Assembly (NCBI GenBank): GCA_965223155.1
Contig: CBDCVR010000013.1
Span: forward strand, 1,024,001 to 1,088,000
Direction: 5' to 3'
DNA length: 64,000 nt
DNA from: Candidatus Multivoradales bacterium
Lineage (GTDB): Bacteria > Acidobacteriota > Thermoanaerobaculia > Multivoradales > JAHEKO01
The notes beneath the pieces were generated by a model that had not been told where the DNA came from, searched no databases, and saw nothing but the letters and a program-made list of their open reading frames with translations. The position numbers were made by a program, and so were the translations under genes. Within the stretch, counting starts at the first letter, position 1; every line of letters starts with the position of its first letter. Positions 1-64,000 of the stretch are shown here, one piece after another.

Positions 1-2
1 GC

Positions 3-110
3 TTTGAGTTGCAGCGCCGTCGCCAGACGAATACCGGCAACTTCGACTGGGTCACCGAGACTCTGTCGCCACGTATCTTCCGTCTGGGCGTCCGCCTGAA
101 CTGGCGGTAA
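3..110 (+). CDS. 3' end of probable TonB-dependent receptor (partial)
   Basis: Frame from position 3 reads FELQRRRQTNTGNFDWVTETLSPRIFRLGVRLNWR*, a typical acidobacterial TBDR C-terminal beta-strand. A terminator follows. Confidence 0.7.
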   Translation, partial: FELQRRRQTNTGNFDWVTETLSPRIFRLGVRLNWR

Positions 111-133
111 GCCGAACCTCAATCCTGAGGTCC

Positions 134-165
134 AGGGCCGGGGGGTAACCCCCGGCCCTTTTTCT
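134..165 (+). terminator. Rho-independent terminator
   Basis: AGGGCCGGGGG-GTAA-CCCCCGGCCCT perfect stem followed by TTTTCT, just downstream of the stop at 110. Confidence 0.9.
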
Positions 166-237
166 TGCCTAGCCATCGGACGGGACAGACGCGAACGTTG
201 CCCGGACCTTCGGCCGGCAGGAACGCCGGAGGACGGC

Positions 238-385
238 GGCCGGCGGGAGCGCCGGGGGACGGCGGCCGCTAGGAGGCTTGCGAGGACTCGGCGTCCGCCT
301 GCACGCGGCTACGCGCAGACCACTGAGGGTTCCCGAACCTTGGTCCCGAGCGCTTGCCGCGAGCCCCCCGGACGTCCTGCCGGCC
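238..385 (-). repeat. Structured repeat element, copy A (same family as the 53.5-54.2 kb array)
   Basis: The reverse complement contains GGGGGCTCGCGGCAAGCGC...AGCCGCGTGCAGG...GTCCCC, the same blocks as the array units, inside a terminal inverted repeat. Confidence 0.8.
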
Positions 386-462
386 TCGAGCCTGAAGCGA
401 CCTGGCGTGATTGGCTTGGAACGACTGACAAGAAGGCTCCCCCCGCGAGGCGGCAGAGCTGA

Positions 463-623
463 GGCTGAGGAGCGGGCGGTGGTTGTGCGGGGCTCGGACC
501 GAGCGCCCAGAACCACGAACGGAGGCCCTCTCGAACCGGCGCGAAGGTCGGCGCAGGGCCGCGTCCACACTCCAGAGGCCTCCCAGCGCGGCCCGTCCCG
601 CACGGCACCGCCCGCTCCCAGCC
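463..623 (+). repeat. Structured repeat element, copy B
   Basis: Outer stem GGAGCGGGCGGTG/CACCGCCCGCTCC plus GTGCGGG/CCCGCAC. Core GGGGCTC..GAGCGC..GCAGGGCCGCG..CGCGGCCCGTCCC is shared with the array units. Confidence 0.75.
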
Positions 624-671
624 GACAACGAGGCGGGTGCTGGCATGGCTTGGGAGTATCCTGTCGCTTCG

Positions 672-1556
672 ATGCGCTACCTCAAGACCGTCTCGCTTCT
701 GGCCGCCGCCAGCGCGTTCTACCTCTTGATCGCGGGCTCCCAGGTCAATTCCTGGCAGGCGGCGCTCTCGGTGCCGGACTGGCCACTGTCGTACGGACAC
801 CTCCTGGCCCCTTCCTGGCCTGGCAACCTGTTCTACGAACAGCACCACCGAGCCACGGCGGCTTCGACGGTCGTGCTCTTTGCGCTGGTGCTGGTCGGAT
901 TGGCCCGGCGGCGGGAGCTGGCCGCCGCCCGGCGGCTCGGCTGGTGGGCAGCAGCAGCGCTGGCCGCTCAGACCCTGATGGGAGGCTTGATCGTTCTGAA
1001 GCTCAATCCACCGTGGCTCGGTGCCAGCCACGTGGTCCTCGCCATCGTCACGGTCGTCTTGATCGCGGTAACGGCCCTGCTCGTCTGGAGAGATCCGGTT
1101 CGAGAGGATCTTCCGGAGCCGCGGGACACCGGTCTCGAGCGCATCGAGCGAAGGGCTGCGCTCGGACTCGGCCTGCTCGGACTCCAGATCGCTCTCGGGT
1201 CGCTCGCCCGCCACCCCCCCGCCGGCGAGCTGGCGTTCATCGCGACCTTGCTCGCTCATCTCTTCGTGGGACTCGTCCTGATCGTCTGGACCTCGCTTGT
1301 GGGCCTGTCGGCGGGCCGCAGCCGGCGCATGGGCAGAGCTCGGGCTTGGGGCTGGGTGCTCGTGCTCGTCGCCGCACTCCAGCTCGCGGTCGGCGCTTGG
1401 GTGTTCGTGGTCGCCCCCGAGCCGTTCGCCGAGAGCTGGCCGCCGCCGTCCGGATTCCCGGCAGCCCACGCCCTTCACATCGTGCTGGCGGCGGCGCTCG
1501 CCACCGCGCTGGTCGCCGTCCGGATCGAGAGCCGCCAGCGGACTAGGGCGTGTTAA
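672..1556 (+). CDS. COX15/CtaA-family heme A synthase-like membrane protein
   Basis: About 8 TM segments, SVPDWPLSYG and EQHHR motifs, conserved His residues. The last codons come from the IS end. Start is uncertain (645 or 672). Confidence 0.7.
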   Translation: MRYLKTVSLLAAASAFYLLIAGSQVNSWQAALSVPDWPLSYGHLLAPSWPGNLFYEQHHRATAASTVVLFALVLVGLARRRELAAARRLGWWAAAALAAQTLMGGLIVLKLNPPWLGASHVVLAIVTVVLIAVTALLVWRDPVREDLPEPRDTGLERIERRAALGLGLLGLQIALGSLARHPPAGELAFIATLLAHLFVGLVLIVWTSLVGLSAGRSRRMGRARAWGWVLVLVAALQLAVGAWVFVVAPEPFAESWPPPSGFPAAHALHIVLAAALATALVAVRIESRQRTRAC

Positions 1557-2359
1557 CACTGTCGCAGTGCATCAGCGATGAGGGCGAAATGGATGAAGGC
1601 GATGTACATGACGTCGAGCTTCTCGAATCTGGAAAAGATGCGCCGGTAGCCTTTGAGCCGGCGAAAGAGCCGTTCGATCTCGTTGCGACGTTTGTAGAGG
1701 AGCCGGTCGTAGGCCCAGGGCCGAAGGCGAGTGCTCAAGGGTGGCACGACAGGGGTATAGCCGAGATTCAGAGCGAGTTGTCGGGTTTCGTTGCCTTCGT
1801 AGGCTCGGTCCATGACAAGCGCGATCGGTTGCTTCGGTCGGCCCAGGTCTTTCAGCAAGCATCGGCCGACGGGCGCATCGTGCGCTTGGCCGGGCGAGAG
1901 GCAGAAGGTGATGGCTGTTCGAGCATCTGCGGCAACCATATGAATCTTGGTGGTCCATCCACCGCGGGACTTTCCAATGGCCTGGGGGCCGTTTTTTTTA
2001 ATGCTCCCGTACCGTCGGGGTGAACCCGCACGATCGTGCTGTCAAGTGACACGGCCTCGATCTTGACTCGCACGATCTGCTCCTCTTGGAGCCGCGCGAA
2101 CACCCGATCCAACACGCCGTTCTTGGACCAACGGTTCATGCGAGTGTAGATCGTGTGCCAATTCCCGAATCGTTTCGGGAGCCCGCGCCACTTGCAGCCG
2201 TGTTCGGCAACGTAGAGAATTGCGTTCAGCACTTGAACATTCGGCACGCTGACGTTGCCTCGCTGCACTGGAAAGCAATCTGCAATGCGCTCGTACTGTT
2301 TCTCCGTGATTTCCATGCACGGAGCTTATACGATCCTAACCCTTAAGTGTTAACAGGCC
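1547..2359 (-). mobile_element. IS5-family insertion sequence (IS427-like), ~813 bp
   Basis: 14-bp terminal IRs GGCGTGTTAACACT / AGTGTTAACAGGCC (1 mismatch), flanked by CTAG at 1543-1546 and 2360-2363. GC is lower than in the flanks. Confidence 0.93.
1553..2316 (-). CDS. IS5-family transposase, two ORFs joined by a -1 frameshift
   Basis: OrfA (GCKWRGLPKRFGNWHTIYTR, SLDST) and OrfB (MDRAY, YKRRNEIERLFRRLK). An A8 run at 1992-1999 joins GALKK to NGPQAIGKSRGGWTTKIH. Confidence 0.92.
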
Positions 2360-3955
2360 CTAGCCGCCGAGAGCCCGCGCCATGAGGTTCCGCCTGGCGA
2401 TCGACGAAGCGGTCAGATAGCCCGACATCAAGGCTCCTACCACCCCACAGGTGGTCATGTCCTGGCCGGTCAGGTAGAGACCGCGGATCGGGGTCTCGGG
2501 CCGGAGCGTCCGGTCCGCGAAGCGCTCCGGTGTGTGCTCCAGGCCGTAGATCTCACCCCGCGCGTAGCCGGCGAAGTGGCGCGTGGAAAGCGGCGTTGAC
2601 ACTTCCATGTAGTCGATCTTGTCCCGGACTCCGGGCAAGGCGCCGTCGAGCCGATCCAGCATCCGGGCGGCAAGGGCCGCCTTGAGCTCTTCGTAGTCTG
2701 TGCCCCGCTCGCGCCACGGGGTCCCGCTCCAGCGCTCGAAGCGCTCCCAGGGAGCCAGGGTAATGAGCTCTATGGTGGCTCGGCCCGGATACTTGGCTTC
2801 GAACTCGGGGTCCTTGGCCGACGGGAACGAGGCGTAGACCAGCGGCAGCGGCGCCTCAGGATCCGCGACGAAGGCCGCGACCGAAGCGTCGTGGTCCGGC
2901 CCCGGATAGATCCAGAGGTTGTGCTTGGGCAGCCCCAGCTCGGCAGCGGTGTGGCGGAATCCCAGGTAGAGGCAGAGATGCCCAACGGAGGGCGGCCGTT
3001 GTTCCGCCCGCCGATCGAGGCCGAAGCCGGCCGCGGTCTCCGCATCCAGGAGAGACCGGTAGGTCGCGTGGACGCCGGCATCGCTGATGACGATCGGGGC
3101 ATGAAGCTCGCGCCCGTCGGTCATGCGAACGCCCACGGCACGGCGACCCTGAACCAGGACCCGCTCGACCTCGGCCTGGTAGAAGACCTCGCCGCCCGCT
3201 TGCTGGATGACGGGTGCGATAGCGGCGGCGATCCGGGACGACCCGCCCACCGGGTAGTAGCCCCCGTAGAGATAGTGCTTGGCCAGCATCGCCTGCATGG
3301 CGAACGAGCTCTGGGCCGGCGGCAGGCCGTAGTCGCCGAACTGGCCGGTCAGCACACCTTGGAGCTCGGCGCCGGCTCCCAGCTCGTCGAGCACCGTGCG
3401 AGTCGTACGCCCGGCCCAACGCAGGAACGGAGCCCGGAGGAAAGGCCCGGCGAGCCGCGCCACCAGCGGCGGCAGCGCCTTCTCGGCAAAGAACCGGTTC
3501 GAGCTCCGGGCGACCTGATCCATCAGCTCGAGATAGCGGTCGACGGCGCCAGTCTCCCGCGGAAAGTAGCCGTGCAGCCGGTCGCGGAAGGCGTCGCGGC
3601 CGGACACTAGATCGTACGTTCGCTCCCCGAGCAAGATGCGGTCGTAGAGCTCGCCCATCGGCGCCCATTCGAGGCTGCCGTCGGTAACCCAGTTGAGTAA
3701 CCGAAGCGTGGGCGACTTGGTGCTCCCCATGCCACCGACGTAGTGGACGCCGACGTCCCACTCGTAGCCGCGACGCCGGTAGACGTGGGTAAAGCCTCCC
3801 GGCATGTAGTGTCGCTCCAGCACCGCGACCCGCTTGCCGAGAGCCCGGCCCAGCACCGCCGCCGAAGCCAGGCCGCCCACACCGGAGCCGATGACCAGGA
3901 CGTCGAACTCCCGGTCGGGTGGCTTCTTGCGATAGCTCCTGCCGACTCGGATCAT
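2360..3955 (-). CDS. FAD-dependent oxidoreductase, phytoene desaturase/retinol saturase family
   Basis: GSGVGG Rossmann motif, GYEWDVGVHY, YPVGGSS, C-terminal GLYLTGQD. Confidence 0.85.
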   Translation of the reverse strand: MIRVGRSYRKKPPDREFDVLVIGSGVGGLASAAVLGRALGKRVAVLERHYMPGGFTHVYRRRGYEWDVGVHYVGGMGSTKSPTLRLLNWVTDGSLEWAPMGELYDRILLGERTYDLVSGRDAFRDRLHGYFPRETGAVDRYLELMDQVARSSNRFFAEKALPPLVARLAGPFLRAPFLRWAGRTTRTVLDELGAGAELQGVLTGQFGDYGLPPAQSSFAMQAMLAKHYLYGGYYPVGGSSRIAAAIAPVIQQAGGEVFYQAEVERVLVQGRRAVGVRMTDGRELHAPIVISDAGVHATYRSLLDAETAAGFGLDRRAEQRPPSVGHLCLYLGFRHTAAELGLPKHNLWIYPGPDHDASVAAFVADPEAPLPLVYASFPSAKDPEFEAKYPGRATIELITLAPWERFERWSGTPWRERGTDYEELKAALAARMLDRLDGALPGVRDKIDYMEVSTPLSTRHFAGYARGEIYGLEHTPERFADRTLRPETPIRGLYLTGQDMTTCGVVGALMSGYLTASSIARRNLMARALGG

Positions 3956-3964
3956 GGCTCGATC

Positions 3965-4774
3965 TTACCGATCTCGCAGGGCGTGCCGGCAGATCTCGAG
4001 ATTGATCGGAGTGTCGACGTCGAGACCCAGCTCGGGATCCGGCACCGTCAGAACTCTGGCCCGGATCCGGTAGCGGCGCCACAGGGCGCGCTCCAGACTC
4101 GGCACGGTCAGGCGTCCCAAGAGGTACCGGACCAGCAGTCCGATGCCGATGAGGCGGGCCTGACGAAGAGCGCTCTTCCGCTGCTCGGTCAGCGCGGCCA
4201 GGGACTCGCGAACCCGATCTGCCCGGCGCACGTCGAACACTCCGAAGTCGGCCGCGACGAACTCCCCTTCAGCCAGCCGCAGCCAGCTCTCGGAGACATC
4301 CGGGTAGCGGGACTCGAGGATCGCACGTGGCACCAGCCCGGCACAGACGTCGATCTCGGCGCCGGCTTCTTCGACCCGATCCAGAAAAGCTCGGAGCATC
4401 TCTCCGGTGACGAGAGGAATGTCCGACCAGCAGAACGCCACCCGCCGCGCCTCGGGATCGAGCTCCCGTACCGTGTCGATGGCCGCGAACAGATTTCCGG
4501 CAAGCGAGGTGTCGTGGCCAGTGGCGCTAGTAGAGCCAGCGGAGGCAGGCGAGCCGGCCACGGTCAGACCGCGCTCGAAGACCAGACCTTCGGACGAACC
4601 GAGCCCGGCCAGAACCACATGATCGATACGGCCGGAAGCCGCGAGAGCGTCCAGTACCCACTGCGCCATCGGCCGGCCCTCGAGCGGCAGCAACGCCTTC
4701 GGGAGACCCTGCGTTTCCTGAAAAAGCGGGGTACCGGGGACCGGAATCCCGCCGGCTAGAACAAGACAATGCAC
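3965..4774 (-). CDS. MobA-like NTP transferase family protein
   Basis: VLAGG...PKALLPLEGRPM and LGLDVDTP motifs. Confidence 0.75.
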   Translation of the reverse strand: MHCLVLAGGIPVPGTPLFQETQGLPKALLPLEGRPMAQWVLDALAASGRIDHVVLAGLGSSEGLVFERGLTVAGSPASAGSTSATGHDTSLAGNLFAAIDTVRELDPEARRVAFCWSDIPLVTGEMLRAFLDRVEEAGAEIDVCAGLVPRAILESRYPDVSESWLRLAEGEFVAADFGVFDVRRADRVRESLAALTEQRKSALRQARLIGIGLLVRYLLGRLTVPSLERALWRRYRIRARVLTVPDPELGLDVDTPINLEICRHALRDR

Positions 4775-4845
4775 CGTGGTTGAATACTAGGTGTTTCCGG
4801 CACGATTCCGGCAAACCTTTGTTCCCAACTACCGTATTAGTCTTC

Positions 4846-7104
4846 ATGCAACCACACCCGCGCCCGGCGCTCTCGGGAGCGCTTCTCGCCGTCCTCTGTC
4901 TCGCGGCCACGGCATCGCTCCAGGCGTTGCCGGAGGATCCCCCGTTTCACGTCCAACGCACCGCCAAGGAGATCAAGGTCGATGGCGTCCTCGGGGATCC
5001 GGGCTGGTCTGACGCCAAGCCCATCGAGACCTGGTTCGAGACCCGGCCCGGCGACAACCTGGAACCCAAGATCAAGAACGTCGGCTACCTGACCTACGAC
5101 GAGCAGTTCCTGTACGCGTCGTTCGAGTTTTTCGATCCCGAGCCGAAGCGCATCCGGGCGCCGCTGGCCAACCGGGACAACGTGCCCAGCTACACCGACT
5201 ACGGCGGCGTCCTGATCGACGCCAACAACGACGGCCGCACCGCCCAGATGTTCCTGGCCAATGCCCGGGGCATCCAGTACGACGCGATCTCGAGCGACGC
5301 CGCCGGGGAGGACTCGGCGCCCGATTTCTTCTGGGAGAGCGCCGCCAAGATCACCGACGCCGGTTGGGTGCTGGAGATGCGGATCCCGTTCTCATCGCTG
5401 CGCTACACCGAGAGCGACCCCGAACAGTGGCGAATCCTGCTCTACCGGAACCACCCCCGAGAGTTCCGGTACCAGTACTTCTCCTCGAAGCTCCCCCGCG
5501 ACTCCACCTGTTTCATCTGCAACTCCACTCCGCTCACCGGCCTGGGCGGCCTGCCCACGGGCAGTCACTGGGTCGCCGCCCCCTACGTCACCGGGGTCCA
5601 GACCTCCGAGCCGATCAGCGACGTCGGCACGCCGCTCGAATCCATGGACCCGACCTCGGAGGTCGGACTGGACGCGAAGTGGATCCCCAACCCCAACACG
5701 GTTGTGGACCTGACGCTCAACCCGGACTTCTCGCAGATCGAGGCGGACGTTCCGCTGATCTCGGCCAACGAGCGCTTCGCTCTGTTCTTTCCCGAAAAGC
5801 GGCCGTTTTTCCTCGAGGGGGCCGACCTCTTCGACACTCCGCTGACCGCCGTCTACACCCGCAGCTTCGCCTCGCCGCGCTGGGGCGTGCGCGCCACCGG
5901 AGAGTTCAAGGGCACGACCTACACCTTCCTGACCGGAGAGGACCGGGGCGGCGGCAGCGTCATCATCCCCGGCCGCCAGGGCTCGGGCCTGGCCGAGCAG
6001 AATCAGGAATCGCTCATCACCATGGGGCGGCTGCGCCAAAACTTCGGCCAGTCCTTCATGAGCTTCATCCTGACCGGACGGGAAAATGACGACGGCTCCT
6101 TCAACCGCGTTTTCGGCCCCGACTTTCGCTGGGAGCCGACCGACAAGGACGTCATCAGCGGACAGGTCCTGTTCTCGCAAAGCGAGACCCCGAACCTCCC
6201 GGACCTCGCCGACGAATGGGACGGGCGCGATCTCTCGGGCCACGCCGCCGAGCTCTGGTGGTACCGGCAGACCAAGACCTGGGACTACTTCGCGCTCTAC
6301 CAGGACCTGGCCGACGACTTCCGAGCCGACAACGGCTTCATCCCCCAAGTGGGCATCCGGCGCGGCTTCACCGAGCTGGGGCACAGCTTCTACCCCGAGG
6401 ACAAGCCCATCACCCGCCTGCGACTGTTCACCATGGCTTCGTACCGGGAAGACCGGGACGGGAAGCTCTTGTCCCAGTTTGTGATGCCCGGATTCGGCTT
6501 CGACGCCATCCTAAACTCCTTCGTACGCTTCGAGTTCCTGTTCGACGAGACGAGGTCCGGCGACACCCTGATCCGGCGCAATCAAATCCGGCCGCGGGTG
6601 CTGATCCGGCCCGGCGGGGTCCTCTCCCAGGTGCATCTCTTCGGCCGCTTCGGCGAGGACATCGACTTTGCCAACGATCGGCCCGCCGACGTCACGGCGC
6701 TGGGAGTCGACGTCAACATCCGGCCCACCGACCATCTCGAGCTCAACGTGCGCGGCGAGCAGCGGGCTCTCGACGTTACGACCGCAGCGGGACTCTCGGG
6801 CGAGCTCTTCAACGCCGAGGTGGCGCGCCTGCGCGGCACCTACACATTCAACGCCAAGAGCTGGCTGCGGCTGATCGGTCAGTGGCAACGCACCCAGCGC
6901 CAGCCCGATCTCTACAACGTTCCCGAGGACATTTCGCCCAAGTCGGAGAACTTCGGTGGTTCGGTGGTCTTCGCCTACAAGCTCAACTGGCAAACCGTGC
7001 TCTTCCTCGGCTACGGCGACGAGCGCCGGCTGGACGACTTCGACAGCCTGGAACCGGCCCGCGAAGAGATCTTCCTGAAGCTGTCCTACGCCTTCCAGCG
7101 CTAG
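4846..7104 (+). CDS. CBM9/DUF5916-domain outer-membrane protein
   Basis: Signal peptide, IKVDGVL, LEMRIPFSSLRY, LNPDFSQIEAD, FFPEKRPFFLEG, C-terminal FLKLSYAF. Confidence 0.8.
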   Translation: MQPHPRPALSGALLAVLCLAATASLQALPEDPPFHVQRTAKEIKVDGVLGDPGWSDAKPIETWFETRPGDNLEPKIKNVGYLTYDEQFLYASFEFFDPEPKRIRAPLANRDNVPSYTDYGGVLIDANNDGRTAQMFLANARGIQYDAISSDAAGEDSAPDFFWESAAKITDAGWVLEMRIPFSSLRYTESDPEQWRILLYRNHPREFRYQYFSSKLPRDSTCFICNSTPLTGLGGLPTGSHWVAAPYVTGVQTSEPISDVGTPLESMDPTSEVGLDAKWIPNPNTVVDLTLNPDFSQIEADVPLISANERFALFFPEKRPFFLEGADLFDTPLTAVYTRSFASPRWGVRATGEFKGTTYTFLTGEDRGGGSVIIPGRQGSGLAEQNQESLITMGRLRQNFGQSFMSFILTGRENDDGSFNRVFGPDFRWEPTDKDVISGQVLFSQSETPNLPDLADEWDGRDLSGHAAELWWYRQTKTWDYFALYQDLADDFRADNGFIPQVGIRRGFTELGHSFYPEDKPITRLRLFTMASYREDRDGKLLSQFVMPGFGFDAILNSFVRFEFLFDETRSGDTLIRRNQIRPRVLIRPGGVLSQVHLFGRFGEDIDFANDRPADVTALGVDVNIRPTDHLELNVRGEQRALDVTTAAGLSGELFNAEVARLRGTYTFNAKSWLRLIGQWQRTQRQPDLYNVPEDISPKSENFGGSVVFAYKLNWQTVLFLGYGDERRLDDFDSLEPAREEIFLKLSYAFQR

Positions 7105-7164
7105 CCAGCGGCTCCCACCGCGGCTCGGCCAGTCAGTCCCGAGCCGCGCCGGTACAATCCTCCG

Positions 7165-8487
7165 GTGGTCGAATTCCTGACGCTCTTCCTGGGTCTGGCC
7201 GCCGGCCCCTACGAGGTTGCCTTCGAAGCTTCGGAACCGGTGGCCGCGGTCGCCGTCACCCTCGACGGCAGGACCGTGGCCAAGCTGGAGGACGAGCCCT
7301 GGCGCGCTCAGGTGGACCTGGGAACGCTGCGGCCGCAGCAGCTCGGGGCGGTGGCCTACGACGCCAAGGGAGCGATTCTGGACACCGCCTATCAGAGCGT
7401 CAACGTGCCCCGCTCGGCGGCCGAGATCTCGGTCCTCCTCGAGCGCGACGGCGAGGCCCCGCCGGATCGGCTGTCCATCGCCTGGGAAAGCAGGGTCGGG
7501 GCGGACCCGGTCCGGATGTCGGTCCGGTTGGACGGCGTCGAGCTGGCGAGCGAAGTCGCCGGCTCGGTGCCGCTCCCGGCTCTCGACCCGAAGGGCTTCC
7601 ACCTGATCGACGTCACTCTCGTTTTTCCCGGCGGAGTGGTGGCAAGCACGACCACCGGCTTTGGCGGACCCTACCTGGACGTCGCCGACGCCGGACTCAC
7701 GGCCGCGCTGGTCGCCAGCGACGAAGACCTGGCCGATCGGGGCGGGCGCGACGATTGGCTGGATCAGGCGGGAGAGCCCGCCGAGATCGTGGAGGTCGAG
7801 CAAGGGCCGGCCGAGGTCGTCGTGGTCGCCGGCAACCCGGCGCGCCGGGCGATCGCGCGCATGCGTGGTATTCCTCGGACGCGAGGCGTGGGCCGCTTGC
7901 CCGGGATGCGCGAGGCGGCGATGCAGGTGCTTCATCGCTCGGCGAGGCTGACCGAGGGTGACCGGTTCCGGATGCTCATCCCGAGAGCCCGCCATGTTCC
8001 CGGAAAGCTCCTGACCAATGAGCTCTTCTGGGTGACGCCGCCGGTCAATTCCGAAGACGGCGGCATCCTCTGGCACCTGCTGAGCGAGATCGTAGCCGGC
8101 ACTAGAAACCAGGCCTTGCTGGCGGACGCGGTGGCGACGGCCGGCATCCAGGCAGCTACCGGCAACCGGCGGCGCGCGGTGGTTCTGGTCCTGGCGGAGA
8201 CGTCCCAAGACGCCGGCAGCCGCTTCGACCCGGCGACGGTTCGCGCTTTCCTGCGCCACCTTCAGGTGCCGCTGGTGGTGTGGCGAGTCGGCCCGAACGA
8301 CGCCTTCCACCAAGACTGGGGCCCCGGCGAGAGCTTCCGGTCGGTGCGCGGCCTGGAAGAGGCCGTCAGCAAGCTCCAGCAGGTTCTGGATCGCCAGTAC
8401 GTCGTCTGGCTGCGCGGCGCCCACCTGCCCAACTCGATCCGGCCGGCGGCCGGAGTCGATTTCCTCGATCTTGCGGGTTCAGGCTAA
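7165..8487 (+). CDS. Hypothetical protein (Ig-like N-terminus, degenerate VWA-like C-terminus)
   Basis: 440 aa ORF with coding-like codon bias. TACAAT lies 6 nt before the GTG start. Confidence 0.65.
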   Translation: MVEFLTLFLGLAAGPYEVAFEASEPVAAVAVTLDGRTVAKLEDEPWRAQVDLGTLRPQQLGAVAYDAKGAILDTAYQSVNVPRSAAEISVLLERDGEAPPDRLSIAWESRVGADPVRMSVRLDGVELASEVAGSVPLPALDPKGFHLIDVTLVFPGGVVASTTTGFGGPYLDVADAGLTAALVASDEDLADRGGRDDWLDQAGEPAEIVEVEQGPAEVVVVAGNPARRAIARMRGIPRTRGVGRLPGMREAAMQVLHRSARLTEGDRFRMLIPRARHVPGKLLTNELFWVTPPVNSEDGGILWHLLSEIVAGTRNQALLADAVATAGIQAATGNRRRAVVLVLAETSQDAGSRFDPATVRAFLRHLQVPLVVWRVGPNDAFHQDWGPGESFRSVRGLEEAVSKLQQVLDRQYVVWLRGAHLPNSIRPAAGVDFLDLAGSG

Positions 8488-8774
8488 CTGTCGATCAAGC
8501 GCGCCAAATCGAAGTCCTTGTCGGTCAGGGCGCCGGCCGAGTGGGTCGAAAGCGTCAGCGTGACCTTGCTGTAGCGCACGTCGATGTCGGGATGATGGTC
8601 GCGCTGCTCGGCTAGCTCGCACACCAGATTGACGAACGCGACCGAGGCCCGGAAGCTGGGGAACTCGTAGGTCTTGGTGATCGAGTCGCCGGAGCGCTCC
8701 CAGCCCCTCAAGCGCTCCAGCTCGAGCTGCAGGCGCTCCGACTTCATCGGCCTGCCGGATAGTTGGGACCCCAT
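8484..8774 (-). CDS. phhB: Pterin-4a-carbinolamine dehydratase
   Basis: AEQRDHHPDI and LSTHSAGALTDKDF motifs. Confidence 0.9.
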   Translation of the reverse strand: MGSQLSGRPMKSERLQLELERLRGWERSGDSITKTYEFPSFRASVAFVNLVCELAEQRDHHPDIDVRYSKVTLTLSTHSAGALTDKDFDLARLIDS

Positions 8775-8800
8775 GTCCGGAGGCTATCACCGGGTTCTTC

Positions 8801-11041
8801 CTATTCGCCTGAGCCCTCCGCCACCGGCCCCGGCGCCGCCTCCCGCGCCAGCTTGAGCAGAAAGGCGTACTCCAAGGCCCGATCCCGGTAGCGCTTGAAG
8901 CGGCCGGAGGCGCCGCTATGCCCCGCCTCCATGTTGGTCTTGAGCAGCAGCAGATCGTCGTTGGTCCGCAGGCTGCGGAGCTTCGCCACGAACTTGGCCG
9001 GTTCCCAGTACTGGACCTGAGAGTCGTGCAATCCGGTGGTGATGAGCATCGCCGGATAGTCCTTGGCCGCGAGCTGATCGTAGGGCGAGTAGGAGAGGAT
9101 GTACTCGTACGCCTCCTTCTCGTTGGGATCGCCCCACTCGTCGTACTCACTGGTTGTCAGCGGAATGTCCGGATCGAGCATGGTGGTCACCACGTCCACG
9201 AACGGCACCTGGCTGACGATGCCGCGAAATAGCTCGGGAGCCGCGTTGGCTACCGCGCCCATCAGCAGCCCGCCGGCGCTGCCACCCATGGCGAACAGGC
9301 GCTCAGGGCTCGTATACCCCTCCTCGGCCAGGAACTTGCCAACGTCGACGAAGTCGTTGAACGTGTTCTTCTTGCGCATGAGCTTGCCGTCTTCGTACCA
9401 CTGCCGGCCCAGGATCTGCCCGCCGCGGACGTGGGCGATGGCGAAGGCGAAGCCACGGTCCAGAAGCGAAAGGCGGCTGGGGCTGAAGCCCGGATCGATC
9501 GAGGCGCCGTAGGAGCCGTAGCCGTAGAGCAGAAGCGGCCCGGAGCCGTCCTTCGGGAAGTCCTTGGGGTAGACCACCGACACGGGCACGGAAACGCCAT
9601 CGCGGGCCTCGGCCCACAAGCGCTCGGCCCGGTAGTCCGCCGCATCGAACCCGCCCAGGACCTTGTCCTGCTTGCGCAGAGTCTTCTCGCGAGTCGTCAT
9701 GTCGTAGTCGAAAACCGAGGGCGGCGTGGTCATCGACTCGTAGGAGAACCGCAGCAAGTTGGTCTCGAAGGTCACGTTGTTGTCGAAGTAGGCGTCGTAG
9801 GCCTGCTCGCCGAAATCCAGGTAGTGCTCCTGGGAGCCGTCCCAGGGGCGAACCCGCATCTGAATCAGTCCCTGGGAGCGCTCGGAGACCACCAGGAAGT
9901 CCCGGAAGATCTCGAAGCCGCCCAGGTAGACGTCGGTCCGGTGCGGCAGCACCTCGGCCCAGTCGTCCTTGGAAGCCGAACCGATGGGCGCTTTCATCAA
10001 GCGGAAGTTGGTGGCTTCCCAATTGGTGCGGATGAAGAACTCGGAGCCGAAGTCCTCAATCGCGTACTCGTGATTCGGCTCGCGCGGCAAGAAGATCCGG
10101 AACTCGCCCTCGGGCTCGTCGGCGGGCAGGTAGCGATACTCGCTCGACAGGGTTTGCTCGGAGGCAAGCATGACGTACTTGCGGGACTTGGTCTTCCAGA
10201 CCCAGGCGTTGAACTCCTCGTCGTCCTCCTCGTAGACGAGTACGTCCTCGGCCCGGTCGGTGCCCAGAACGTGACGGTAGATTCGGGCCCAGCGCAGGGT
10301 CTCCGGGTCTTGCTGGGTGTAGAAGAGAGTGCGGTTGTCGGCCGCCCAGGCCGAGTTGCCGGTGACGTTCTGGATCGCATCCGGAAGATCCTCGCCGGTA
10401 GCCAGGTCGCGAAACTTCAGGGTGTAGAGCCGCCGCCCGACGGTGTCGATGGCGTACGCCAGAACATCGTGGTCCGGGCTAGCCTTGACGCCCACGACGC
10501 GGACGTGCTCGTGCCCTTCGGCCAGCTTGTTGACGTCCAGCAGGATCTCCTCGTCGGCCTCGAGTGAGCCCTGCTTGCGGCAGTAGATCGGGTACTCGCC
10601 ACCCTCCTCGTAGCGCGAGTAGTAGAAGAAGCCGTCCAACTCGTAGGGAACCGACGACTCGTCGGGCTCGATCCGCCCCTTCATCTCTTCGAACAACTCC
10701 TCCTGAAGCGCCTCGGTGTCGGCCATCTGGGCTTCGACGTAGGCGTTCTCGCGCTCCAGGTACTCCAGTACCTCGGGGCTCTCGCGCTCCTTGAGCCAGT
10801 AGTAGTCGTCGATGCGCTCGTGGCCGTGCTGCTCGAGGCGATGCGGCTTGCGCGCCGCCGTGGGCTCCGCGGGACCATCCGCGGCAGGAGTTTCGGCGGC
10901 CTCCGGCGCGGCCGTAGCCGCCGAGGCGTCAGACTCCGGCTTGGGCTCCGTCCCCCCGTCCCGGTTCATGGACACACAACCCGAGGCGAGGACCAGTACG
11001 AGGCCGAGCGCGCACCCGGCGGCGGAAATCTGTCTTGGCAT
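8801..11041 (-). CDS. ptrB: Oligopeptidase B (S9A), probable lipoprotein
   Basis: RIDDYYWL, GGSAGG catalytic Ser, HDSQVQYWEPAK, AGH; lipobox LASGC. Confidence 0.92.
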   Translation of the reverse strand: MPRQISAAGCALGLVLVLASGCVSMNRDGGTEPKPESDASAATAAPEAAETPAADGPAEPTAARKPHRLEQHGHERIDDYYWLKERESPEVLEYLERENAYVEAQMADTEALQEELFEEMKGRIEPDESSVPYELDGFFYYSRYEEGGEYPIYCRKQGSLEADEEILLDVNKLAEGHEHVRVVGVKASPDHDVLAYAIDTVGRRLYTLKFRDLATGEDLPDAIQNVTGNSAWAADNRTLFYTQQDPETLRWARIYRHVLGTDRAEDVLVYEEDDEEFNAWVWKTKSRKYVMLASEQTLSSEYRYLPADEPEGEFRIFLPREPNHEYAIEDFGSEFFIRTNWEATNFRLMKAPIGSASKDDWAEVLPHRTDVYLGGFEIFRDFLVVSERSQGLIQMRVRPWDGSQEHYLDFGEQAYDAYFDNNVTFETNLLRFSYESMTTPPSVFDYDMTTREKTLRKQDKVLGGFDAADYRAERLWAEARDGVSVPVSVVYPKDFPKDGSGPLLLYGYGSYGASIDPGFSPSRLSLLDRGFAFAIAHVRGGQILGRQWYEDGKLMRKKNTFNDFVDVGKFLAEEGYTSPERLFAMGGSAGGLLMGAVANAAPELFRGIVSQVPFVDVVTTMLDPDIPLTTSEYDEWGDPNEKEAYEYILSYSPYDQLAAKDYPAMLITTGLHDSQVQYWEPAKFVAKLRSLRTNDDLLLLKTNMEAGHSGASGRFKRYRDRALEYAFLLKLAREAAPGPVAEGSGE

Positions 11042-11311
11042 GAACAACTCCTTCTCACGAAGATCACGAGGATTCCAGGATCGGAGACCCGGAAGGACTC
11101 CAGAGGAACCGAGCGGGCGAGGACTCCGGACCGGAATCGCTGCCCGCAGCTCATGATCCTACTGGCAATGCCCCGTCTCCACTAGCCTCACGAGCGCCCT
11201 GGGGCGCCGACCTTCTGAGAAGTCCTCTGAAGGAACGTGAGGGCCTGACCACGAACAGCCTCCGCCTCGGGGCCGCCAGCCCGCGGCCGAGCGAGGTGCT
11301 AGCCTTCCGCA

Positions 11312-12133
11312 ATGGAGCACGGGCGGTTGATGGAGCGGATCTTCGGGGCGCCGCGGGCCCTCATCGGCGTCGCGCATCTGGCGCCTCTACCGGGGACTCC
11401 TCGAGCCGGGCTGAGCGTGGACGAGATCGCCGAACGAGCGGTCCGGGACGCCGAGGTCTACGCCGGATCCGGCTTCGACGCGGTGCTGCTCGAGAACATG
11501 GGCGACCGGCCCTATCTCAAGCGCGGAGTGGGACCCGAGATCGTGGCCGCCGCCACCGCGGCCGGGCGGGCAATCCGTGAGGCCGTCGACCTTCCTCTCG
11601 GAGTCCAGCTCCTGGCCGGCGCCAACCGCGAGGCTTTGGCGGTGGCCCTGGCCGTGGGCGCGGCCTTTGTCCGCGTCGAAGGGTTCGTCTTCGGTCACGT
11701 CGCCGACGAGGGCTGGATGGACGCCGACGCCGGCGCCCTGCTGCGCTACCGCGAAACGATCGGCGCCGGCCACCTGGCGGTGATCGCCGACATCAAGAAG
11801 AAGCACTCGTCGCATGCCGCCACCGCCGACGTCGACCTTGCCGAAACCGCCCGTGCCGCAGAGTTCTTTCTGGCCGACGGCGTGGTCGTGACCGGCCGGG
11901 CGACCGCCGAGCCCACGGCGCCCGCCGAGGTCGACGCGGTCGCGGCGGCCGTGGGCATCCCGGTCCTCGTGGGCTCGGGCGTGACTCCCGACCGGATCGC
12001 CGGCCTGTCTCGCGCTAGCGGCCTCATCGTGGGCTCCTACGCCAAGACCGGCGGCGTCTGGAGCGACCCGGTCGATCCAGAACGGGCCGGGGAGCTAGTG
12101 GCGGCTTTCGCGCGAGCCCATGCGACCGCGTGA
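11312..12133 (+). CDS. BtpA/SgcQ family TIM-barrel protein
   Basis: IGVAHLAPLPG, LLENMGDRPY, ADIKKKH, VLVGSGVT. Confidence 0.88.
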   Translation: MEHGRLMERIFGAPRALIGVAHLAPLPGTPRAGLSVDEIAERAVRDAEVYAGSGFDAVLLENMGDRPYLKRGVGPEIVAAATAAGRAIREAVDLPLGVQLLAGANREALAVALAVGAAFVRVEGFVFGHVADEGWMDADAGALLRYRETIGAGHLAVIADIKKKHSSHAATADVDLAETARAAEFFLADGVVVTGRATAEPTAPAEVDAVAAAVGIPVLVGSGVTPDRIAGLSRASGLIVGSYAKTGGVWSDPVDPERAGELVAAFARAHATA

Positions 12134-13114
12134 TGACGTTCCCACCCACACCGACCCAGCGCCCAGACCTCGCCCAGCGGTGACGGCTTCCGCGGCCGGA
12201 TCGAGACCGAAACTCGTCGTCTTCGGCAACCTCGTCTTGGACGACGTGGTCTCGGACGACGGCTCGACTCGCTTCGGCCAGGCCGGCGGCGCGGTGGCGT
12301 ATTGCGCTCTGGGAGCGGCCTTGTGGAGACGGCCGACGGGCATCGTCAGCATTGCCGGCGGCGACTACCCGGAGTCGGTGCTGAAGGCACTGGCCGGGCG
12401 CGGCATCGACCTGGACGGCGTTCGTCGCAGTACCGGTCCGGGACTGCGAAGCTGGCTCCTGTATGAGGGCGAGCTGCGGCGGGTGGTGCACCGGCTGGCC
12501 GCGCCCTCCCACCATCGGATGTCTCCAACGCCTCGGGACCTGCCGGCGGCCTGGCAACCGCGGGCCATTCATGTCGCACCGATGCCGCTCGACCGGCAGG
12601 CCGAGATCCTCGATGAGTTGGCGGCCCGGCCGGATCGACCGCTGATCTCGGTGGATCCCTTCGAGCTCGTCACCACCGCCAACGAGGCCCGGTGCCGGGA
12701 GGCCTTGGGGACCGCCGACGTCCTGTTCGTGAGCCGGGACGAGCTCCGATTCGGGACCGGCCCGGACGGCGGCGATGACGAAACCGGGGCCGTCCATGCC
12801 TTGAACCGACTTGCCCGGTGGGGACCGCGCTACGTCCTGGTCAAGGAAGGCAGCCGCGGTGGCACGGCTCGCGACAGCCAGGGCGGGATCGACCGGGAGT
12901 GGCCGGGTCGCGCTCGGCGGGTTGTGGATCCGACCGGCGCCGGCGATGCCTTCGCCGGTGGCCTGCTGGCGGGCCTGGCCTTCGGCGAAGATCTCGAGGC
13001 CGCTCTCGAGCGGGCCGTGGTCTCGGCCAGCTTCGCCCTGGAGAGCAGCGACCTCGTCGAGCTGGCCGCGGTCTCGTCCGACCGCGCCGAGCAGCGGCGA
13101 GCGGAGTGGTTCTC

Positions 13115-13118
<4 letters not shown>
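12120..13118 (+). CDS. PfkB-family carbohydrate kinase (candidate pseudouridine kinase)
   Basis: PfkB signature VVDPTGAGDAFAGG; adjacent to psuG. Confidence 0.85.
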
Positions 13119-14038
<920 letters not shown>

Positions 14039-14215
14039 GCCAACCGGACCGAGGCTGAGCTCGCGCGGCCCGGCGACGGCACCGGCCAGGAAGAATCTTC
14101 CGGCCACGCAGTCCGGCGTGTGAACTTTGCCATAGGCCCCACTTGAACGGCGGAGCATTCTTGCTCCATCGGTTCCCGGGGCGCGGCCTTGCCAAACCCC
14201 GACGCACAAGACACG

Positions 14216-14914
14216 ATGACAGAACCCAAGGCCAAGAAGATCCTGATCGTCATGTCCGAGGTCGAGGCCTACCGGCTCGTGGGCCGCTTCGTCGAACGCA
14301 CCGGCATGACCATGCATCGCTGCGACACCGGGCGCCGGGCTCTCGAGCGCGCCACGGAGAGCGACTACGATCTCATCGTCGCCCGGCTGCCCCTGGCCGA
14401 CCTGAGCCTGCCGACCTTTACTTCGACCCTGCGCCGAGGCGGCAGCAAGAACGCCGAGACCGCCCTGCTCTTGCTGGCCGAGGCCAGCCAGCATCGCGCG
14501 GCCCTGGCCATGCGCTCCCCGAGGACCGAGGTCGTGGATCTGAGCCAACCCGAGCCGCAGCTCGACCGGGCGCTGACCAGCGTCCTCGGAGTCGCGCTCC
14601 GCGCCTCGGCCCGCCTGGACGTCGAGCTCGACCTGGAGGCCGAGCGCCGGCACTTTCGGACCCGGAACATCTCGCGAAGCGGCATGTTGGTCGAGGCCGA
14701 GGCTCCCCCGCCGGTGGGCCTCGAGATCGCCTTCAACTTCACTTTGCCGGCCCGGTTCACCCCAATCCATGGCCTGGGCCAGGTCGTGCGGCATACCGAC
14801 CCGACCAAGGAACTGGTCCCCGGCTTCGGCATCCGGTTCACCGCATTCCCGGAAGGCGCCGCCGACGCCATCGAGTCGTTCGTCGAACACCGGCTTCAGG
14901 CCGTAGCTTCCTAG
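14216..14914 (+). CDS. Receiver-like plus PilZ domain protein
   Basis: N-terminal KKILIV receiver-like fold; PilZ motifs RASAR and NISRSG. Confidence 0.75.
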   Translation: MTEPKAKKILIVMSEVEAYRLVGRFVERTGMTMHRCDTGRRALERATESDYDLIVARLPLADLSLPTFTSTLRRGGSKNAETALLLLAEASQHRAALAMRSPRTEVVDLSQPEPQLDRALTSVLGVALRASARLDVELDLEAERRHFRTRNISRSGMLVEAEAPPPVGLEIAFNFTLPARFTPIHGLGQVVRHTDPTKELVPGFGIRFTAFPEGAADAIESFVEHRLQAVAS

Positions 14915-14954
14915 GCGCCTGTCGGCGGCCCCACGGATAGAATCCTTTCGAGCG

Positions 14955-15572
14955 ATGTGTCCTCCCACCTCCTCGGCTCTCACCGTTTCGCTGGCTGCCG
15001 CGCTGCTCGTGCTCGCCCTGGCCTGCAATCCCTCGGCAGAGACCGGCACAGCCGAGGGCGGGAAGCCCGCGGACGCCGCTCCAACCGGCGGCCAGGCACC
15101 CGGCGAGCCCACCGAGCCCTCCTATCGCCTGGCCGAGCTCCTACCCTACGGTGGCGAGCCCTTTCCGGAAGTCTTTACCGCCGGGCAGCCGTCTACCAAC
15201 GATCTCCGCGGGCTCGTGGACCACGGCGTGACCGCTGTCGTCAATCTCCGCTATCCGACCGAACGCGGTGTGCGCTCCGAGATCGAGCTGATCGGGGAGC
15301 TGGGCCTCGACTACATCGCCATTCCGGTCCGCGGCTCCGAAGGGCTGACCCGCGAGAACGCTCTCGCATTGGACACCGCTCTGGCCGAGGCGGAAGGTCC
15401 CGTTCTGGTTCACTGCGGCAGCAGCAATCGGGTCGGCGGCCTGTTCGCCCTGCGCGCCTTCTACCTCAAGGGCGCGAGCATCGAGGAAGCCCTGAGCGTG
15501 GGTCGCTCGGCGGGTCTTACCCGCCTCGAGCCCGCGGTCCGCGAGATCCTCGAAAGCGCCTCGGTCGGCTAG
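14955..15572 (+). CDS. DUF442/PTP-like (sulfur transferase/phosphatase) lipoprotein
   Basis: Lipobox LALAC, AGQP, VNLR, HCGSSNR (CX5R) motif. Confidence 0.78.
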   Translation: MCPPTSSALTVSLAAALLVLALACNPSAETGTAEGGKPADAAPTGGQAPGEPTEPSYRLAELLPYGGEPFPEVFTAGQPSTNDLRGLVDHGVTAVVNLRYPTERGVRSEIELIGELGLDYIAIPVRGSEGLTRENALALDTALAEAEGPVLVHCGSSNRVGGLFALRAFYLKGASIEEALSVGRSAGLTRLEPAVREILESASVG

Positions 15573-16990
15573 GCGTCCGCCCCGTCGATCAGGTGAGCGA
15601 TCGAGTTGGCGTAGAAGGCCAGAAGATCCCGCTCCTCGGGCACAACCCGGAGGCCGGCGTCTTCGTCGTCCACCACCGCCCGGCGCAGCAATAGCATTCT
15701 CAGGCCGACATCGATGGCGTAGTCGCCGTCGTCCCGCGGCAGGTAGATCTGTCCGCCCGCCCCCTGGATCTCCTCCATCAACGAGTGCACCGCGGCCTTG
15801 AGCTCGAGTCGCGAGACCGGGCCTTCGGCACGGCTCAAACACGTCGCCACCAGAGACACGGGCAGGACCGGAATCACCGCCGCCACCTCGTCCATGAGGC
15901 TACCGGCCAGCTCGGCCACGCGGGCAAATCTCTGGGAGCGGTCGAGGGAAGCGACCTCCACGCCGGCCTCCTCAAGATACTCGCGCAAGCTCACCGGCCG
16001 CCCGAAGCTGACGCAGGCGTAGCCGAACCGGTACCACTTGCCCTGGAGCCACAGCGCCAGGTTCTTGGTCCAGAACGCTAGCGTGGTCCAGGCGGCGGCC
16101 AGGCCCCGCTTGCGCTGTCTGCCGTCGGTCGTATCCAGGAGCAGTGTGCGGTCCTCCAGCACCCGGTCGTAATTGAGGCCGGCGGGCACGAAGACCACGT
16201 CGCGCGGGCCCGCGGGATCAAAGGACCGGACCATGTAGTCCAAGAGCCCCAGCTTGGCCTCGCCCAGGCGGCCGTCCCGGGACAGCCGACCCTCGGGATA
16301 CATGGCCTGGGTGACGCCCTCGCGGGTCGCCATCGCCACATAACGGGCCAGCACGCGGCGATAAAGCGGGTTGCGCGACCGCCGCCGCACGAAGTAGGCG
16401 CCCATGGAACGCACCAGACCCTCCAGGGGAAAACGTCGAGCCCACTCGCCGACGGCGTACGACAGCGCCGTGCGCTCCGCCACCAGGTACGAGACCAGGA
16501 TGTAGTCCATGTTGCTGCGGTGGTTCATCACGAAGACGATCGTGGAGCCTGCCGGAACCGACTCCAGGGCGGCGCTGTCGACCGAGCCCAGTCGCACCCG
16601 GTACAGCGCGCGCGCCAACCGGCGGGACAGCCAGTAACCGAATCGAAAGTAGACCAGGGCATTGAATGACGGCACGATCTCGCGCGCGTAGCGCTCCACC
16701 CGGTCCATGACCACGGCTCGAGGAAACTGCTCCTCGGCGGCCAGCCGTTCGGCGGCCTCGGTCACCTGGGGATCGAACAGCAAGCGATCGATCAGCACCC
16801 GCCGCTTGGTCAGCTTGAAGGGCTGGATGTTGATCTGGAGGCGCTGGTTGACCTCCTCCAGAACGCGGTTGACCCGCCGGCGCAGAAACCAGCGCACGCT
16901 GGGCATGAACAGCCGTTCCAAGAGGAGCCAGCTTGCGGCAGCCACCAGGACCACCACCAGCCAGCGCGGCAGCATCACGGGATCCGTCAC
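15569..16990 (-). CDS. Glycerol-3-phosphate acyltransferase-like (PlsB/PlsC family)
   Basis: NHRSNMD (HX4D), GAYFVRR, YPEGRLSRDG. Confidence 0.85.
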   Translation of the reverse strand: MTDPVMLPRWLVVVLVAAASWLLLERLFMPSVRWFLRRRVNRVLEEVNQRLQINIQPFKLTKRRVLIDRLLFDPQVTEAAERLAAEEQFPRAVVMDRVERYAREIVPSFNALVYFRFGYWLSRRLARALYRVRLGSVDSAALESVPAGSTIVFVMNHRSNMDYILVSYLVAERTALSYAVGEWARRFPLEGLVRSMGAYFVRRRSRNPLYRRVLARYVAMATREGVTQAMYPEGRLSRDGRLGEAKLGLLDYMVRSFDPAGPRDVVFVPAGLNYDRVLEDRTLLLDTTDGRQRKRGLAAAWTTLAFWTKNLALWLQGKWYRFGYACVSFGRPVSLREYLEEAGVEVASLDRSQRFARVAELAGSLMDEVAAVIPVLPVSLVATCLSRAEGPVSRLELKAAVHSLMEEIQGAGGQIYLPRDDGDYAIDVGLRMLLLRRAVVDDEDAGLRVVPEERDLLAFYANSIAHLIDGADA

Positions 16991-17110
16991 GGTGGCCCGA
17001 TCTTAGTCTGCCGCGCACCGGACGGGCAGCGTCGGGATCGTGCTCTGTGGCGCTGAGCCGTCCCGCGCGTCAGAGAGAGGCTAGAATCGGCGCTTCGAGG
17101 AGGCGCCACC

Positions 17111-17926
17111 ATGTCCGACGAACACCGCATCGAGCCGGGATCGACCGTCACCCTCGACACGATCCCGACCACCGCGGAGACCTACCACTCCGACCGGGAG
17201 GAGGCCGAAGCCGAGTTCAAGGCGCTGCGCCGCGAGCTGGCCGAGCTCCAGCACCGACTCTACTCGGAGGGCCGGCAGAAGCTTCTGGTCGTCCTTCAGG
17301 CAATGGACGCCGGGGGCAAAGACAGCACCATCCGGCGGGTCTTTTCTCGAGTCAACCCGCAGGGTGTCCGGGTCGCTTCGTTCAAGGCTCCGACCAAGGA
17401 CGAGCTGGCTCACGACTTCCTCTGGCGGGTTCACAAGCAGGTGCCCGGCAAGGGCATGATCCGAGTCTTCAACCGGTCGCACTACGAGGACGTGCTGATC
17501 GTGCGGGTCGACCGGCTGGTCCCGGACGAGGTCTGGCAGGCCCGCTACGCCACCATCAACGAGTTCGAGCATCTGCTGGCCGGGACCGGCAGCCGGATCC
17601 TCAAGTTCTATCTCCACATCTCGAGAGAGGAGCAGCGGCGGCGCTTCCAGAGTCGTCTCGACGACCCTAGAAAGAACTGGAAATTCTCGCTCGAGGATCT
17701 CGAGAAGCGCAAGCAGTGGGATGAGTACATGGCCGCCTACGAAGCCGCTCTGGAACACTGTTCGACCGCGTACGCGCCCTGGTTCGCGATCCCCTCGGAT
17801 CAGAAGTGGTACCGCAACCTGGCGATCGCCCGGATTCTGGTGGCCACGCTGCGGGACATGGACCCCCGCTATCCCGAGATCGAGCCCGAGGTCGCGGCCC
17901 GGCTCGACGACGTCACGATCACCTGA
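17111..17926 (+). CDS. ppk2: Polyphosphate kinase 2 family (class III-like)
   Basis: LQAMDAGGKD, FNRSHYEDVL, KNWKF; SD GGAGG. Confidence 0.92.
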   Translation: MSDEHRIEPGSTVTLDTIPTTAETYHSDREEAEAEFKALRRELAELQHRLYSEGRQKLLVVLQAMDAGGKDSTIRRVFSRVNPQGVRVASFKAPTKDELAHDFLWRVHKQVPGKGMIRVFNRSHYEDVLIVRVDRLVPDEVWQARYATINEFEHLLAGTGSRILKFYLHISREEQRRRFQSRLDDPRKNWKFSLEDLEKRKQWDEYMAAYEAALEHCSTAYAPWFAIPSDQKWYRNLAIARILVATLRDMDPRYPEIEPEVAARLDDVTIT

Positions 17927-17967
17927 AACTGCCACCCGGCGCCGCTGCCGACTGGTAGAGTCTTGGT

Positions 17968-19131
17968 ATGCGCCGCTGGTCGATCCGGCTCGCGATTCTC
18001 CTGGCCCTCGTGATCGCCGCCTGGCTGCTCAAGGAGACGGTCTTCGCGCCGAAACCGCTCGAGGTGCGGCTGGCCACCGTGAGCCCCGGCCTGGTCGAAG
18101 ACACCATCACCAACTCTCGCGCCGGTACCGTGCGCGCACGCCGCCGGGCCAAGCTCTCTCCCGAGGTCGGCGGCCAGATCCTGGAGATCCCGCACCGGGA
18201 GGGCGACCGCGTCGAGGCCGGTGCGGTCTTGCTCCAGCTCGATGACGGCAGCCAGCGGGCTAGCGCCGAGCTCCGGCGCCGCGAGCTGGAAGCAGCCCGG
18301 GCGGAGGAGAACCGGGCCTGCATCGCGGCCGAGCGGGCCCAGCGCGAGACCGGCCGGCTGCGCCGCCTGGCCGAAGACTCCATCGTCTCGGTGGATCTCC
18401 TGGACCAAGCCGAGAGCGCCCAGGCCGAAGCCACTGCCGCCTGCCGCGCCGGCCGCGCGCAGACCGCCCGCGCTCGCGCCGCCGAGGCTCTGGCCCGCAC
18501 CGAGCTCGCCAAGACCGTTCTCCATGCCCCCTTTACCGGCGTCCTCGCCGAGATCGCGGTCGAGGTCGGAGAATGGACAACACCCTCGCCGCCGGGCATG
18601 CCGATCCCCGCGGTCATCGACATGCTGGATCCCGAGTCGGTCTACATCAGCGCTCCGATGGATGAAGTCGATTCCGCCCGCGTCCACCTCGGACAGACGG
18701 TGCGAGTCACGGTGGACTCGCACCGCGGCCGCACGTACGACGGTCAGATCTCCCGCGTCGCCCCCTATGTGCTCGACGTTCAGGAACAGAATCGGACCGT
18801 CGAGGTCGAAGCCGAGCTCGACGATCCCGGTCTGGCCTCCAGCCTGCTGCCCGGGACCTCGGCCGACCTCGAAGTGGTTCTGGAGGTCCGCGACCAGGTC
18901 CTGCGGATCCCCACGGAGGCCCTCCTCGAGGGTGGCCGGGTGTTCGTCCTGGACGGCGAGGTACTCGACGAGCGCGAGCTCGAGCTGGGCCTGCGAAACT
19001 GGAACTTCACCGAGGTCGTGACCGGCCTGGAAGCGGGCGAGCGCGTCGTCATCTCACTCGAGCAGGCCGGACTTGAAGACGGCCGCGAAGCGGTCGAGGC
19101 GCCCGCCGAACCAGCCGCTGGAAACGGCTGA
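17968..19131 (+). CDS. Efflux periplasmic adaptor subunit (MacA-like)
   Basis: N-terminal TM, lipoyl-like segments, APFTG, coiled hairpin. Confidence 0.88.
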   Translation: MRRWSIRLAILLALVIAAWLLKETVFAPKPLEVRLATVSPGLVEDTITNSRAGTVRARRRAKLSPEVGGQILEIPHREGDRVEAGAVLLQLDDGSQRASAELRRRELEAARAEENRACIAAERAQRETGRLRRLAEDSIVSVDLLDQAESAQAEATAACRAGRAQTARARAAEALARTELAKTVLHAPFTGVLAEIAVEVGEWTTPSPPGMPIPAVIDMLDPESVYISAPMDEVDSARVHLGQTVRVTVDSHRGRTYDGQISRVAPYVLDVQEQNRTVEVEAELDDPGLASSLLPGTSADLEVVLEVRDQVLRIPTEALLEGGRVFVLDGEVLDERELELGLRNWNFTEVVTGLEAGERVVISLEQAGLEDGREAVEAPAEPAAGNG

Positions 19132-19134
19132 GTC

Positions 19135-19872
19135 GTGTCCAAGGGCGCGCCGGTACCCGCAATCCGCCTGCGCGGAATCGGCAGGACCTTCGAGGTCGGA
19201 GGCAAGCCCGTACGGGCCCTCGCGGACGTCGACGAGGACATCGGCGCGGGCGAGCACGTGGCCATCATGGGGCCCTCAGGCTCGGGCAAGTCCACTCTGC
19301 TCAACATCTTGGGATGCCTGGACCGGCCCACCGCCGGCACCTACGAGCTTGCCGGGCGATCGGTGGGCGAGCTCAGCTCGGCCCAGCTCACCCACCTGCG
19401 GCGCCACGAAATCGGATTCGTCTTTCAGTTCTTTCACCTGGTGCCCAGGCTAACCGCGCGCGAGAACGTGGAGCTGCCTCTGCTTTTCGCCGGCGTCGGC
19501 CGCGCCGAGCGTGCCCGGCGTACGGACCGAGCGGTCGCGGCGGTCGGCTTAGCCGACCGAGCCGGCCACAAGCCCGATCAGCTCTCGGGGGGCGAGCGGC
19601 AGCGGATCGCGCTCGCCCGCGCTACGATCATGAACCCGGCGCTTCTGCTTGCGGACGAGCCCACCGGCAACCTCGACTCCAAGTCGGGCGCCGGCGTCCT
19701 GGATCTGCTGGACCGGATGAACGACGAGGGCCGCACCCTGCTGGTCGTCACCCATGACGCCAAGGTCGCTCAGCGCGCCGACCGGATCATCGTCCTCGTC
19801 GACGGCCGCATTGCGCGACGAGTGCCCGGCGACCGCATCTCGGAAGTTCTGGAGCTCCTGGCGGGCCCGTGA
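19135..19872 (+). CDS. ABC transporter ATP-binding protein (MacB/LolD-like)
   Basis: GPSGSGKST, LSGGERQR, LLADEPTGNLD. Confidence 0.93.
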   Translation: MSKGAPVPAIRLRGIGRTFEVGGKPVRALADVDEDIGAGEHVAIMGPSGSGKSTLLNILGCLDRPTAGTYELAGRSVGELSSAQLTHLRRHEIGFVFQFFHLVPRLTARENVELPLLFAGVGRAERARRTDRAVAAVGLADRAGHKPDQLSGGERQRIALARATIMNPALLLADEPTGNLDSKSGAGVLDLLDRMNDEGRTLLVVTHDAKVAQRADRIIVLVDGRIARRVPGDRISEVLELLAGP

Positions 19873-21110
19873 CGGAGGAAGCGAAAGCGGCCGCGGCGTC
19901 GAGCCGCCTGGCGCCTTCGGATCTGGTCCGATTCGCGGCGGGAAGCCTTGGCGGGCACGGCCTGCGCACGGTCCTGAGTCTCCTGGGGGTCGCCATCGGC
20001 GTGACCGCGGTCCTGGTGCTCACGGCCCTGGGCGAGGGCGCACGCCGCTATGTCGTCGACCAGTTCGCCAACCTGGGCACCAACATCCTGATCGTGCTGC
20101 CGGGCAAGACCGAGACCTCGGGGTCCTTCGGCGTGGGGGGCGTGCCCAACGACCTGACGCTCGACGATGCCCGCGCGGTCGCCCGGGAGTTGCCCGCGAT
20201 TCGCCAAGTCGCGCCGGTGACCGTCGGCACCGAGGAGGTTTCTGCCGGTGAGCGGCGGCGGCAGATGGCGGTCATCGGCACCACTCGCGAGTACTCGGCC
20301 GTCCGCGAACTGGAGATGGCCCGCGGCGACTTCCTGCCCGACGAGGAGATGTTCCGGGGCTCACAGGTCGCTGTCGTCGGTTACTCGGCGGCGCGCGAGC
20401 TCTTCGGCACCCAGGACCCCGTCGGGCAGATCGTCCGGGCTGGCGGCTGGCGCTTCCGGGTCGTCGGCGTCCTGGCTCCGCAGGGGACGACCATGGGCAT
20501 CAACTTCGACGACGTGACGATCGTGCCGGTGCAGACCGGCATGCGGATGCTGAACCGATCCTCCCTGTTCCGCATCGTCGCGCAGGTCCACGCGCACGCC
20601 GATCTGGACTCGGCCAAGGAGGCAATGCTGCGGCTCCTGACCGAACGGCACGACGAGGAAGACGTGACCGTCCTGACTCAGGACGCCGTCGTCTCGACCT
20701 TCGGGGCGATTCTCCAAACCTTGACCCTGGTGGTGGGGGCGATCGGAGCCATCTCGCTGTCGGTCGCCGGCATCGGCATCATGAACGTCATGCTGGTCTC
20801 GGTCTCGGAGCGGACCCGCGAGATCGGTCTGCTCAAGGCGATCGGGGCTTCCCGCCGGCAGATCCTGGGACTCTTCCTGGTCGAGGCGGTCATCATCTCG
20901 GCGGCGGGAGGACTCCTGGGAGCGCTGGTCGGCTGGCTGGTGGTAGGCCTCCTGGTGCGCCTGGTGCCGGCGCTTCCCGCCAGTCCTCCAACCTGGGCCG
21001 TGGGCGCCGCGTTGAGCCTGGCGGTGGTGGTCGGCGGCGTCTTCGGCCTGCTACCCGCCCGCCGGGCCACCCGGCTGGATCCCGTGGCTGCCTTGAGCGG
21101 CCGAGGCTGA
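19869..21110 (+). CDS. ABC transporter permease (MacB/FtsX family)
   Basis: GIGIMNVMLVSVSERTREIG, PARRATRLDP. Confidence 0.92.
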   Translation: MTEEAKAAAASSRLAPSDLVRFAAGSLGGHGLRTVLSLLGVAIGVTAVLVLTALGEGARRYVVDQFANLGTNILIVLPGKTETSGSFGVGGVPNDLTLDDARAVARELPAIRQVAPVTVGTEEVSAGERRRQMAVIGTTREYSAVRELEMARGDFLPDEEMFRGSQVAVVGYSAARELFGTQDPVGQIVRAGGWRFRVVGVLAPQGTTMGINFDDVTIVPVQTGMRMLNRSSLFRIVAQVHAHADLDSAKEAMLRLLTERHDEEDVTVLTQDAVVSTFGAILQTLTLVVGAIGAISLSVAGIGIMNVMLVSVSERTREIGLLKAIGASRRQILGLFLVEAVIISAAGGLLGALVGWLVVGLLVRLVPALPASPPTWAVGAALSLAVVVGGVFGLLPARRATRLDPVAALSGRG

Positions 21111-21124
21111 CCGGAAGAACGACC

Positions 21125-22321
21125 GTGATCGAGCTCCCCGCCCTCGCCATCAAGACCGTGTTCGCTCACCGGCTGCGCTCGCTGCTCTCGGTGCTCGGCA
21201 TCGCCATCGGCATCCTGTCGGTCATCCTGCTCACCTCCCTGGGCGAGGGCACCCGCCGCTACATGATCGAGCAGTTCTCCCAGTTCGGCACCAACCTGAT
21301 CGCGATCAACCCCGGCAAGGCCGAAACCTCGGGCATCCCCGGGATCTTCGGCGGCACCACCCAAAAGCTCACCCTGGACGACGCCGAGGCCCTGCACCGC
21401 ATCCCCGGCATCGAGCACGTCGTGCCTCTGGCCTTCGGCATGGCCCGAGTCGAGGGCGAGGGCCGGGGCCGGAGCGTGTTCATTTACGGCGTCACTCCGG
21501 CCATGGAAGAGGTCTGGCGCTGGTCCGTCGCGGTCGGGTCGTATTGGCCGTCGACGGATCCCCGGGAAGGATCCCAGCAAGCGGTCCTGGGCCCCAAGCT
21601 CAAGAGCGAGCTCTTCGGCACCGACAGCGCCTTGGGCCGATTCGTCAAGATCGGCGGCAGCCGATTCCGGGTGACCGGGGTCATGGAGCCCAAGGGGCAG
21701 ATGTTGGGCTTCGATCTGGACGACGCGGCCTTCATTCCGGTGGCAACGGCCATGCGCGTCTTCAATCTGGACGAGCTCAACGAGATCGATCTGACCTTCG
21801 CAGCCGGCCGCGAGGCGGCCCCGGTCGAGAACGCGATTCGGGCGCTCCTGACCGAGCGGCATGGCGGCAAGGACGACGTCACCATCACCACCCAAGCGGC
21901 GATGCTCGAGACCTTCGGCAACATCATGGACATCGTCACGCTGGCGGTAGGCGCCATCGGCGGCATCTCGCTCCTGGTCGGAGCGATCGGCATCCTCACC
22001 ATGATGTGGATCGCGGTCGGCGAGCGCACCAATGAGATCGGCTTGATCCGCTCGATCGGGGCCACCCGGCGTCAAGTCGAGGTGGTCTTCCTGACCGAAG
22101 CCGCCTTGCTGGCGCTGCTCGGGGGATTGGCCGGCGTGGGCACCGGCCTGGGCATCTGCGCTCTGCTCCGCACCCTGGTCCCGGGCCTGCCGGTTCACAC
22201 CCCGGCGGTCTTCGTGGCCGCGGCGCTCGTGATCAGCCTGGTGACCGGGGTCGCCTCGGGCGTCTTGCCGGCGCGGCGGGCCGCGTCCCTCGACCCGGTG
22301 GAGGCCCTCCGCGCCGAGTAA
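21125..22321 (+). CDS. ABC transporter permease (MacB/FtsX family), second subunit
   Basis: ERTNEIGLIRSIGA, PARRAASLDPVEALRAE. Confidence 0.92.
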   Translation: MIELPALAIKTVFAHRLRSLLSVLGIAIGILSVILLTSLGEGTRRYMIEQFSQFGTNLIAINPGKAETSGIPGIFGGTTQKLTLDDAEALHRIPGIEHVVPLAFGMARVEGEGRGRSVFIYGVTPAMEEVWRWSVAVGSYWPSTDPREGSQQAVLGPKLKSELFGTDSALGRFVKIGGSRFRVTGVMEPKGQMLGFDLDDAAFIPVATAMRVFNLDELNEIDLTFAAGREAAPVENAIRALLTERHGGKDDVTITTQAAMLETFGNIMDIVTLAVGAIGGISLLVGAIGILTMMWIAVGERTNEIGLIRSIGATRRQVEVVFLTEAALLALLGGLAGVGTGLGICALLRTLVPGLPVHTPAVFVAAALVISLVTGVASGVLPARRAASLDPVEALRAE

Positions 22322-22332
22322 TCGGTGAGTGC

Positions 22333-22914
22333 CTAGGGGCCTTCGCTATAGCTCTCGACGCGGTATCGCCAGAAGCGAAGATCGTCCACGTCGTCACCGG
22401 GCCGAATACCCGCCTTTTGCTTCAGGCGGGCGACGAAGTCCTCCGAGTTTGCCACTTCGCTCCAGACCTGTGGCAGGAACGTTGCCCGCCGGCCGCCGCT
22501 GCGCAGGACGAGGCCGTCGACTCCGGGTCGCAGGACCTCCAGGAGCTCCGCTTCCGTGCACGGCGGCAGGGCCTCGGGCTCGCTCAGTACCGAGACCTCG
22601 ACGCGGATCCGACCCACCTCCTCCGCAGTGACCGGGGCAAAGCGCGGATCTTCGAAGGCCGCGGCCCGGGCATTGGCCGCGATGTCGGCGGCCAAGGAGC
22701 GGCGAGCAACCAGACTCCCGATGCAACCGCGTAGCTGGCCGTCCAGAGTCAAGGTGACGAAGCTCGCGGCTGGCCGATCGAGCCATTCGGCCTCGGCGCC
22801 GGCCGGCTCAACCGCGTCCGGAACTGCCGTACCCAGCTCGGCGGCAAGCGTCCGCCGCGCCACCCCCACGGTCAGCTCGCCCCGGCGGGACCGATCCGGA
22901 CAGGTACCGGTCAT
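22333..22914 (-). CDS. amrA: AmmeMemoRadiSam system protein A (AMMECR1 domain)
   Basis: FVTL..LRGCIG, AAFEDPRF, ATFLPQVW. Confidence 0.92.
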   Translation of the reverse strand: MTGTCPDRSRRGELTVGVARRTLAAELGTAVPDAVEPAGAEAEWLDRPAASFVTLTLDGQLRGCIGSLVARRSLAADIAANARAAAFEDPRFAPVTAEEVGRIRVEVSVLSEPEALPPCTEAELLEVLRPGVDGLVLRSGGRRATFLPQVWSEVANSEDFVARLKQKAGIRPGDDVDDLRFWRYRVESYSEGP

Positions 22915-23723
22915 GGCGGATAGAACGCGAAGGCGCCGTAGCCGACGACCCGGTCGGATCCGCCGGCGGTGTCGCCCGAGTTGCGGAGATCGATCGCCCG
23001 TGCCTCGAAGCCCCTGCGCGCGGCCGACCTCAGCAAGCCGTTGATCGGCGCGGCGCCGCAAGCGTCTTCGGGACCGAGGGTCGCGTCACCGGCGAGGATC
23101 CGCTCGGCGGTGGCGCGATCGGCGGCGCGCGCCGCCCCGTAGGGCAGATAGTGCGACAGATCGGAGCTCACAACGACGCACACGTCGTCTCCGTCCCAGA
23201 CGGCGTCGAGCACCGCCGCGACCTGAGTGGGTGCGGCCACGCCGACCACGAGAGGCAGCACGGTGAGCTCGTCGGCCAACAGTTGCAGAAACGGCAGCTC
23301 GACCTCGAGCGAATGCTCGCCGGCGTGCGCCCGATCCTCGACCGTAACCGGCGCCTGGGCCAGCGCGCGCCGGGCCAGCTCGCCGTCCACCTCCACCTCT
23401 CCCAGCGGCGTCGCCAGAGCCTCTGCGTCGGGAAGCGCCAGACCCGAGAGCCGGAGGCGATGCGCCGGCCCCAGAAGCACGACCCGCAGCTTGCCAGAGC
23501 CTCCTGCGAGCCGCGCGAAGGCGCTACCGGCGATCTCGCCCGAGTATCGGTAGCCAGCGTGCGGCGCGATCAGCGCTCGAGGCGGGCCCAGGTCGTCGAG
23601 CCCGGCGCCCAGCTCGGTACCCAGCTCCAGGTAGGCACGGACCGCCGCGGCCAGCTCGGCGGCGTCGCCGGGATAGAACAGACCAGCGACAGCCGGCTGC
23701 CGCACCCTGTCGAGATCGGTCAT
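22911..23723 (-). CDS. amrB: AmmeMemoRadiSam system protein B (MEMO1 family)
   Basis: RQPAVAGLFYP, PHAGYRYSG, EHSLEVELPF, SSDLSHY, VVGY. Confidence 0.92.
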   Translation of the reverse strand: MTDLDRVRQPAVAGLFYPGDAAELAAAVRAYLELGTELGAGLDDLGPPRALIAPHAGYRYSGEIAGSAFARLAGGSGKLRVVLLGPAHRLRLSGLALPDAEALATPLGEVEVDGELARRALAQAPVTVEDRAHAGEHSLEVELPFLQLLADELTVLPLVVGVAAPTQVAAVLDAVWDGDDVCVVVSSDLSHYLPYGAARAADRATAERILAGDATLGPEDACGAAPINGLLRSAARRGFEARAIDLRNSGDTAGGSDRVVGYGAFAFYPP

Positions 23724-23838
23724 CCCTGAGCGTCCTGAGCGTCCCGCCTTCGATGCTAGCACCGGGTCTCCGGAAGGCAGCTTCCGGTTGCGGAGCCCGG
23801 CCCACAGACCCGGCGGACCGAATGGCTCGGACGACGCC

Positions 23839-25341
23839 CTACTTGATCCCGACCGCCAGCTTGCCGATCGGTCGCGCGAAGACCAGATACGCCAGGCCGC
23901 AGACCGCCACGATCGTCGCCACCGTGCCGAAGAGCTCGGGCAGAGGCATGGCATTGATGTAACCGGCCACCAGCCCGGCGACCAGATTGCCCAGGGCCGC
24001 GCCCATGAACCAAGTGCCCATCATCTGGCCGACCAGCCGCTGCGGCGCCAGCTTGGTAATGCTGCTGAGCCCCACCGGACTCAGGCACAGCTCGCCCACC
24101 GTGTGCAAGAAATAGGTCGAGACCAGCCAGCCCATGCCCACCTTGCCCGGGTCCACGTAGTTCGAACCCCAGGCCAGCACGAAGAAACCGGCGCCCAGGA
24201 GCAGCAGGCCCAGCCCGAACTTGACCGGGATCGAAGGACTGCGCTCGCCCAGCTTGAGCCAGATCATGCCGATGACCGGCGCCAGCAGAATGATGAAGAT
24301 CGGATTGACCGACTGAAGCGCACCGGCGGTGATCTCGCTGCCCAGAAACGTCCGATCGGTGAAATCGCGGGCGAAGAGGTTCATCGACGAGCCCGCTTGC
24401 TCGAAGCCGGACCAGAACATGGCGGCTCCGAGAAACAGCAGCGCACAGAGTCCGATGCGCTTCTTCTCGGTCGCGTCCCGGCACACAAAGGCGATGACGT
24501 AGGTGAAATAGGCGATCGCCAGGACGACGACGATGACGCCGGTGGCCTGGGCGAACGACACCAGGGTGATCGGCAGCATGCCCGCCTTGCTCAGACCGAC
24601 CAGTGCCGCCACGGCGACGACGGTCCCGACCAGAGCCTGGGCGAACGTCTTCTTGGCCTGGGCGCGAACCGTGGGCTGGGCCGACTCTTCGCCGAGCTCG
24701 CCCGCGCCCTTGAGGTACTTGCCTCCGACCACGTACTGAATCAAGGCCAGGGTCATCCCGACGCCAGCCGCGCCGAAGCCGTAGTGCCAGTTCACCCAAC
24801 CGGCGCCGTCCCTGGGCTCGCCCAGGAACGAGCACACGATCGGACCCAGAAAGGCACCGATGTTGATGCCCATGTAGAAGATCGAAAAGCCGGCGTCCCT
24901 GCGCGCGCCCTTGTCCTCGTAGAGGTCGCCGACGATGGCGCTGACATTGGGCTTGAGCAGCCCCGTGCCGAAGACGATGAGAAGCAGGCCTACGTAAAAC
25001 GCCCAGTTCGCCGGAACGGCCAGCGCGTAGTGCCCGAGGGCGATCAAGATGCCGCCGTAGAGAACCGCTTTCTTCTGCCCCACCAGGCGGTCGGCGATCC
25101 AGCCGCCCGGCAGCGCCAGCGCGTACACGCCGAAGGTGTAGAGCCCGTAGATCGCCCCGGCCTTGTCCGGGTTCATGCCCAGGCCCTTGTTGGCGGCGTC
25201 GGTCATGAACAGGATGAGGAGAGCGCGCATCCCGTAGTAGCTGAAGCGCTCCCAGAGCTCGGTAAAAAAGAGCGTGGAAAGACCACGAGGATGGCCGAAC
25301 CATTGGGCGTCCGAGGCTGCGCTGGCTGAGGTCTCGCTCAT
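23839..25341 (-). CDS. POT-family proton-dependent oligopeptide transporter
   Basis: FGHPRGL, ELWERFSYYGMR, FSIFYMGINIG, GELCLSPVGLS. Confidence 0.93.
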   Translation of the reverse strand: MSETSASAASDAQWFGHPRGLSTLFFTELWERFSYYGMRALLILFMTDAANKGLGMNPDKAGAIYGLYTFGVYALALPGGWIADRLVGQKKAVLYGGILIALGHYALAVPANWAFYVGLLLIVFGTGLLKPNVSAIVGDLYEDKGARRDAGFSIFYMGINIGAFLGPIVCSFLGEPRDGAGWVNWHYGFGAAGVGMTLALIQYVVGGKYLKGAGELGEESAQPTVRAQAKKTFAQALVGTVVAVAALVGLSKAGMLPITLVSFAQATGVIVVVLAIAYFTYVIAFVCRDATEKKRIGLCALLFLGAAMFWSGFEQAGSSMNLFARDFTDRTFLGSEITAGALQSVNPIFIILLAPVIGMIWLKLGERSPSIPVKFGLGLLLLGAGFFVLAWGSNYVDPGKVGMGWLVSTYFLHTVGELCLSPVGLSSITKLAPQRLVGQMMGTWFMGAALGNLVAGLVAGYINAMPLPELFGTVATIVAVCGLAYLVFARPIGKLAVGIK

Positions 25342-25444
25342 TCGAATCTCCAGTTGTTTGGGCCTTTCCGGCCGCGCAAGGATACGGCGAGACGACCGCC
25401 ACGGCAAGCCGCCGCCAGGCCGGCGCCACTGCGAGCCGGGGCTG

Positions 25445-26887
25445 CTAGCCGGCCACCTCCGGCATCCAGCCGGCCAGCTGTTCCTTGACGGCCGCGTGCT
25501 CGGCCGCCGCCGCGAGGTTGATCCACTCGTTGGGGTCGCTGTCGTGATCGTAGAGCTCTTCCGAGCCATCGGCGTACCGGATGTAGCGCCAGCGCGAATC
25601 GCGCACCCCATGGCTGTCGGCATCGGCGGTGGTGATCGCCGGCAGCGGCCAGTCGGCGGCCGGGTTCTGGATCAGTGGCCGCAGCGAACGGCCTTCGACG
25701 TGCCCGGGAACTCCCACACCGCAGAGGTCGCAAATCGTCGGATAGAGGTGCATGAGGTCCACCGGAGCCGCGCTGAGCTCTCCGGGCGTAGCCATCCCGG
25801 GCGAGCGCAGGATGAAGGGAACTTGGGTGGCCTGCTCCCACAACTGGTACTTGTGCCACGCGCCCTTCTGGCCATGGTTGAAACCGTGGTCGCTCCAGAG
25901 CGCCACGACGGTGGTGTCCGCCTGTCCGCTGCGCTCGAGAGCGTCCAGCACCCGGCCCAGCATGGTGTCGATGAAGTACGTGGCCGCCAGGTAGGAGACC
26001 ACCGCCCGCCGCCATTGCCGGCTGGCCCGGATCCGGCGGAAATGGCTGTGGAAGGAGCGCAGCCGCGCGTGGCGCGGCACGTCCCGACGATCGTTGGCCA
26101 GGACCTCGGGCAGATGCACCTTGGCCGGATCGAAGGCCCGGAAGTAGCGCTTGGGCACGAACCAGGGCAAATGGGGCTCGAAGAAGCCGACCGCGAGAAA
26201 CCAGGGCTCCTCCCCAGCCGCCTCCAGCTTGCGCTCGGCCCAGGCCGCAAGCTGGCCGTCCCACATCTCAGCGTCCGGGATCGCGACCGGCCCCCAGTTG
26301 AGCATGGAGTCCTCGTTGAAGCCGTAGCGCTTGGGAGCCGCTCTCCGGCCGAAGAGATCCGGCACCTCGGGGGTGAAGAAGTCGTCAAAGACCGAGTCGC
26401 GCACCTCGTGGAAGATCTTGCCGCCCCCGGCCACGCGGTAGCCGGCCGCCCGGAAGTGCGCCGGCAGCGAGCCCCGCAGCAGATCCAGGGGAAACGGATC
26501 CGAGTTGGTGCGCACGCCGGATGTCCAGGGCCGCACGCCGGTCAGAACGGCCGTGCGCGACGCGTTGCAGTTGGTGCCCGGACTGTAGGCACGGCGGAAG
26601 AGCCGTCCGGAAGCGGCCAGCCCGTCCAGATTGGGAGTGCGCGCGTCCGGGTGGCCTCCCAGGCAGCCGACCCAGTTGTTGAGATCGTCGATCGAGATCA
26701 GGAGCACGTTTGGACGGCGGCGCGATCCGCACCCGGCCAAACTCAAGGCCCCGCTCGTGGCGAGAGCGAGCGAGCCGGCGCCCGCCAAACCCCATCGCAG
26801 GATGCCCCGGCGAGTTCTCTCCGTCTCGACCCCGGCCGCGACACCCCGCCTCTTTTTGACTCTCTTGCCAGTCTCGGTTCGTTTCAT
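25445..26887 (-). CDS. Sulfatase (iduronate-2-sulfatase-like), probable Tat-exported lipoprotein
   Basis: PNVLLISIDD, CNASRTAVLTG FGly motif, WSDHG, ELYDH; signal TRRGILR...LAGC. Start is uncertain. Confidence 0.85.
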   Translation of the reverse strand: MKRTETGKRVKKRRGVAAGVETERTRRGILRWGLAGAGSLALATSGALSLAGCGSRRRPNVLLISIDDLNNWVGCLGGHPDARTPNLDGLAASGRLFRRAYSPGTNCNASRTAVLTGVRPWTSGVRTNSDPFPLDLLRGSLPAHFRAAGYRVAGGGKIFHEVRDSVFDDFFTPEVPDLFGRRAAPKRYGFNEDSMLNWGPVAIPDAEMWDGQLAAWAERKLEAAGEEPWFLAVGFFEPHLPWFVPKRYFRAFDPAKVHLPEVLANDRRDVPRHARLRSFHSHFRRIRASRQWRRAVVSYLAATYFIDTMLGRVLDALERSGQADTTVVALWSDHGFNHGQKGAWHKYQLWEQATQVPFILRSPGMATPGELSAAPVDLMHLYPTICDLCGVGVPGHVEGRSLRPLIQNPAADWPLPAITTADADSHGVRDSRWRYIRYADGSEELYDHDSDPNEWINLAAAAEHAAVKEQLAGWMPEVAG

Positions 26888-27097
26888 TCTTCTTGGGACC
26901 TCTTCGATTCGCGCTCTTCCGGGCCCAGGCACTTCCGGCTGACCCCGGCCGCCCGACCTGGGGGAAACGATCAGCGCATCATAGTCCCTCAGCGGCCCAT
27001 CCCGGCTCGGGACCGACGCTTGACCGCTCGGAAAGCCACCGATATCCTCGCCATTCTTTGGCGCCGGGGAGAGCCCGTCCCGGAGCCGGCGCCGAAT

Positions 27098-27174
<77 letters not shown>

Positions 27175-27341
27175 TTGTTTCGTGCCGCCGGTTGCAACCC
27201 GCGAACGAGGGAACCGGCGGCCCCGAGACCGAGCCGGCCAGGACTCGATCGCCTCCTCGAGGGCCAGCCCGAGCCGCCGACCTAGGCTAGAATGCTAGGT
27301 ACGCGCGGCCGCCAACGGGCCCGCCGCGGAAAGGGGTTTCT

Positions 27342-29129
27342 ATGGCCATCAAGACGCTTGCCGACATCTTCTTTCTGGTCGCCGAGCGGCCGAAGCCGGA
27401 CTGCCTGAAGCACAAGGTGGACGGCATTTACCGGGACGTGTCCACGGCCGAGCTCGTGGACGGCGTCCAGCGCCTGGCCACCGCGCTCGTCGAGTTCGGC
27501 ATCCAGCCCGGCGATCGCGTGGCGCTCATGGCCGAGAACGGTCCCCACTGGCCCACCATCGATTTCGCGAGCTTGACTCTCGGCGCGGTGTTGGCGCCGG
27601 TCTACCCCACCCTGACCGGCGACCAGGCGGCGTACGTGATCAACGACTGCGGCGCCGAGATCGCGTTCGTCCAGGGGCACGCACGGCTCGACAGCTTGCT
27701 CGAGGAACGATCCAACATGCCCGCCGTGCGCCGCTTCGTGGTCATCGACGACGAGCCCAAAGGCGACGACATTCCCACCCTGGCATCCGTGCTCGAGGGC
27801 AGCGAGCCGATGCCGCTCGACGAGTTGCGCCGCCGGGCCGAAGCGATCGAGCCCGATGATCTCGCCACCTTCATCTACACCAGCGGCACCACCGGCAACC
27901 CCAAGGGCGTCATGCTCTCGCACGGCAACATCGCGTCCAACGTCGAAGCCAATCTCAACACGCTCGAGATCGCCAGCCACCAGACCGCCTTGTCCTTCCT
28001 ACCGCTGTCGCATTCGTTCGAGCGCACCATCGACTACATCTACTTCGCCCAGGGCCTGACCGTCGCCTACGCCGAATCGGTCCAGACCGTGGGCGAGAAC
28101 CTCCAGGAGATCCGGCCCCACTTCTTCGTCTCGGTGCCCCGGGTCTACGAGAAGGTGCTGGCGCGGGTACGCGAGAACGTGGCCAAGAGCTCCTCGACCA
28201 AGCAGAGGATCTTCCGCTGGGCCGAAAGCGTGGCCCGCGACGCGTTGCCGTACCGGCTCCGCCGCGAGAATCCGCCGGGGCTGCTCGGCTTGAAGCTCAA
28301 GATCGCCGACAAGCTTGTCTTCGCCAAGCTGCGCGAGCGCCTGGGCGGCCGCTTCGAAGCAGCGACCTCGGGCGGGGCCCCGCTCGGTCGCGACGTCGCG
28401 GCCTTCTTCTGGGGCGCCGGCATCGAAATCTACGAGGGCTACGGCCTGTCGGAGACCTCTCCGGTCCTGACCGTCAACCGCCCGGGCAAGGCCAAGCTGG
28501 GCACCGTCGGCACGGCTATCCCGGGCGTTACCCTGCGCATCGCCGAGGACGGCGAGATCCTGGCCAAGGGACCCAACATCATGCAGGGCTACTGGAACCT
28601 GCCAGAGAAGACCGCCGAGGCGATAGACAGTGACGGCTGGTTCCATACCGGCGACATCGGGGAAATCGACGACGAGGGCTTCCTCAAGATCACCGACCGC
28701 AAGAAGGAGATCATCGTCAACGCCTACGGCAAGAACGTGGCGCCGGCACCGATCGAGAACGCCATCAAGTCCAGCCCGTACATCGAGCAGGCAGTGGTCA
28801 TCGGCGACCGGCGGAAGTTTCTCTCCGCCCTGATCGTGCCCGACTTCGCCACTCTCGACGTCTGGGCCGGCGAGCACGGATTGCGCAGTGATGACCGGAA
28901 GGCGCTGATCGGCGACGAGGCGGTTCGCGACCTCCTGTACCGGGAGATCGAGAGGGCCAACGAAGAACTCTCCAAGCACCAGCGGGTCCGCGCGTGGGAG
29001 CTCCTTCCGGATGAGTTCTCCATCGAGACCGGCGAGCTGACGCCGACCCAGAAAATCAAGCGCCGAGTCATCCAACAGAAATTCGGCACGGTCATCGACG
29101 AGGTCTACCGCCGAGCCGCCGAGGACTGA
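27342..29129 (+). CDS. fadD: Long-chain fatty acid-CoA ligase
   Basis: YTSGTTGNPKG, YEGYGLSE, WFHTGDIG, ELTPTQKIKR. Confidence 0.9.
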   Translation: MAIKTLADIFFLVAERPKPDCLKHKVDGIYRDVSTAELVDGVQRLATALVEFGIQPGDRVALMAENGPHWPTIDFASLTLGAVLAPVYPTLTGDQAAYVINDCGAEIAFVQGHARLDSLLEERSNMPAVRRFVVIDDEPKGDDIPTLASVLEGSEPMPLDELRRRAEAIEPDDLATFIYTSGTTGNPKGVMLSHGNIASNVEANLNTLEIASHQTALSFLPLSHSFERTIDYIYFAQGLTVAYAESVQTVGENLQEIRPHFFVSVPRVYEKVLARVRENVAKSSSTKQRIFRWAESVARDALPYRLRRENPPGLLGLKLKIADKLVFAKLRERLGGRFEAATSGGAPLGRDVAAFFWGAGIEIYEGYGLSETSPVLTVNRPGKAKLGTVGTAIPGVTLRIAEDGEILAKGPNIMQGYWNLPEKTAEAIDSDGWFHTGDIGEIDDEGFLKITDRKKEIIVNAYGKNVAPAPIENAIKSSPYIEQAVVIGDRRKFLSALIVPDFATLDVWAGEHGLRSDDRKALIGDEAVRDLLYREIERANEELSKHQRVRAWELLPDEFSIETGELTPTQKIKRRVIQQKFGTVIDEVYRRAAED

Positions 29130-29291
29130 CGGGCGGCCGACAGGGCCGGAGCCGCCCAAGCCGCCTCGCGCGCCTTCCGCGGCACGCTTCCCGGCTCGGG
29201 TGCCGGACCGGCGGCTCCTGGCTCTCGCGGCATCACCTACCCATCGTTCATCCGGTATCGTTACCGCCCCAACAGACCACCAGGAACATCC

Positions 29292-31433
29292 ATGGCAAAC
29301 TCAGTCTTCCAGCTCAGCATCGACGAAAACGGCCTGGCCACGGTCGTTTTCGATCATCCCGAACGCCGGGTCAACGTCTTCGACCAGCGCGCGATCCAGG
29401 ATCTCGACAGCCTTCTCACCGAGCTCGAGGACCGGGACGACGTGCGCTGCGCGATCCTGGCCTCGGCCAAGCCCGGCAGCTTCATCGTCGGCGCCGACGT
29501 CGAGGCCATCGCGCAGGTCACAGATCCCGCCGAGGCCGAGGAAGGCTCCCGGCTGGGTCACCGGCTCTTCGGCCGCTGGGACCGCCTGCCCTTCCCGACA
29601 ATAGTCGCGGTACGGGGCACCTGCCTGGGAGGCGGCATGGAGCTTTCCCTGGCTTCCAGCTATCTGGTCCTGAGCGATCGCGAGGACATCCGCGTCGGCC
29701 TGCCTGAGATCAAGCTCGGCATCGTACCCGGATGGGGCGGCTGCATCCGACTGCCGCGCAAGGTCGGACTGGCCGCGGCCCTCGACGCCATCCTCGCGGG
29801 CAAGTCACTGCGGCCCGCCAAGGCGTTCAAGATCGGCCTGGCCGATGCCCTAGTGCCCGATGCGACCTTCGAGCGCGAGGTCCGGCGCTTCGCCGAGAAC
29901 GTCCTCGCCGGCAAGCAGCCGCGGTCACGGCGGCCCTCGATGCGCGACCGACTGCTGGAAGGCAATCCGCTGGGCCGCAAGATCATCTTCGACCAGGCAC
30001 GCAAGCAGGTCTTGAAATCGACCAAGGGCCACTACCCCGCTCCTCTGCGCGCGCTCGAGGTAGTGCGCACTGGACTGGATGACTTCGACCGCGGCCTAGA
30101 CGCCGAAGCTCGGGCCATCGGCGAGCTCGCCGTGTCCCCGACCGCCAAGAACCTGATCCATCTCTTCCACCTCATGGAGGCGGCCAAGTCGGGTGGCTTC
30201 TTGGGCGACGAGGAACCGGCGGCCATTGGCTCGGTCGGCGTCCTCGGCGCTGGAGTCATGGGCGGTGGAATCGCCCAGCTCATCAGCGACAAGAAGGGTC
30301 TTCCCGTCCGGCTCAAGGACATCGGAACCGAGGCGCTGGCCAAGGGCTTCGAACACGCCGCCAAGCTCTTCGCCAAGCAGGTCAAGCGGCGCTGGCTCTC
30401 GAAGGCCGAGGCTCGCCGCAAACTGGCTCTGATTCGCGGCACCCTCGACTACAGCGGTTTCGACAGCGTGGATCTCGTCATCGAGGCCATCGTCGAGAAC
30501 CTGGATGTCAAGCAGAAGGTCTTCGCCGAGCTCGCGGGGGTGGTGCGCCCGGACTGCGTCCTGGCCTCCAACACCTCCTCGCTCTCGATCGACGCCATCG
30601 GTCGGGACGCCCAGCGGCCGGAGCGGGTCGTGGGCATGCACTTCTTCAACCCGGTGCACAAGATGCCCCTGGTCGAAGTCGTGGTGGGCGAGGCCACTTC
30701 CGCACACGCCGCCGATACGATTCTGGAGTTCTCGCGCCGGCTGGGCAAGACGCCGGTCATCGTCAAGAGCGGACCGGGCTTCCTGGTGAACCGACTGCTT
30801 GCCTTCACCATGGCCGAGGCCATGTGGCTCTTGGACGAGGGACACAAGATCGAGTCGCTGGACCGCGCGGTGTCGGCATGGGGAATGCCCCTGGGGCCCT
30901 GCGCGCTCACCGACGAGGTCGGCCTGGACGTCGCGGTCAAAGTCTCGCACATCCTGACCGAGGCCTTTCCGAAGCGCCTGACCTATCCCGGCTGGATGGA
31001 CCGCATGGTCGAGGACGGACGCCTCGGCGCCAAGGCTCAGAAGGGGTTCTACCGCTACGAAAAGGGCCGGCGTACCGAGCCCGATGCCAAGGTCTATGAC
31101 CTTCTCGGGCTCACCGGCCGCAGCGCTTCGACTCCCACCGAGCAAATCGCCGACCGCATCCTCCTGCCGATGGCCAACGAGGCCGCGCGCTGCCTCGAAG
31201 AGGGGGTCGTGCGGGACGCCGAGGACCTGGATCTCGCCATGATCTTCGGCACCGGATTTCCGCCGTTCCGCGGTGGTCTGTGCCGCTGGGCGGACTCCCA
31301 GGGGGTGGACCGGCTCGCCGAGGAGATGGAGCGCTGGGCCGTTTCGCTGGGCGAACGCTTCTTGCCCTCGCCCGCCTTCCGAGAAGTGGTCGAGGCGGGC
31401 GGCTTCTACGCGCGCCATTCCCGGCAACGCTAG
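29292..31433 (+). CDS. fadJ: Fatty acid oxidation complex alpha subunit (enoyl-CoA hydratase/3-hydroxyacyl-CoA dehydrogenase)
   Basis: CLGGGMEL, GLPEIKLG, GAGVMGGGI, ASNTSSL, GMHFFNPV, GFPPFRGG. Confidence 0.88.
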   Translation: MANSVFQLSIDENGLATVVFDHPERRVNVFDQRAIQDLDSLLTELEDRDDVRCAILASAKPGSFIVGADVEAIAQVTDPAEAEEGSRLGHRLFGRWDRLPFPTIVAVRGTCLGGGMELSLASSYLVLSDREDIRVGLPEIKLGIVPGWGGCIRLPRKVGLAAALDAILAGKSLRPAKAFKIGLADALVPDATFEREVRRFAENVLAGKQPRSRRPSMRDRLLEGNPLGRKIIFDQARKQVLKSTKGHYPAPLRALEVVRTGLDDFDRGLDAEARAIGELAVSPTAKNLIHLFHLMEAAKSGGFLGDEEPAAIGSVGVLGAGVMGGGIAQLISDKKGLPVRLKDIGTEALAKGFEHAAKLFAKQVKRRWLSKAEARRKLALIRGTLDYSGFDSVDLVIEAIVENLDVKQKVFAELAGVVRPDCVLASNTSSLSIDAIGRDAQRPERVVGMHFFNPVHKMPLVEVVVGEATSAHAADTILEFSRRLGKTPVIVKSGPGFLVNRLLAFTMAEAMWLLDEGHKIESLDRAVSAWGMPLGPCALTDEVGLDVAVKVSHILTEAFPKRLTYPGWMDRMVEDGRLGAKAQKGFYRYEKGRRTEPDAKVYDLLGLTGRSASTPTEQIADRILLPMANEAARCLEEGVVRDAEDLDLAMIFGTGFPPFRGGLCRWADSQGVDRLAEEMERWAVSLGERFLPSPAFREVVEAGGFYARHSRQR

Positions 31434-31672
31434 GTCCGCGGCGCCGGCGCGCGCTGGGGTGCCACGACCTCAGCATCCCAAGGCGTTGCCAGGACGGCCG
31501 TCCGCCGGCGAGGACAGTCGGGAGCTGGATGGCGCCGCCGCCCGGTCTGAGGGCATGGCCCGCGATTTGCTACATTGCTGTGCATGCCATCCAAGGCAAG
31601 CACGGGATTTTCCATTCCGCGTCACTCCACCCAGCCCCCGGTCGCCCGGCTCGTCTTCCAAGGAGGTTCCTC

Positions 31673-32902
31673 ATGAGCACACGTTCCGCCCGTCTTCGCT
31701 GGTCCCGTCCCATGACACGCTCGCGCGCCGCACTGGTCTTGGGCACGGCATGCTTGATGCTGGCCGGATTGCCTCTCGCGGCCCAGGAACCGGCCGCGTC
31801 CACCGAGTTCGAAGGTACGGTCGATGTTCGCGAAGTGCTGCTCGACGTCCTCGTGACCGACGCCAACGGCAACGTCATCTTGGGTCTCGAACCTGCGGAC
31901 TTCCTGGTTGAGGAGGAAGGCGGCGCGGTCGACGTCACCAGCGCCACCTTCTACTCCAACCGGCGCTACGTCGAGGCCGCCGACATCGCAAGCCGGCTGG
32001 GCATTCAGCCGGAAGAGGTGCCGGTGGACCGATATTTCGTCATCTTTCTCCACGACCAGAGGCGGCTCCTGCCCTCCCTGACGCCGGCCTACATGGACCT
32101 GGTACGGCGGGCCGAAGCCTGGCTCCACCAGGAGCTTCTGCCCAACGACTGGGTGGCCGTGGTCCGTTACGACGCCAAGCTCATGGTCCACACCGACTTC
32201 ACCACCGACAACCAGCGCATCCTGAAGGCGTTGAAGGACGCCGCCAAAGGCAAGAATCCGCCAGACACCTGGCCGTCCCGGGTCGAAGAGGAAGCCGGCT
32301 CGGGTCCCTCGCTGCTGGTCAACCTGCCCCAGGGCCGGGAGCTGGGGGAGCGCTCCAAGCGGATCTACAGCGCCATGGAGACCCTCGCCGAGGCCTCCCG
32401 GTACGTCATCGGCCGGAAGAACATGCTGCTCTTCAGCATGGGCTTCGGAGAGCTCAACGACTTCGGTACCTGGATTCCGGACGCCCGCTACTACGACGGC
32501 ATGATGGAGAGCCTGAACGACGCCAACGTCGCGGTGTACTCGATCTCGGTCTTCGACGGATTGCGTGCCCAGAGCGCGCCGTTCGGCTCGCTGGATGCTC
32601 GCGCCGGCGGCACGCCGGCAACGGTGGCGCAGGCGGTGAGCGCGCAGCGCGCCGCCATCGGCACGATGGAAAACGGTCTGAGCCTGCTTTCGAGCGACAC
32701 CGGCGGCGAGTACTACTTCAACTTCTTGAACTTCAGCACGCCGCTCGCGCAGATCCTGGAGGACAACAACGGGTACTACCTGCTGAGCTACGAGTCGCAG
32801 ACACCGGCCGGCGAATCCGGCTACCGCAAGGTCACCGTCCAGACCAAGAACCCAGACTTCGAGGTGCGGGCGCGCGAAGGCTACCGGTACGGCCCGGGAT
32901 AG
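31673..32902 (+). CDS. Acidobacterial VWFA-related domain protein
   Basis: SD AGGAGG; LDVLVTD..GN.I.GL..DF, DTGG, YYLLSY, VRAREGY. Confidence 0.82.
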   Translation: MSTRSARLRWSRPMTRSRAALVLGTACLMLAGLPLAAQEPAASTEFEGTVDVREVLLDVLVTDANGNVILGLEPADFLVEEEGGAVDVTSATFYSNRRYVEAADIASRLGIQPEEVPVDRYFVIFLHDQRRLLPSLTPAYMDLVRRAEAWLHQELLPNDWVAVVRYDAKLMVHTDFTTDNQRILKALKDAAKGKNPPDTWPSRVEEEAGSGPSLLVNLPQGRELGERSKRIYSAMETLAEASRYVIGRKNMLLFSMGFGELNDFGTWIPDARYYDGMMESLNDANVAVYSISVFDGLRAQSAPFGSLDARAGGTPATVAQAVSAQRAAIGTMENGLSLLSSDTGGEYYFNFLNFSTPLAQILEDNNGYYLLSYESQTPAGESGYRKVTVQTKNPDFEVRAREGYRYGPG

Positions 32903-32983
32903 GCTCCCGTCCCGGGCGTCGAGGCCGTCGGCTGGTGCCGTAGCGCCTCGTCGCCGCCGCAGGCTCTTGCCGAAACGTTCTCC

Positions 32984-33730
32984 TCAGGGTCTGCCGTAGG
33001 CCACCAGCAGCACGGTCACGTTGTCGGGACCGCCGCCCCGGTTGGCGAGCTGGATGAGGCGGCGGCAGGTGGGCTCGGGATCCGGACCGTCCTCGAGAGC
33101 CTGCGCGATCTGGCTTTCCTCCAGCACGGCAGTCAGCCCATCCGTGCACAGCAAGAACAAGTCGCCGGGCTCGACGGAGTGGCGGCTAACGTCCACGGAT
33201 ACCAGCGCCTCGCCGCCCAGGGCGCGGGTCACCACGTTGCGAAACGGATGCTGGCGCGCGGCCTCGAGGGTCAACTCGCCCATCGTCACTTGCTCGTTGA
33301 CCCAGGTGTGGTCTTGGGTAAGCAACTCGAGCGTCCCGTTTCGGAACCGATAGGCCCGGCTGTCGCCGACGTGCGCGATCACCGCCTGCGAACCGGCCTC
33401 CACCAGCGCCACCGCGGTCGCTCCCATGCCGCTAAGCAGCGGATCGGACTCGACCGCCGCCAGAATCGCTCGGTTGGCCGCGAGCAAGGATTCCCTGACG
33501 AGTCCTTCGAGAATCCCTTCGCCGGCAACCGCCTGCACCTGGCTCCGTGCCGCCTTGAAGTACCGGCAGGCCGCTAGCATCGCCAGCCTGGACGCTACCT
33601 CGCCGTTGCCGTGGCCGCCCATCCCGTCCGCCACCAGGTACAGGCCCAGCTCCGGCCGGACCGCATAGAAATCCTCGTTGGTCGTCCGGACTCTTCCGAC
33701 GTCCGAGCGGGCGCAGGCGGCCGATTGCAA
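32984..33730 (-). CDS. PP2C-family Ser/Thr protein phosphatase
   Basis: GRVRTTNED, VADGMGGH, HVGDSRAY, LLCTDGL, GGPDNVT. Confidence 0.93.
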   Translation of the reverse strand: MQSAACARSDVGRVRTTNEDFYAVRPELGLYLVADGMGGHGNGEVASRLAMLAACRYFKAARSQVQAVAGEGILEGLVRESLLAANRAILAAVESDPLLSGMGATAVALVEAGSQAVIAHVGDSRAYRFRNGTLELLTQDHTWVNEQVTMGELTLEAARQHPFRNVVTRALGGEALVSVDVSRHSVEPGDLFLLCTDGLTAVLEESQIAQALEDGPDPEPTCRRLIQLANRGGGPDNVTVLLVAYGRP

Positions 33731-33733
33731 GGA

Positions 33734-34354
33734 CTACCCCGTAGACTTGGCCGCAGCCAGGGCGGTCTGAAAAGCAACCCGGACATCGGCGTCTTCGCCG
33801 CCCCAGTCCAAAGCTTCTTTGTAGTACTTGGCGGCCTGGGCGTGCAGCCCGGCGGCGGCAAAGATCTTGCCGGCCGACTTCAGGTACGCGGCGTTCATCG
33901 GATCCAGCTGGCAGGCCTTGGCAATCGCTTCCCGCTCGCGGACCCGGCCGCCGGGCCGTTTGCCGTATGCCTGCGCCAGATGAAACCAGGCGGTGGCGTT
34001 GGCCGCGTCTTCGCGTGTCGCCATCTCCAGATTGTCAATGGCCTGACCGATGTTGGCGGCCTTGAGGGCGCTCACGCCGCGGCTGATGTACACCCGCGCC
34101 GCTTCCGCCGAGTGCGACTGCACGCCCGCGGCACCGGGCATTCCCTGGGCGTCGATCTGGCGGCGGCGCTCGGGGTCGCTCAGGATGTTGAAGGCTTCGG
34201 TGATCTTCTGAAACTCGATCTCCGCGCTCTGCTTCTCTTCACCCTGGAAGCGATCCGGGTGCCTCTCGCGGGCCAACTCCAGGAAGCGCTGCCGAATTTG
34301 CTTGCTGGTGGCGTTCGGATCAACGCCCAGTACCGAATAATAGTCCGAACCCAT
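33734..34354 (-). CDS. DnaJ-domain plus TPR protein
   Basis: DYYSVLGV and HPD motif, followed by TPR-like helices. Confidence 0.88.
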   Translation of the reverse strand: MGSDYYSVLGVDPNATSKQIRQRFLELARERHPDRFQGEEKQSAEIEFQKITEAFNILSDPERRRQIDAQGMPGAAGVQSHSAEAARVYISRGVSALKAANIGQAIDNLEMATREDAANATAWFHLAQAYGKRPGGRVREREAIAKACQLDPMNAAYLKSAGKIFAAAGLHAQAAKYYKEALDWGGEDADVRVAFQTALAAAKSTG

Positions 34355-34365
34355 CCAAACGACTC

Positions 34366-35400
34366 CTACCGAGACTTCATTCTATACAGCCTGCGCGCGG
34401 TATCGCGGACCGCGTTGGATACATTGCGATCCTTCGATAAGTGCTGCAGGTCCCGATTCGACAGTCGCGGCACCATGCGTACCGCCATGCCTACTGGCGA
34501 CCGAGGGTTCCGCACCAGGGCGTGCATGATCGAGTACTTCCGGATCCAGCTCCGGGTGGTGCCGATGGTCTCGAGCACCTCGCCGATGACGGCTCGGTTA
34601 TTCGCGACGTGCTCGACTTCGAGCTCGCTCATGGGATTGTTCTTGAGCACCGAGGTCGCGACCATGGGATTGGGATCCCGGATCAGGACGTTGCGAAGAC
34701 CCTTGGACGCCCCGCGCGTGAGCTTGAGCCGCACCGGAATCGGCAGGGACCGAACCTGGCCCTCGCTCAGGCCTGTGGACTCGTCTTCCTCCCCCTCCGT
34801 TTCGATAGCGCCCTGCACCTCTTCGATCGCTTCTTCGAGCTCCTCTTCGGTAATGGCGTCGGCCTCTTGCTCGAGCTCCTCCCGGCTCTTTCGGGGCCGG
34901 TCTTCCGGACGCAGCAGATGCTCCCGGTATTCGTGGATCTTGCGCTTGGCGTAGGCTCCCGCAGTCGGATTGGTCTCGAGCGCGTTCAGAACTCCCGGGT
35001 GATCCACGATGACGTCTTGGCGGTTGAGCAGGATCTCCTGAGCATCTCGGCCGACAAATGAGGCCATCTCGGTTAAGAGCTCAGGGGTCGCGGCCCGGGA
35101 TCGCAGTACCGTCTCGACAACCAGCGGGTGGGACACGAAGCGGCCGAAGTAGGCGACGACCTCGGTCGGGACCCCGTCCGTGATCAAGTTGGCGGCGATC
35201 TTGGGATCCAGGACGGCGAGCGATTGCTGCGCTTCCCCGGCCACGGCCTCGTCCGCGTCACGGGCGAGCCGAACCTGCAGGGCGATGAGCTCCGCCGGCG
35301 GCAGCGGCAGGATGCCCTTGGCCGCAAGCAGCCGGCCTTCCTTGCCGCCCGACAGAATCTCCCGGGCGAAATCGGAGCCGTCGCCAAACGGCTCGCTCAT
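34366..35400 (-). CDS. Conserved hypothetical helical-repeat protein
   Basis: 344 aa, lies within an operon, coding-like codon bias, ALVRNP repeat-like segments. Confidence 0.75.
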   Translation of the reverse strand: MSEPFGDGSDFAREILSGGKEGRLLAAKGILPLPPAELIALQVRLARDADEAVAGEAQQSLAVLDPKIAANLITDGVPTEVVAYFGRFVSHPLVVETVLRSRAATPELLTEMASFVGRDAQEILLNRQDVIVDHPGVLNALETNPTAGAYAKRKIHEYREHLLRPEDRPRKSREELEQEADAITEEELEEAIEEVQGAIETEGEEDESTGLSEGQVRSLPIPVRLKLTRGASKGLRNVLIRDPNPMVATSVLKNNPMSELEVEHVANNRAVIGEVLETIGTTRSWIRKYSIMHALVRNPRSPVGMAVRMVPRLSNRDLQHLSKDRNVSNAVRDTARRLYRMKSR

Positions 35401-36233
35401 CCGGCATCTCCGGCCAGGGACTGGCCGGCCGCCGACCCGGCGTCGGACCCGGCGTCTTCGGCCGTCGCCGCAGGCTCCGCGGCCGCCAGGACCAGATCAC
35501 GCGCGACCTGGCCGGCGGTGTACGGGAACTGATACGGCTCCCCGTTGACCTCGATCTCGACGCCCTCGGGATTGCCCAGTGTCAGACGAACCTCCGACTC
35601 GGCCTCCAGCCGCATCGACTCCCCCTGCACGTGAAGCTCGCTCAAGCGGCGAGCGCCGTCCACGGTCGCCTCTACCCAGCAGTCCTTGGTGAAGTCCAGG
35701 GTCACGAGCAGCGGCACTTCCTGCACTGGCTCCGTCGGGGCCGCGGGCGGCGGCGCCTCGGGCAGGATCGGCGCCGCGATCGGCGGCGGCACCTGATCCG
35801 TCTGGCTCCTGCCGGCCCAGTAGACGAGTAGGGCAATGAGGCTAACGGCAGCCAGCAGCACTGCCAGTAGGATCCAGATGTTCTTGGCCGTGCCCGGTTC
35901 GGCGGGCGCCGCCTGCACGACGGGCAGCTCGTCTTCGGCCGGCTCTTCCGCGGCGTTGAGATAGGAGTTGACCACCTCGTCCGGATCCAGGCCGACGAAC
36001 TTAGAGTACTCGCGCAGGAAGCCCTTGGCGAAGACCGGCGCGGGCAATACGTCAAAGCGATCCTGCTCCAGGGCCTCCAGGTACCGGATGCTGATCTTCG
36101 TGGCGTCGGCGATGTCGTCGAGGTTGACCTCGCGAATCTGCCGCTGCTGGCGCAGCCAGGTGCCGAAGCTCGCCGTCTCGCGACCGCGTTCCTCTTCCCA
36201 CGGGGGCTGACGAGTCTCGTTATCCTTGGGCAT
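35397..36233 (-). CDS. rodZ: RodZ-like helix-turn-helix/DUF4115 protein
   Basis: TKISIRYLEALE, VFAKGFLREY, single TM segment, CWVEATVDG, LGNPEGV. Confidence 0.8.
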   Translation of the reverse strand: MPKDNETRQPPWEEERGRETASFGTWLRQQRQIREVNLDDIADATKISIRYLEALEQDRFDVLPAPVFAKGFLREYSKFVGLDPDEVVNSYLNAAEEPAEDELPVVQAAPAEPGTAKNIWILLAVLLAAVSLIALLVYWAGRSQTDQVPPPIAAPILPEAPPPAAPTEPVQEVPLLVTLDFTKDCWVEATVDGARRLSELHVQGESMRLEAESEVRLTLGNPEGVEIEVNGEPYQFPYTAGQVARDLVLAAAEPAATAEDAGSDAGSAAGQSLAGDAG

Positions 36234-36326
36234 CCGCTCGGGCCGGCGGAACCGACCCGCCGGCGACCTGGGCCCTAGATCGGGTGGACCGCAGGATCTG
36301 AACTCTATTGGCCGCCGCCGACCCGG

Positions 36327-37088
36327 TCAAATCCGCTTACCGGCCAGACGCGACGGGTGAACGCCAAGCAGCAGCCCGGCTCGCCGGCGGACCGCCGGAG
36401 CCACCCGCACGTTGGCTCCGACCTCTCGCAGATCGCGCTTCTGCAACGAGGACAGGAGATCGAGAGCCAGCTCGGGTGGCGTCGCGGGGTTCCGAGCCAG
36501 GGCCGCCCTGACCGAGTAGCGCCTCCCCCACTTGGGACTCGCCGCCACCCGCTCGAGCGATGCCGGACTGGATCCTTCGTCGTGAATCAGGGGACCCAGA
36601 ACGGTCTCGGTCAGCCGTGGATTCTCGAGCAGGCTGTCGATGACCCGGGGACTTGGATCGATGACGAGCCGTTTCAGGACTCCGACCCCGGCCACTCGAG
36701 CGAGCGCTATGCGCTCGCCCACAGTCAGCCTGGCCAGCTTCTCCGCCAGCCGCCGATCCGCCTGCCGCCGCACCGCCGGCCGGGCGCGCGCGTCAGCGCC
36801 GAGGCGGGCAAGGTCTCGCCAGTAGAGGTGCGCAACCAGATTCATCGCCCGGGGCTGCGGAGTGGCGGGATGGCCGGCAAGCGTCTTCTTCAATCGGTAG
36901 CTGGCGAGCAGGGCGCGCCGCCGCAAGAGCTCCTCGATCACCCGGCGGCCGGCGTGCGGATTGGCGAGAATTGCCTCCGCGACGCCCTCGTCGATCTCGT
37001 CGCCCGTCTCGCGGAGGCGCTCGAGCAGCCGGTCCTCGCCAAGCTCGCGCCAATCCGCCGCCGGCATCGCGTCCTGGGCGCCGGTCAT
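36327..37088 (-). CDS. Hypothetical protein with leucine-rich-variant-like repeats
   Basis: Repeated LxxNP/HPxTP units. TAGAGT lies 6 nt before the ATG. Confidence 0.7.
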   Translation of the reverse strand: MTGAQDAMPAADWRELGEDRLLERLRETGDEIDEGVAEAILANPHAGRRVIEELLRRRALLASYRLKKTLAGHPATPQPRAMNLVAHLYWRDLARLGADARARPAVRRQADRRLAEKLARLTVGERIALARVAGVGVLKRLVIDPSPRVIDSLLENPRLTETVLGPLIHDEGSSPASLERVAASPKWGRRYSVRAALARNPATPPELALDLLSSLQKRDLREVGANVRVAPAVRRRAGLLLGVHPSRLAGKRI

Positions 37089-37116
37089 TGCGATACTCTA
37101 GCAGCCCCTCGCCGCC

Positions 37117-39204
37117 ATGAGCCTGCCCAAGAACGTCCGCAAGAGCATCGAGAGCAAGAAGTTCGACACCGTCGAAGAAGAGTGGCTGAGCCGGCTCGAA
37201 GAGGCGGCGCTCGATCTGGATTTTTTCGCCACCACGGCGCGCACGCTCGACGCCACCGGCGCCGATGAGGTGGCCGCCGGCCTGCTCGAGCTCCTGCACG
37301 ACCAGCTTGCCGAGCGGGACGCCTGGGACGAGCAGCTGGAGCTTCTGAGCGCGACCGGGGAGATCTCCCACGAACCCGCGGCGCTCCACGACAAGATCCT
37401 CGAGGTTCTGGGCCAGCTCTATGCGAAGACCGAGTCGCTCGAGCCGCTGCTCGAGACCTTCGGCCTTCACCGTGCCACCGAGGACATCCCCAAGACCTGG
37501 GAGAAAGTCGAGCGGCTGCGCCAGCTCCTCCGGTTCGACCGGGGCGCGATCGTGACCATGGCGGGCAAAGGCGCCGGCCGGGTCGTGGACGTCAACGTCG
37601 CCCTCGGCAAGCTCAAGGTCGACTTCGAACGCATCGCCGGCGTGAGCATCGGCTTCAGCGCCGCTCCCAAAGTCCTGACGGCTCTCGATCTGGATCACTT
37701 CCTGCGCCAGAAGCTCGACTCGCCCGATCGGCTGGCCGAGATCGCCAAGAGCGATCCTCCCGAGCTCTTACGCCTGCTCCTGACCAGCGAGCCCGATCTG
37801 ACGGCGACCGAGGTCCGCGAATCCGTTGCCGGCTTGGTGGCGAAGAAGTCCTGGAGCTCATGGTGGACCAAGGCGCGCAACCATCCCCAGGTCGTATCCA
37901 CGGGCAAGGGAGCGCGCCAGAAGTACCAGTGGGCGGCCACTTCGGAGGCGGCCGACAGCGAAGTCCTGGCCCAGTTCGCCAAAGCCGATCTGAAGCAACA
38001 GCTCGGCATCTTGAAGCGAGAGACCAAGCGCAACCCCGAGGTCGCCCTCGACCTGGCTCGCGCGCTGGTGAAGCAAGCCACCGATCTCCGGGACCAGGCA
38101 CCGGCCTCGGCGCTCACCATCCTGGCCACGGTCGAGCGGGCCGGTCTGACCGAGGCCCTGCCCGATTGGACCACCGACGATCTGCTCGGCGCCGCCTCCG
38201 AGCCGCTGCGGGCGCTACGAGACATTCAGGACCGAACGCTGCGCCGGAAAGCCTTTGATCGCCTGCGCGAGGTGCGCTCGGACTGGCCCGAGCTCTACGT
38301 CACAGCTCTGGGCCAGGAGGCCGACGCTCGAATTCTCAAGACCCTCTTCAGCCGGGCCTGGGAGGAACGCCGCGACGCCGTTTCCGACTTCGTGGACCGG
38401 CTGCTGAGCCAGCCACAAAAGCAACCCGCCGCCTTCGTCTGGCTCATGGAGACCCTGACCCAGACTCCCTATTTTGGGGAACGCAATCCGCTCCGAGCCC
38501 TGAGTCAGCTGCTGCGGGCGGAGGATCTGACCGAGTTCGCGCCCCACCGCGCCACCCTCCGAGGGATCTTCGACGACGGTACGACCACCGCCGAACTGAT
38601 CGGCCGGCTGGACGAGGACCAGGCCGAGCGGGCGGCCGAAGTCATCGACCGCTCCCACCTCGAAGACTACCTACGGGAGCGCTTGAAGACCGCGCTCGAG
38701 CTCAAGTTCCCCAAGCTCTCCTCCGGATCCACCGCCGCTCAAGCCTTATACGCCACACGAGCGGCGATCCAGAAGCGACGAAACGACCTCAAGGCCTTGC
38801 TCGAGGAAGAGATCCCAGCCAACCGCCAAGCGATCGAGGAGGCCCGAGCGCTGGGCGATCTCCGAGAGAACTTCGAGTACAAGTCGGCGCGCCAACGCCA
38901 CGAGTACCTGGCGGCGCGGGCGCAGCAACTCGAGAACGACCTGAAACGGGCCCAGCCCATCGATTTCGACCTGGTTGACGGCGCCGAGGTTCGTATCGGC
39001 TCGGTTCTGGATCTCCGTTCGGCCAGCGGAGCGGAGCGCCAGCTTTCGGTGCTGGGTCCCTGGGAGAGCGACCCCGAAGCCGGCGTCATTTCGTACGAAT
39101 CCGACGCCGGCGAGTCGCTGCTCGGCAAGAAGGCCGGAGCCACGATCGACTTCGAGGGCGCCGACTGGACGATCGCAGCGATCCACGCGGCCGCCGAGGC
39201 CTGA
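37117..39204 (+). CDS. greA: Large protein with C-terminal GreA/GreB elongation-factor domain
   Basis: C-terminal EARALGDLRENFEYKSA, LGPWESDP, ISYES; ~545 aa N-terminal extension. Confidence 0.8.
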   Translation: MSLPKNVRKSIESKKFDTVEEEWLSRLEEAALDLDFFATTARTLDATGADEVAAGLLELLHDQLAERDAWDEQLELLSATGEISHEPAALHDKILEVLGQLYAKTESLEPLLETFGLHRATEDIPKTWEKVERLRQLLRFDRGAIVTMAGKGAGRVVDVNVALGKLKVDFERIAGVSIGFSAAPKVLTALDLDHFLRQKLDSPDRLAEIAKSDPPELLRLLLTSEPDLTATEVRESVAGLVAKKSWSSWWTKARNHPQVVSTGKGARQKYQWAATSEAADSEVLAQFAKADLKQQLGILKRETKRNPEVALDLARALVKQATDLRDQAPASALTILATVERAGLTEALPDWTTDDLLGAASEPLRALRDIQDRTLRRKAFDRLREVRSDWPELYVTALGQEADARILKTLFSRAWEERRDAVSDFVDRLLSQPQKQPAAFVWLMETLTQTPYFGERNPLRALSQLLRAEDLTEFAPHRATLRGIFDDGTTTAELIGRLDEDQAERAAEVIDRSHLEDYLRERLKTALELKFPKLSSGSTAAQALYATRAAIQKRRNDLKALLEEEIPANRQAIEEARALGDLRENFEYKSARQRHEYLAARAQQLENDLKRAQPIDFDLVDGAEVRIGSVLDLRSASGAERQLSVLGPWESDPEAGVISYESDAGESLLGKKAGATIDFEGADWTIAAIHAAAEA

Positions 39205-39216
39205 GGCCTTCGGCGG

Positions 39217-39945
39217 CTACCTGGCCGACCCCCCGGAACCAGCGCTCGGACCTGCCCCGGGAGCAGCAGCGTAGGTCACGTCCAGAACACGTCCATCTTC
39301 GAGCAGACGCACCCTGCGAAGCTCCCGGCCGGCAACCGCTCCAGCGCCGCCGGTCTCCGATTCGACTTCTGATTCGACTTCTGGCTCGAGAGCCCACACC
39401 GAATCCGCGGCGCCGGAACCGGCGGCCGGCGCCGCCAGGCCGTCATCGGTGAGGACGAAGTCCTCGGCCGCGACCCGGGCCGCCAGAGCCATCAGATTCA
39501 GGCCCGCGCCGTCGGCGGCAACCAGCGGCGCGCGCGGTTCCGCCACCGGTGTCGAAGCCACCACCATCCGCGTCCGCGTCGGCGGGCCCCGATCGACGGC
39601 CAGGGCGAAGAGGTAAAGGATCGCGGCCAGCGCCAGGATCACCGCCAGAAGCGGTGTCAGCACGGGCTGTGCGAGCCAGCGGCCGGAGGCCAGCTCGAGC
39701 CACCGAGGCCGACGGCGCTCTCGCGAGGCCAGCTCGATTCGCCGCTGGACGCCGCGTACCAGGGTCGCGGGCGGCGCGATGCGGTCGATCCCTTTGAGGG
39801 CCTCGGCCACGCCCTGCAAGCCGTCCAGCCGTCGCCGGCAATCGGCGCAGGTCTCGAGATGGGATTCGACCAAGCGCAGCCGCCGTTCCGGCAGCTCCCG
39901 GTCGAGATATCCGGACAGGATCTTGACGGCCGGGTGCCGACTCAC
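39217..39945 (-). CDS. Anti-sigma factor (zf-HC2)
   Basis: LSGYLD, HLETCADC, single TM; GTGA overlap with the sigma gene. Confidence 0.85.
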   Translation of the reverse strand: MSRHPAVKILSGYLDRELPERRLRLVESHLETCADCRRRLDGLQGVAEALKGIDRIAPPATLVRGVQRRIELASRERRRPRWLELASGRWLAQPVLTPLLAVILALAAILYLFALAVDRGPPTRTRMVVASTPVAEPRAPLVAADGAGLNLMALAARVAAEDFVLTDDGLAAPAAGSGAADSVWALEPEVESEVESETGGAGAVAGRELRRVRLLEDGRVLDVTYAAAPGAGPSAGSGGSAR

Positions 39946-40559
39946 AGCTCCGCCTCCAGGAGTTCCCGCAGACGCTCGCGGCCGCGAGCGATCCGGGACC
40001 GAACCGTGCCCATGCGCACCCCCAGCACCTCCGCGATCTCCTCGTAGCTCATGTCCTGGAAGTCCCGCAGCAATACCGCTTGCCGGTACGGCAGCGGCAA
40101 CCGCACCAGTGCCTCGCGCACCCGCCCCACCAGATCCGAGCCAATCGCACGCCGCTCGGGCAATGGCGATCGGTCCGGCAGGCGCCGCAGCTCGGTCTCG
40201 GAATCGAAGCGCGCCGCGGCCAGCATACGGGCTTTGCCGCGCAGCCGGTTCTTGGCGCTATTGACGGCGACTCGGTAGATCCAGGTCTTGAGCGACGAAC
40301 GGCCGCGAAAGCCGCCCAGGTAGCGATGGACCCGCACGAACGCCTCCTGGGTGATGTCCTCGGCGTCGGCGACATTGCCGCTCATGCGCAGGGCCAGGTT
40401 GAACACCATTTCCTCGTATTCCCGGTAAATCTCGTCGAAGGCAGCTTCGTCCCCCTGGCGGTGGCGCTCCACCAGCGTCCGCTCATCGCTGGGCACGGTC
40501 ATCGATACGGCCATCGCCATCGGCTGCCGGAGGGCGTGCCCGGCACGGGCGTCACCCAT
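39942..40559 (-). CDS. ECF RNA polymerase sigma-70 factor
   Basis: DAEDITQEAF, SLKTWIYR, SYEEIAEVLG..GTVRSRIARGR. Confidence 0.93.
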   Translation of the reverse strand: MGDARAGHALRQPMAMAVSMTVPSDERTLVERHRQGDEAAFDEIYREYEEMVFNLALRMSGNVADAEDITQEAFVRVHRYLGGFRGRSSLKTWIYRVAVNSAKNRLRGKARMLAAARFDSETELRRLPDRSPLPERRAIGSDLVGRVREALVRLPLPYRQAVLLRDFQDMSYEEIAEVLGVRMGTVRSRIARGRERLRELLEAEL

Positions 40560-40617
40560 CCCTTTCCTGTGATTGGACTCCGGGAAGCGCGGACTTGTTC
40601 CCGAACCGGATCACCGG

Positions 40618-42369
40618 CTAGCGGCTGCTGACGGCCATCCTGGGCGCCCGGTCGACCTCGACGTCACCGTAGTACTCGACGATTCCGTCCACGATGGCGC
40701 GAGCGACGGCCTGGCGGAAGCGCTGAGTCCTGACGAGCTCTCGGTCTTCGGCGTTGGCGAGATTGCAAACTTCGAGCAGCACCTTGGCGGGAACGGCGTT
40801 GTACTTGAGGACCGCCGGCACCCAGGCCTTCCGGTTGCGGATAACCTTGTCCCGAATCGGCTTGTCGGGATGGACGGCCATGCCGTTGACACCGAGCGCC
40901 CGGATCAAGCTGCCCGCCAGATCCCGGGACAGACCTTCGCTCCGCAGCCGGTCGCCCTCGGCAAAGCTCACCCGCGGCATCTCCCGCACCTCCCGCCGCG
41001 AGGCGTAGACCGGCCCCGAGCGGCCATACTCGCCCTTCCGATACTTGGCCCCCGGGATGTACGCCATGCTGCCTCGCAGAGACGGATGGAGCGAATCAGC
41101 GTGAATCGAGAGAAAAACGACCTTGCGGCCGTCGCCGCCCTCGGCCAGCCACTTCCGATACACGCTATTGGCCAGGTACCAGCGCAGGTGCAGCCCGACC
41201 TTGGAATCGGCGATCGCATACGGCGGCTCGGTCAAGATGGAATGGCCGCGCGACGTCGTCAGGACGTCTCGATCCTGCAGCTCGTGGCGCCTACCGTCCC
41301 GCACGAGCGGCACCACTCGGGCCGCGGTAGCCGACTCCAGAAGCTCCTTCGTGCGGACCATGATGTCGTAGACGTAGACGCTCTCCCACAGATCGCCTTG
41401 TGACGCCCCCACGTCCGAGCCGCCGTGGCCCGAGTCCAGAATGACGGTCACGCCCTCCAGCCGGCGGGCTCGAACCTGGTTCGAAAACTGGGCGCTGGCA
41501 CTCAAGCCGGCCTCGTATTCCCGGCGCCGCGGGTCGGAGGCCGGCAAGAACTCGGGCAATAGCAGATCGAACGGAATCTTGATGCGATGCCCCACCGGAA
41601 TCCGGGTGACCCGGTCGATGCCGCTACGCTCGGCGATCTCCTCCGCGAGTGCGTTGACGTCGTCGGCGTAGATCGCCCCGGTGAAGCGGATCACCACGCT
41701 CGAATACAGGGCTTCTCCCGGCTTGAGGCGATAGATGGCGAAGTCGCCCTGCTTGTCGCTGCCGTATTCCAGGTAGTACGGCGATTCGGGGGGCAAAGCC
41801 GAGCGCAGTGCCGGCCGCAGCAGCCGGGCCGGGATCAACAACGAACGCCCCGGGGCCAGGTGGTCGTCCGCCAGGTCGTTGGCGGCGCGAATCGCCCGAT
41901 AGTTGTCGCCGCGGCCGGTGAACCATTCGGCAACGTGCCAGAGGCTGCCAAGCCCGTAACCGGCTGCCGAGCCGATCTCGTGATACCAGCCGGACGCGCC
42001 CGCGTAGTCCTGGGTGAAGACCGCCTGCACCAGGCGAAGCTGCCAGTCTGGCGCGAGCAGCCGGTACGGGATGCGATAGCGGACCCCCTCGCGCAAGGTC
42101 TCGACCCCGCCATTGCTCTCGGCGATCGTGGCGACCGCCGCCACCGAGCCGGTGAAGCGGCGGGACAGGCCCCAAAGTCCCTCGCCCGCGAGCGGTTGCG
42201 CCTCGAGAAAGAGCTGTCGGTCAGTGTCCAGAGCGGCAACGATTCCGTCCTCGACGGGAACCCGCAGAGTCGTGGCGACCGCTTCGCCCGCCGGGAGCCA
42301 GAGTCCCAACCAGAGCACAGGAAGTGCAAGAAGCAGAAAACTTCTTTTCTGGCAGCTATTTAACCGCAT
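40618..42369 (-). CDS. N-acetylmuramoyl-L-alanine amidase with LysM-like domains
   Basis: ILDSGHGGSD, LSIHADS, VLLEVCN; signal peptide and LysM-like repeats. Confidence 0.85.
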   Translation of the reverse strand: MRLNSCQKRSFLLLALPVLWLGLWLPAGEAVATTLRVPVEDGIVAALDTDRQLFLEAQPLAGEGLWGLSRRFTGSVAAVATIAESNGGVETLREGVRYRIPYRLLAPDWQLRLVQAVFTQDYAGASGWYHEIGSAAGYGLGSLWHVAEWFTGRGDNYRAIRAANDLADDHLAPGRSLLIPARLLRPALRSALPPESPYYLEYGSDKQGDFAIYRLKPGEALYSSVVIRFTGAIYADDVNALAEEIAERSGIDRVTRIPVGHRIKIPFDLLLPEFLPASDPRRREYEAGLSASAQFSNQVRARRLEGVTVILDSGHGGSDVGASQGDLWESVYVYDIMVRTKELLESATAARVVPLVRDGRRHELQDRDVLTTSRGHSILTEPPYAIADSKVGLHLRWYLANSVYRKWLAEGGDGRKVVFLSIHADSLHPSLRGSMAYIPGAKYRKGEYGRSGPVYASRREVREMPRVSFAEGDRLRSEGLSRDLAGSLIRALGVNGMAVHPDKPIRDKVIRNRKAWVPAVLKYNAVPAKVLLEVCNLANAEDRELVRTQRFRQAVARAIVDGIVEYYGDVEVDRAPRMAVSSR

Positions 42370-42502
42370 GCCTTTCAAGTGAAATTTTAGATCCTGAAGC
42401 CGTTCGCGGCAACCGGACCTCCGGATCGCGGCCCCAGGCAGGCGCCTCTCCGCGCCGGAACGCTCTCGCGCTCGCAGTACTGTCGGCGGTAGGGTCGAAT
42501 GC

Positions 42503-43780
42503 ATGATCGCTTCCGGGGCGCGCCGCCGTATCCAGAAACACCTTCTCTTCGAGCCGGCGCTCGCCTCGCTCGCAGCTCACAATGGGCAGGTGGTCGGCGG
42601 TACCCTCCGCGACGCCTACCTCGGCCGACCCTCGCTGGACCTCGACCTCTCGGTAGGCGGCAACGGCGAGGCGTTCGCCCGCGAGCTCGCGGCCCGCGCG
42701 GACGGCCGCTTCGTCGCCATCGGCCGAGGCCGCTGGGCCTCGTATCGAGTCGTCCTTCCGGGAGGCGGCCCTCCCGCTCAGGCAGACGTCTGGGACCGCC
42801 GGGGAGCGTCCCTTGCCGAAGATCTCGCCCGCCGCGATCTCACCGTCAACGCGCTGGCCTGGGCGCCAACGTCACCTCGAATCGAGGATCCCTTGGGGGG
42901 TCTCGACGACCTCGCCGAACGCACGCTGCGCATGACCCGAAGCCGGGTCTTCGTCGAGGACCCCCTGCGCGTCTTGCGACTGGCTCGTTTTCGCATCCAG
43001 CTCGCCGGGTTCTCGATCGACCCCGCCACCGCGGCCGCCGCGCGGGCCGCTGCCGGAAACCTATCCAAGGTCGCAAGCGAACGCATCCGTGTCGAGCTCG
43101 AGGTCATCCTGGCGGCCCGGAGCGCGGCCGATGGGCTTGCCGCGCTGCTCGCAGTGGGCGCGGCCGAGCCGCTGGCGGCTCTCGGGCTGACCGGCTTCGG
43201 CCGGGCCGCGCACCGGAGCGCGATCGAACGGCTGGATCGAGCCACCGTTCGCGTCTACGCCCCACCGCCTCCGTCCGGTCTTCGGTACGAGCTGGCGCTC
43301 CTTGCCCTGCTCGCCTCCGGAACGACCGGAGCGACGCCACCGCCGGCAAAGCTCGTTCCGGAGAAGCTCTGGCGCCGGGCGCTGGAGCTCGGCGCCGCCC
43401 GACTTCCTACTGGGGCGCCGGAGGACGCGGTCTTTCTCCGCCGGTGGACCGATGCCTGGCGTACGGCCCTGATCGCCGCCGTCGTGCTGGACGCGGACGC
43501 GGAGCCGGCTCTGGCCGGCACCCTGGCTCGGCTGGAATCGCTGACCCACGAGCGGCCGGACCTTCTGACGCCCGCCGAGCCCTTCCTGGACGGCGACGCG
43601 GTCCAGCGCGTCCTTGGCGTCGGGCCGGGACCGGAGGTCGGCGCGGCTCTGAGACGTCTCGAGGCGGCCCGGATCGAGGGCGAGATCCGGAGCCGCGAAG
43701 AGGCCGTAGCGTTCCTCCGACGGGAGCACGCCGGCGGCGGCCCAGTTGCTTCCGAAACGGCCGGCAACGAGACGCCGTAG
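42503..43780 (+). CDS. CCA-adding enzyme / poly(A) polymerase family nucleotidyltransferase
   Basis: VVGGTLRD..DLDL, DLARRDLTVNA, EDPLRVLR, ERI. Confidence 0.87.
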   Translation: MIASGARRRIQKHLLFEPALASLAAHNGQVVGGTLRDAYLGRPSLDLDLSVGGNGEAFARELAARADGRFVAIGRGRWASYRVVLPGGGPPAQADVWDRRGASLAEDLARRDLTVNALAWAPTSPRIEDPLGGLDDLAERTLRMTRSRVFVEDPLRVLRLARFRIQLAGFSIDPATAAAARAAAGNLSKVASERIRVELEVILAARSAADGLAALLAVGAAEPLAALGLTGFGRAAHRSAIERLDRATVRVYAPPPPSGLRYELALLALLASGTTGATPPPAKLVPEKLWRRALELGAARLPTGAPEDAVFLRRWTDAWRTALIAAVVLDADAEPALAGTLARLESLTHERPDLLTPAEPFLDGDAVQRVLGVGPGPEVGAALRRLEAARIEGEIRSREEAVAFLRREHAGGGPVASETAGNETP

Positions 43781-43890
43781 CCCACGGTCCCTGTCCCGGC
43801 CCCGCCCGCTATTGACTAACCCGCCTCTCCCCGCCTCCCAGTCACCGCGGGCGAGGGCCGTCCGGCTCGGGAGCCCGCGGCGATCAGGCC

Positions 43891-45429
43891 TCAGGCCATG
43901 AGGCGCTGATTCAGCTCCTTGATGCGCTCGGAGAGCTTCTCGATCTTCTGCTGGGCTTCCTGGCGCATGCGCTGGTACTCGCTGCGCATCTGCCCGTGCT
44001 GTTTTTCGAGCTCCTCGAGCTGGGCCGAGGATGCCGCGAGCTGCTCGTCGCGCTGGGCGATCACTTGCTCGAGCGACGCCAGAGACTCTTCTTTCTGCTG
44101 AAGCTGGATCTGGTGCTTGCTCTCTTGCTCCTCGTAGAGCTTCTTGAACTGCTGGAGCTCCAGGATCTCGGAAAAATCCGCGGTTGACGGGCTCATGTCG
44201 TCTCCATTCTCTTCGATCTTCGGAAACATCTTGCGCAACTTCAGGGACAGGTCTTCGGGGTCCGGCGTCTGATGCATGGCCTCTTCGTGCGAGATCGTGC
44301 CGTGCACCATGAGCGCCAGCAGCGATTGGTTCATCGACTGCATCCGGTAGTAGGCAACCGAGCTCTCGATTTCCTCTAGGAGCGGCTCGGTCTCGCCCTT
44401 CTCGATCAGGTCCGCGATACTCGGGCTGCGGCGCAGGATCTCGACCGCCGGCGTCAGGCCCTGCCCGTCCTTGCGCTCCACCAACTTGATCGATACCACG
44501 CCTTTGAGAACCTGCGCCAGTTGCAAGCGCACCTGGCGTTGCTGGTCGCCGGGGAAGCTGTCCAGGATCCGGTCCACCGACTGCGTCGCGCTGTTGGTAT
44601 GGAGGGTCGAGAACACGAGATGGCCGGTCTCGGCCGCGGAGATTACAGTCGACACGGTTTCCTGGTCGCGCATCTCGCCCACCATGATGACGTCGGGATC
44701 CTGGCGCATGGCGTGCCGCAAGGCCTCCGAGAAGCTGCGCGCGTCCGAACCGATCTCGCGCTGGGACACGGTCGCGACATCGTCACCGAACAAGAACTCG
44801 ATCGGGTCCTCGATGGTCAGAATGTGATCCGGCCTGCGCGTCAGGATGTACCGGATCATCGCCGCCAGAGTGGTCGACTTGCCGCTGCCGGTCGGTCCGG
44901 TGACCAGAACCAGGCCCGAATTCAGATGGGTGAGCTCCTCGAGCACGTCGGGCAGACCCAACGTCTCGAGTCCTGCCACCTCGAACGGAATCCGCCGGAA
45001 GACCGCGGCCAGGGTGCCACGCTGCCGGAAGATGTTGGCGCGAAACCGCGCCAGCCCGGGAACGCCGTAGCCCAGGTCGAGCGACATGCGCTCTTCCAAT
45101 TGCTGCTGCTGCAACGGATTCAGCAGACAGCCGATCATCTGCTCGATCGCCGCCGGCGTGACCGGCTCGGAATCGACCGGAATCAGCTTGCCGTTGATCC
45201 GCAGCAAGGGCGGCCGCGCCGGCCGCAGGTGCAGGTCGGAAGCCAGCCGATCGGTCATCAGCTTCAGGAGCTGATCCAGATGGCGCTTGGCCGCGGTGGC
45301 TTCCGCCGAGGGCGGAGCCGCATCTCGAGCGGGAACCGGTGTGCGAGTCTCCTTGCGGGTGGGTTCGGCCCGGCCCGACTTTTCACCGGCGGCTTCCCGG
45401 CGGAAAGAACGCTGTTCGAAGGGCTCCAT
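43891..45429 (-). CDS. pilT: PilT/PilU-family type IV pilus retraction ATPase with C-terminal coiled coil
   Basis: ASDLHL, GPTGSGKSTT, TIEDPIE, RQDPDVIMVGEMRD, TGHLVFSTLH. Confidence 0.88.
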   Translation of the reverse strand: MEPFEQRSFRREAAGEKSGRAEPTRKETRTPVPARDAAPPSAEATAAKRHLDQLLKLMTDRLASDLHLRPARPPLLRINGKLIPVDSEPVTPAAIEQMIGCLLNPLQQQQLEERMSLDLGYGVPGLARFRANIFRQRGTLAAVFRRIPFEVAGLETLGLPDVLEELTHLNSGLVLVTGPTGSGKSTTLAAMIRYILTRRPDHILTIEDPIEFLFGDDVATVSQREIGSDARSFSEALRHAMRQDPDVIMVGEMRDQETVSTVISAAETGHLVFSTLHTNSATQSVDRILDSFPGDQQRQVRLQLAQVLKGVVSIKLVERKDGQGLTPAVEILRRSPSIADLIEKGETEPLLEEIESSVAYYRMQSMNQSLLALMVHGTISHEEAMHQTPDPEDLSLKLRKMFPKIEENGDDMSPSTADFSEILELQQFKKLYEEQESKHQIQLQQKEESLASLEQVIAQRDEQLAASSAQLEELEKQHGQMRSEYQRMRQEAQQKIEKLSERIKELNQRLMA

Positions 45430-45649
45430 GGACGGCTCGATTCGTAAAGTACTGAGGAAGAGAGCCCGGGCCACGCGGCCCGGCAACGCTCACCAGGGTC
45501 ATCATCGCCGATTCGGCGCCCAGCCGTCTATGACGTGTTGCATATGTGGCTACACCCCGATGCAAGGGTCGGTACCGCGCCATGACAAACGCTTCGAGGC
45601 GCAACCGTCGAACCGCTGCGCGCCACCTCCGAGCGGCAGCCTGCGGGAG

Positions 45650-46270
45650 CTAGAAACGACGCATCAAACCGACGACGATGCCCTGAATGCGCACGTCCCG
45701 CGCCGGTACCCGAATGGGCAGCATCGTATGGTTCGCGGGCTGCAATCGAATCTCCTGGCCCTCCGGGTAGAAGCGCTTGAGCGTCGCGTCGTCACCGACC
45801 AGCGCCACGACCATCTCCCCTTCGGTCGCCTGTTCCTGCCGCTGCACGACGACCAGGTCGCCGTCGTGGATCCCCTCGTCGATCATCGAATCGCCGCGGA
45901 CCTTGAGCACGAAGTGGTTGTCGCCGCCCCGGTTGAGCAAGTGATGCGGCACCTCGACGTGATCCGGATTCGAAACCGCCTCGATCGGCTGACCGGCCGC
46001 GATCAACCCAAGAAACGGCAGCTTCTCCAGCCGGCCGGCTGCCGCCTCGGCGCTGCCGGAGGTGAGCTCGACACCGCGCTTCTGGTTCCAGTGCCTCTTC
46101 AAGAATCCCTTCTTCTCCAGCAAGCGCAGATGCTTGTTGACCGTTCCGTAGGACGAGAACCCGAAATGCTCGCAAATCTCCCGGTGGGTCGGAGCCACGC
46201 CCTCGCGCTCGACCCGCTCGGCCAGAAACTCCAGGATCTCCTTCTGCCGCTTCGTCAGGTAGTTCTGCAT
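45650..46270 (-). CDS. lexA: LexA repressor
   Basis: LTKRQKEIL wHTH, IAAG cleavage site, GDSM Ser, TLKR Lys. Confidence 0.95.
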   Translation of the reverse strand: MQNYLTKRQKEILEFLAERVEREGVAPTHREICEHFGFSSYGTVNKHLRLLEKKGFLKRHWNQKRGVELTSGSAEAAAGRLEKLPFLGLIAAGQPIEAVSNPDHVEVPHHLLNRGGDNHFVLKVRGDSMIDEGIHDGDLVVVQRQEQATEGEMVVALVGDDATLKRFYPEGQEIRLQPANHTMLPIRVPARDVRIQGIVVGLMRRF

Positions 46271-46276
46271 GGCCCG

Positions 46277-46306
46277 ATCTTATGGCGCAAACAGAGCGCA
46301 AGTCAA
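46277..46306 (-). promoter_or_regulatory. lexA sigma70 promoter with a direct-repeat operator candidate
   Basis: Minus strand reads TTGACT-18 bp-TAAGAT-6 bp-ATG. The repeat TTGCGC-N5-TTGCGC starts in the -35 and fills the spacer. Confidence 0.65.
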
Positions 46307-46456
46307 GCAGTTTCAGGCGATTTCGTACCGACCGCCGCCACCGCGCGCGGGGCCTGACACCTTTCCAATCGGCCGCCGTCCTGATACCTTTCTCGGTGGC
46401 CGCAAGGCCGCCAACCGCCCCGACACCCACCTGGCAACGACAAGAAGGAGCTCGCC

Positions 46457-46993
46457 GTGTGGAAGAAGACCGAAGAATCCGAGCCGAGTTTCACCGGATC
46501 GTCGCCGGCGCCGCCGCGCAATAGCTCCACGAGCAGTGGATCAACGTCAATCATTGGGACTTCAATTCGCATCCGAGGCGACCTTACGGGCTCAGAAGAC
46601 CTGGTCATCGAAGGACAGATCGAGGGCGAGGTTCGCTTTACCGACAACCGGGTCACGGTCGGCAAGAACGGTCGCATCCGAGCTGACATCCACGGCCACA
46701 GCGTGACCGTTGACGGCGAGGTCAAGGGCGACCTTTACGGCGGCCAGGAAGTGGTCATCCGTGCCGCCGGCCGCGTCAAGGGCAACATCGTCTCCCCGAG
46801 GGTGACCCTGGAAAACGGTTCCAAGTTCAAGGGCGCCATCGACATGGAGCCCAGTACCAAGGCCGAGCCGGCGCCCTCGAAGCCGGCCGCGGCATCCTCC
46901 GCAAAATCCCCGGCACCCAAGCCGGCCAGTGACAAGCCGGCGGCACCGGCGGTGACCGAGCCCGAACAGGCCTCGGCCGCCGGCCGGAGCTAG
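46457..46993 (+). CDS. Bactofilin (polymer-forming cytoskeletal protein)
   Basis: SIIG..IRGDL..EDLVIEG.IEG beta-helix repeats; SD AAGGAG. Confidence 0.92.
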   Translation: MWKKTEESEPSFTGSSPAPPRNSSTSSGSTSIIGTSIRIRGDLTGSEDLVIEGQIEGEVRFTDNRVTVGKNGRIRADIHGHSVTVDGEVKGDLYGGQEVVIRAAGRVKGNIVSPRVTLENGSKFKGAIDMEPSTKAEPAPSKPAAASSAKSPAPKPASDKPAAPAVTEPEQASAAGRS

Positions 46994-47007
46994 CACGCCC
47001 CCAGCGG

Positions 47008-47640
47008 ATGGCGCCGGAGAGCCTCCCCCAGCTCGAGCAGCAGGAAGCCCGGGGCCAGCAGACTTCGCTGGCGCTTCGCCACGCGCTGCCCGCGTCGGGA
47101 TCGGTCCTGGACCTAGGTCCCGCCCAGGGCGGGAACGTGGCCTTCTTCGCCTCGCGCGGCTGCAAGCTCTTTATCGCCGACCTGCGCGGGACCGTCTTTT
47201 CCAACCCTCCACCCTCGGTCCGCCGGGACGCACTGGCGCTGGCGCTGGACCGGGATCTGCCGCGCGGGCAGAGCTTCGACCTGGTTCTCCTCTGGGATCT
47301 CTTGAACTACCTGGACGCGGCCGAGATCGGCATGCTGGGCGCCCGGCTGCGTTCGGTGTGCCGAGCCTCGACCATCGTCTACGCCCTGATCTCGATACGC
47401 AAGAATGTCCCGGACCGGCCCGGCAGATACTCGGTCGTGGATGAGGGACACATCCACTACGAGGTGCGTTCGAAGCTAGAGCGCCCCTCTCCGCTGCTCA
47501 AGGAGCCCGAGCTGGCCCGGCTGCTGCCGGGCTTCTCGGTTGACTCGACCTATCTTCTGCGCAACGGCATGCAGGAGTATCTTCTGCAGCCCCGGCTCGA
47601 GCACCCGAGCCAGCCTCCAGACCACAGCGCCAGCGCTTGA
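47008..47640 (+). CDS. Class I SAM-dependent methyltransferase-like protein
   Basis: VLDLGPA, FDLVLLWDLLNYL. Confidence 0.75.
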   Translation: MAPESLPQLEQQEARGQQTSLALRHALPASGSVLDLGPAQGGNVAFFASRGCKLFIADLRGTVFSNPPPSVRRDALALALDRDLPRGQSFDLVLLWDLLNYLDAAEIGMLGARLRSVCRASTIVYALISIRKNVPDRPGRYSVVDEGHIHYEVRSKLERPSPLLKEPELARLLPGFSVDSTYLLRNGMQEYLLQPRLEHPSQPPDHSASA

Positions 47641-48914
47641 GCTACGCCCTGTCCTATACAGCCGGGCTGGAACGCTTCCGGCTCGACAACGGCCTGGATC
47701 TGGTGCTGGCACCCGACCCGAGCCGGCCGCTGGTCACCGTCAATCTCTGGTACCACGTCGGCTCGCGCAACGAACGGCCCGGCAAGACCGGGCTCGCCCA
47801 TCTCTTCGAGCACATGCTCTTTCAGGGCAGCGCCCATGTCGGCACTAACGATCATTTCCGCTTGATCCAGCAAGTCGGAGGCGTCGCCAACGGCTCGACC
47901 TCATTCGACCGCACCAACTACTACGAGACCCTGCCGTCGCATTGCCTGGAGCTCGGTCTGTGGCTCGAATCCGACCGCATGGGCTTTCTCCTGGACGCCC
48001 TGGATCAGGACAAGCTCGACAACCAGCGCGACGTCGTCATGAACGAACGGCGCGAGCGGGTGGACAACCAGCCCTACGGCCGTGCCTTCGAGACCTTGCA
48101 GGGCCTGGCCTTCCCGGCGCCTCATCCCTACGGCTGGCCGATCATCGGTTGGATGGACGACATCGCCGGAGCCACTCTCGAAGACCTCTCGGGCTTCTTT
48201 CGTAGCCACTACTCCCCCGCCAACGCGGTCCTGACCCTGGTCGGAGACTTCGATCCCGGGACCGCGCGCGCCGCGGTAGAACGCTACTTCGGAGCGCTGT
48301 CCGGCGGGCCAGCGGCGCCGGTTCCCTCACCCCCGGGGACCGGCTTCCAAGCCGCCAGCCGAACTAGGATCGAAGACCGGGTTGAGCTCTCCCGTCTCTA
48401 CCTGGCCTTCCCGGCGCCGGCGCTCACCGACCGGGCCTTCCTCTCCGGAGATCTCCTGGCCGGAGCGATCAGCTCGGGCAAGACCAGTCCTCTCTACCGC
48501 GAGCTCGTCTACGAGGACGAGCTCCTGCAAGACGTTTCGGCCGGTCTGCTGCCGCTCGAGCTGGGCTCGATGTTCTTCGTCGTCGCTACCCCGCGTCCGG
48601 ATCGTTCGGTCGAGGAAGCTGAGGCGGCAATCCGCGATCGGCTGGCCGGCTGGCGCCGTGAGCCCCCCACCTCGACGGATCGCGAGCGCGCCCTCAACCG
48701 GGCGCTCATGGGCTATCTCCACGAGGCCGAGTCGTTCGAATCGCGAGCCGACCTCCTGGGGCACTTCACAACCTTCTTCGATGAACCCGAGCGCCTCGAC
48801 TCCGAACCCGACCGGTACCGCCGGGTCTCGGCCAAGGATCTCCTGGACTACGCGGCGGCCTGGCTGGATCCGGACCGCGCGGCCACCCTATGGGTGGTAC
48901 CCGAGTCTTCCTGA
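47637..48914 (+). CDS. M16 family metallopeptidase (catalytic subunit)
   Basis: WYHVGSRNE, GLAHLFEH (HxxEH), NGSTSFDRTNY. Confidence 0.92.
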   Translation: MSYALSYTAGLERFRLDNGLDLVLAPDPSRPLVTVNLWYHVGSRNERPGKTGLAHLFEHMLFQGSAHVGTNDHFRLIQQVGGVANGSTSFDRTNYYETLPSHCLELGLWLESDRMGFLLDALDQDKLDNQRDVVMNERRERVDNQPYGRAFETLQGLAFPAPHPYGWPIIGWMDDIAGATLEDLSGFFRSHYSPANAVLTLVGDFDPGTARAAVERYFGALSGGPAAPVPSPPGTGFQAASRTRIEDRVELSRLYLAFPAPALTDRAFLSGDLLAGAISSGKTSPLYRELVYEDELLQDVSAGLLPLELGSMFFVVATPRPDRSVEEAEAAIRDRLAGWRREPPTSTDRERALNRALMGYLHEAESFESRADLLGHFTTFFDEPERLDSEPDRYRRVSAKDLLDYAAAWLDPDRAATLWVVPESS

Positions 48915-48925
48915 AAGGCGAATCG

Positions 48926-50320
48926 ATGACGACGCCAGGACTCGACCGATCCAGTCCCCCGAGCCCGGGAACGGCGCGCACCTTCTCGTTCCCACGGATC
49001 CTCGACCATCGGTTGACCTCGGGTGTTCGTGTCCTGGCGGTGCCCGCGCCCGAGGTGCCGATCGTGGACGTCCAGTTGCTGCTCCCGGCCGGCGGCGACC
49101 GCGCTCCAGCCGGATCGCCGGGCCTGCCAGCCCTGGCCGCGGGCCTCCTGGACGAGGGCACAACCGGCAAGGACTCGCAAGCGATCGCCGCGATCACCGA
49201 ACGGCTGGGCGGTTATCTGGGCAGCGGAGCGGATTGGGACGTCGCCTCGATCGAGGCCGAGGTCCTCGCCGAAGATTTCGAGGTCGCCCTCGGGCTCATC
49301 GCCGAGATCGGAACACGACCGGCCTTTGCCGAACGCGAGTTCGAGAGACTGCGCCGGCAATTCACCACCGAGATCCAACGCCAGCGGAGCCTTCCGGCGG
49401 TTCTGGCCTCGGAGGCGCTGATGGCGACCCTCTACCGAGGTACCGTCTACGCCGAGCCTCTACTCGGCTCGCCCGAGAGTCTGGCCGCTCTGGACCGCGA
49501 CGGAGTGCGCTCGTTCTATTCGCGCACCGCCTTACGGCGACCCCCCATCCTGGTGGTCTCCGGAGCGGTAGCTCCCGGCGAGGTCTTCGAGCTGGCCGAG
49601 CGTTTTTTCGCCGAGGGTCCCTGGGACTCGGCGGTGCCAGAGGACGGCCCCGAGCTTCCGATTCGCCCCCTCGACGGCCGCCAGGTCGTGGTGGTCGATC
49701 GGCCGGGGGCGCCACAGACGGAGATCCGCGTCGGACTCGTCGGCGTCCCGCGCAACCACCCTGACTACCCGGCGGTGGTCCTGGCCAGCACCCTCCTGGG
49801 CGGCAAGTTCACCAGCCGCCTGAACCTCAACCTGCGTGAGCGCCACGGCTTTACCTACGGGGTTCGGAGCCGTTGGACCAAACGGCGCGGCCCGGGGCCG
49901 TTCACAATCTCAACCGCGGTGGACAACGACAACGTCGGCGCCGCGGTGCGCGAGATCCTGGCCGAGGTGGAGCTGCTGGTTCGAGAGCCCCCGACCGAGG
50001 TCGAGCTCCGTGAGAGCCAAGACTATCTGATCGGCAGCTTCCCCTATTCGGTCGAAACGGTGCGCTCGATCGGCTCGCGCCTGCGCGAGCTGGCGGTGCA
50101 CGAGCTGCCGCTCGACACCTACGCCAACTGGGCCCAATCGCTCCGGAACCTGGAGCCCGATCGGATCCATCAAGTCGTGCGCGCCCTAATCGATCCCGAG
50201 CGGCTGTGCGTCGCCTGCGCGGGCCCGGCGGACCTCATCGCGGACTCGCTCGAGGGCGCGGCCGGCGCCGGCCCGCCACGGATCCTGGCAGCCGATACGC
50301 CCCCCGGCGACACCCCCTGA
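48926..50320 (+). CDS. M16 family peptidase (non-catalytic partner)
   Basis: LLDEGT, LGGKFTSRLNLNLRERHGFTYG; lacks HxxEH. Confidence 0.88.
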   Translation: MTTPGLDRSSPPSPGTARTFSFPRILDHRLTSGVRVLAVPAPEVPIVDVQLLLPAGGDRAPAGSPGLPALAAGLLDEGTTGKDSQAIAAITERLGGYLGSGADWDVASIEAEVLAEDFEVALGLIAEIGTRPAFAEREFERLRRQFTTEIQRQRSLPAVLASEALMATLYRGTVYAEPLLGSPESLAALDRDGVRSFYSRTALRRPPILVVSGAVAPGEVFELAERFFAEGPWDSAVPEDGPELPIRPLDGRQVVVVDRPGAPQTEIRVGLVGVPRNHPDYPAVVLASTLLGGKFTSRLNLNLRERHGFTYGVRSRWTKRRGPGPFTISTAVDNDNVGAAVREILAEVELLVREPPTEVELRESQDYLIGSFPYSVETVRSIGSRLRELAVHELPLDTYANWAQSLRNLEPDRIHQVVRALIDPERLCVACAGPADLIADSLEGAAGAGPPRILAADTPPGDTP

Positions 50321-50531
50321 CGGCGGGCCGGCGCGCGCGCGGCTATGGTACGCTCGCTGTCCCTGGTTTCCTGCGAAACCCGGGACAAGCAATCTCAGCT
50401 GGCGGCCGGTTTCGGGCGGCCCGTACCGCGAGGTCGACCCGTCATCCCGGCTGTTTTTTGCGCTGATGACGCCGAGAGTCGGCCGCACCTGCCGCCTCGG
50501 CTCGACTCTCAACGGTTGGAGGATGGATTCG

Positions 50532-52610
50532 ATGCAGGTTGAAGGCCCAGCCCAGATCCGGAACCTGGCGATCGCCGGCCATAGCGATACTGGCAAGACC
50601 ACACTGGTGAGCTCGCTGCTGTACGCGGGCGGCGTCTCGACCCGGCTCAACACGGTCGAGGACGGCAATACCGTCACCGATTTCGACTCGCAGGAAATCC
50701 AGCGCAAGATCTCGATCGGCCTGGCCCCCTGCTTCGTGCCGTGGAAGAAACACAAGGTCAACCTCATCGACGCGCCCGGCTACGCCATCTTCTTCCCGGA
50801 GACTCAGGCGGCGATTCGCGCGGCCGACGCCGTCGTGCTGTGCGTCAGCGCGGCCTCGGGCATCGAGGTCATCACCGAGAGAGTCTGGGAGTTCGCCCAG
50901 GAGCTGGAGATCCCCGTAATGTTCCATCTGACCAAGATGGACCGCGAACGCGCCGACCTGGAGGCGCTACTCGAGGCGCTGCGCGAGCGCTTTCATCGCA
51001 ACGTCGTTCCAGTCCAGCTCCCCATCGGCCGCGAGGAGTCGTTCCTCGGGCTGGTAGATCTGGTGGCCGAGAAGGCCTATGAATACAAGTCCGACGGCCG
51101 GGGCCGGGGCAAGGAGATCGACATCCCCAAAGACCTCTCGGACTACGTGGAGCCGTTCCGAACGGCTCTCGTCGAGGCCGTGGCCGAAAGTGACGACGCC
51201 CTGCTCGAGAAGTTCTTCGAGGACGGTCTCTCGGGTGAGGAGCTGACCCAGGGCCTGCGCCGCGCGGTCGTGGGCCGTGACGTCTTCCCGCTGACCATGA
51301 GCTCGGCGCTCCACGGTATCGGCCCGTCGGCTCTTCTCGATGACGTCCTGGGCGTCATGCCGACCCCGCTCGACCGCAAGACCTTTCCCGCCACCAACGT
51401 GGGCGACGAGCCCGTCGAAGTCGAGACCAGCGCCGAGGGAGACGCCGCTGCCCTGGTTTTCAAGACCCTGAGCGATCCCTTTACCGGCAAGATCTCGATC
51501 TTCCGGGTCGTGCGCGGGACGGTCACTCCGGACCTACCCCTCTGGAATACCCAGCACGAGGCCGACGAGAAGCTGGCGCACTTGATGGTCCTCCAGGGCA
51601 AGCAAGGGAGCGAGGTCCCGCGCCTGGTGACCGGGGACATCGGCGGCGTGGCCAAGCTCAAACACACTCAGACCGGAGACACCTTGTGCCTCAAGGACCG
51701 TCCCATCAAGCTGGGGTGGATCGAGGGCGCGCAAGCGGCGATCGCCTTCGCCATCGAGCCCAAGTCCAAGGGCGACGAGGACAAGATCAGCGATGCCCTT
51801 CTGCGGCTCACCGAAGAGGATCCCACCCTGCACTCGCACCGCGACGCCGAGACCGGCGAGTATCTGCTATCCGGCACCGGCCAGCTCCACGTCGAGATCG
51901 CGGTCCAGAAGCTCAAGGACCGGTTCAAGGTCGAGGTCATCCTGCACCCGCCCAAGGTGCCCTACCGCGAGACGGTTCGCAAGACGGCGCGCGGTCACGG
52001 CCGGCACAAGAAGCAGAGCGGCGGCCGCGGCCAGTTCGCCGATTGCCGAATCACCATGGAGCCCCTCGAGCGTGGCGGCGAGTTCGAGTTCGTGGACGAG
52101 ATCTTCGGCGGCTCCATCCCTCAGGGCTACCGCCCCGCGGTGGAAAAGGGCATCCGCGAAGCCTCGGCACGCGGCTTCCTAGCCGGCTACCCGGTGGTCG
52201 ATTTCCGCATCCGTCTGCAGGACGGCCAGTATCACGACGTCGACTCCTCCGAGATGGCCTTCAAGATCGCCGGCTCGCTTGCGTTCAAGGACGCCATGGA
52301 CCAAGCCGGAGCGTTCATGCTCGAACCGGTCATGCAGGTCGAGATCCATACCAGTGAAGAGTTCATGGGCGACGTCATGGGCGATCTCTCGCAGCGGCGT
52401 GGCCGCCCCCAGGGCATGGATTCCAAGGACGGAGTCCAGGTCGTTAAGGCCCTCGTGCCGATGGCCGAGATGCTCAACTACGCGCCCGCCCTCGAAGCCA
52501 TGACCCAGGGACGGTCCAGCTTCACGATGGCGTTCTCGCACTACGATGAGGTGCCGAGAAACGTCCAGGAAAAGCTGGTCGCCGAAGCCGCGAAGGCCAA
52601 GGAAGCCTAG
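50532..52610 (+). CDS. Elongation factor G paralog (EF-G2-like)
   Basis: IRNLAIAGHSDTGKT, DAPG, TKMD, KKQSGGRGQF, YHDVDSSEMAF; SD GGAGG at 50518. Confidence 0.9.
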   Translation: MQVEGPAQIRNLAIAGHSDTGKTTLVSSLLYAGGVSTRLNTVEDGNTVTDFDSQEIQRKISIGLAPCFVPWKKHKVNLIDAPGYAIFFPETQAAIRAADAVVLCVSAASGIEVITERVWEFAQELEIPVMFHLTKMDRERADLEALLEALRERFHRNVVPVQLPIGREESFLGLVDLVAEKAYEYKSDGRGRGKEIDIPKDLSDYVEPFRTALVEAVAESDDALLEKFFEDGLSGEELTQGLRRAVVGRDVFPLTMSSALHGIGPSALLDDVLGVMPTPLDRKTFPATNVGDEPVEVETSAEGDAAALVFKTLSDPFTGKISIFRVVRGTVTPDLPLWNTQHEADEKLAHLMVLQGKQGSEVPRLVTGDIGGVAKLKHTQTGDTLCLKDRPIKLGWIEGAQAAIAFAIEPKSKGDEDKISDALLRLTEEDPTLHSHRDAETGEYLLSGTGQLHVEIAVQKLKDRFKVEVILHPPKVPYRETVRKTARGHGRHKKQSGGRGQFADCRITMEPLERGGEFEFVDEIFGGSIPQGYRPAVEKGIREASARGFLAGYPVVDFRIRLQDGQYHDVDSSEMAFKIAGSLAFKDAMDQAGAFMLEPVMQVEIHTSEEFMGDVMGDLSQRRGRPQGMDSKDGVQVVKALVPMAEMLNYAPALEAMTQGRSSFTMAFSHYDEVPRNVQEKLVAEAAKAKEA

Positions 52611-52656
52611 CGGCCACCGGTCTTGACCTCGACCACCGACTGCTAGGGAGTCCCTC

Positions 52657-53358
52657 CTGCCCGACCAGATCGTCCAGGGTCTCGTCTACTACGTCGTCTT
52701 CGTCTTCGCGGCCACCTTCCACGAGGCCGCACACGCCTGGGCCGCCAAGCTGGGCGGCGACCTGACCGCCTACCACGGCGGACAGGTCTCCCTGGATCCT
52801 CTGCCCCACATCCGGCGGGAGCCCTTCGGCATGGTCGTGCTGCCGCTCTTGACCGTCTTTCTGACCGGCTGGCCCTTCGGCTACGCCAGCGCCCCCTACA
52901 ATCCAGCCTGGGCCCGGCGGCACCCACAACGGGCCGCCCTGATGTCGCTGGCGGGACCGGGGGCCAACCTGCTGCTGATCCTGGGTGCCGCGCTGGCGAT
53001 CCGGATCGGCATGGGCCTCGGCAGCCTGAAGACACCCGCTCAGGTGTCGTTTGCCCAGGTTGCGGCGCCGGCCGCGGGCGGATGGCCCGAAGCCGTCACC
53101 CTGGTGCTGAGCGTCGTCTTCTCGCTCAATCTGGTGCTGATGCTCCTGAACCTCATTCCGGTGCCGCCTCTCGACGGCTACGGCGCGTTACCGCTCATCC
53201 TCCCGGCCGGTCTGCGAAATGCGTACGAATCCCTCCAGCGCCAGCCCATGATCGGATGGATCGGCATCCTGGTGGCCTGGCGTCTCTTCGACGCGCTCTA
53301 CCACCCGGTGTTTCTGTTCGCGGTGAACCTTCTCTACCCCGAAGCGCGCTACGGGTAG
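52657..53358 (+). CDS. Site-2 protease (M50 family)
   Basis: HEAAH, LAGPGAN, NLIPVPPLDG. The only plausible start upstream of HExxH is CTG. Confidence 0.88.
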   Translation: MPDQIVQGLVYYVVFVFAATFHEAAHAWAAKLGGDLTAYHGGQVSLDPLPHIRREPFGMVVLPLLTVFLTGWPFGYASAPYNPAWARRHPQRAALMSLAGPGANLLLILGAALAIRIGMGLGSLKTPAQVSFAQVAAPAAGGWPEAVTLVLSVVFSLNLVLMLLNLIPVPPLDGYGALPLILPAGLRNAYESLQRQPMIGWIGILVAWRLFDALYHPVFLFAVNLLYPEARYG

Positions 53359-53397
53359 GTAGTCCCGCCCGGCATCCTGGCGGGCATGCGACCTCCT

Positions 53398-53453
53398 CAC
53401 GGGTCGGTCCTCATGGGTCGGTCCCCATGGATCTTTCTCCACGGGTCTCGACG
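53398..53453. repeat. Degenerate 14-bp tandem repeat x4 (CAYGGRTC core)
   Basis: cacgggtcggtcct / catgggtcggtccc / catggatctttctc / cacgggtctcgacg. Confidence 0.55.
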
Positions 53454-53471
53454 CCACCGAGGCTGCCTAGC

Positions 53472-54250
53472 CCGAGCACCAGGCGTTGCGCCGGCCGGCG
53501 CCCCACCGGGGCTCGCGGCAAGCGCACAGAGCAAGCTAGGCAGTCCGAGACGGTACGTCGCGCAGCCGCGCGTAGGGCCGCGCCGAACGCTTCGAAGGCC
53601 CAATCGCGCAGCCCGTCCCCTGGGGTGCCAGCAGGCGCACGCCTGGCGAGACCGAGTACCTTGCCAAGGCCGAGTAAGCACCAAGGCGTTGCACCAGTGG
53701 GCCCTACGGGGGCTCGCGGCAAGCGCACAGAGCAAGCTAGGCAGTCCGAGACGGTATGTCGCGCAGCCGCGTGCAGGGCCGCGCCGAACGCTTCGAAGGC
53801 CCAATCGCGCGGCCCGTCCCCTGGGGCGCCAGCAGGCGCACGCCTGGCGGAGACCGAGTACCTTGCCCAGCCCGCGCGAGCACCGAAGCGTTCCGCCAGT
53901 GGCGCCCCACGGGGGCTCGCGGCAAGCGCAGAGAGCAAGCTGGGCAGTCCGAGACGGCGCGGCGCGCAGCCGCGTGCAGGGCCGCGCCGAACCCTTCGAA
54001 GGCCCAATCGCGCGGCCCGTCCCCTGGGATGCTACCGGCGCACCCCTGCGACGCCGAGTACCTTGCCAAGGCCGAGTATGCACCAAGGCGTCGCGCCGGC
54101 TGGCGCCCCACGGGGGCTCGCGGCAAGCGCACAGAGCAAGCTAGGCAGTCCGAGACGGCGCGGCGCACAGCCGCGTGCAGGGCCGCGCCGAACGCTTCGA
54201 ACGCCCAATCGCGCGGCCCGTCCCCTGGGGCGCCAGCAGGCGCACGCCCA
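53472..54250 (+). repeat. Tandem array of four ~202-bp structured units
   Basis: Anchor GCTCGCGGCAAGCGC at 53511, 53712, 53915 and 54116 (periods 201, 203, 201). Each core is bounded by GGCGCCCCA/TGGGGCGCC-type inverted ends. Confidence 0.95.
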
Positions 54251-54310
54251 GCGAGGGAAAATCAGTCCGTCAAGAACAAGCCGACAAGGCGGCCGATCTT
54301 CGCAGGCTCT

Positions 54311-54673
54311 CTAGTCTTCGCGCTCGACCCACTCGAGGAGCGCCATCTCGGCGCCGTCGCCCTTGCGCGGGCCCAGCTTGACGATTCGCGTGTAGCCACC
54401 TTGCCGGTCGGAGAATCGCGGCGCGATCTCGTCGAAGAGCTTCTTCACCCGGCTTCGATCCGCAAGCCATCGCCGCACCTGACGGCGGGCGTGGATTGAG
54501 TCCTTCTTGCCGTGGGTGACCATCTTCTCGGCGATCGGCCGCAGCTCCTTGGCCTTGGCGAGAGTCGTGGTGATCCGCTCGTGATCCACCAGGGACGCCA
54601 GCTGGTTGCGAAACATCGCGATCCGGTGCGAGCTGGTGCGGCCTAGCTTGCGGCCGTGTACGTTGTGTCTCAT
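54311..54673 (-). CDS. rplQ: 50S ribosomal protein L17
   Basis: [20 protein letters not shown]. Confidence 0.97.
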
Positions 54674-54709
54674 CTGCGGTCTCCTTGGGGCAACGGCGCG
54701 GCGGCGGCC

Positions 54710-55687
54710 CTAAGCCGAGGCCGCGCCGTTCTCGAGATCCATGTCGAAGGCTAGGCCGTAGCTGGCCATGAGCTCCTGGACCTCATCCAGCGACTTCTTG
54801 CCGAAGTTCTTGGTCTCCATCATCTCGCGCTCAGATTTCATCACCAGGTCGCGGAGCGTCATGATGTTGGCGTTCTTGAGGCAGTTGGTCGAGCGCACCG
54901 AAAGATCCAGCTCGTCGATGCGCTTCGAGAGGATCGCGTCCAGAGCGCTGTCGGCGGTCCGCTCGGCGGGCTCTTCCTCGACCACCAGGCTGTCCTCGGA
55001 GTCGATGAAGATCGTCAGGTGCCTTGAGAGGAGATCGGCGGCCTGCGAGATCGCGTCCTCGGGCGCCAATGTGCCGTTGGTCCAAACGTTCAGCTGCAGC
55101 TTCTCGTAGTCGGTGGCCCGCCCCACGCGTGCCGGCTCGGTTCGGTAGTTGACCCGGCGCACCGGACTGTGAATCGAATCGACCGGAATCCAGCCGATGC
55201 CCAAGGCCTCGTCGAAGTTCTGCTCCGCGGAAACGTAGCCACGACCGCTCCGGACCTGGGCCTCGAGCTTGAGCGAGCCGTTCTCGTTGAGGGTCGCGAT
55301 CACCGCCTCGGGATTGCAAATCTCGACGTTGGGGTCGGTATTGAAGAGATCGGCCGTCACCTCGCCGGGGCCAACCGCGTCGAGCGTGATGACCCGAGGC
55401 TCGTCGCCGTGCAGGCGAAACGGGATCTCTTTCAGGTTGAGGATGATGTCGGTGACGTCTTCGACCACGCCGGCAATGGCGGCGAACTCATGCAGAACGC
55501 CCTCGATCCGAATCGCCGTCACCGCGGCGCCTTCGATCGAAGACAGCAGGCAGCGGCGCAGAGCGTTGCCGACCGTCACCGCGAAGCCCCGTTCGAAGGG
55601 CTGCGCCGAGAACTGTCCGTAGGTCGGGGTCAGAGTGTCGTGCTCGGCCTCGAGTCGCTTCGGCCGTTGAAATCCAAGTAGTTCCAT
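54710..55687 (-). CDS. rpoA: RNA polymerase alpha subunit
   Basis: PFERGF..TVGNALRR, LSVRSTNCL, NFGKKSL. Confidence 0.97.
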   Translation of the reverse strand: MELLGFQRPKRLEAEHDTLTPTYGQFSAQPFERGFAVTVGNALRRCLLSSIEGAAVTAIRIEGVLHEFAAIAGVVEDVTDIILNLKEIPFRLHGDEPRVITLDAVGPGEVTADLFNTDPNVEICNPEAVIATLNENGSLKLEAQVRSGRGYVSAEQNFDEALGIGWIPVDSIHSPVRRVNYRTEPARVGRATDYEKLQLNVWTNGTLAPEDAISQAADLLSRHLTIFIDSEDSLVVEEEPAERTADSALDAILSKRIDELDLSVRSTNCLKNANIMTLRDLVMKSEREMMETKNFGKKSLDEVQELMASYGLAFDMDLENGAASA

Positions 55688-55738
55688 ATTCCGCTCCTTG
55701 TGGTGCTCGACCCGGTCGGGGACCGGGGATAGAGAGTC

Positions 55739-56368
55739 TTATCGGCTATACAGCTCGACGATCAACTGCTCTTCGATGGGCAGCTTGATCTCGTCCCGCG
55801 TCGGCAAGGCGGCGACCTTGCCGGCAAACTGATCGGGATCCATCTCCAGCCAGGTCGGAATCCCGCGTCCGCGCGCGGTCTCGACGCTGGCTCGAATGAA
55901 GTCGTTCTTCCGGCTGCCCTCGCGAATCGCGATGGCGTCGTCCACCTTCACCTGGAAGGACGGGATCGTATTCTTGCGGCCGTTGACCTCGACGTGGCCA
56001 TGCCGGACCAGTTGCCGCGCCTGCGCCCGCGAAGAGGCAAAACCCAGGCTGTAGACGACATTGTCCAGCCGGCGCTCCAGGATCTGGAGCAGGTTCTCAC
56101 CGGTGATGCCCTTACGGCGCTCAGCCTCGGCGAAGTAGCCGCGAAACTGCTTTTCGAGCACGCCGTAGATGCGCTTCACCTTCTGTTTCTCGCGCAACTG
56201 AATGCCGTAGCCCATGGCTCGCCGGCCACGACGCTGGCCGTGCTGCCCCGGCGGGTAGCCGCGGCGCTCGATCGCGCATTTTTCCTTGAAGCAGCGGTCG
56301 CCCTTCAAGAAGAGCTTCATCCGCTCACGCCGGCAAAGCCGGCAAACTGGTCCCGAATATCGTGCCAC
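55739..56368 (-). CDS. rpsD: 30S ribosomal protein S4
   Basis: [32 protein letters not shown]. Confidence 0.97.
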
Positions 56369-56402
56369 TGGATGTCTCCTTCAGTCCTTCAGGCCAACCG
56401 CG

Positions 56403-56801
56403 TCAAACCCGCCGCCGCTTGGGAGGCCGGCAGCCGTTGTGAGGGATCGGGGTCACGTCGCGAATGGACTTCACGGTCAGCCCGGCCGCGGACAGCGCCC
56501 GGATAGCCGATTCCCGGCCGGCGCCCGGACCGTTGACCTCGACATCGACGGTGCGCAGCCCGAAGTCGCGCGCCTGCTCGCCGGCATTCTTGCCCGCCAC
56601 CTGGGCCGCGAACGGGGTGCCCTTGCGGGAGCCCTTGAAGCCGATGCGCCCGGCCGAAGACCAGGTCAGCACGTTTCCGTCCGGATCCGAGATCGTCACG
56701 ATGGTGTTGTTGAAGGTCGCCTGGATATGGACGACGCCATGCGGCACGACGCGCTTCTCCTTGCGCCTGCGCTCCTTGCCGCCTGATTTGCCTTTCGCCA
56801 T
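56403..56801 (-). CDS. rpsK: 30S ribosomal protein S11
   Basis: [24 protein letters not shown]. Confidence 0.97.
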
Positions 56802-56817
56802 TGCCTTTGCTCCCTAC

Positions 56818-57198
56818 CTACTTCTTGACTTTCTTCTTGCCTGCAACCGCCGCGCGCCGGGGTCCCTTGCGGGTGCGAGCGTTGGTGCTGGTGCGTTGGC
56901 CGCGGGTCGGCAGGCCGCGGCGGTGCCGCATGCCCCGGTACGAGCCGATCTCGATCAGGCGCTTGATGTTCTGGGTAACTTCCTTGCGGAGATCGCCCTC
57001 GACCCGGCCTTCGTCCTGAACGATCTCGCGGATCTTGCGCGCGTCGTCCTCGGTCAGGTCCTTGACCTTGACGGTCTCGTCGACGCCGGCCTGAGCCAGA
57101 ATCTCCTTCGACCGCGTGCGGCCGATGCCGTGTACGTACGTCAGGCCGACCCAGACTTGCTTCGCCGGCGGCAGATCGATTCCTGCAATTCTCGCCAT
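56818..57198 (-). CDS. rpsM: 30S ribosomal protein S13
   Basis: [24 protein letters not shown]. Confidence 0.97.
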
Positions 57199-57204
57199 GG
57201 TCCC

Positions 57205-57318
57205 TTACCCCTGCCTCTGCTTGTGCTTTGGGTTCTCGCAGATCACCCGCACGACGCCTCGCCGGCGGACGATCTTGCACTTCGAACACATCTTCTTTAC
57301 CGAAGCTCGTACCTTCAT
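57205..57318 (-). CDS. rpmJ: 50S ribosomal protein L36
   Basis: [14 protein letters not shown]...HKQRQG. Confidence 0.96.
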
Positions 57319-57334
57319 CTCACGTTCCTCGCCG

Positions 57335-57553
57335 CTAGCGGAGTCGATAGGTGATGCGGCCCCGATCCAGATCGTACGGGGACAGCTCCACACGCACCCG
57401 GTCTCCCGGCAGGATCCGGATGAAGTGCTTGCGCATCTTTCCGGAGACGTGAGCCAGGACCTTGTGCCCGTTCTCGAGCTCGACCCGGAACATCGCGTTC
57501 GGGAGCGGCTCGACGACCGTCGCTTCAACTTCTATCGCTTCTTCTTTTGCCAA
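57335..57553 (-). CDS. infA: Translation initiation factor IF-1
   Basis: [24 protein letters not shown]; TTG start. Confidence 0.97.
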
Positions 57554-57572
57554 GACTTCTACCTCGCGGCGC

Positions 57573-58328
57573 TCAGGCCGCCTCTGCCAAGGTGCCCAAA
57601 ATCCGGGCTCCTCTCTCGGTGATCGCCACCGAGTATTCGAAATGTGCGGACAGCGAACCGTCCTTGGTGCGGGCCGTCCAGCCGTCGGCGTCTACCTTGA
57701 CCTCCGGACCGCCGACGTTGACCATCGGCTCGATCGCCAGGACCAGTCCAGGCTTGAGCCGGGGCCCGCGGCCCGGCGCTCCGAAGTTCGGCACTTGCGG
57801 CTCCTCGTGGAGCGCGGTGCCGATGCCGTGGCCGACGAATTCCTTGACCACGGAGAAGCCGGCCTCGCGCACCTTGGTCTCGACCGCCGAACCGATGTCC
57901 GACAGGTGTCCGCCCGGCGTGATCGCGGCGACCGCTGCGGCCAACGAGTCCCGCGTGGTCCGCAAGAGCCGGCCGGCCTCGGCGTTCACCGCTCCCACCT
58001 CGAAGGTGCGCGCGGCATCGCCATAGTAGCCCTTGTACAGGACACCGCAATCGATGCCCACGATGTCTCCGTCGGCCAGCGGCGTGTCGTTGGGGATGCC
58101 GTGCACAATGACGTCGTTGACCGACGTGCACAGGGTCGCCGGGTAACCTCGGTAGTTCAGGAAGGCCGGTACGCCACCCTCCGAGCGAATGTGCGCCTCG
58201 GCCAGCCCGTCCAGATGCCGAGTCGTCACTCCGGGAGCCACCTCGGCCGCCATCATGTCGAGCACCTGATGCACGATCCGGTTGGCCCGGTCCATGAGCT
58301 CGATCTCGCCTGCCGTCTTGTACACCAT
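57573..58328 (-). CDS. map: Methionine aminopeptidase type I
   Basis: CTSVN..HGIP, GHGIG..HEEP, AIEPM, SAHFE. Confidence 0.96.
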
Positions 58329-58894
58329 CAGGCTCCTACCTCGAGCTCGGACAGAATGGACTCGGTTACCGCCTCGACCGGACGGTCGCCGTCCACCGAG
58401 CGCAGCAGTCCGGCAGCGCGGTAGCGTTCGACCAGCGGGCCGGTCTGCTCGCGGTACACCTCGAGCCGGCGCTCGATCACTTCGGCCCGGTCGTCCTCGC
58501 GCTGCCGCGCCAGCGCGCGCCGCACGAGTTCCTGCTCGGGCACGTCGATGAACCAGACCACGTCGAGCCCCGCGCCGATCTCCGAGAGCAGACGGTCCAA
58601 GGTGTCGGCCTGCGACGCATTGCGCGGATAGCCGTCCAACAGAAACCCGTCAGCGGCGTCCTCTTCCAGCAGCCGAGTCTTGACCACTTCGGCCATGGTC
58701 GCATCGTCGACGAAGGCCCCCGAGTTCAGGATCTCTTCGACGCGCTGCCCCAGCTCGGTGCCGGCCGACACCGCCGCGCGCAGCATCTCGCCGGTCGAGA
58801 TCGCCGGGACCTCGAGCCGGGAGGCCAGGCGCTCGGCCTGGGTTCCCTTCCCGGAACCTGGCGCGCCCAGAAGAATGGCCCGGATCCTAGCCAC
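58328..58894 (-). CDS. adk: Adenylate kinase (short LID form)
   Basis: GAPGSGKGTQA, STGEMLR, LDGYPR. Confidence 0.95.
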   Translation of the reverse strand: MARIRAILLGAPGSGKGTQAERLASRLEVPAISTGEMLRAAVSAGTELGQRVEEILNSGAFVDDATMAEVVKTRLLEEDAADGFLLDGYPRNASQADTLDRLLSEIGAGLDVVWFIDVPEQELVRRALARQREDDRAEVIERRLEVYREQTGPLVERYRAAGLLRSVDGDRPVEAVTESILSELEVGA

Positions 58895-60269
58895 GGCGTC
58901 CCCTCAGGCGGCCCTTCTTCATGAAGCCCTCGTAGTTGCGCATGACGAGCTGGCTTTCGAGCTGCTGCACGAAGTCCATTGCCACGCCCACCACGATCAG
59001 GAGCGAAGTGCCGCCGAAGTAGAAGTTGATTCCCAGACCCTGGGTAAACCAGTCGGGCACCACGTCGTCCAAGGTCTCGCCCACAAAGGGCAGCCCGCCG
59101 ACCTTGAACCCGCTCAACAGAAACTCGGGCAGAACCGACACCGCGGCCAGGTAGATGGCTCCGACCAGGGTGAGCCGAGTCAAAATGCGGTCCAGATACT
59201 CGGACGTCCGCCGCCCCGAGCGAATGCCGGGAATGAAACCGCCGTACTTGCGCATGTTCTCGGCGGTGTCGGCGGGATTGAAGATGATCGAGACGTAGAA
59301 ATAACAGAAGAAGACGATCGCCGCCACGTAAAGCAAGTAGTGCAAGGGCTCGCCCCAGGCCAGGGCGTTCGCAATCTTCTGCAGCCACTGGTTCTGGAAC
59401 ATGCTGGCAACGGTAGTCGGAATCATGACCACCGAGCTGGCAAAGATCACCGGAATGACGCCACCGGTGTTGACCCTGAGCGGCAGGTAGGTGTTCTGCC
59501 CACCATAGACCCGCCGGCCTACGACTCGCTTGGCGTACTGGACCGGAATCCGCCTCTGCGCCCGTTCCATGTAGACGATAAATGCGATCACCGCAACCAT
59601 GAAGACGCAGAGGAAGAGGACCCGGAACAGCGTCAGGCCGCCGCTCTGGATGCTCTGGAGCGTGTTGGCCACCGCGCTCGGAAGCGCGACGATGATGCCG
59701 GCGAAGATGATGAGCGAGATGCCATTGCCGACGCCCCGCTCAGTGATCTGCTCGCCCAGCCACATGACGAAAGCGCAGCCGGTGGTCAGGGTCAGGATGG
59801 TCATCAGCCGGAAGCCCCAGCCCGGGTTGGGAACCAAGGCCGCGCCTCCGGGAGTCGTGACCCGTTCCACCCAGATCGCGATCGCGGTCGATTGCACGAT
59901 CGAGATCAGCATCGTGCCGTAGCGCGTGTACTGCGTGATCTTGCGGCGGCCCAGCTCGCCTTCCTTGGAGAGCTTTTCCAGGTAGGGCCAGACCACGGTC
60001 AGCAGCTGGAGCACGATCGACGCCGTGATGTACGGCATGATGCCCAGCGAGAAGACCGCGACCCGCTCCAAGCTGCCGCCGGTAAACGTATTCACCAGGC
60101 CCAAGAGCGTGCCCTGCGCCGCCTGCATGAACTCCAACAGAGCCTGGGGATCGATCCCCGGCGTCGGGATGTTGCAGCCGATGCGGTACACCGCAAGCAG
60201 CGCGAACGTGAAGATCAGCCGCTTGCGGAGGTCCGGAATCGCGAAAATGTTGCGAAACGACTCGATCAC
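58887..60269 (-). CDS. secY: Preprotein translocase subunit SecY
   Basis: [38 protein letters not shown]. Confidence 0.97.
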
Positions 60270-60703
60270 CGGGCGAGCACCTCACAGCTGCCGCCCGCGG
60301 CTTCGATCTTCTCGCGGGCGGTCTTGCTGAACTTGTGGGCCTTGACGGCCAGCGCTTGATCGATGGCACCGCTGCCCAGGATCTTGACCGGCTGTCCCTT
60401 GCGAACCAGTCCCTTGGCCAGCAGGGTCTCGGGCGTGACGTCGCCTTCGAAGCCTTCCAACCGGCTCAGGTTGACCACCGAGTACTCACGCCGGAAGATA
60501 TTGGTGAAACCGCGCTTCGGCACCCGCCGGACGAGCGGCATCTGGCCGCCTTCGAAACCACGCCGGCGGCTGAAGCCGGAACGCGACCGCTGACCCTTAT
60601 GACCACGGCCGGCGGTCTTGCCGGTACCGGAGCCCGGGCCGCGACCGATGCGCTTGCGCGCGCGGCGGCTGCCCTTGGCCGGAGAGAGTTCGTGCAACTT
60701 CAT
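60266..60703 (-). CDS. rplO: 50S ribosomal protein L15
   Basis: [20 protein letters not shown]. Confidence 0.97.
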
Positions 60704-60707
60704 CGTC

Positions 60708-60899
60708 CTAGTCCTCGACTATTTCCACCAGATGGGAGATCTTGGTCACCATGCCCCGGACCGCCGGGGTGTCTTCGCGCTCGACGGTGTGCCGGATACG
60801 GCGCAGCCCCAAGCTGCGCAGCACCTCGTGCTGACCCGGAGGCCGGCCGATCGCACTCCGCGTCTGCCGCACCTTGATCGTCTTTGCCTTTTTCGCCAT
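60708..60899 (-). CDS. rpmD: 50S ribosomal protein L30
   Basis: [15 protein letters not shown]; conserved synteny. Confidence 0.95.
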
Positions 60900-60924
60900 C
60901 TCGTTGTCCTCGCCGTCTCCGCCG

Positions 60925-61419
60925 CTAGACCGCGGGCTCCTCGATGCCGCGCTCGCGGAACACGAGGTCCCGGCTACGCAGCTGGAGCAGCGCCTCCATG
61001 GTCGCCTTGACCACGTTCTGCGGGTTCTTGGAGCCGATCGATTTGGTCAGAATGTCCTGGATTCCCGCACCCTCGACGACCGCGCGCACGGCACCGCCGG
61101 CGATGACGCCGGTGCCCTCGGACGCCGGCTTGAGCAGCACTCGGCTCGAGCCGAAGATACCCAGCGACTCATGCGGAATCGACGTACCCTCCATGGGCAC
61201 TGTCATCAGATTCTTCTTTGCGATCTCGACACCTTTCCGGATGGCGCTCGGGACCTCTTTGGCCTTGCCCGAGCCGTAGCCCACGCGCCCAGCACCATCC
61301 CCGATCACAACAAGCGCGGAGAAGGAAAAATTCTTGCCGCCCTTCACAACCTTGGTCACCCGGTTGATGTGGATGACCTGTTCGAAGAACTCGCTATCTC
61401 TGTCGTAGTCTCTCGCCAA
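60925..61419 (-). CDS. rpsE: 30S ribosomal protein S5
   Basis: [19 protein letters not shown]. Confidence 0.97.
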
Positions 61420-61448
61420 CGTACTCTCCTCGTCGCCGTCTAGCTCGG

Positions 61449-61817
61449 CTAGAACTCCAGTCCTTTGGCCCGCGCCCCTTCGGCGACCTGCTTGACCCTG
61501 CCATGAAACACATACCCGCCTCGGTCGAAGACCACTTGCGCCACGCCTTTTTCTTGGGCGCGCTCGGCAAGCGTCTCGCCGACCAGGCGCGCCGCCTCTT
61601 TGCTCTTCGAGCTCGACGCTGCCTTGCGGATCTTCTTCTCGGCCGAGCTGGCCTGGACGATGGTCTCGCCCTTGGCGTCGTCGATGAGCTGCGCGTAGGT
61701 GAAGCGCAGACTCTTGAATACCGCCAAGCGCGGCCGCGCCTCGGTGCCGGCCAGATGCTTGCGGACTCGACGGTGCGCACGCTCCCGCCGCTGTCGTTTT
61801 CTCTGTGCTCTGTCCAC
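61449..61817 (-). CDS. rplR: 50S ribosomal protein L18
   Basis: [21 protein letters not shown]; GTG start with SD GGAGG. Confidence 0.95.
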
Positions 61818-61836
61818 GTCTCTTCCTCCGCGGGTC

Positions 61837-62382
61837 CTAACTAGCGGCCACTCCGGCCTTGCCCACCTTGCGCCGGATGACTTCCTCGGCGTACTTGATG
61901 CCCTTGCCCTTGTAGGGCTCGGGCTTGCGCAAGGAGCGGATCTCGGCCGCAACCTGGCCGACCTGCTGCTTCGATGCGCCGCTGATCGCAATGCCGTTGT
62001 TCTTGTCCACCTCGATGGCGATGCCCTCGGGAATCGCGTACACGACCGGATGCGAGTAGCCCAGCGCCAGATGCAGCTCCTTGCCTTTGACCTCGACGCG
62101 GTAGCCGACGCCGTTGACTTCGAGCTTGCGGGTGAAGCCCTCGGTCACGCCGGCAACGGCGTTAGCCAAGAGCGCCCGGGTCAGCCCATGAAACGCACGA
62201 TCGCGTCCGGCATTGCTGGAACGGGTGACCTTGACCTCGCCTTCTTCGATCGTCACTGAGATCGAAGCCGGCACCTTCTCGGACACCTTGCCCTTGGGGC
62301 CTTCGGCCGAGAAGCGGCCGTTCTCGAACGACACCTTGACCCCTTGCGGGATCGGGATGGGATTCTTGCCTACTCTGGACAT
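61837..62382 (-). CDS. rplF: 50S ribosomal protein L6
   Basis: MSRVGKNPI, PEPYKGKGI. Confidence 0.97.
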   Translation of the reverse strand: MSRVGKNPIPIPQGVKVSFENGRFSAEGPKGKVSEKVPASISVTIEEGEVKVTRSSNAGRDRAFHGLTRALLANAVAGVTEGFTRKLEVNGVGYRVEVKGKELHLALGYSHPVVYAIPEGIAIEVDKNNGIAISGASKQQVGQVAAEIRSLRKPEPYKGKGIKYAEEVIRRKVGKAGVAAS

Positions 62383-62403
62383 TGCACTACTCCTGGCAGG
62401 GAC

Positions 62404-62805
62404 CTACCAGACCTCGCAGAGAATCTCGCCGCCGACCCGCTGCTGGCGAGCTTCGGCGTCGGTCAGAAGTCCCAGCGAAGTCGAAACGATGCCGATTCCG
62501 AGGCCGTTGAGCACCGGTTTGAGATCGTTGGCACCGCGGTACACCCGCCGTCCCGGCTTGCTCACTCGGCGCATGGTCCGGATCGCCGGCTCGCCGTCGC
62601 TGCCGTATTTCAGAAAAACCCGGATCGCGCGCGTGGTGGGCTCGTCGCCGTACTCTTCGTAGTCGGAAATGTAGCCCTGCTCCTTAAGGATCCGGCACAC
62701 CTCGACCTTGAGGTTCGAGCCCGGCACCTCCAAGCGGTCGTGCTTGACGGTGTGGGCGTTCCGAATCCGGGTCAACAGGTCGGAAACTGGGTCGGTCATG
62801 GTCAT
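62404..62805 (-). CDS. rpsH: 30S ribosomal protein S8
   Basis: DPVSDLLTRIRN, SKPGRRVY, GGEILC. Confidence 0.97.
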   Translation of the reverse strand: MTMTDPVSDLLTRIRNAHTVKHDRLEVPGSNLKVEVCRILKEQGYISDYEEYGDEPTTRAIRVFLKYGSDGEPAIRTMRRVSKPGRRVYRGANDLKPVLNGLGIGIVSTSLGLLTDAEARQQRVGGEILCEVW

Positions 62806-62817
62806 GGGTCGGCTCTC

Positions 62818-63003
62818 CTACCAGCTCGCCTTGGTGACACCGGGCAGGTAGCCCTGCAGAGCCAGATTCCGGAAACAAATCCGGCACAGGCCGAACTTGC
62901 GCATGAACCCACGCGGGCGACCGCACCGCCGGCAGCGATTCCGCGTCCGAACCGAGAACTTCGGCTTCTTCTTCATCTGAGCCATCTTGGCTGTCGTGGC
63001 CAC
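62818..63003 (-). CDS. rpsN: 30S ribosomal protein S14 (zinc-binding type Z)
   Basis: [22 protein letters not shown]. Confidence 0.96.
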
Positions 63004-63015
63004 GCTAGGTCTCCT

Positions 63016-63606
63016 TTAGCTCGCTTCCCTGCGTCGGAACGGCATCCCCAGCTCCTTGAGGAGCTGATACGCCTGCTCGTCATGCTCGGCGCTGGTCACG
63101 ATGGTGACGTTGACGCCCTTGGTCTTGTCGATCTTGTTGTAGTCGATATCGGGGAAGATCAGATGATCCTTGATCCCGAGGGTGTAGTTGCCGCGACCGT
63201 CGAAGGCCCGATCGGACACTCCGCGGAAGTCCCGGACGCGCGGCAGCGCGGTCGAGATCAGGCGGTCCAGGAAATCCCACATGCGCCGTCCGCGCAGGGT
63301 CACCCGGCAACCGATCGGCATGCCCTCGCGCACCTTGAACGCGGCGATGGACTTGCGCGCGCGAGTGATGGTCGCGCGCTGGCCGGCGATCGTACTGAGC
63401 TCGTCGGCCGCGTCGTCCAGAAGCTTGACGTTCTGAGTCGCCTCGCCGAGCCCGACGTTGAGCACGATTTTCTCGATGCGCGGCACCGCCATCACGTTCT
63501 CGATCGAGAACTGCTTCTGCAGGCTGGGCAGCACCTCCTCCTGGTACTGCTTGCGCAGCCTGGGAGTGTAGTCGCCGTTCTGATTGGTCTTTTTCTTCGC
63601 TGTCAT
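63016..63606 (-). CDS. rplE: 50S ribosomal protein L5
   Basis: [25 protein letters not shown]. Confidence 0.97.
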
Positions 63607-63619
63607 TGCCGTCTTCTCG

Positions 63620-63940
63620 CTAGAACGTCGCCTCGCAGCGGCGGCACACGCGGGCACCGGTGCCGTCCTCGAGGCGCTTGCGTCCGACGCGGGTCGGCTT
63701 GCCGCACTCGGGACAAACCACCTTGAGATTGGAGAGCCGGATCGGCGCCTCCCGCTCCAGGATGCCGCCCTGGACCTGCTTGCTCGGATTGGCCCGAGTG
63801 TGCTTCTTCATCATGTTGATGCGCTCGACGATGGCGGTGCCGTCGCCCGGAAGAACGCGCAGGACCTTGCCCTTCGCGCCCCGGTCCTTGCCGGCAATGA
63901 CGACCACCTCGTCGTTCTTCTTGATTCGTATCTTGTGCAT
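63620..63940 (-). CDS. rplX: 50S ribosomal protein L24
   Basis: [19 protein letters not shown] motif. Confidence 0.96.
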
Positions 63941-63959
63941 GCCTTGCGTCCTCGTTGCC

Positions 63960-64000
63960 CTAGATGACCTCGGGCGCCAGAGACACGATCTTCATGAACC
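63960..64000 (-). CDS. rplN: 50S ribosomal protein L14, 3' end (partial)
   Basis: Reads FMKIVSLAPEVI*, directly upstream of rplX. Confidence 0.93.
   Translation of the reverse strand, partial: FMKIVSLAPEVI

What the first reader, a model, noticed from the sequence alone, without database searches (positions are those of the whole stretch)
238..623. Two diverged copies reveal a covarying structured RNA/ssDNA family with two variable loops of near-constant length
Seen: copy A (238-385, minus) and copy B (463-623, plus) lie back-to-back and share a scaffold with the array units 53 kb away. The scaffold is P1-GGGGCTC-P2-RAGCGC-[33-34 nt variable]-CGCGN-A-P2'-GYGCA-P4-[23-24 nt variable]-P4'-GTCCC-P1'. 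Stems change sequence but keep pairing. P2 is CGGC/GCCG in the array and A but GACC/GGTC in B. P4 is GGGCCGCG/CGCGGCCC in the array and B but GGCGG/CCGCC in A. P1 differs in all three yet stays complementary. Each variable segment has a possible tiny central hairpin (GG-N4-CC and CT-N4-AG). Inference: structure rather than sequence is under selection. Two stem/internal-loop/hairpin domains are reminiscent of IS110/IS1111 bridge or seek RNAs, so these could be orphan guide-like RNAs. A new REP/MITE-type family is the alternative. No cognate recombinase or HUH transposase is in this window, and I do not recognise an Rfam family.
Basis: partly seen in the sequence, partly recalled or inferred. 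Interest (0 to 1): 0.85.

Follow-up and report, generated by a model that had tools for sequence, protein, structure and literature searches.

The report
Branched structured repeat family in Acidobacteriota
The two back-to-back copies and the distant four-unit array belong to a previously undescribed family of about 170-200-base intergenic repeats that fold into a three-armed structure, occur in up to dozens of copies per genome in one group of uncultured Acidobacteriota, and look like a new kind of REP/MITE-type repeat rather than orphan guide RNAs.

Summary
Copies A (238-385, minus), B (463-623, plus) and the 4 x ~201-nt array (53481-54255, plus) share one scaffold. It has a long P1 stem closing a three-way junction with two arms whose loops vary in sequence but hardly in length. 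The genome holds 12 copies. A covariance model finds the family in 26 of 61 related genomes, with up to 48 matches in one genome under a scoring cap. It is almost confined to one GTDB family: 5 of 151 genomes in a class-wide sample, all in that family. Named hits are all Thermoanaerobaculia/Acidobacteriota MAGs. In a structure-blind alignment, 22 of 25 pairs carry compensatory changes. No Rfam family matches.

The bridge/seek-RNA reading is not supported. No IS110 gene lies near any copy, and genomes rich in copies gave no IS110, Y1-HUH or RT match. The loops match neither flanks nor other genomic sites.

Several features fit a REPIN/BIME/MITE-like repeat. Copy number differs widely among congeners and positions are not orthologous. 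There are head-to-head pairs, tandem arrays and truncated or palindromic derivatives. No promoter or terminator is seen. The mobilising machinery is unidentified. Transcription could not be tested, so an RNA role stays open.

The parts
238..385 (-). Copy A: full element. P1 is about 18 bp and closes a three-way junction. The P2/P3 arm carries a ~33-nt variable loop and the P4 arm a ~21-nt variable loop.
   Evidence: CM R1 hit 241-382 (-), 123.1 bits. Sequence read. MFE z -3.43.
386..462 (.). Spacer between the 5' ends of the head-to-head pair A(-)/B(+). It is about 100 nt shorter than in the paralogous pairs on contig C14.
   Evidence: Sequence. blastn between the two paralogous regions.
463..623 (+). 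Copy B: full element. P1 is about 26 bp (GGCTG.GGAGCGGGCGGTG..GTGC pairing with GCAC..CACCGCCCGCTCC.CAGCC). The P2 sequence differs from the array and from A.
   Evidence: CM R1 hit 474-614 (+), 114.7 bits. MFE z -3.79, 0 of 200 shuffles as stable.
53481..53650 (+). Array unit 1: element with a ~27-bp P1. About 31 nt of linker follows.
   Evidence: the repeat finder family D1. CM hit 53493-53634, 123.1 bits. Sequence.
53682..53851 (+). Array unit 2.
   Evidence: D1, 86% identical to unit 1. CM hit 53694-53835, 130.3 bits.
53885..54054 (+). Array unit 3.
   Evidence: D1, 76%. CM hit 53897-54038, 124.8 bits.
54086..54255 (+). Array unit 4. It lies 56 nt from the stop codon (54311) of a convergent minus-strand ORF.
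   Evidence: D1, 92%. CM hit 54098-54239, 128.9 bits. ORF list.

Best explanation
These are members of a new, lineage-restricted family of structured interspersed repeats. Each unit is about 165-200 nt.

Anatomy:
- A long imperfect terminal stem, P1 (25-45 bp), so the two ends are inverted repeats.
- P1 closes a three-way junction whose core is strongly conserved: GGGG-GCUC, then P2, an AA / G(U/C)A internal loop, then P3; GCGCAGG then P4; CGUCCCC.
- The two arms end in loops that are free in sequence but held at about 33 and 21 nt.

One specific strand is the one that folds.

My best reading is a REPIN/BIME/MITE-like non-autonomous genomic repeat. I infer that the single-stranded folded core is what an unidentified trans-acting protein recognises, and that this recognition allows the unit to be copied, amplified in tandem, paired head-to-head and lost again.

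Shown: the family, its fold, its distribution, its turnover, its arrangements, and that it does not depend on IS110, Y1-HUH or RT genes.

Inferred: that it spreads as DNA, that a protein recognises the junction, and that any effect on neighbouring genes (for example as a transcript-end hairpin) is secondary.
For: Family and fold:
- The genome holds 12 copies.
- 26 of 61 relatives carry matches, up to 48 and 37 per genome with only 52 candidates scored. Core-motif scans give 62 and 36 hits for the 5' core against reversed-pattern controls of 10 and 5.
- A structure-blind MAFFT alignment of 26 copies recovers the three-way junction. 22 of 25 pairs carry double changes. 93.7% of cells pair, against 73.6% in shuffles and at most 50% when partners are slid.
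- The CM-fitted alignment of 48 copies gives 27 of 29 pairs.

Strand-specific folding:
- G.U 70 against A.C 40.
- G.A/A.G 125 against C.U/U.C 8.

Turnover:
- Congeners carry 1, 5, 12, 37 and 48 matches.
- No copy lies downstream of rplQ in 4 of 4 congeners. None was found in the four best receptor-homologue loci from the two congeners (of four) that gave a DNA match, including the 76%-identical one.
- Many copies sit at contig ends.

Repeat-like behaviour:
- 90 of 93 copies are intergenic by a crude ORF call.
- Between co-directional genes, 6 copies are sense and 6 antisense.
- No neighbouring protein family recurs in a way that suggests linkage.
- The core is 89.5% identical within one genome, against 51-58% for the loops and distal P1.
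- The predominant P2 sequence is genome-specific: CTCCGC in 16 of 20 exact hits in G001 and CGCCGC in 32 of 45 in G002.
- There are tandem arrays and head-to-head (-,+) pairs at 10 independent loci in 7 genomes. The only (+,-) case is one tandem-duplication junction.
- Palindromic dimers of the 3' half and 5'-truncated copies exist.

No sign of an independent gene:
- No sigma-70-like promoter was found in either window region.
- No T-run follows P1.
- The array lies between terminator-like hairpins of convergent genes.

REPINs show the same logic of conserved inverted ends, a less conserved spacer of kept length, and common compensatory changes (PMC3116915, passages read).
Against: - No mobilising enzyme was identified. 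Y1_Tnp gave no match in G001 (99% complete, at least 37 copies). IS110 gave none in G017 and G022. RT gave none in G000, G001, G017, G028 or G032.
- No target-site duplication was seen by eye at the ends of 16 + 26 aligned copies.
- No empty site was recovered.
- No longer, ORF-bearing relative was found.
- Orientation shows no replication-strand bias in G022: 9 of 19 copies in one orientation. That does not fit IS200/IS605-style insertion into the lagging-strand template.
- A branched core with a conserved junction and constant loop lengths is more elaborate than any REP or MITE I know. That kind of core is typical of functional RNAs.
- Strand-specific G.U and G.A tolerance fits RNA at least as well as ssDNA.
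- Head-to-head pairs would also suit divergent transcription from the spacer.
- Some subfamilies share about 100 nt of conserved 5' flank, which could be a leader.
Confidence: 0.55

Rival explanations
1. A multi-copy family of small structured RNAs, or RNA modules processed from longer transcripts. The conserved three-way junction would bind a common protein. The two constant-length variable loops would carry copy-specific information such as target pairing, or act as neutral spacers. Head-to-head pairs would be divergently transcribed from the spacer.
For: - Covariation is strong.
- Folding is strand-specific, with G.U and tandem G.A tolerated: 70 against 40, and 125 against 8.
- Junction nucleotides are conserved and loop lengths are tightly kept.
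- 5'-to-5' pairs outnumber the opposite arrangement 10 to 0.
- Some subfamilies share a conserved 5' flank.
Against: - No sigma-70-like promoter, and no T-run after P1.
- The array lies between terminator-like hairpins of convergent genes.
- Copies A and B lie beyond a strong terminator.
- Copies between co-directional genes are sense and antisense equally, 6 and 6.
- Copy number runs from 1 to about 60 among congeners, and positions are not orthologous.
- Truncated and palindromic derivatives are common.
- The loops have no genomic targets longer than 16 nt, apart from a low-complexity 19/20 match.
Confidence: 0.3
2. Orphan guide RNAs of the IS110/IS1111 bridge or seek type. The two variable loops would pair with target and donor DNA for a recombinase encoded elsewhere.
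For: - There are two stem-loop domains with variable segments.
- The genome carries 17 IS110-family genes.
- IS110 elements are known to use structured RNAs with two programmable loops (PMC11208160, passages read).
Against: - No copy lies within 25 kb of an IS110 gene.
- The near-complete genomes G017 and G022 (12 and 19 copies) gave no PF01548 match, nor did G008, G009, G010, G030 or G038.
- Bridge RNAs sit in the IS's own non-coding end, and their guides lie in internal loops. Here the variable parts are terminal loops.
- The loops match their flanks no better than non-cognate flanks.
- Copies within one array carry nearly the same loops.
Confidence: 0.03
3. A new self-cleaving ribozyme or retrozyme-like repeat. 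A three-way junction with a conserved core, multiple copies and tandem arrays is the pattern seen for hammerhead and twister-bearing repeats.
For: - The element has a three-way junction with conserved junction nucleotides.
- It occurs in tandem arrays and in many copies per genome.
Against: - No match to any ribozyme family in Rfam 15, even at E up to 10.
- The hammerhead and twister core motifs (recalled, not tested by a call) are not visible in the consensus.
- RT gave no match in most carrier genomes.
- No circular or cleaved form could be tested.
Confidence: 0.04

Closest known systems
REPINs / REP sequences with RAYT transposases (Bertels & Rainey 2011, PMC3116915; passages read)
   Same: - Non-coding, intergenic, tens of copies per genome, mostly vertically confined to a lineage.
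- Conserved inverted ends pair into a hairpin in a single strand.
- The central spacer is less conserved but keeps its length.
- Compensatory changes are common.
- Singlets, doublets and clusters occur.
   Different: - The unit is about 170-200 nt with a branched three-way-junction core. A REPIN is a simple hairpin of two ~20-nt REPs.
- The most conserved part is the inner junction, not the ends.
- No RAYT association. Y1_Tnp gave no match in G001, and the single Y1 gene of G000 (C14:32014-32367) lies about 690 kb from the nearest copy on that contig.
E. coli BIMEs (mosaics of REP subtypes; recalled from the literature, no paper read here)
   Same: - Two distinct subtypes alternate in inverted orientation with characteristic linkers.
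- The pair unit can be tandemly amplified. Here that is A(-)/B(+) in G000, present twice in tandem on C14, and two subtypes paired in G002.
   Different: - The units are about five times longer and branched.
- The binding proteins of BIMEs (IHF, gyrase, Pol I; recalled) have no tested counterpart here.
MITEs and structured repeats such as bcr1, ERIC and Correia elements (review PMC3184786 seen only in a search listing; details recalled)
   Same: The size class (100-400 nt), the terminal inverted repeats, the intergenic multi-copy spread, and the folded single-strand structure.
   Different: - No target-site duplication was seen.
- No parent IS shares the ends.
- The fold is a conserved three-way junction with covarying stems. 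A MITE's fold is usually a by-product of its TIRs.
IS110 bridge RNA / IS1111 seek RNA (PMC11208160, passages read)
   Same: A structured element of about 150-200 nt with two stem-loop domains, each carrying a variable segment.
   Different: - It is not inside or beside an IS110 element.
- It does not co-occur with the recombinase.
- The variable segments are terminal loops, not internal ones, and show no complementarity to flanks.

Membership tests
IS110/IS1111 bridge (seek) RNA | Encoded in the non-coding end of an IS110-family element, next to its recombinase gene | tested here: not met
   The 12 copies and the 17 PF01548 hits in G000 are never closer than about 27 kb (C15:1144349 against 1171107). 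No neighbouring ORF family pointing to a linked gene recurs across the sampled loci (202 ORFs).
IS110/IS1111 bridge (seek) RNA | Co-occurs with an IS110 recombinase in the same genome | tested here: not met
   Carriers G008, G009, G010, G017, G022, G030 and G038 gave no PF01548 match. G017 and G022 are 98-99% complete in 2 and 5 contigs.
IS110/IS1111 bridge (seek) RNA | Two internal loops whose strands pair with target and donor (IS end) DNA | tested here: not met
   The variable parts are terminal loops. The longest loop-flank matches equal the non-cognate control, 5.1-5.9 against 5.2-5.7 nt on average. Short guides of 4-9 nt cannot be excluded by this test.
REPIN / REP-RAYT system | Inverted conserved ends forming a hairpin, with a less conserved spacer of kept length and compensatory changes | tested here: met
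   P1 arms of 25-45 bp covary. The loops are 56-58% identical against 89.5% for the core. Loop lengths are 31-36 and 19-23 nt. However, the interior is branched and is the most conserved part.
REPIN / REP-RAYT system | A cognate RAYT (Y1 HUH) gene, usually flanked by the repeats | tested here: not met
   PF01797 gave no match in G001, G025, G031 or G058, all of which carry the repeat. The one Y1 gene in G000 (C14:32014-32367) is about 690 kb from the nearest copy on that contig.
MITE | Terminal inverted repeats | tested here: met
   The outer P1 arms are inverted repeats, for example GCGCGTCGGC...GCCGACGCGC in one named MAG and GGCGG...CCGCC...GCGC in G002.
MITE | Target-site duplication flanking each copy | tested here: inconclusive
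   None is visible by eye at the ends of 16 + 26 aligned copies. The exact termini are not defined, because no empty site was found.
MITE | An autonomous parent element sharing the ends | tested here: not met
   No neighbouring ORF family pointing to a linked gene recurs. Half-motif scans of G001 and G002 gave no 5' and 3' halves enclosing an ORF. The one candidate, 1.07 kb apart, was a chance match inside a gene. Only two genomes were examined this way.
Any Rfam 15 family | Covariance-model score at or above the family's gathering threshold | tested here: not met
   Only a tRNA passes in the whole window. At E up to 10 the best match on the copies is DUF3800-VI, at 21.4 bits against a gathering score of 35.

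The most novel reading that the evidence does not exclude
The repeats are a programmable family. The three-way-junction core would be the handle for an unknown effector, either a new structure-specific recombinase or nuclease, or an RNA-binding protein. The two constant-length hypervariable loops (about 33 and 21 nt) would carry copy-specific recognition information. That would make this a guide-like or decoy system unrelated to CRISPR, IS110 or TnpB. Equally novel would be a new class of non-autonomous element mobilised by an enzyme outside the IS110, Y1-HUH and RT families.
Probability: 0.1. Interest if true: 0.85.

Novelty: new variant of a known kind. Interest (0 to 1): 0.55.

Why it matters
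Bacterial interspersed repeats with a proven, covarying, branched fold are rare. Most REPs and MITEs are plain hairpins. This family gives a clean case in a poorly studied, uncultured lineage of Acidobacteriota:
- a strongly conserved three-way junction;
- loops of fixed length but free sequence;
- subtype pairing;
- fast turnover between species.

None of the three mobilising enzyme families tested accounts for it.

If it is mobile DNA, it points to an unrecognised structure-specific enzyme. If it is RNA, it is a large new RNA family.

There is also a practical side. These repeats sit at many contig ends and probably break MAG assemblies. They will turn up in screens for novel structured RNAs, so a model for them helps annotation.

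Tried and rejected
- **Rfam** at gathering and at E up to 10: nothing relevant.
- **Loop 1 to loop 2 kissing.** Cognate pairs are no better than non-cognate pairs (mean -13.5 against -13.2 kcal/mol; 38 of 300 permutations reach the observed mean). They are slightly better than shuffled loops (-13.5 against -11.7). However, the best duplexes lie next to the stems, and AGGCC occurs in both loops in only 16 of 95 copies. Left as inconclusive.
- **Loops as guides.** No off-element genomic match beyond 15-16 nt, apart from one 19/20 low-complexity hit (5 hits at E <= 0.1). No enrichment against the copies' own flanks.
- **Replication-strand bias.** A first look at 6 copies suggested one. The full set of 19 copies in G022, set against sampled GC skew, gave 9 of 19, so the idea was dropped.
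- **Enzyme co-occurrence** for PF01797, PF01548 and PF00078: none fits. TnpB, IscB and Y2/IS91 families were not tested.
- **Autonomous parent.** None found.
- **Orthologous loci in four congeners.** No copy.
- **Metagenome scan for relatives of the ctaA-like gene**, to find an empty site: 343 pattern matches, none confirmed. The allowed second metagenome scan was not used.
- **Plasmid and phage collections.** No match.
- **Sequencing runs.** No RNA holder is listed, and 4 holders come from one study, so expression is untested.
- **Read laying on window 1-2500 with 4 contig runs.** The only joints (124->237, 637->237) reproduce the paralogous C14 arrangement. No empty site, and parts without cover say nothing.
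- **Literature.** Searches with 'Thermoanaerobaculia' + 'repeat' (44 papers, 15 listed) and 'Acidobacteria' + 'interspersed repeats' + 'secondary structure' (2 papers) listed nothing on such an element. This is the whole basis for saying I found it undescribed. Supplementary files were not opened.
- **Tallies that include G005.** The tallies include G005, which is flagged unpublished. It gave no repeat match, and no claim here rests on it beyond its place in the denominators.

Full report
**1. The observation**

Reading window 1-1500 and 53200-54500 shows the scaffold exactly as described. Copy A lies on the minus strand at 238-385 and copy B on the plus strand at 463-623. They are arranged with their 5' ends facing each other across a 77-nt spacer.

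The repeat finder reports the distant array as four 170-nt copies at 53481, 53682, 53885 and 54086. They are spaced 201-203 nt apart and are 76-92% identical to the reference copy.

A MAFFT alignment of the six copies and RNAalifold give a three-way junction. The P2 and P4 stems are swapped wholesale between copies while pairing is kept.

A and B fold better than all 200 dinucleotide shuffles, with z -3.4 and -3.8. The trimmed array unit does not, with z -1.15. The reverse strands fold about as well by energy alone.

**2. More copies in the same genome**

nhmmer and a covariance model (R1, built from 11 copies) find 12 copies in the 4.0-Mb genome:
- the six in the window;
- four on contig C14, arranged A-,B+,A-,B+;
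- one diverged full copy on C15;
- one partial copy.

The C14 cluster follows a paralogue of the TonB-dependent-receptor-like gene whose 3' end opens the window. The two regions are 86% identical over 3.2 kb. So the A/B pair was duplicated together with the gene, and on C14 the pair unit was also duplicated in tandem.

The C15 copy lies between convergent genes. The array lies between a plus-strand M50-peptidase-like ORF and a convergent minus-strand ORF, each followed by a terminator-like hairpin. A and B lie beyond a strong intrinsic terminator at 134-159 and about 30 nt upstream of a CtaA/COX15-like gene.

**3. Distribution**

R1 matches 26 of 61 related genomes. By GTDB family the counts are 22 of 36 in the window's own family, 2 of 3 and 1 of 2 in two neighbouring families of the order, and 0 of 19 in the other nine.

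A class-wide even sample gave 5 of 151, all in the same family, and 0 of 146 in 16 other families.

An exact-pattern scan of 185,579 species genomes gave 108 stretches, of which 80 were listed. Among those 80, R1 confirmed 35 matches. All were in records titled Thermoanaerobaculia or Acidobacteriota. The listed hits from other taxa, such as Streptomyces, Solirubrobacterales and Alphaproteobacteria, did not match and are chance.

Matches per genome reach 48 and 37 with only 52 candidates scored. They are 29, 23, 19, 12 and 3 with 150 scored. The 18-nt 5'-core motif occurs 62 and 36 times in G002 and G001, against reversed-pattern controls of 10 and 5. Plasmid and phage collections hold nothing similar.

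**4. Structure**

On a CM-fitted alignment of 48 copies from about 25 genomes, 27 of 29 pairs carry double changes and 91.7% of cells pair. Shuffles give 69.1%, and slid partners give at most 58%.

That alignment leans towards the model, so I repeated the test on a plain MAFFT alignment of 26 copies: three from G000 in the window, one from L003, and one from each of 22 other genomes. RNAalifold recovers the same junction. 22 of 25 pairs carry double changes, and 93.7% of cells pair against 73.6% shuffled and at most 50.2% slid. None of 500 shuffles reaches the observed value on any of the five measures. The tool warns that related sequences can beat shuffles without any structure. The slid controls and the number of pair types argue against that here.

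The full element is longer than the model. In a named MAG (16 copies) and in G002 (26 copies), P1 extends to about 40-45 bp with inverted-repeat ends. In the array it is about 27 bp.

**5. What varies and what does not**

Among 26 copies within G002, the junction and inner stems are 89.5% identical. Loop 1 is 55.8% identical, loop 2 58.0%, and the distal P1 50.8% while staying paired.

Loop lengths in 95 distinct copies are 31-36 nt (mode 33) and 19-23 nt (mode 21).

The predominant P2 sequence is genome-specific: CTCCGC in 16 of 20 exact hits in G001, and CGCCGC in 32 of 45 in G002. G000 has CGCGGC and CGGACC.

Closely related copies share loops with only a few substitutions, for example L005 and L031. 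The loops are therefore inherited and drift. Nothing suggests that they are actively rewritten.

**6. Which strand folds**

In 75 distinct copies, G.U pairs outnumber A.C (70 against 40). G.A/A.G mismatches outnumber their opposite-strand equivalents C.U/U.C (125 against 8). Selection therefore acts on one strand as a single strand. That strand could be RNA or one DNA strand.

**7. Behaviour in genomes**

- 90 of 93 copies are intergenic by a crude GC3-filtered ORF call.
- Where both neighbours were called (23 copies), 7 lie between convergent genes and 4 between divergent genes. Six are sense and 6 antisense between co-directional genes.
- ORFs near the copies (202 in the sampled loci) form no cluster spanning more than three loci. 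The shared neighbours are AcrB, SpoIIE-phosphatase and receptor paralogues.
- Positions are not conserved. The four congeners have no copy downstream of rplQ. None was found in the four best receptor-homologue loci from the two congeners that matched, including the 76%-identical one, which has 710 nt downstream.
- Pairs within 1 kb are head-to-head (-,+) at 10 independent loci in 7 genomes. The opposite arrangement occurs only at the tandem junction on C14.
- In G002 the two members of a pair belong to different subtypes, as A and B do here.
- Tandem same-strand arrays occur in at least three other genomes.
- Derivatives exist: 5'-truncated copies, solo 3' ends, and five palindromic dimers of the 3' half. 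The 3'-core motif is somewhat more frequent than the 5' one after subtracting controls.

**8. Tests of mechanism**

- IS110 genes are present 17 times in G000 but never near a copy. They gave no match in carriers G017 and G022, which are 98-99% complete.
- Y1-HUH genes gave no match in G001, and RT genes none in G000, G001, G017, G028 or G032.
- Orientation shows no replichore bias in G022, where GC skew switches near 0.55 and 2.55 Mb: 9 of 19 copies in one orientation.
- The loops match neither each other in a copy-specific way, nor the flanks, nor other genomic sites.
- No sigma-70-like promoter and no T-run terminator accompany the copies.
- Expression could not be tested (see Tried and rejected).

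**9. Reading**

The family is real, structured and undescribed in Rfam 15 and in the papers I could search.

Its population behaviour is that of a REPIN/BIME/MITE-like repeat. The features are rapid turnover, core sequences that are homogeneous within a genome but differ between genomes, pairs of subtypes, tandem amplification, decay products, indifference to gene orientation, and no transcription signals.

Its anatomy is more elaborate than known repeats of that kind and would suit an RNA. I therefore put the DNA-repeat reading at 0.55 and a multi-copy RNA family at 0.30. The bridge/seek-RNA idea fails three defining features (passages of PMC11208160 read) and stands at about 0.03. The remainder goes to a ribozyme-like element (0.04) or something I have not thought of.

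**10. Comparison**

The nearest known logic is the REPIN (PMC3116915, passages read). Both have conserved inverted ends, a less conserved spacer of kept length, compensatory changes, and singlets, doublets and clusters. This family differs in having a branched core that is the most conserved part, and it lacks a RAYT. I class it as a new variant of a known kind.

Noticed in passing
G000 contigs outside the window (e.g. C13:302383-302814, C15:1171107-1171538): There are 17 IS110-family (PF01548) matches in this 4-Mb genome. Fifteen have identical scores, which suggests a recently active IS. None lies in the window or near a repeat copy.
   Followed up: partly
window 1-640 and L001 2306-5800 (G000:C14): A segmental duplication of about 3.2 kb, 86% identical. 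It carries a TonB-dependent-receptor-like gene, its terminator and the A/B repeat pair. The C14 copy has the pair twice and a spacer about 100 nt longer.
   Followed up: yes
L005, L152, L159, L163, L167, L169 (G002), 20-90 nt 3' of the elements: A second, unrelated short repeat: a ~36-nt hairpin with a GGGGACAC...GTGTCCCC stem. It recurs next to 6-7 of 26 elements in G002 and looks like a classical REP.
   Followed up: no
L065, L078, L087, L096 (one named Thermoanaerobaculia MAG): Four of 16 copies carry the same 25-nt insertion in the 3' strand of P1. Another copy (L047 6986-7152) has loop 1 replaced by a ~60-nt hairpin. A further ~45-nt module recurs 20-40 nt downstream of about 6 copies.
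   Followed up: no
window 134-159 (+): A strong intrinsic terminator (11-bp GC stem followed by TTTTTCTT) directly after the receptor-like gene and upstream of copy A.
   Followed up: yes
L157, L162, L165, L166, L150 (G002), about 110 nt 5' of one subtype: One subtype of the repeat shares a conserved ~100-nt 5' flank with small hairpins (CAAA-CGGC-TTTG, GCCG-AGAC-CGGC). A related CGAGACCG motif sits in the linkers of the window's array. It may belong to the unit or be a leader.
   Followed up: partly
window 27098-27171 (+): An ordinary tRNA gene, the only Rfam match in the window.
   Followed up: no
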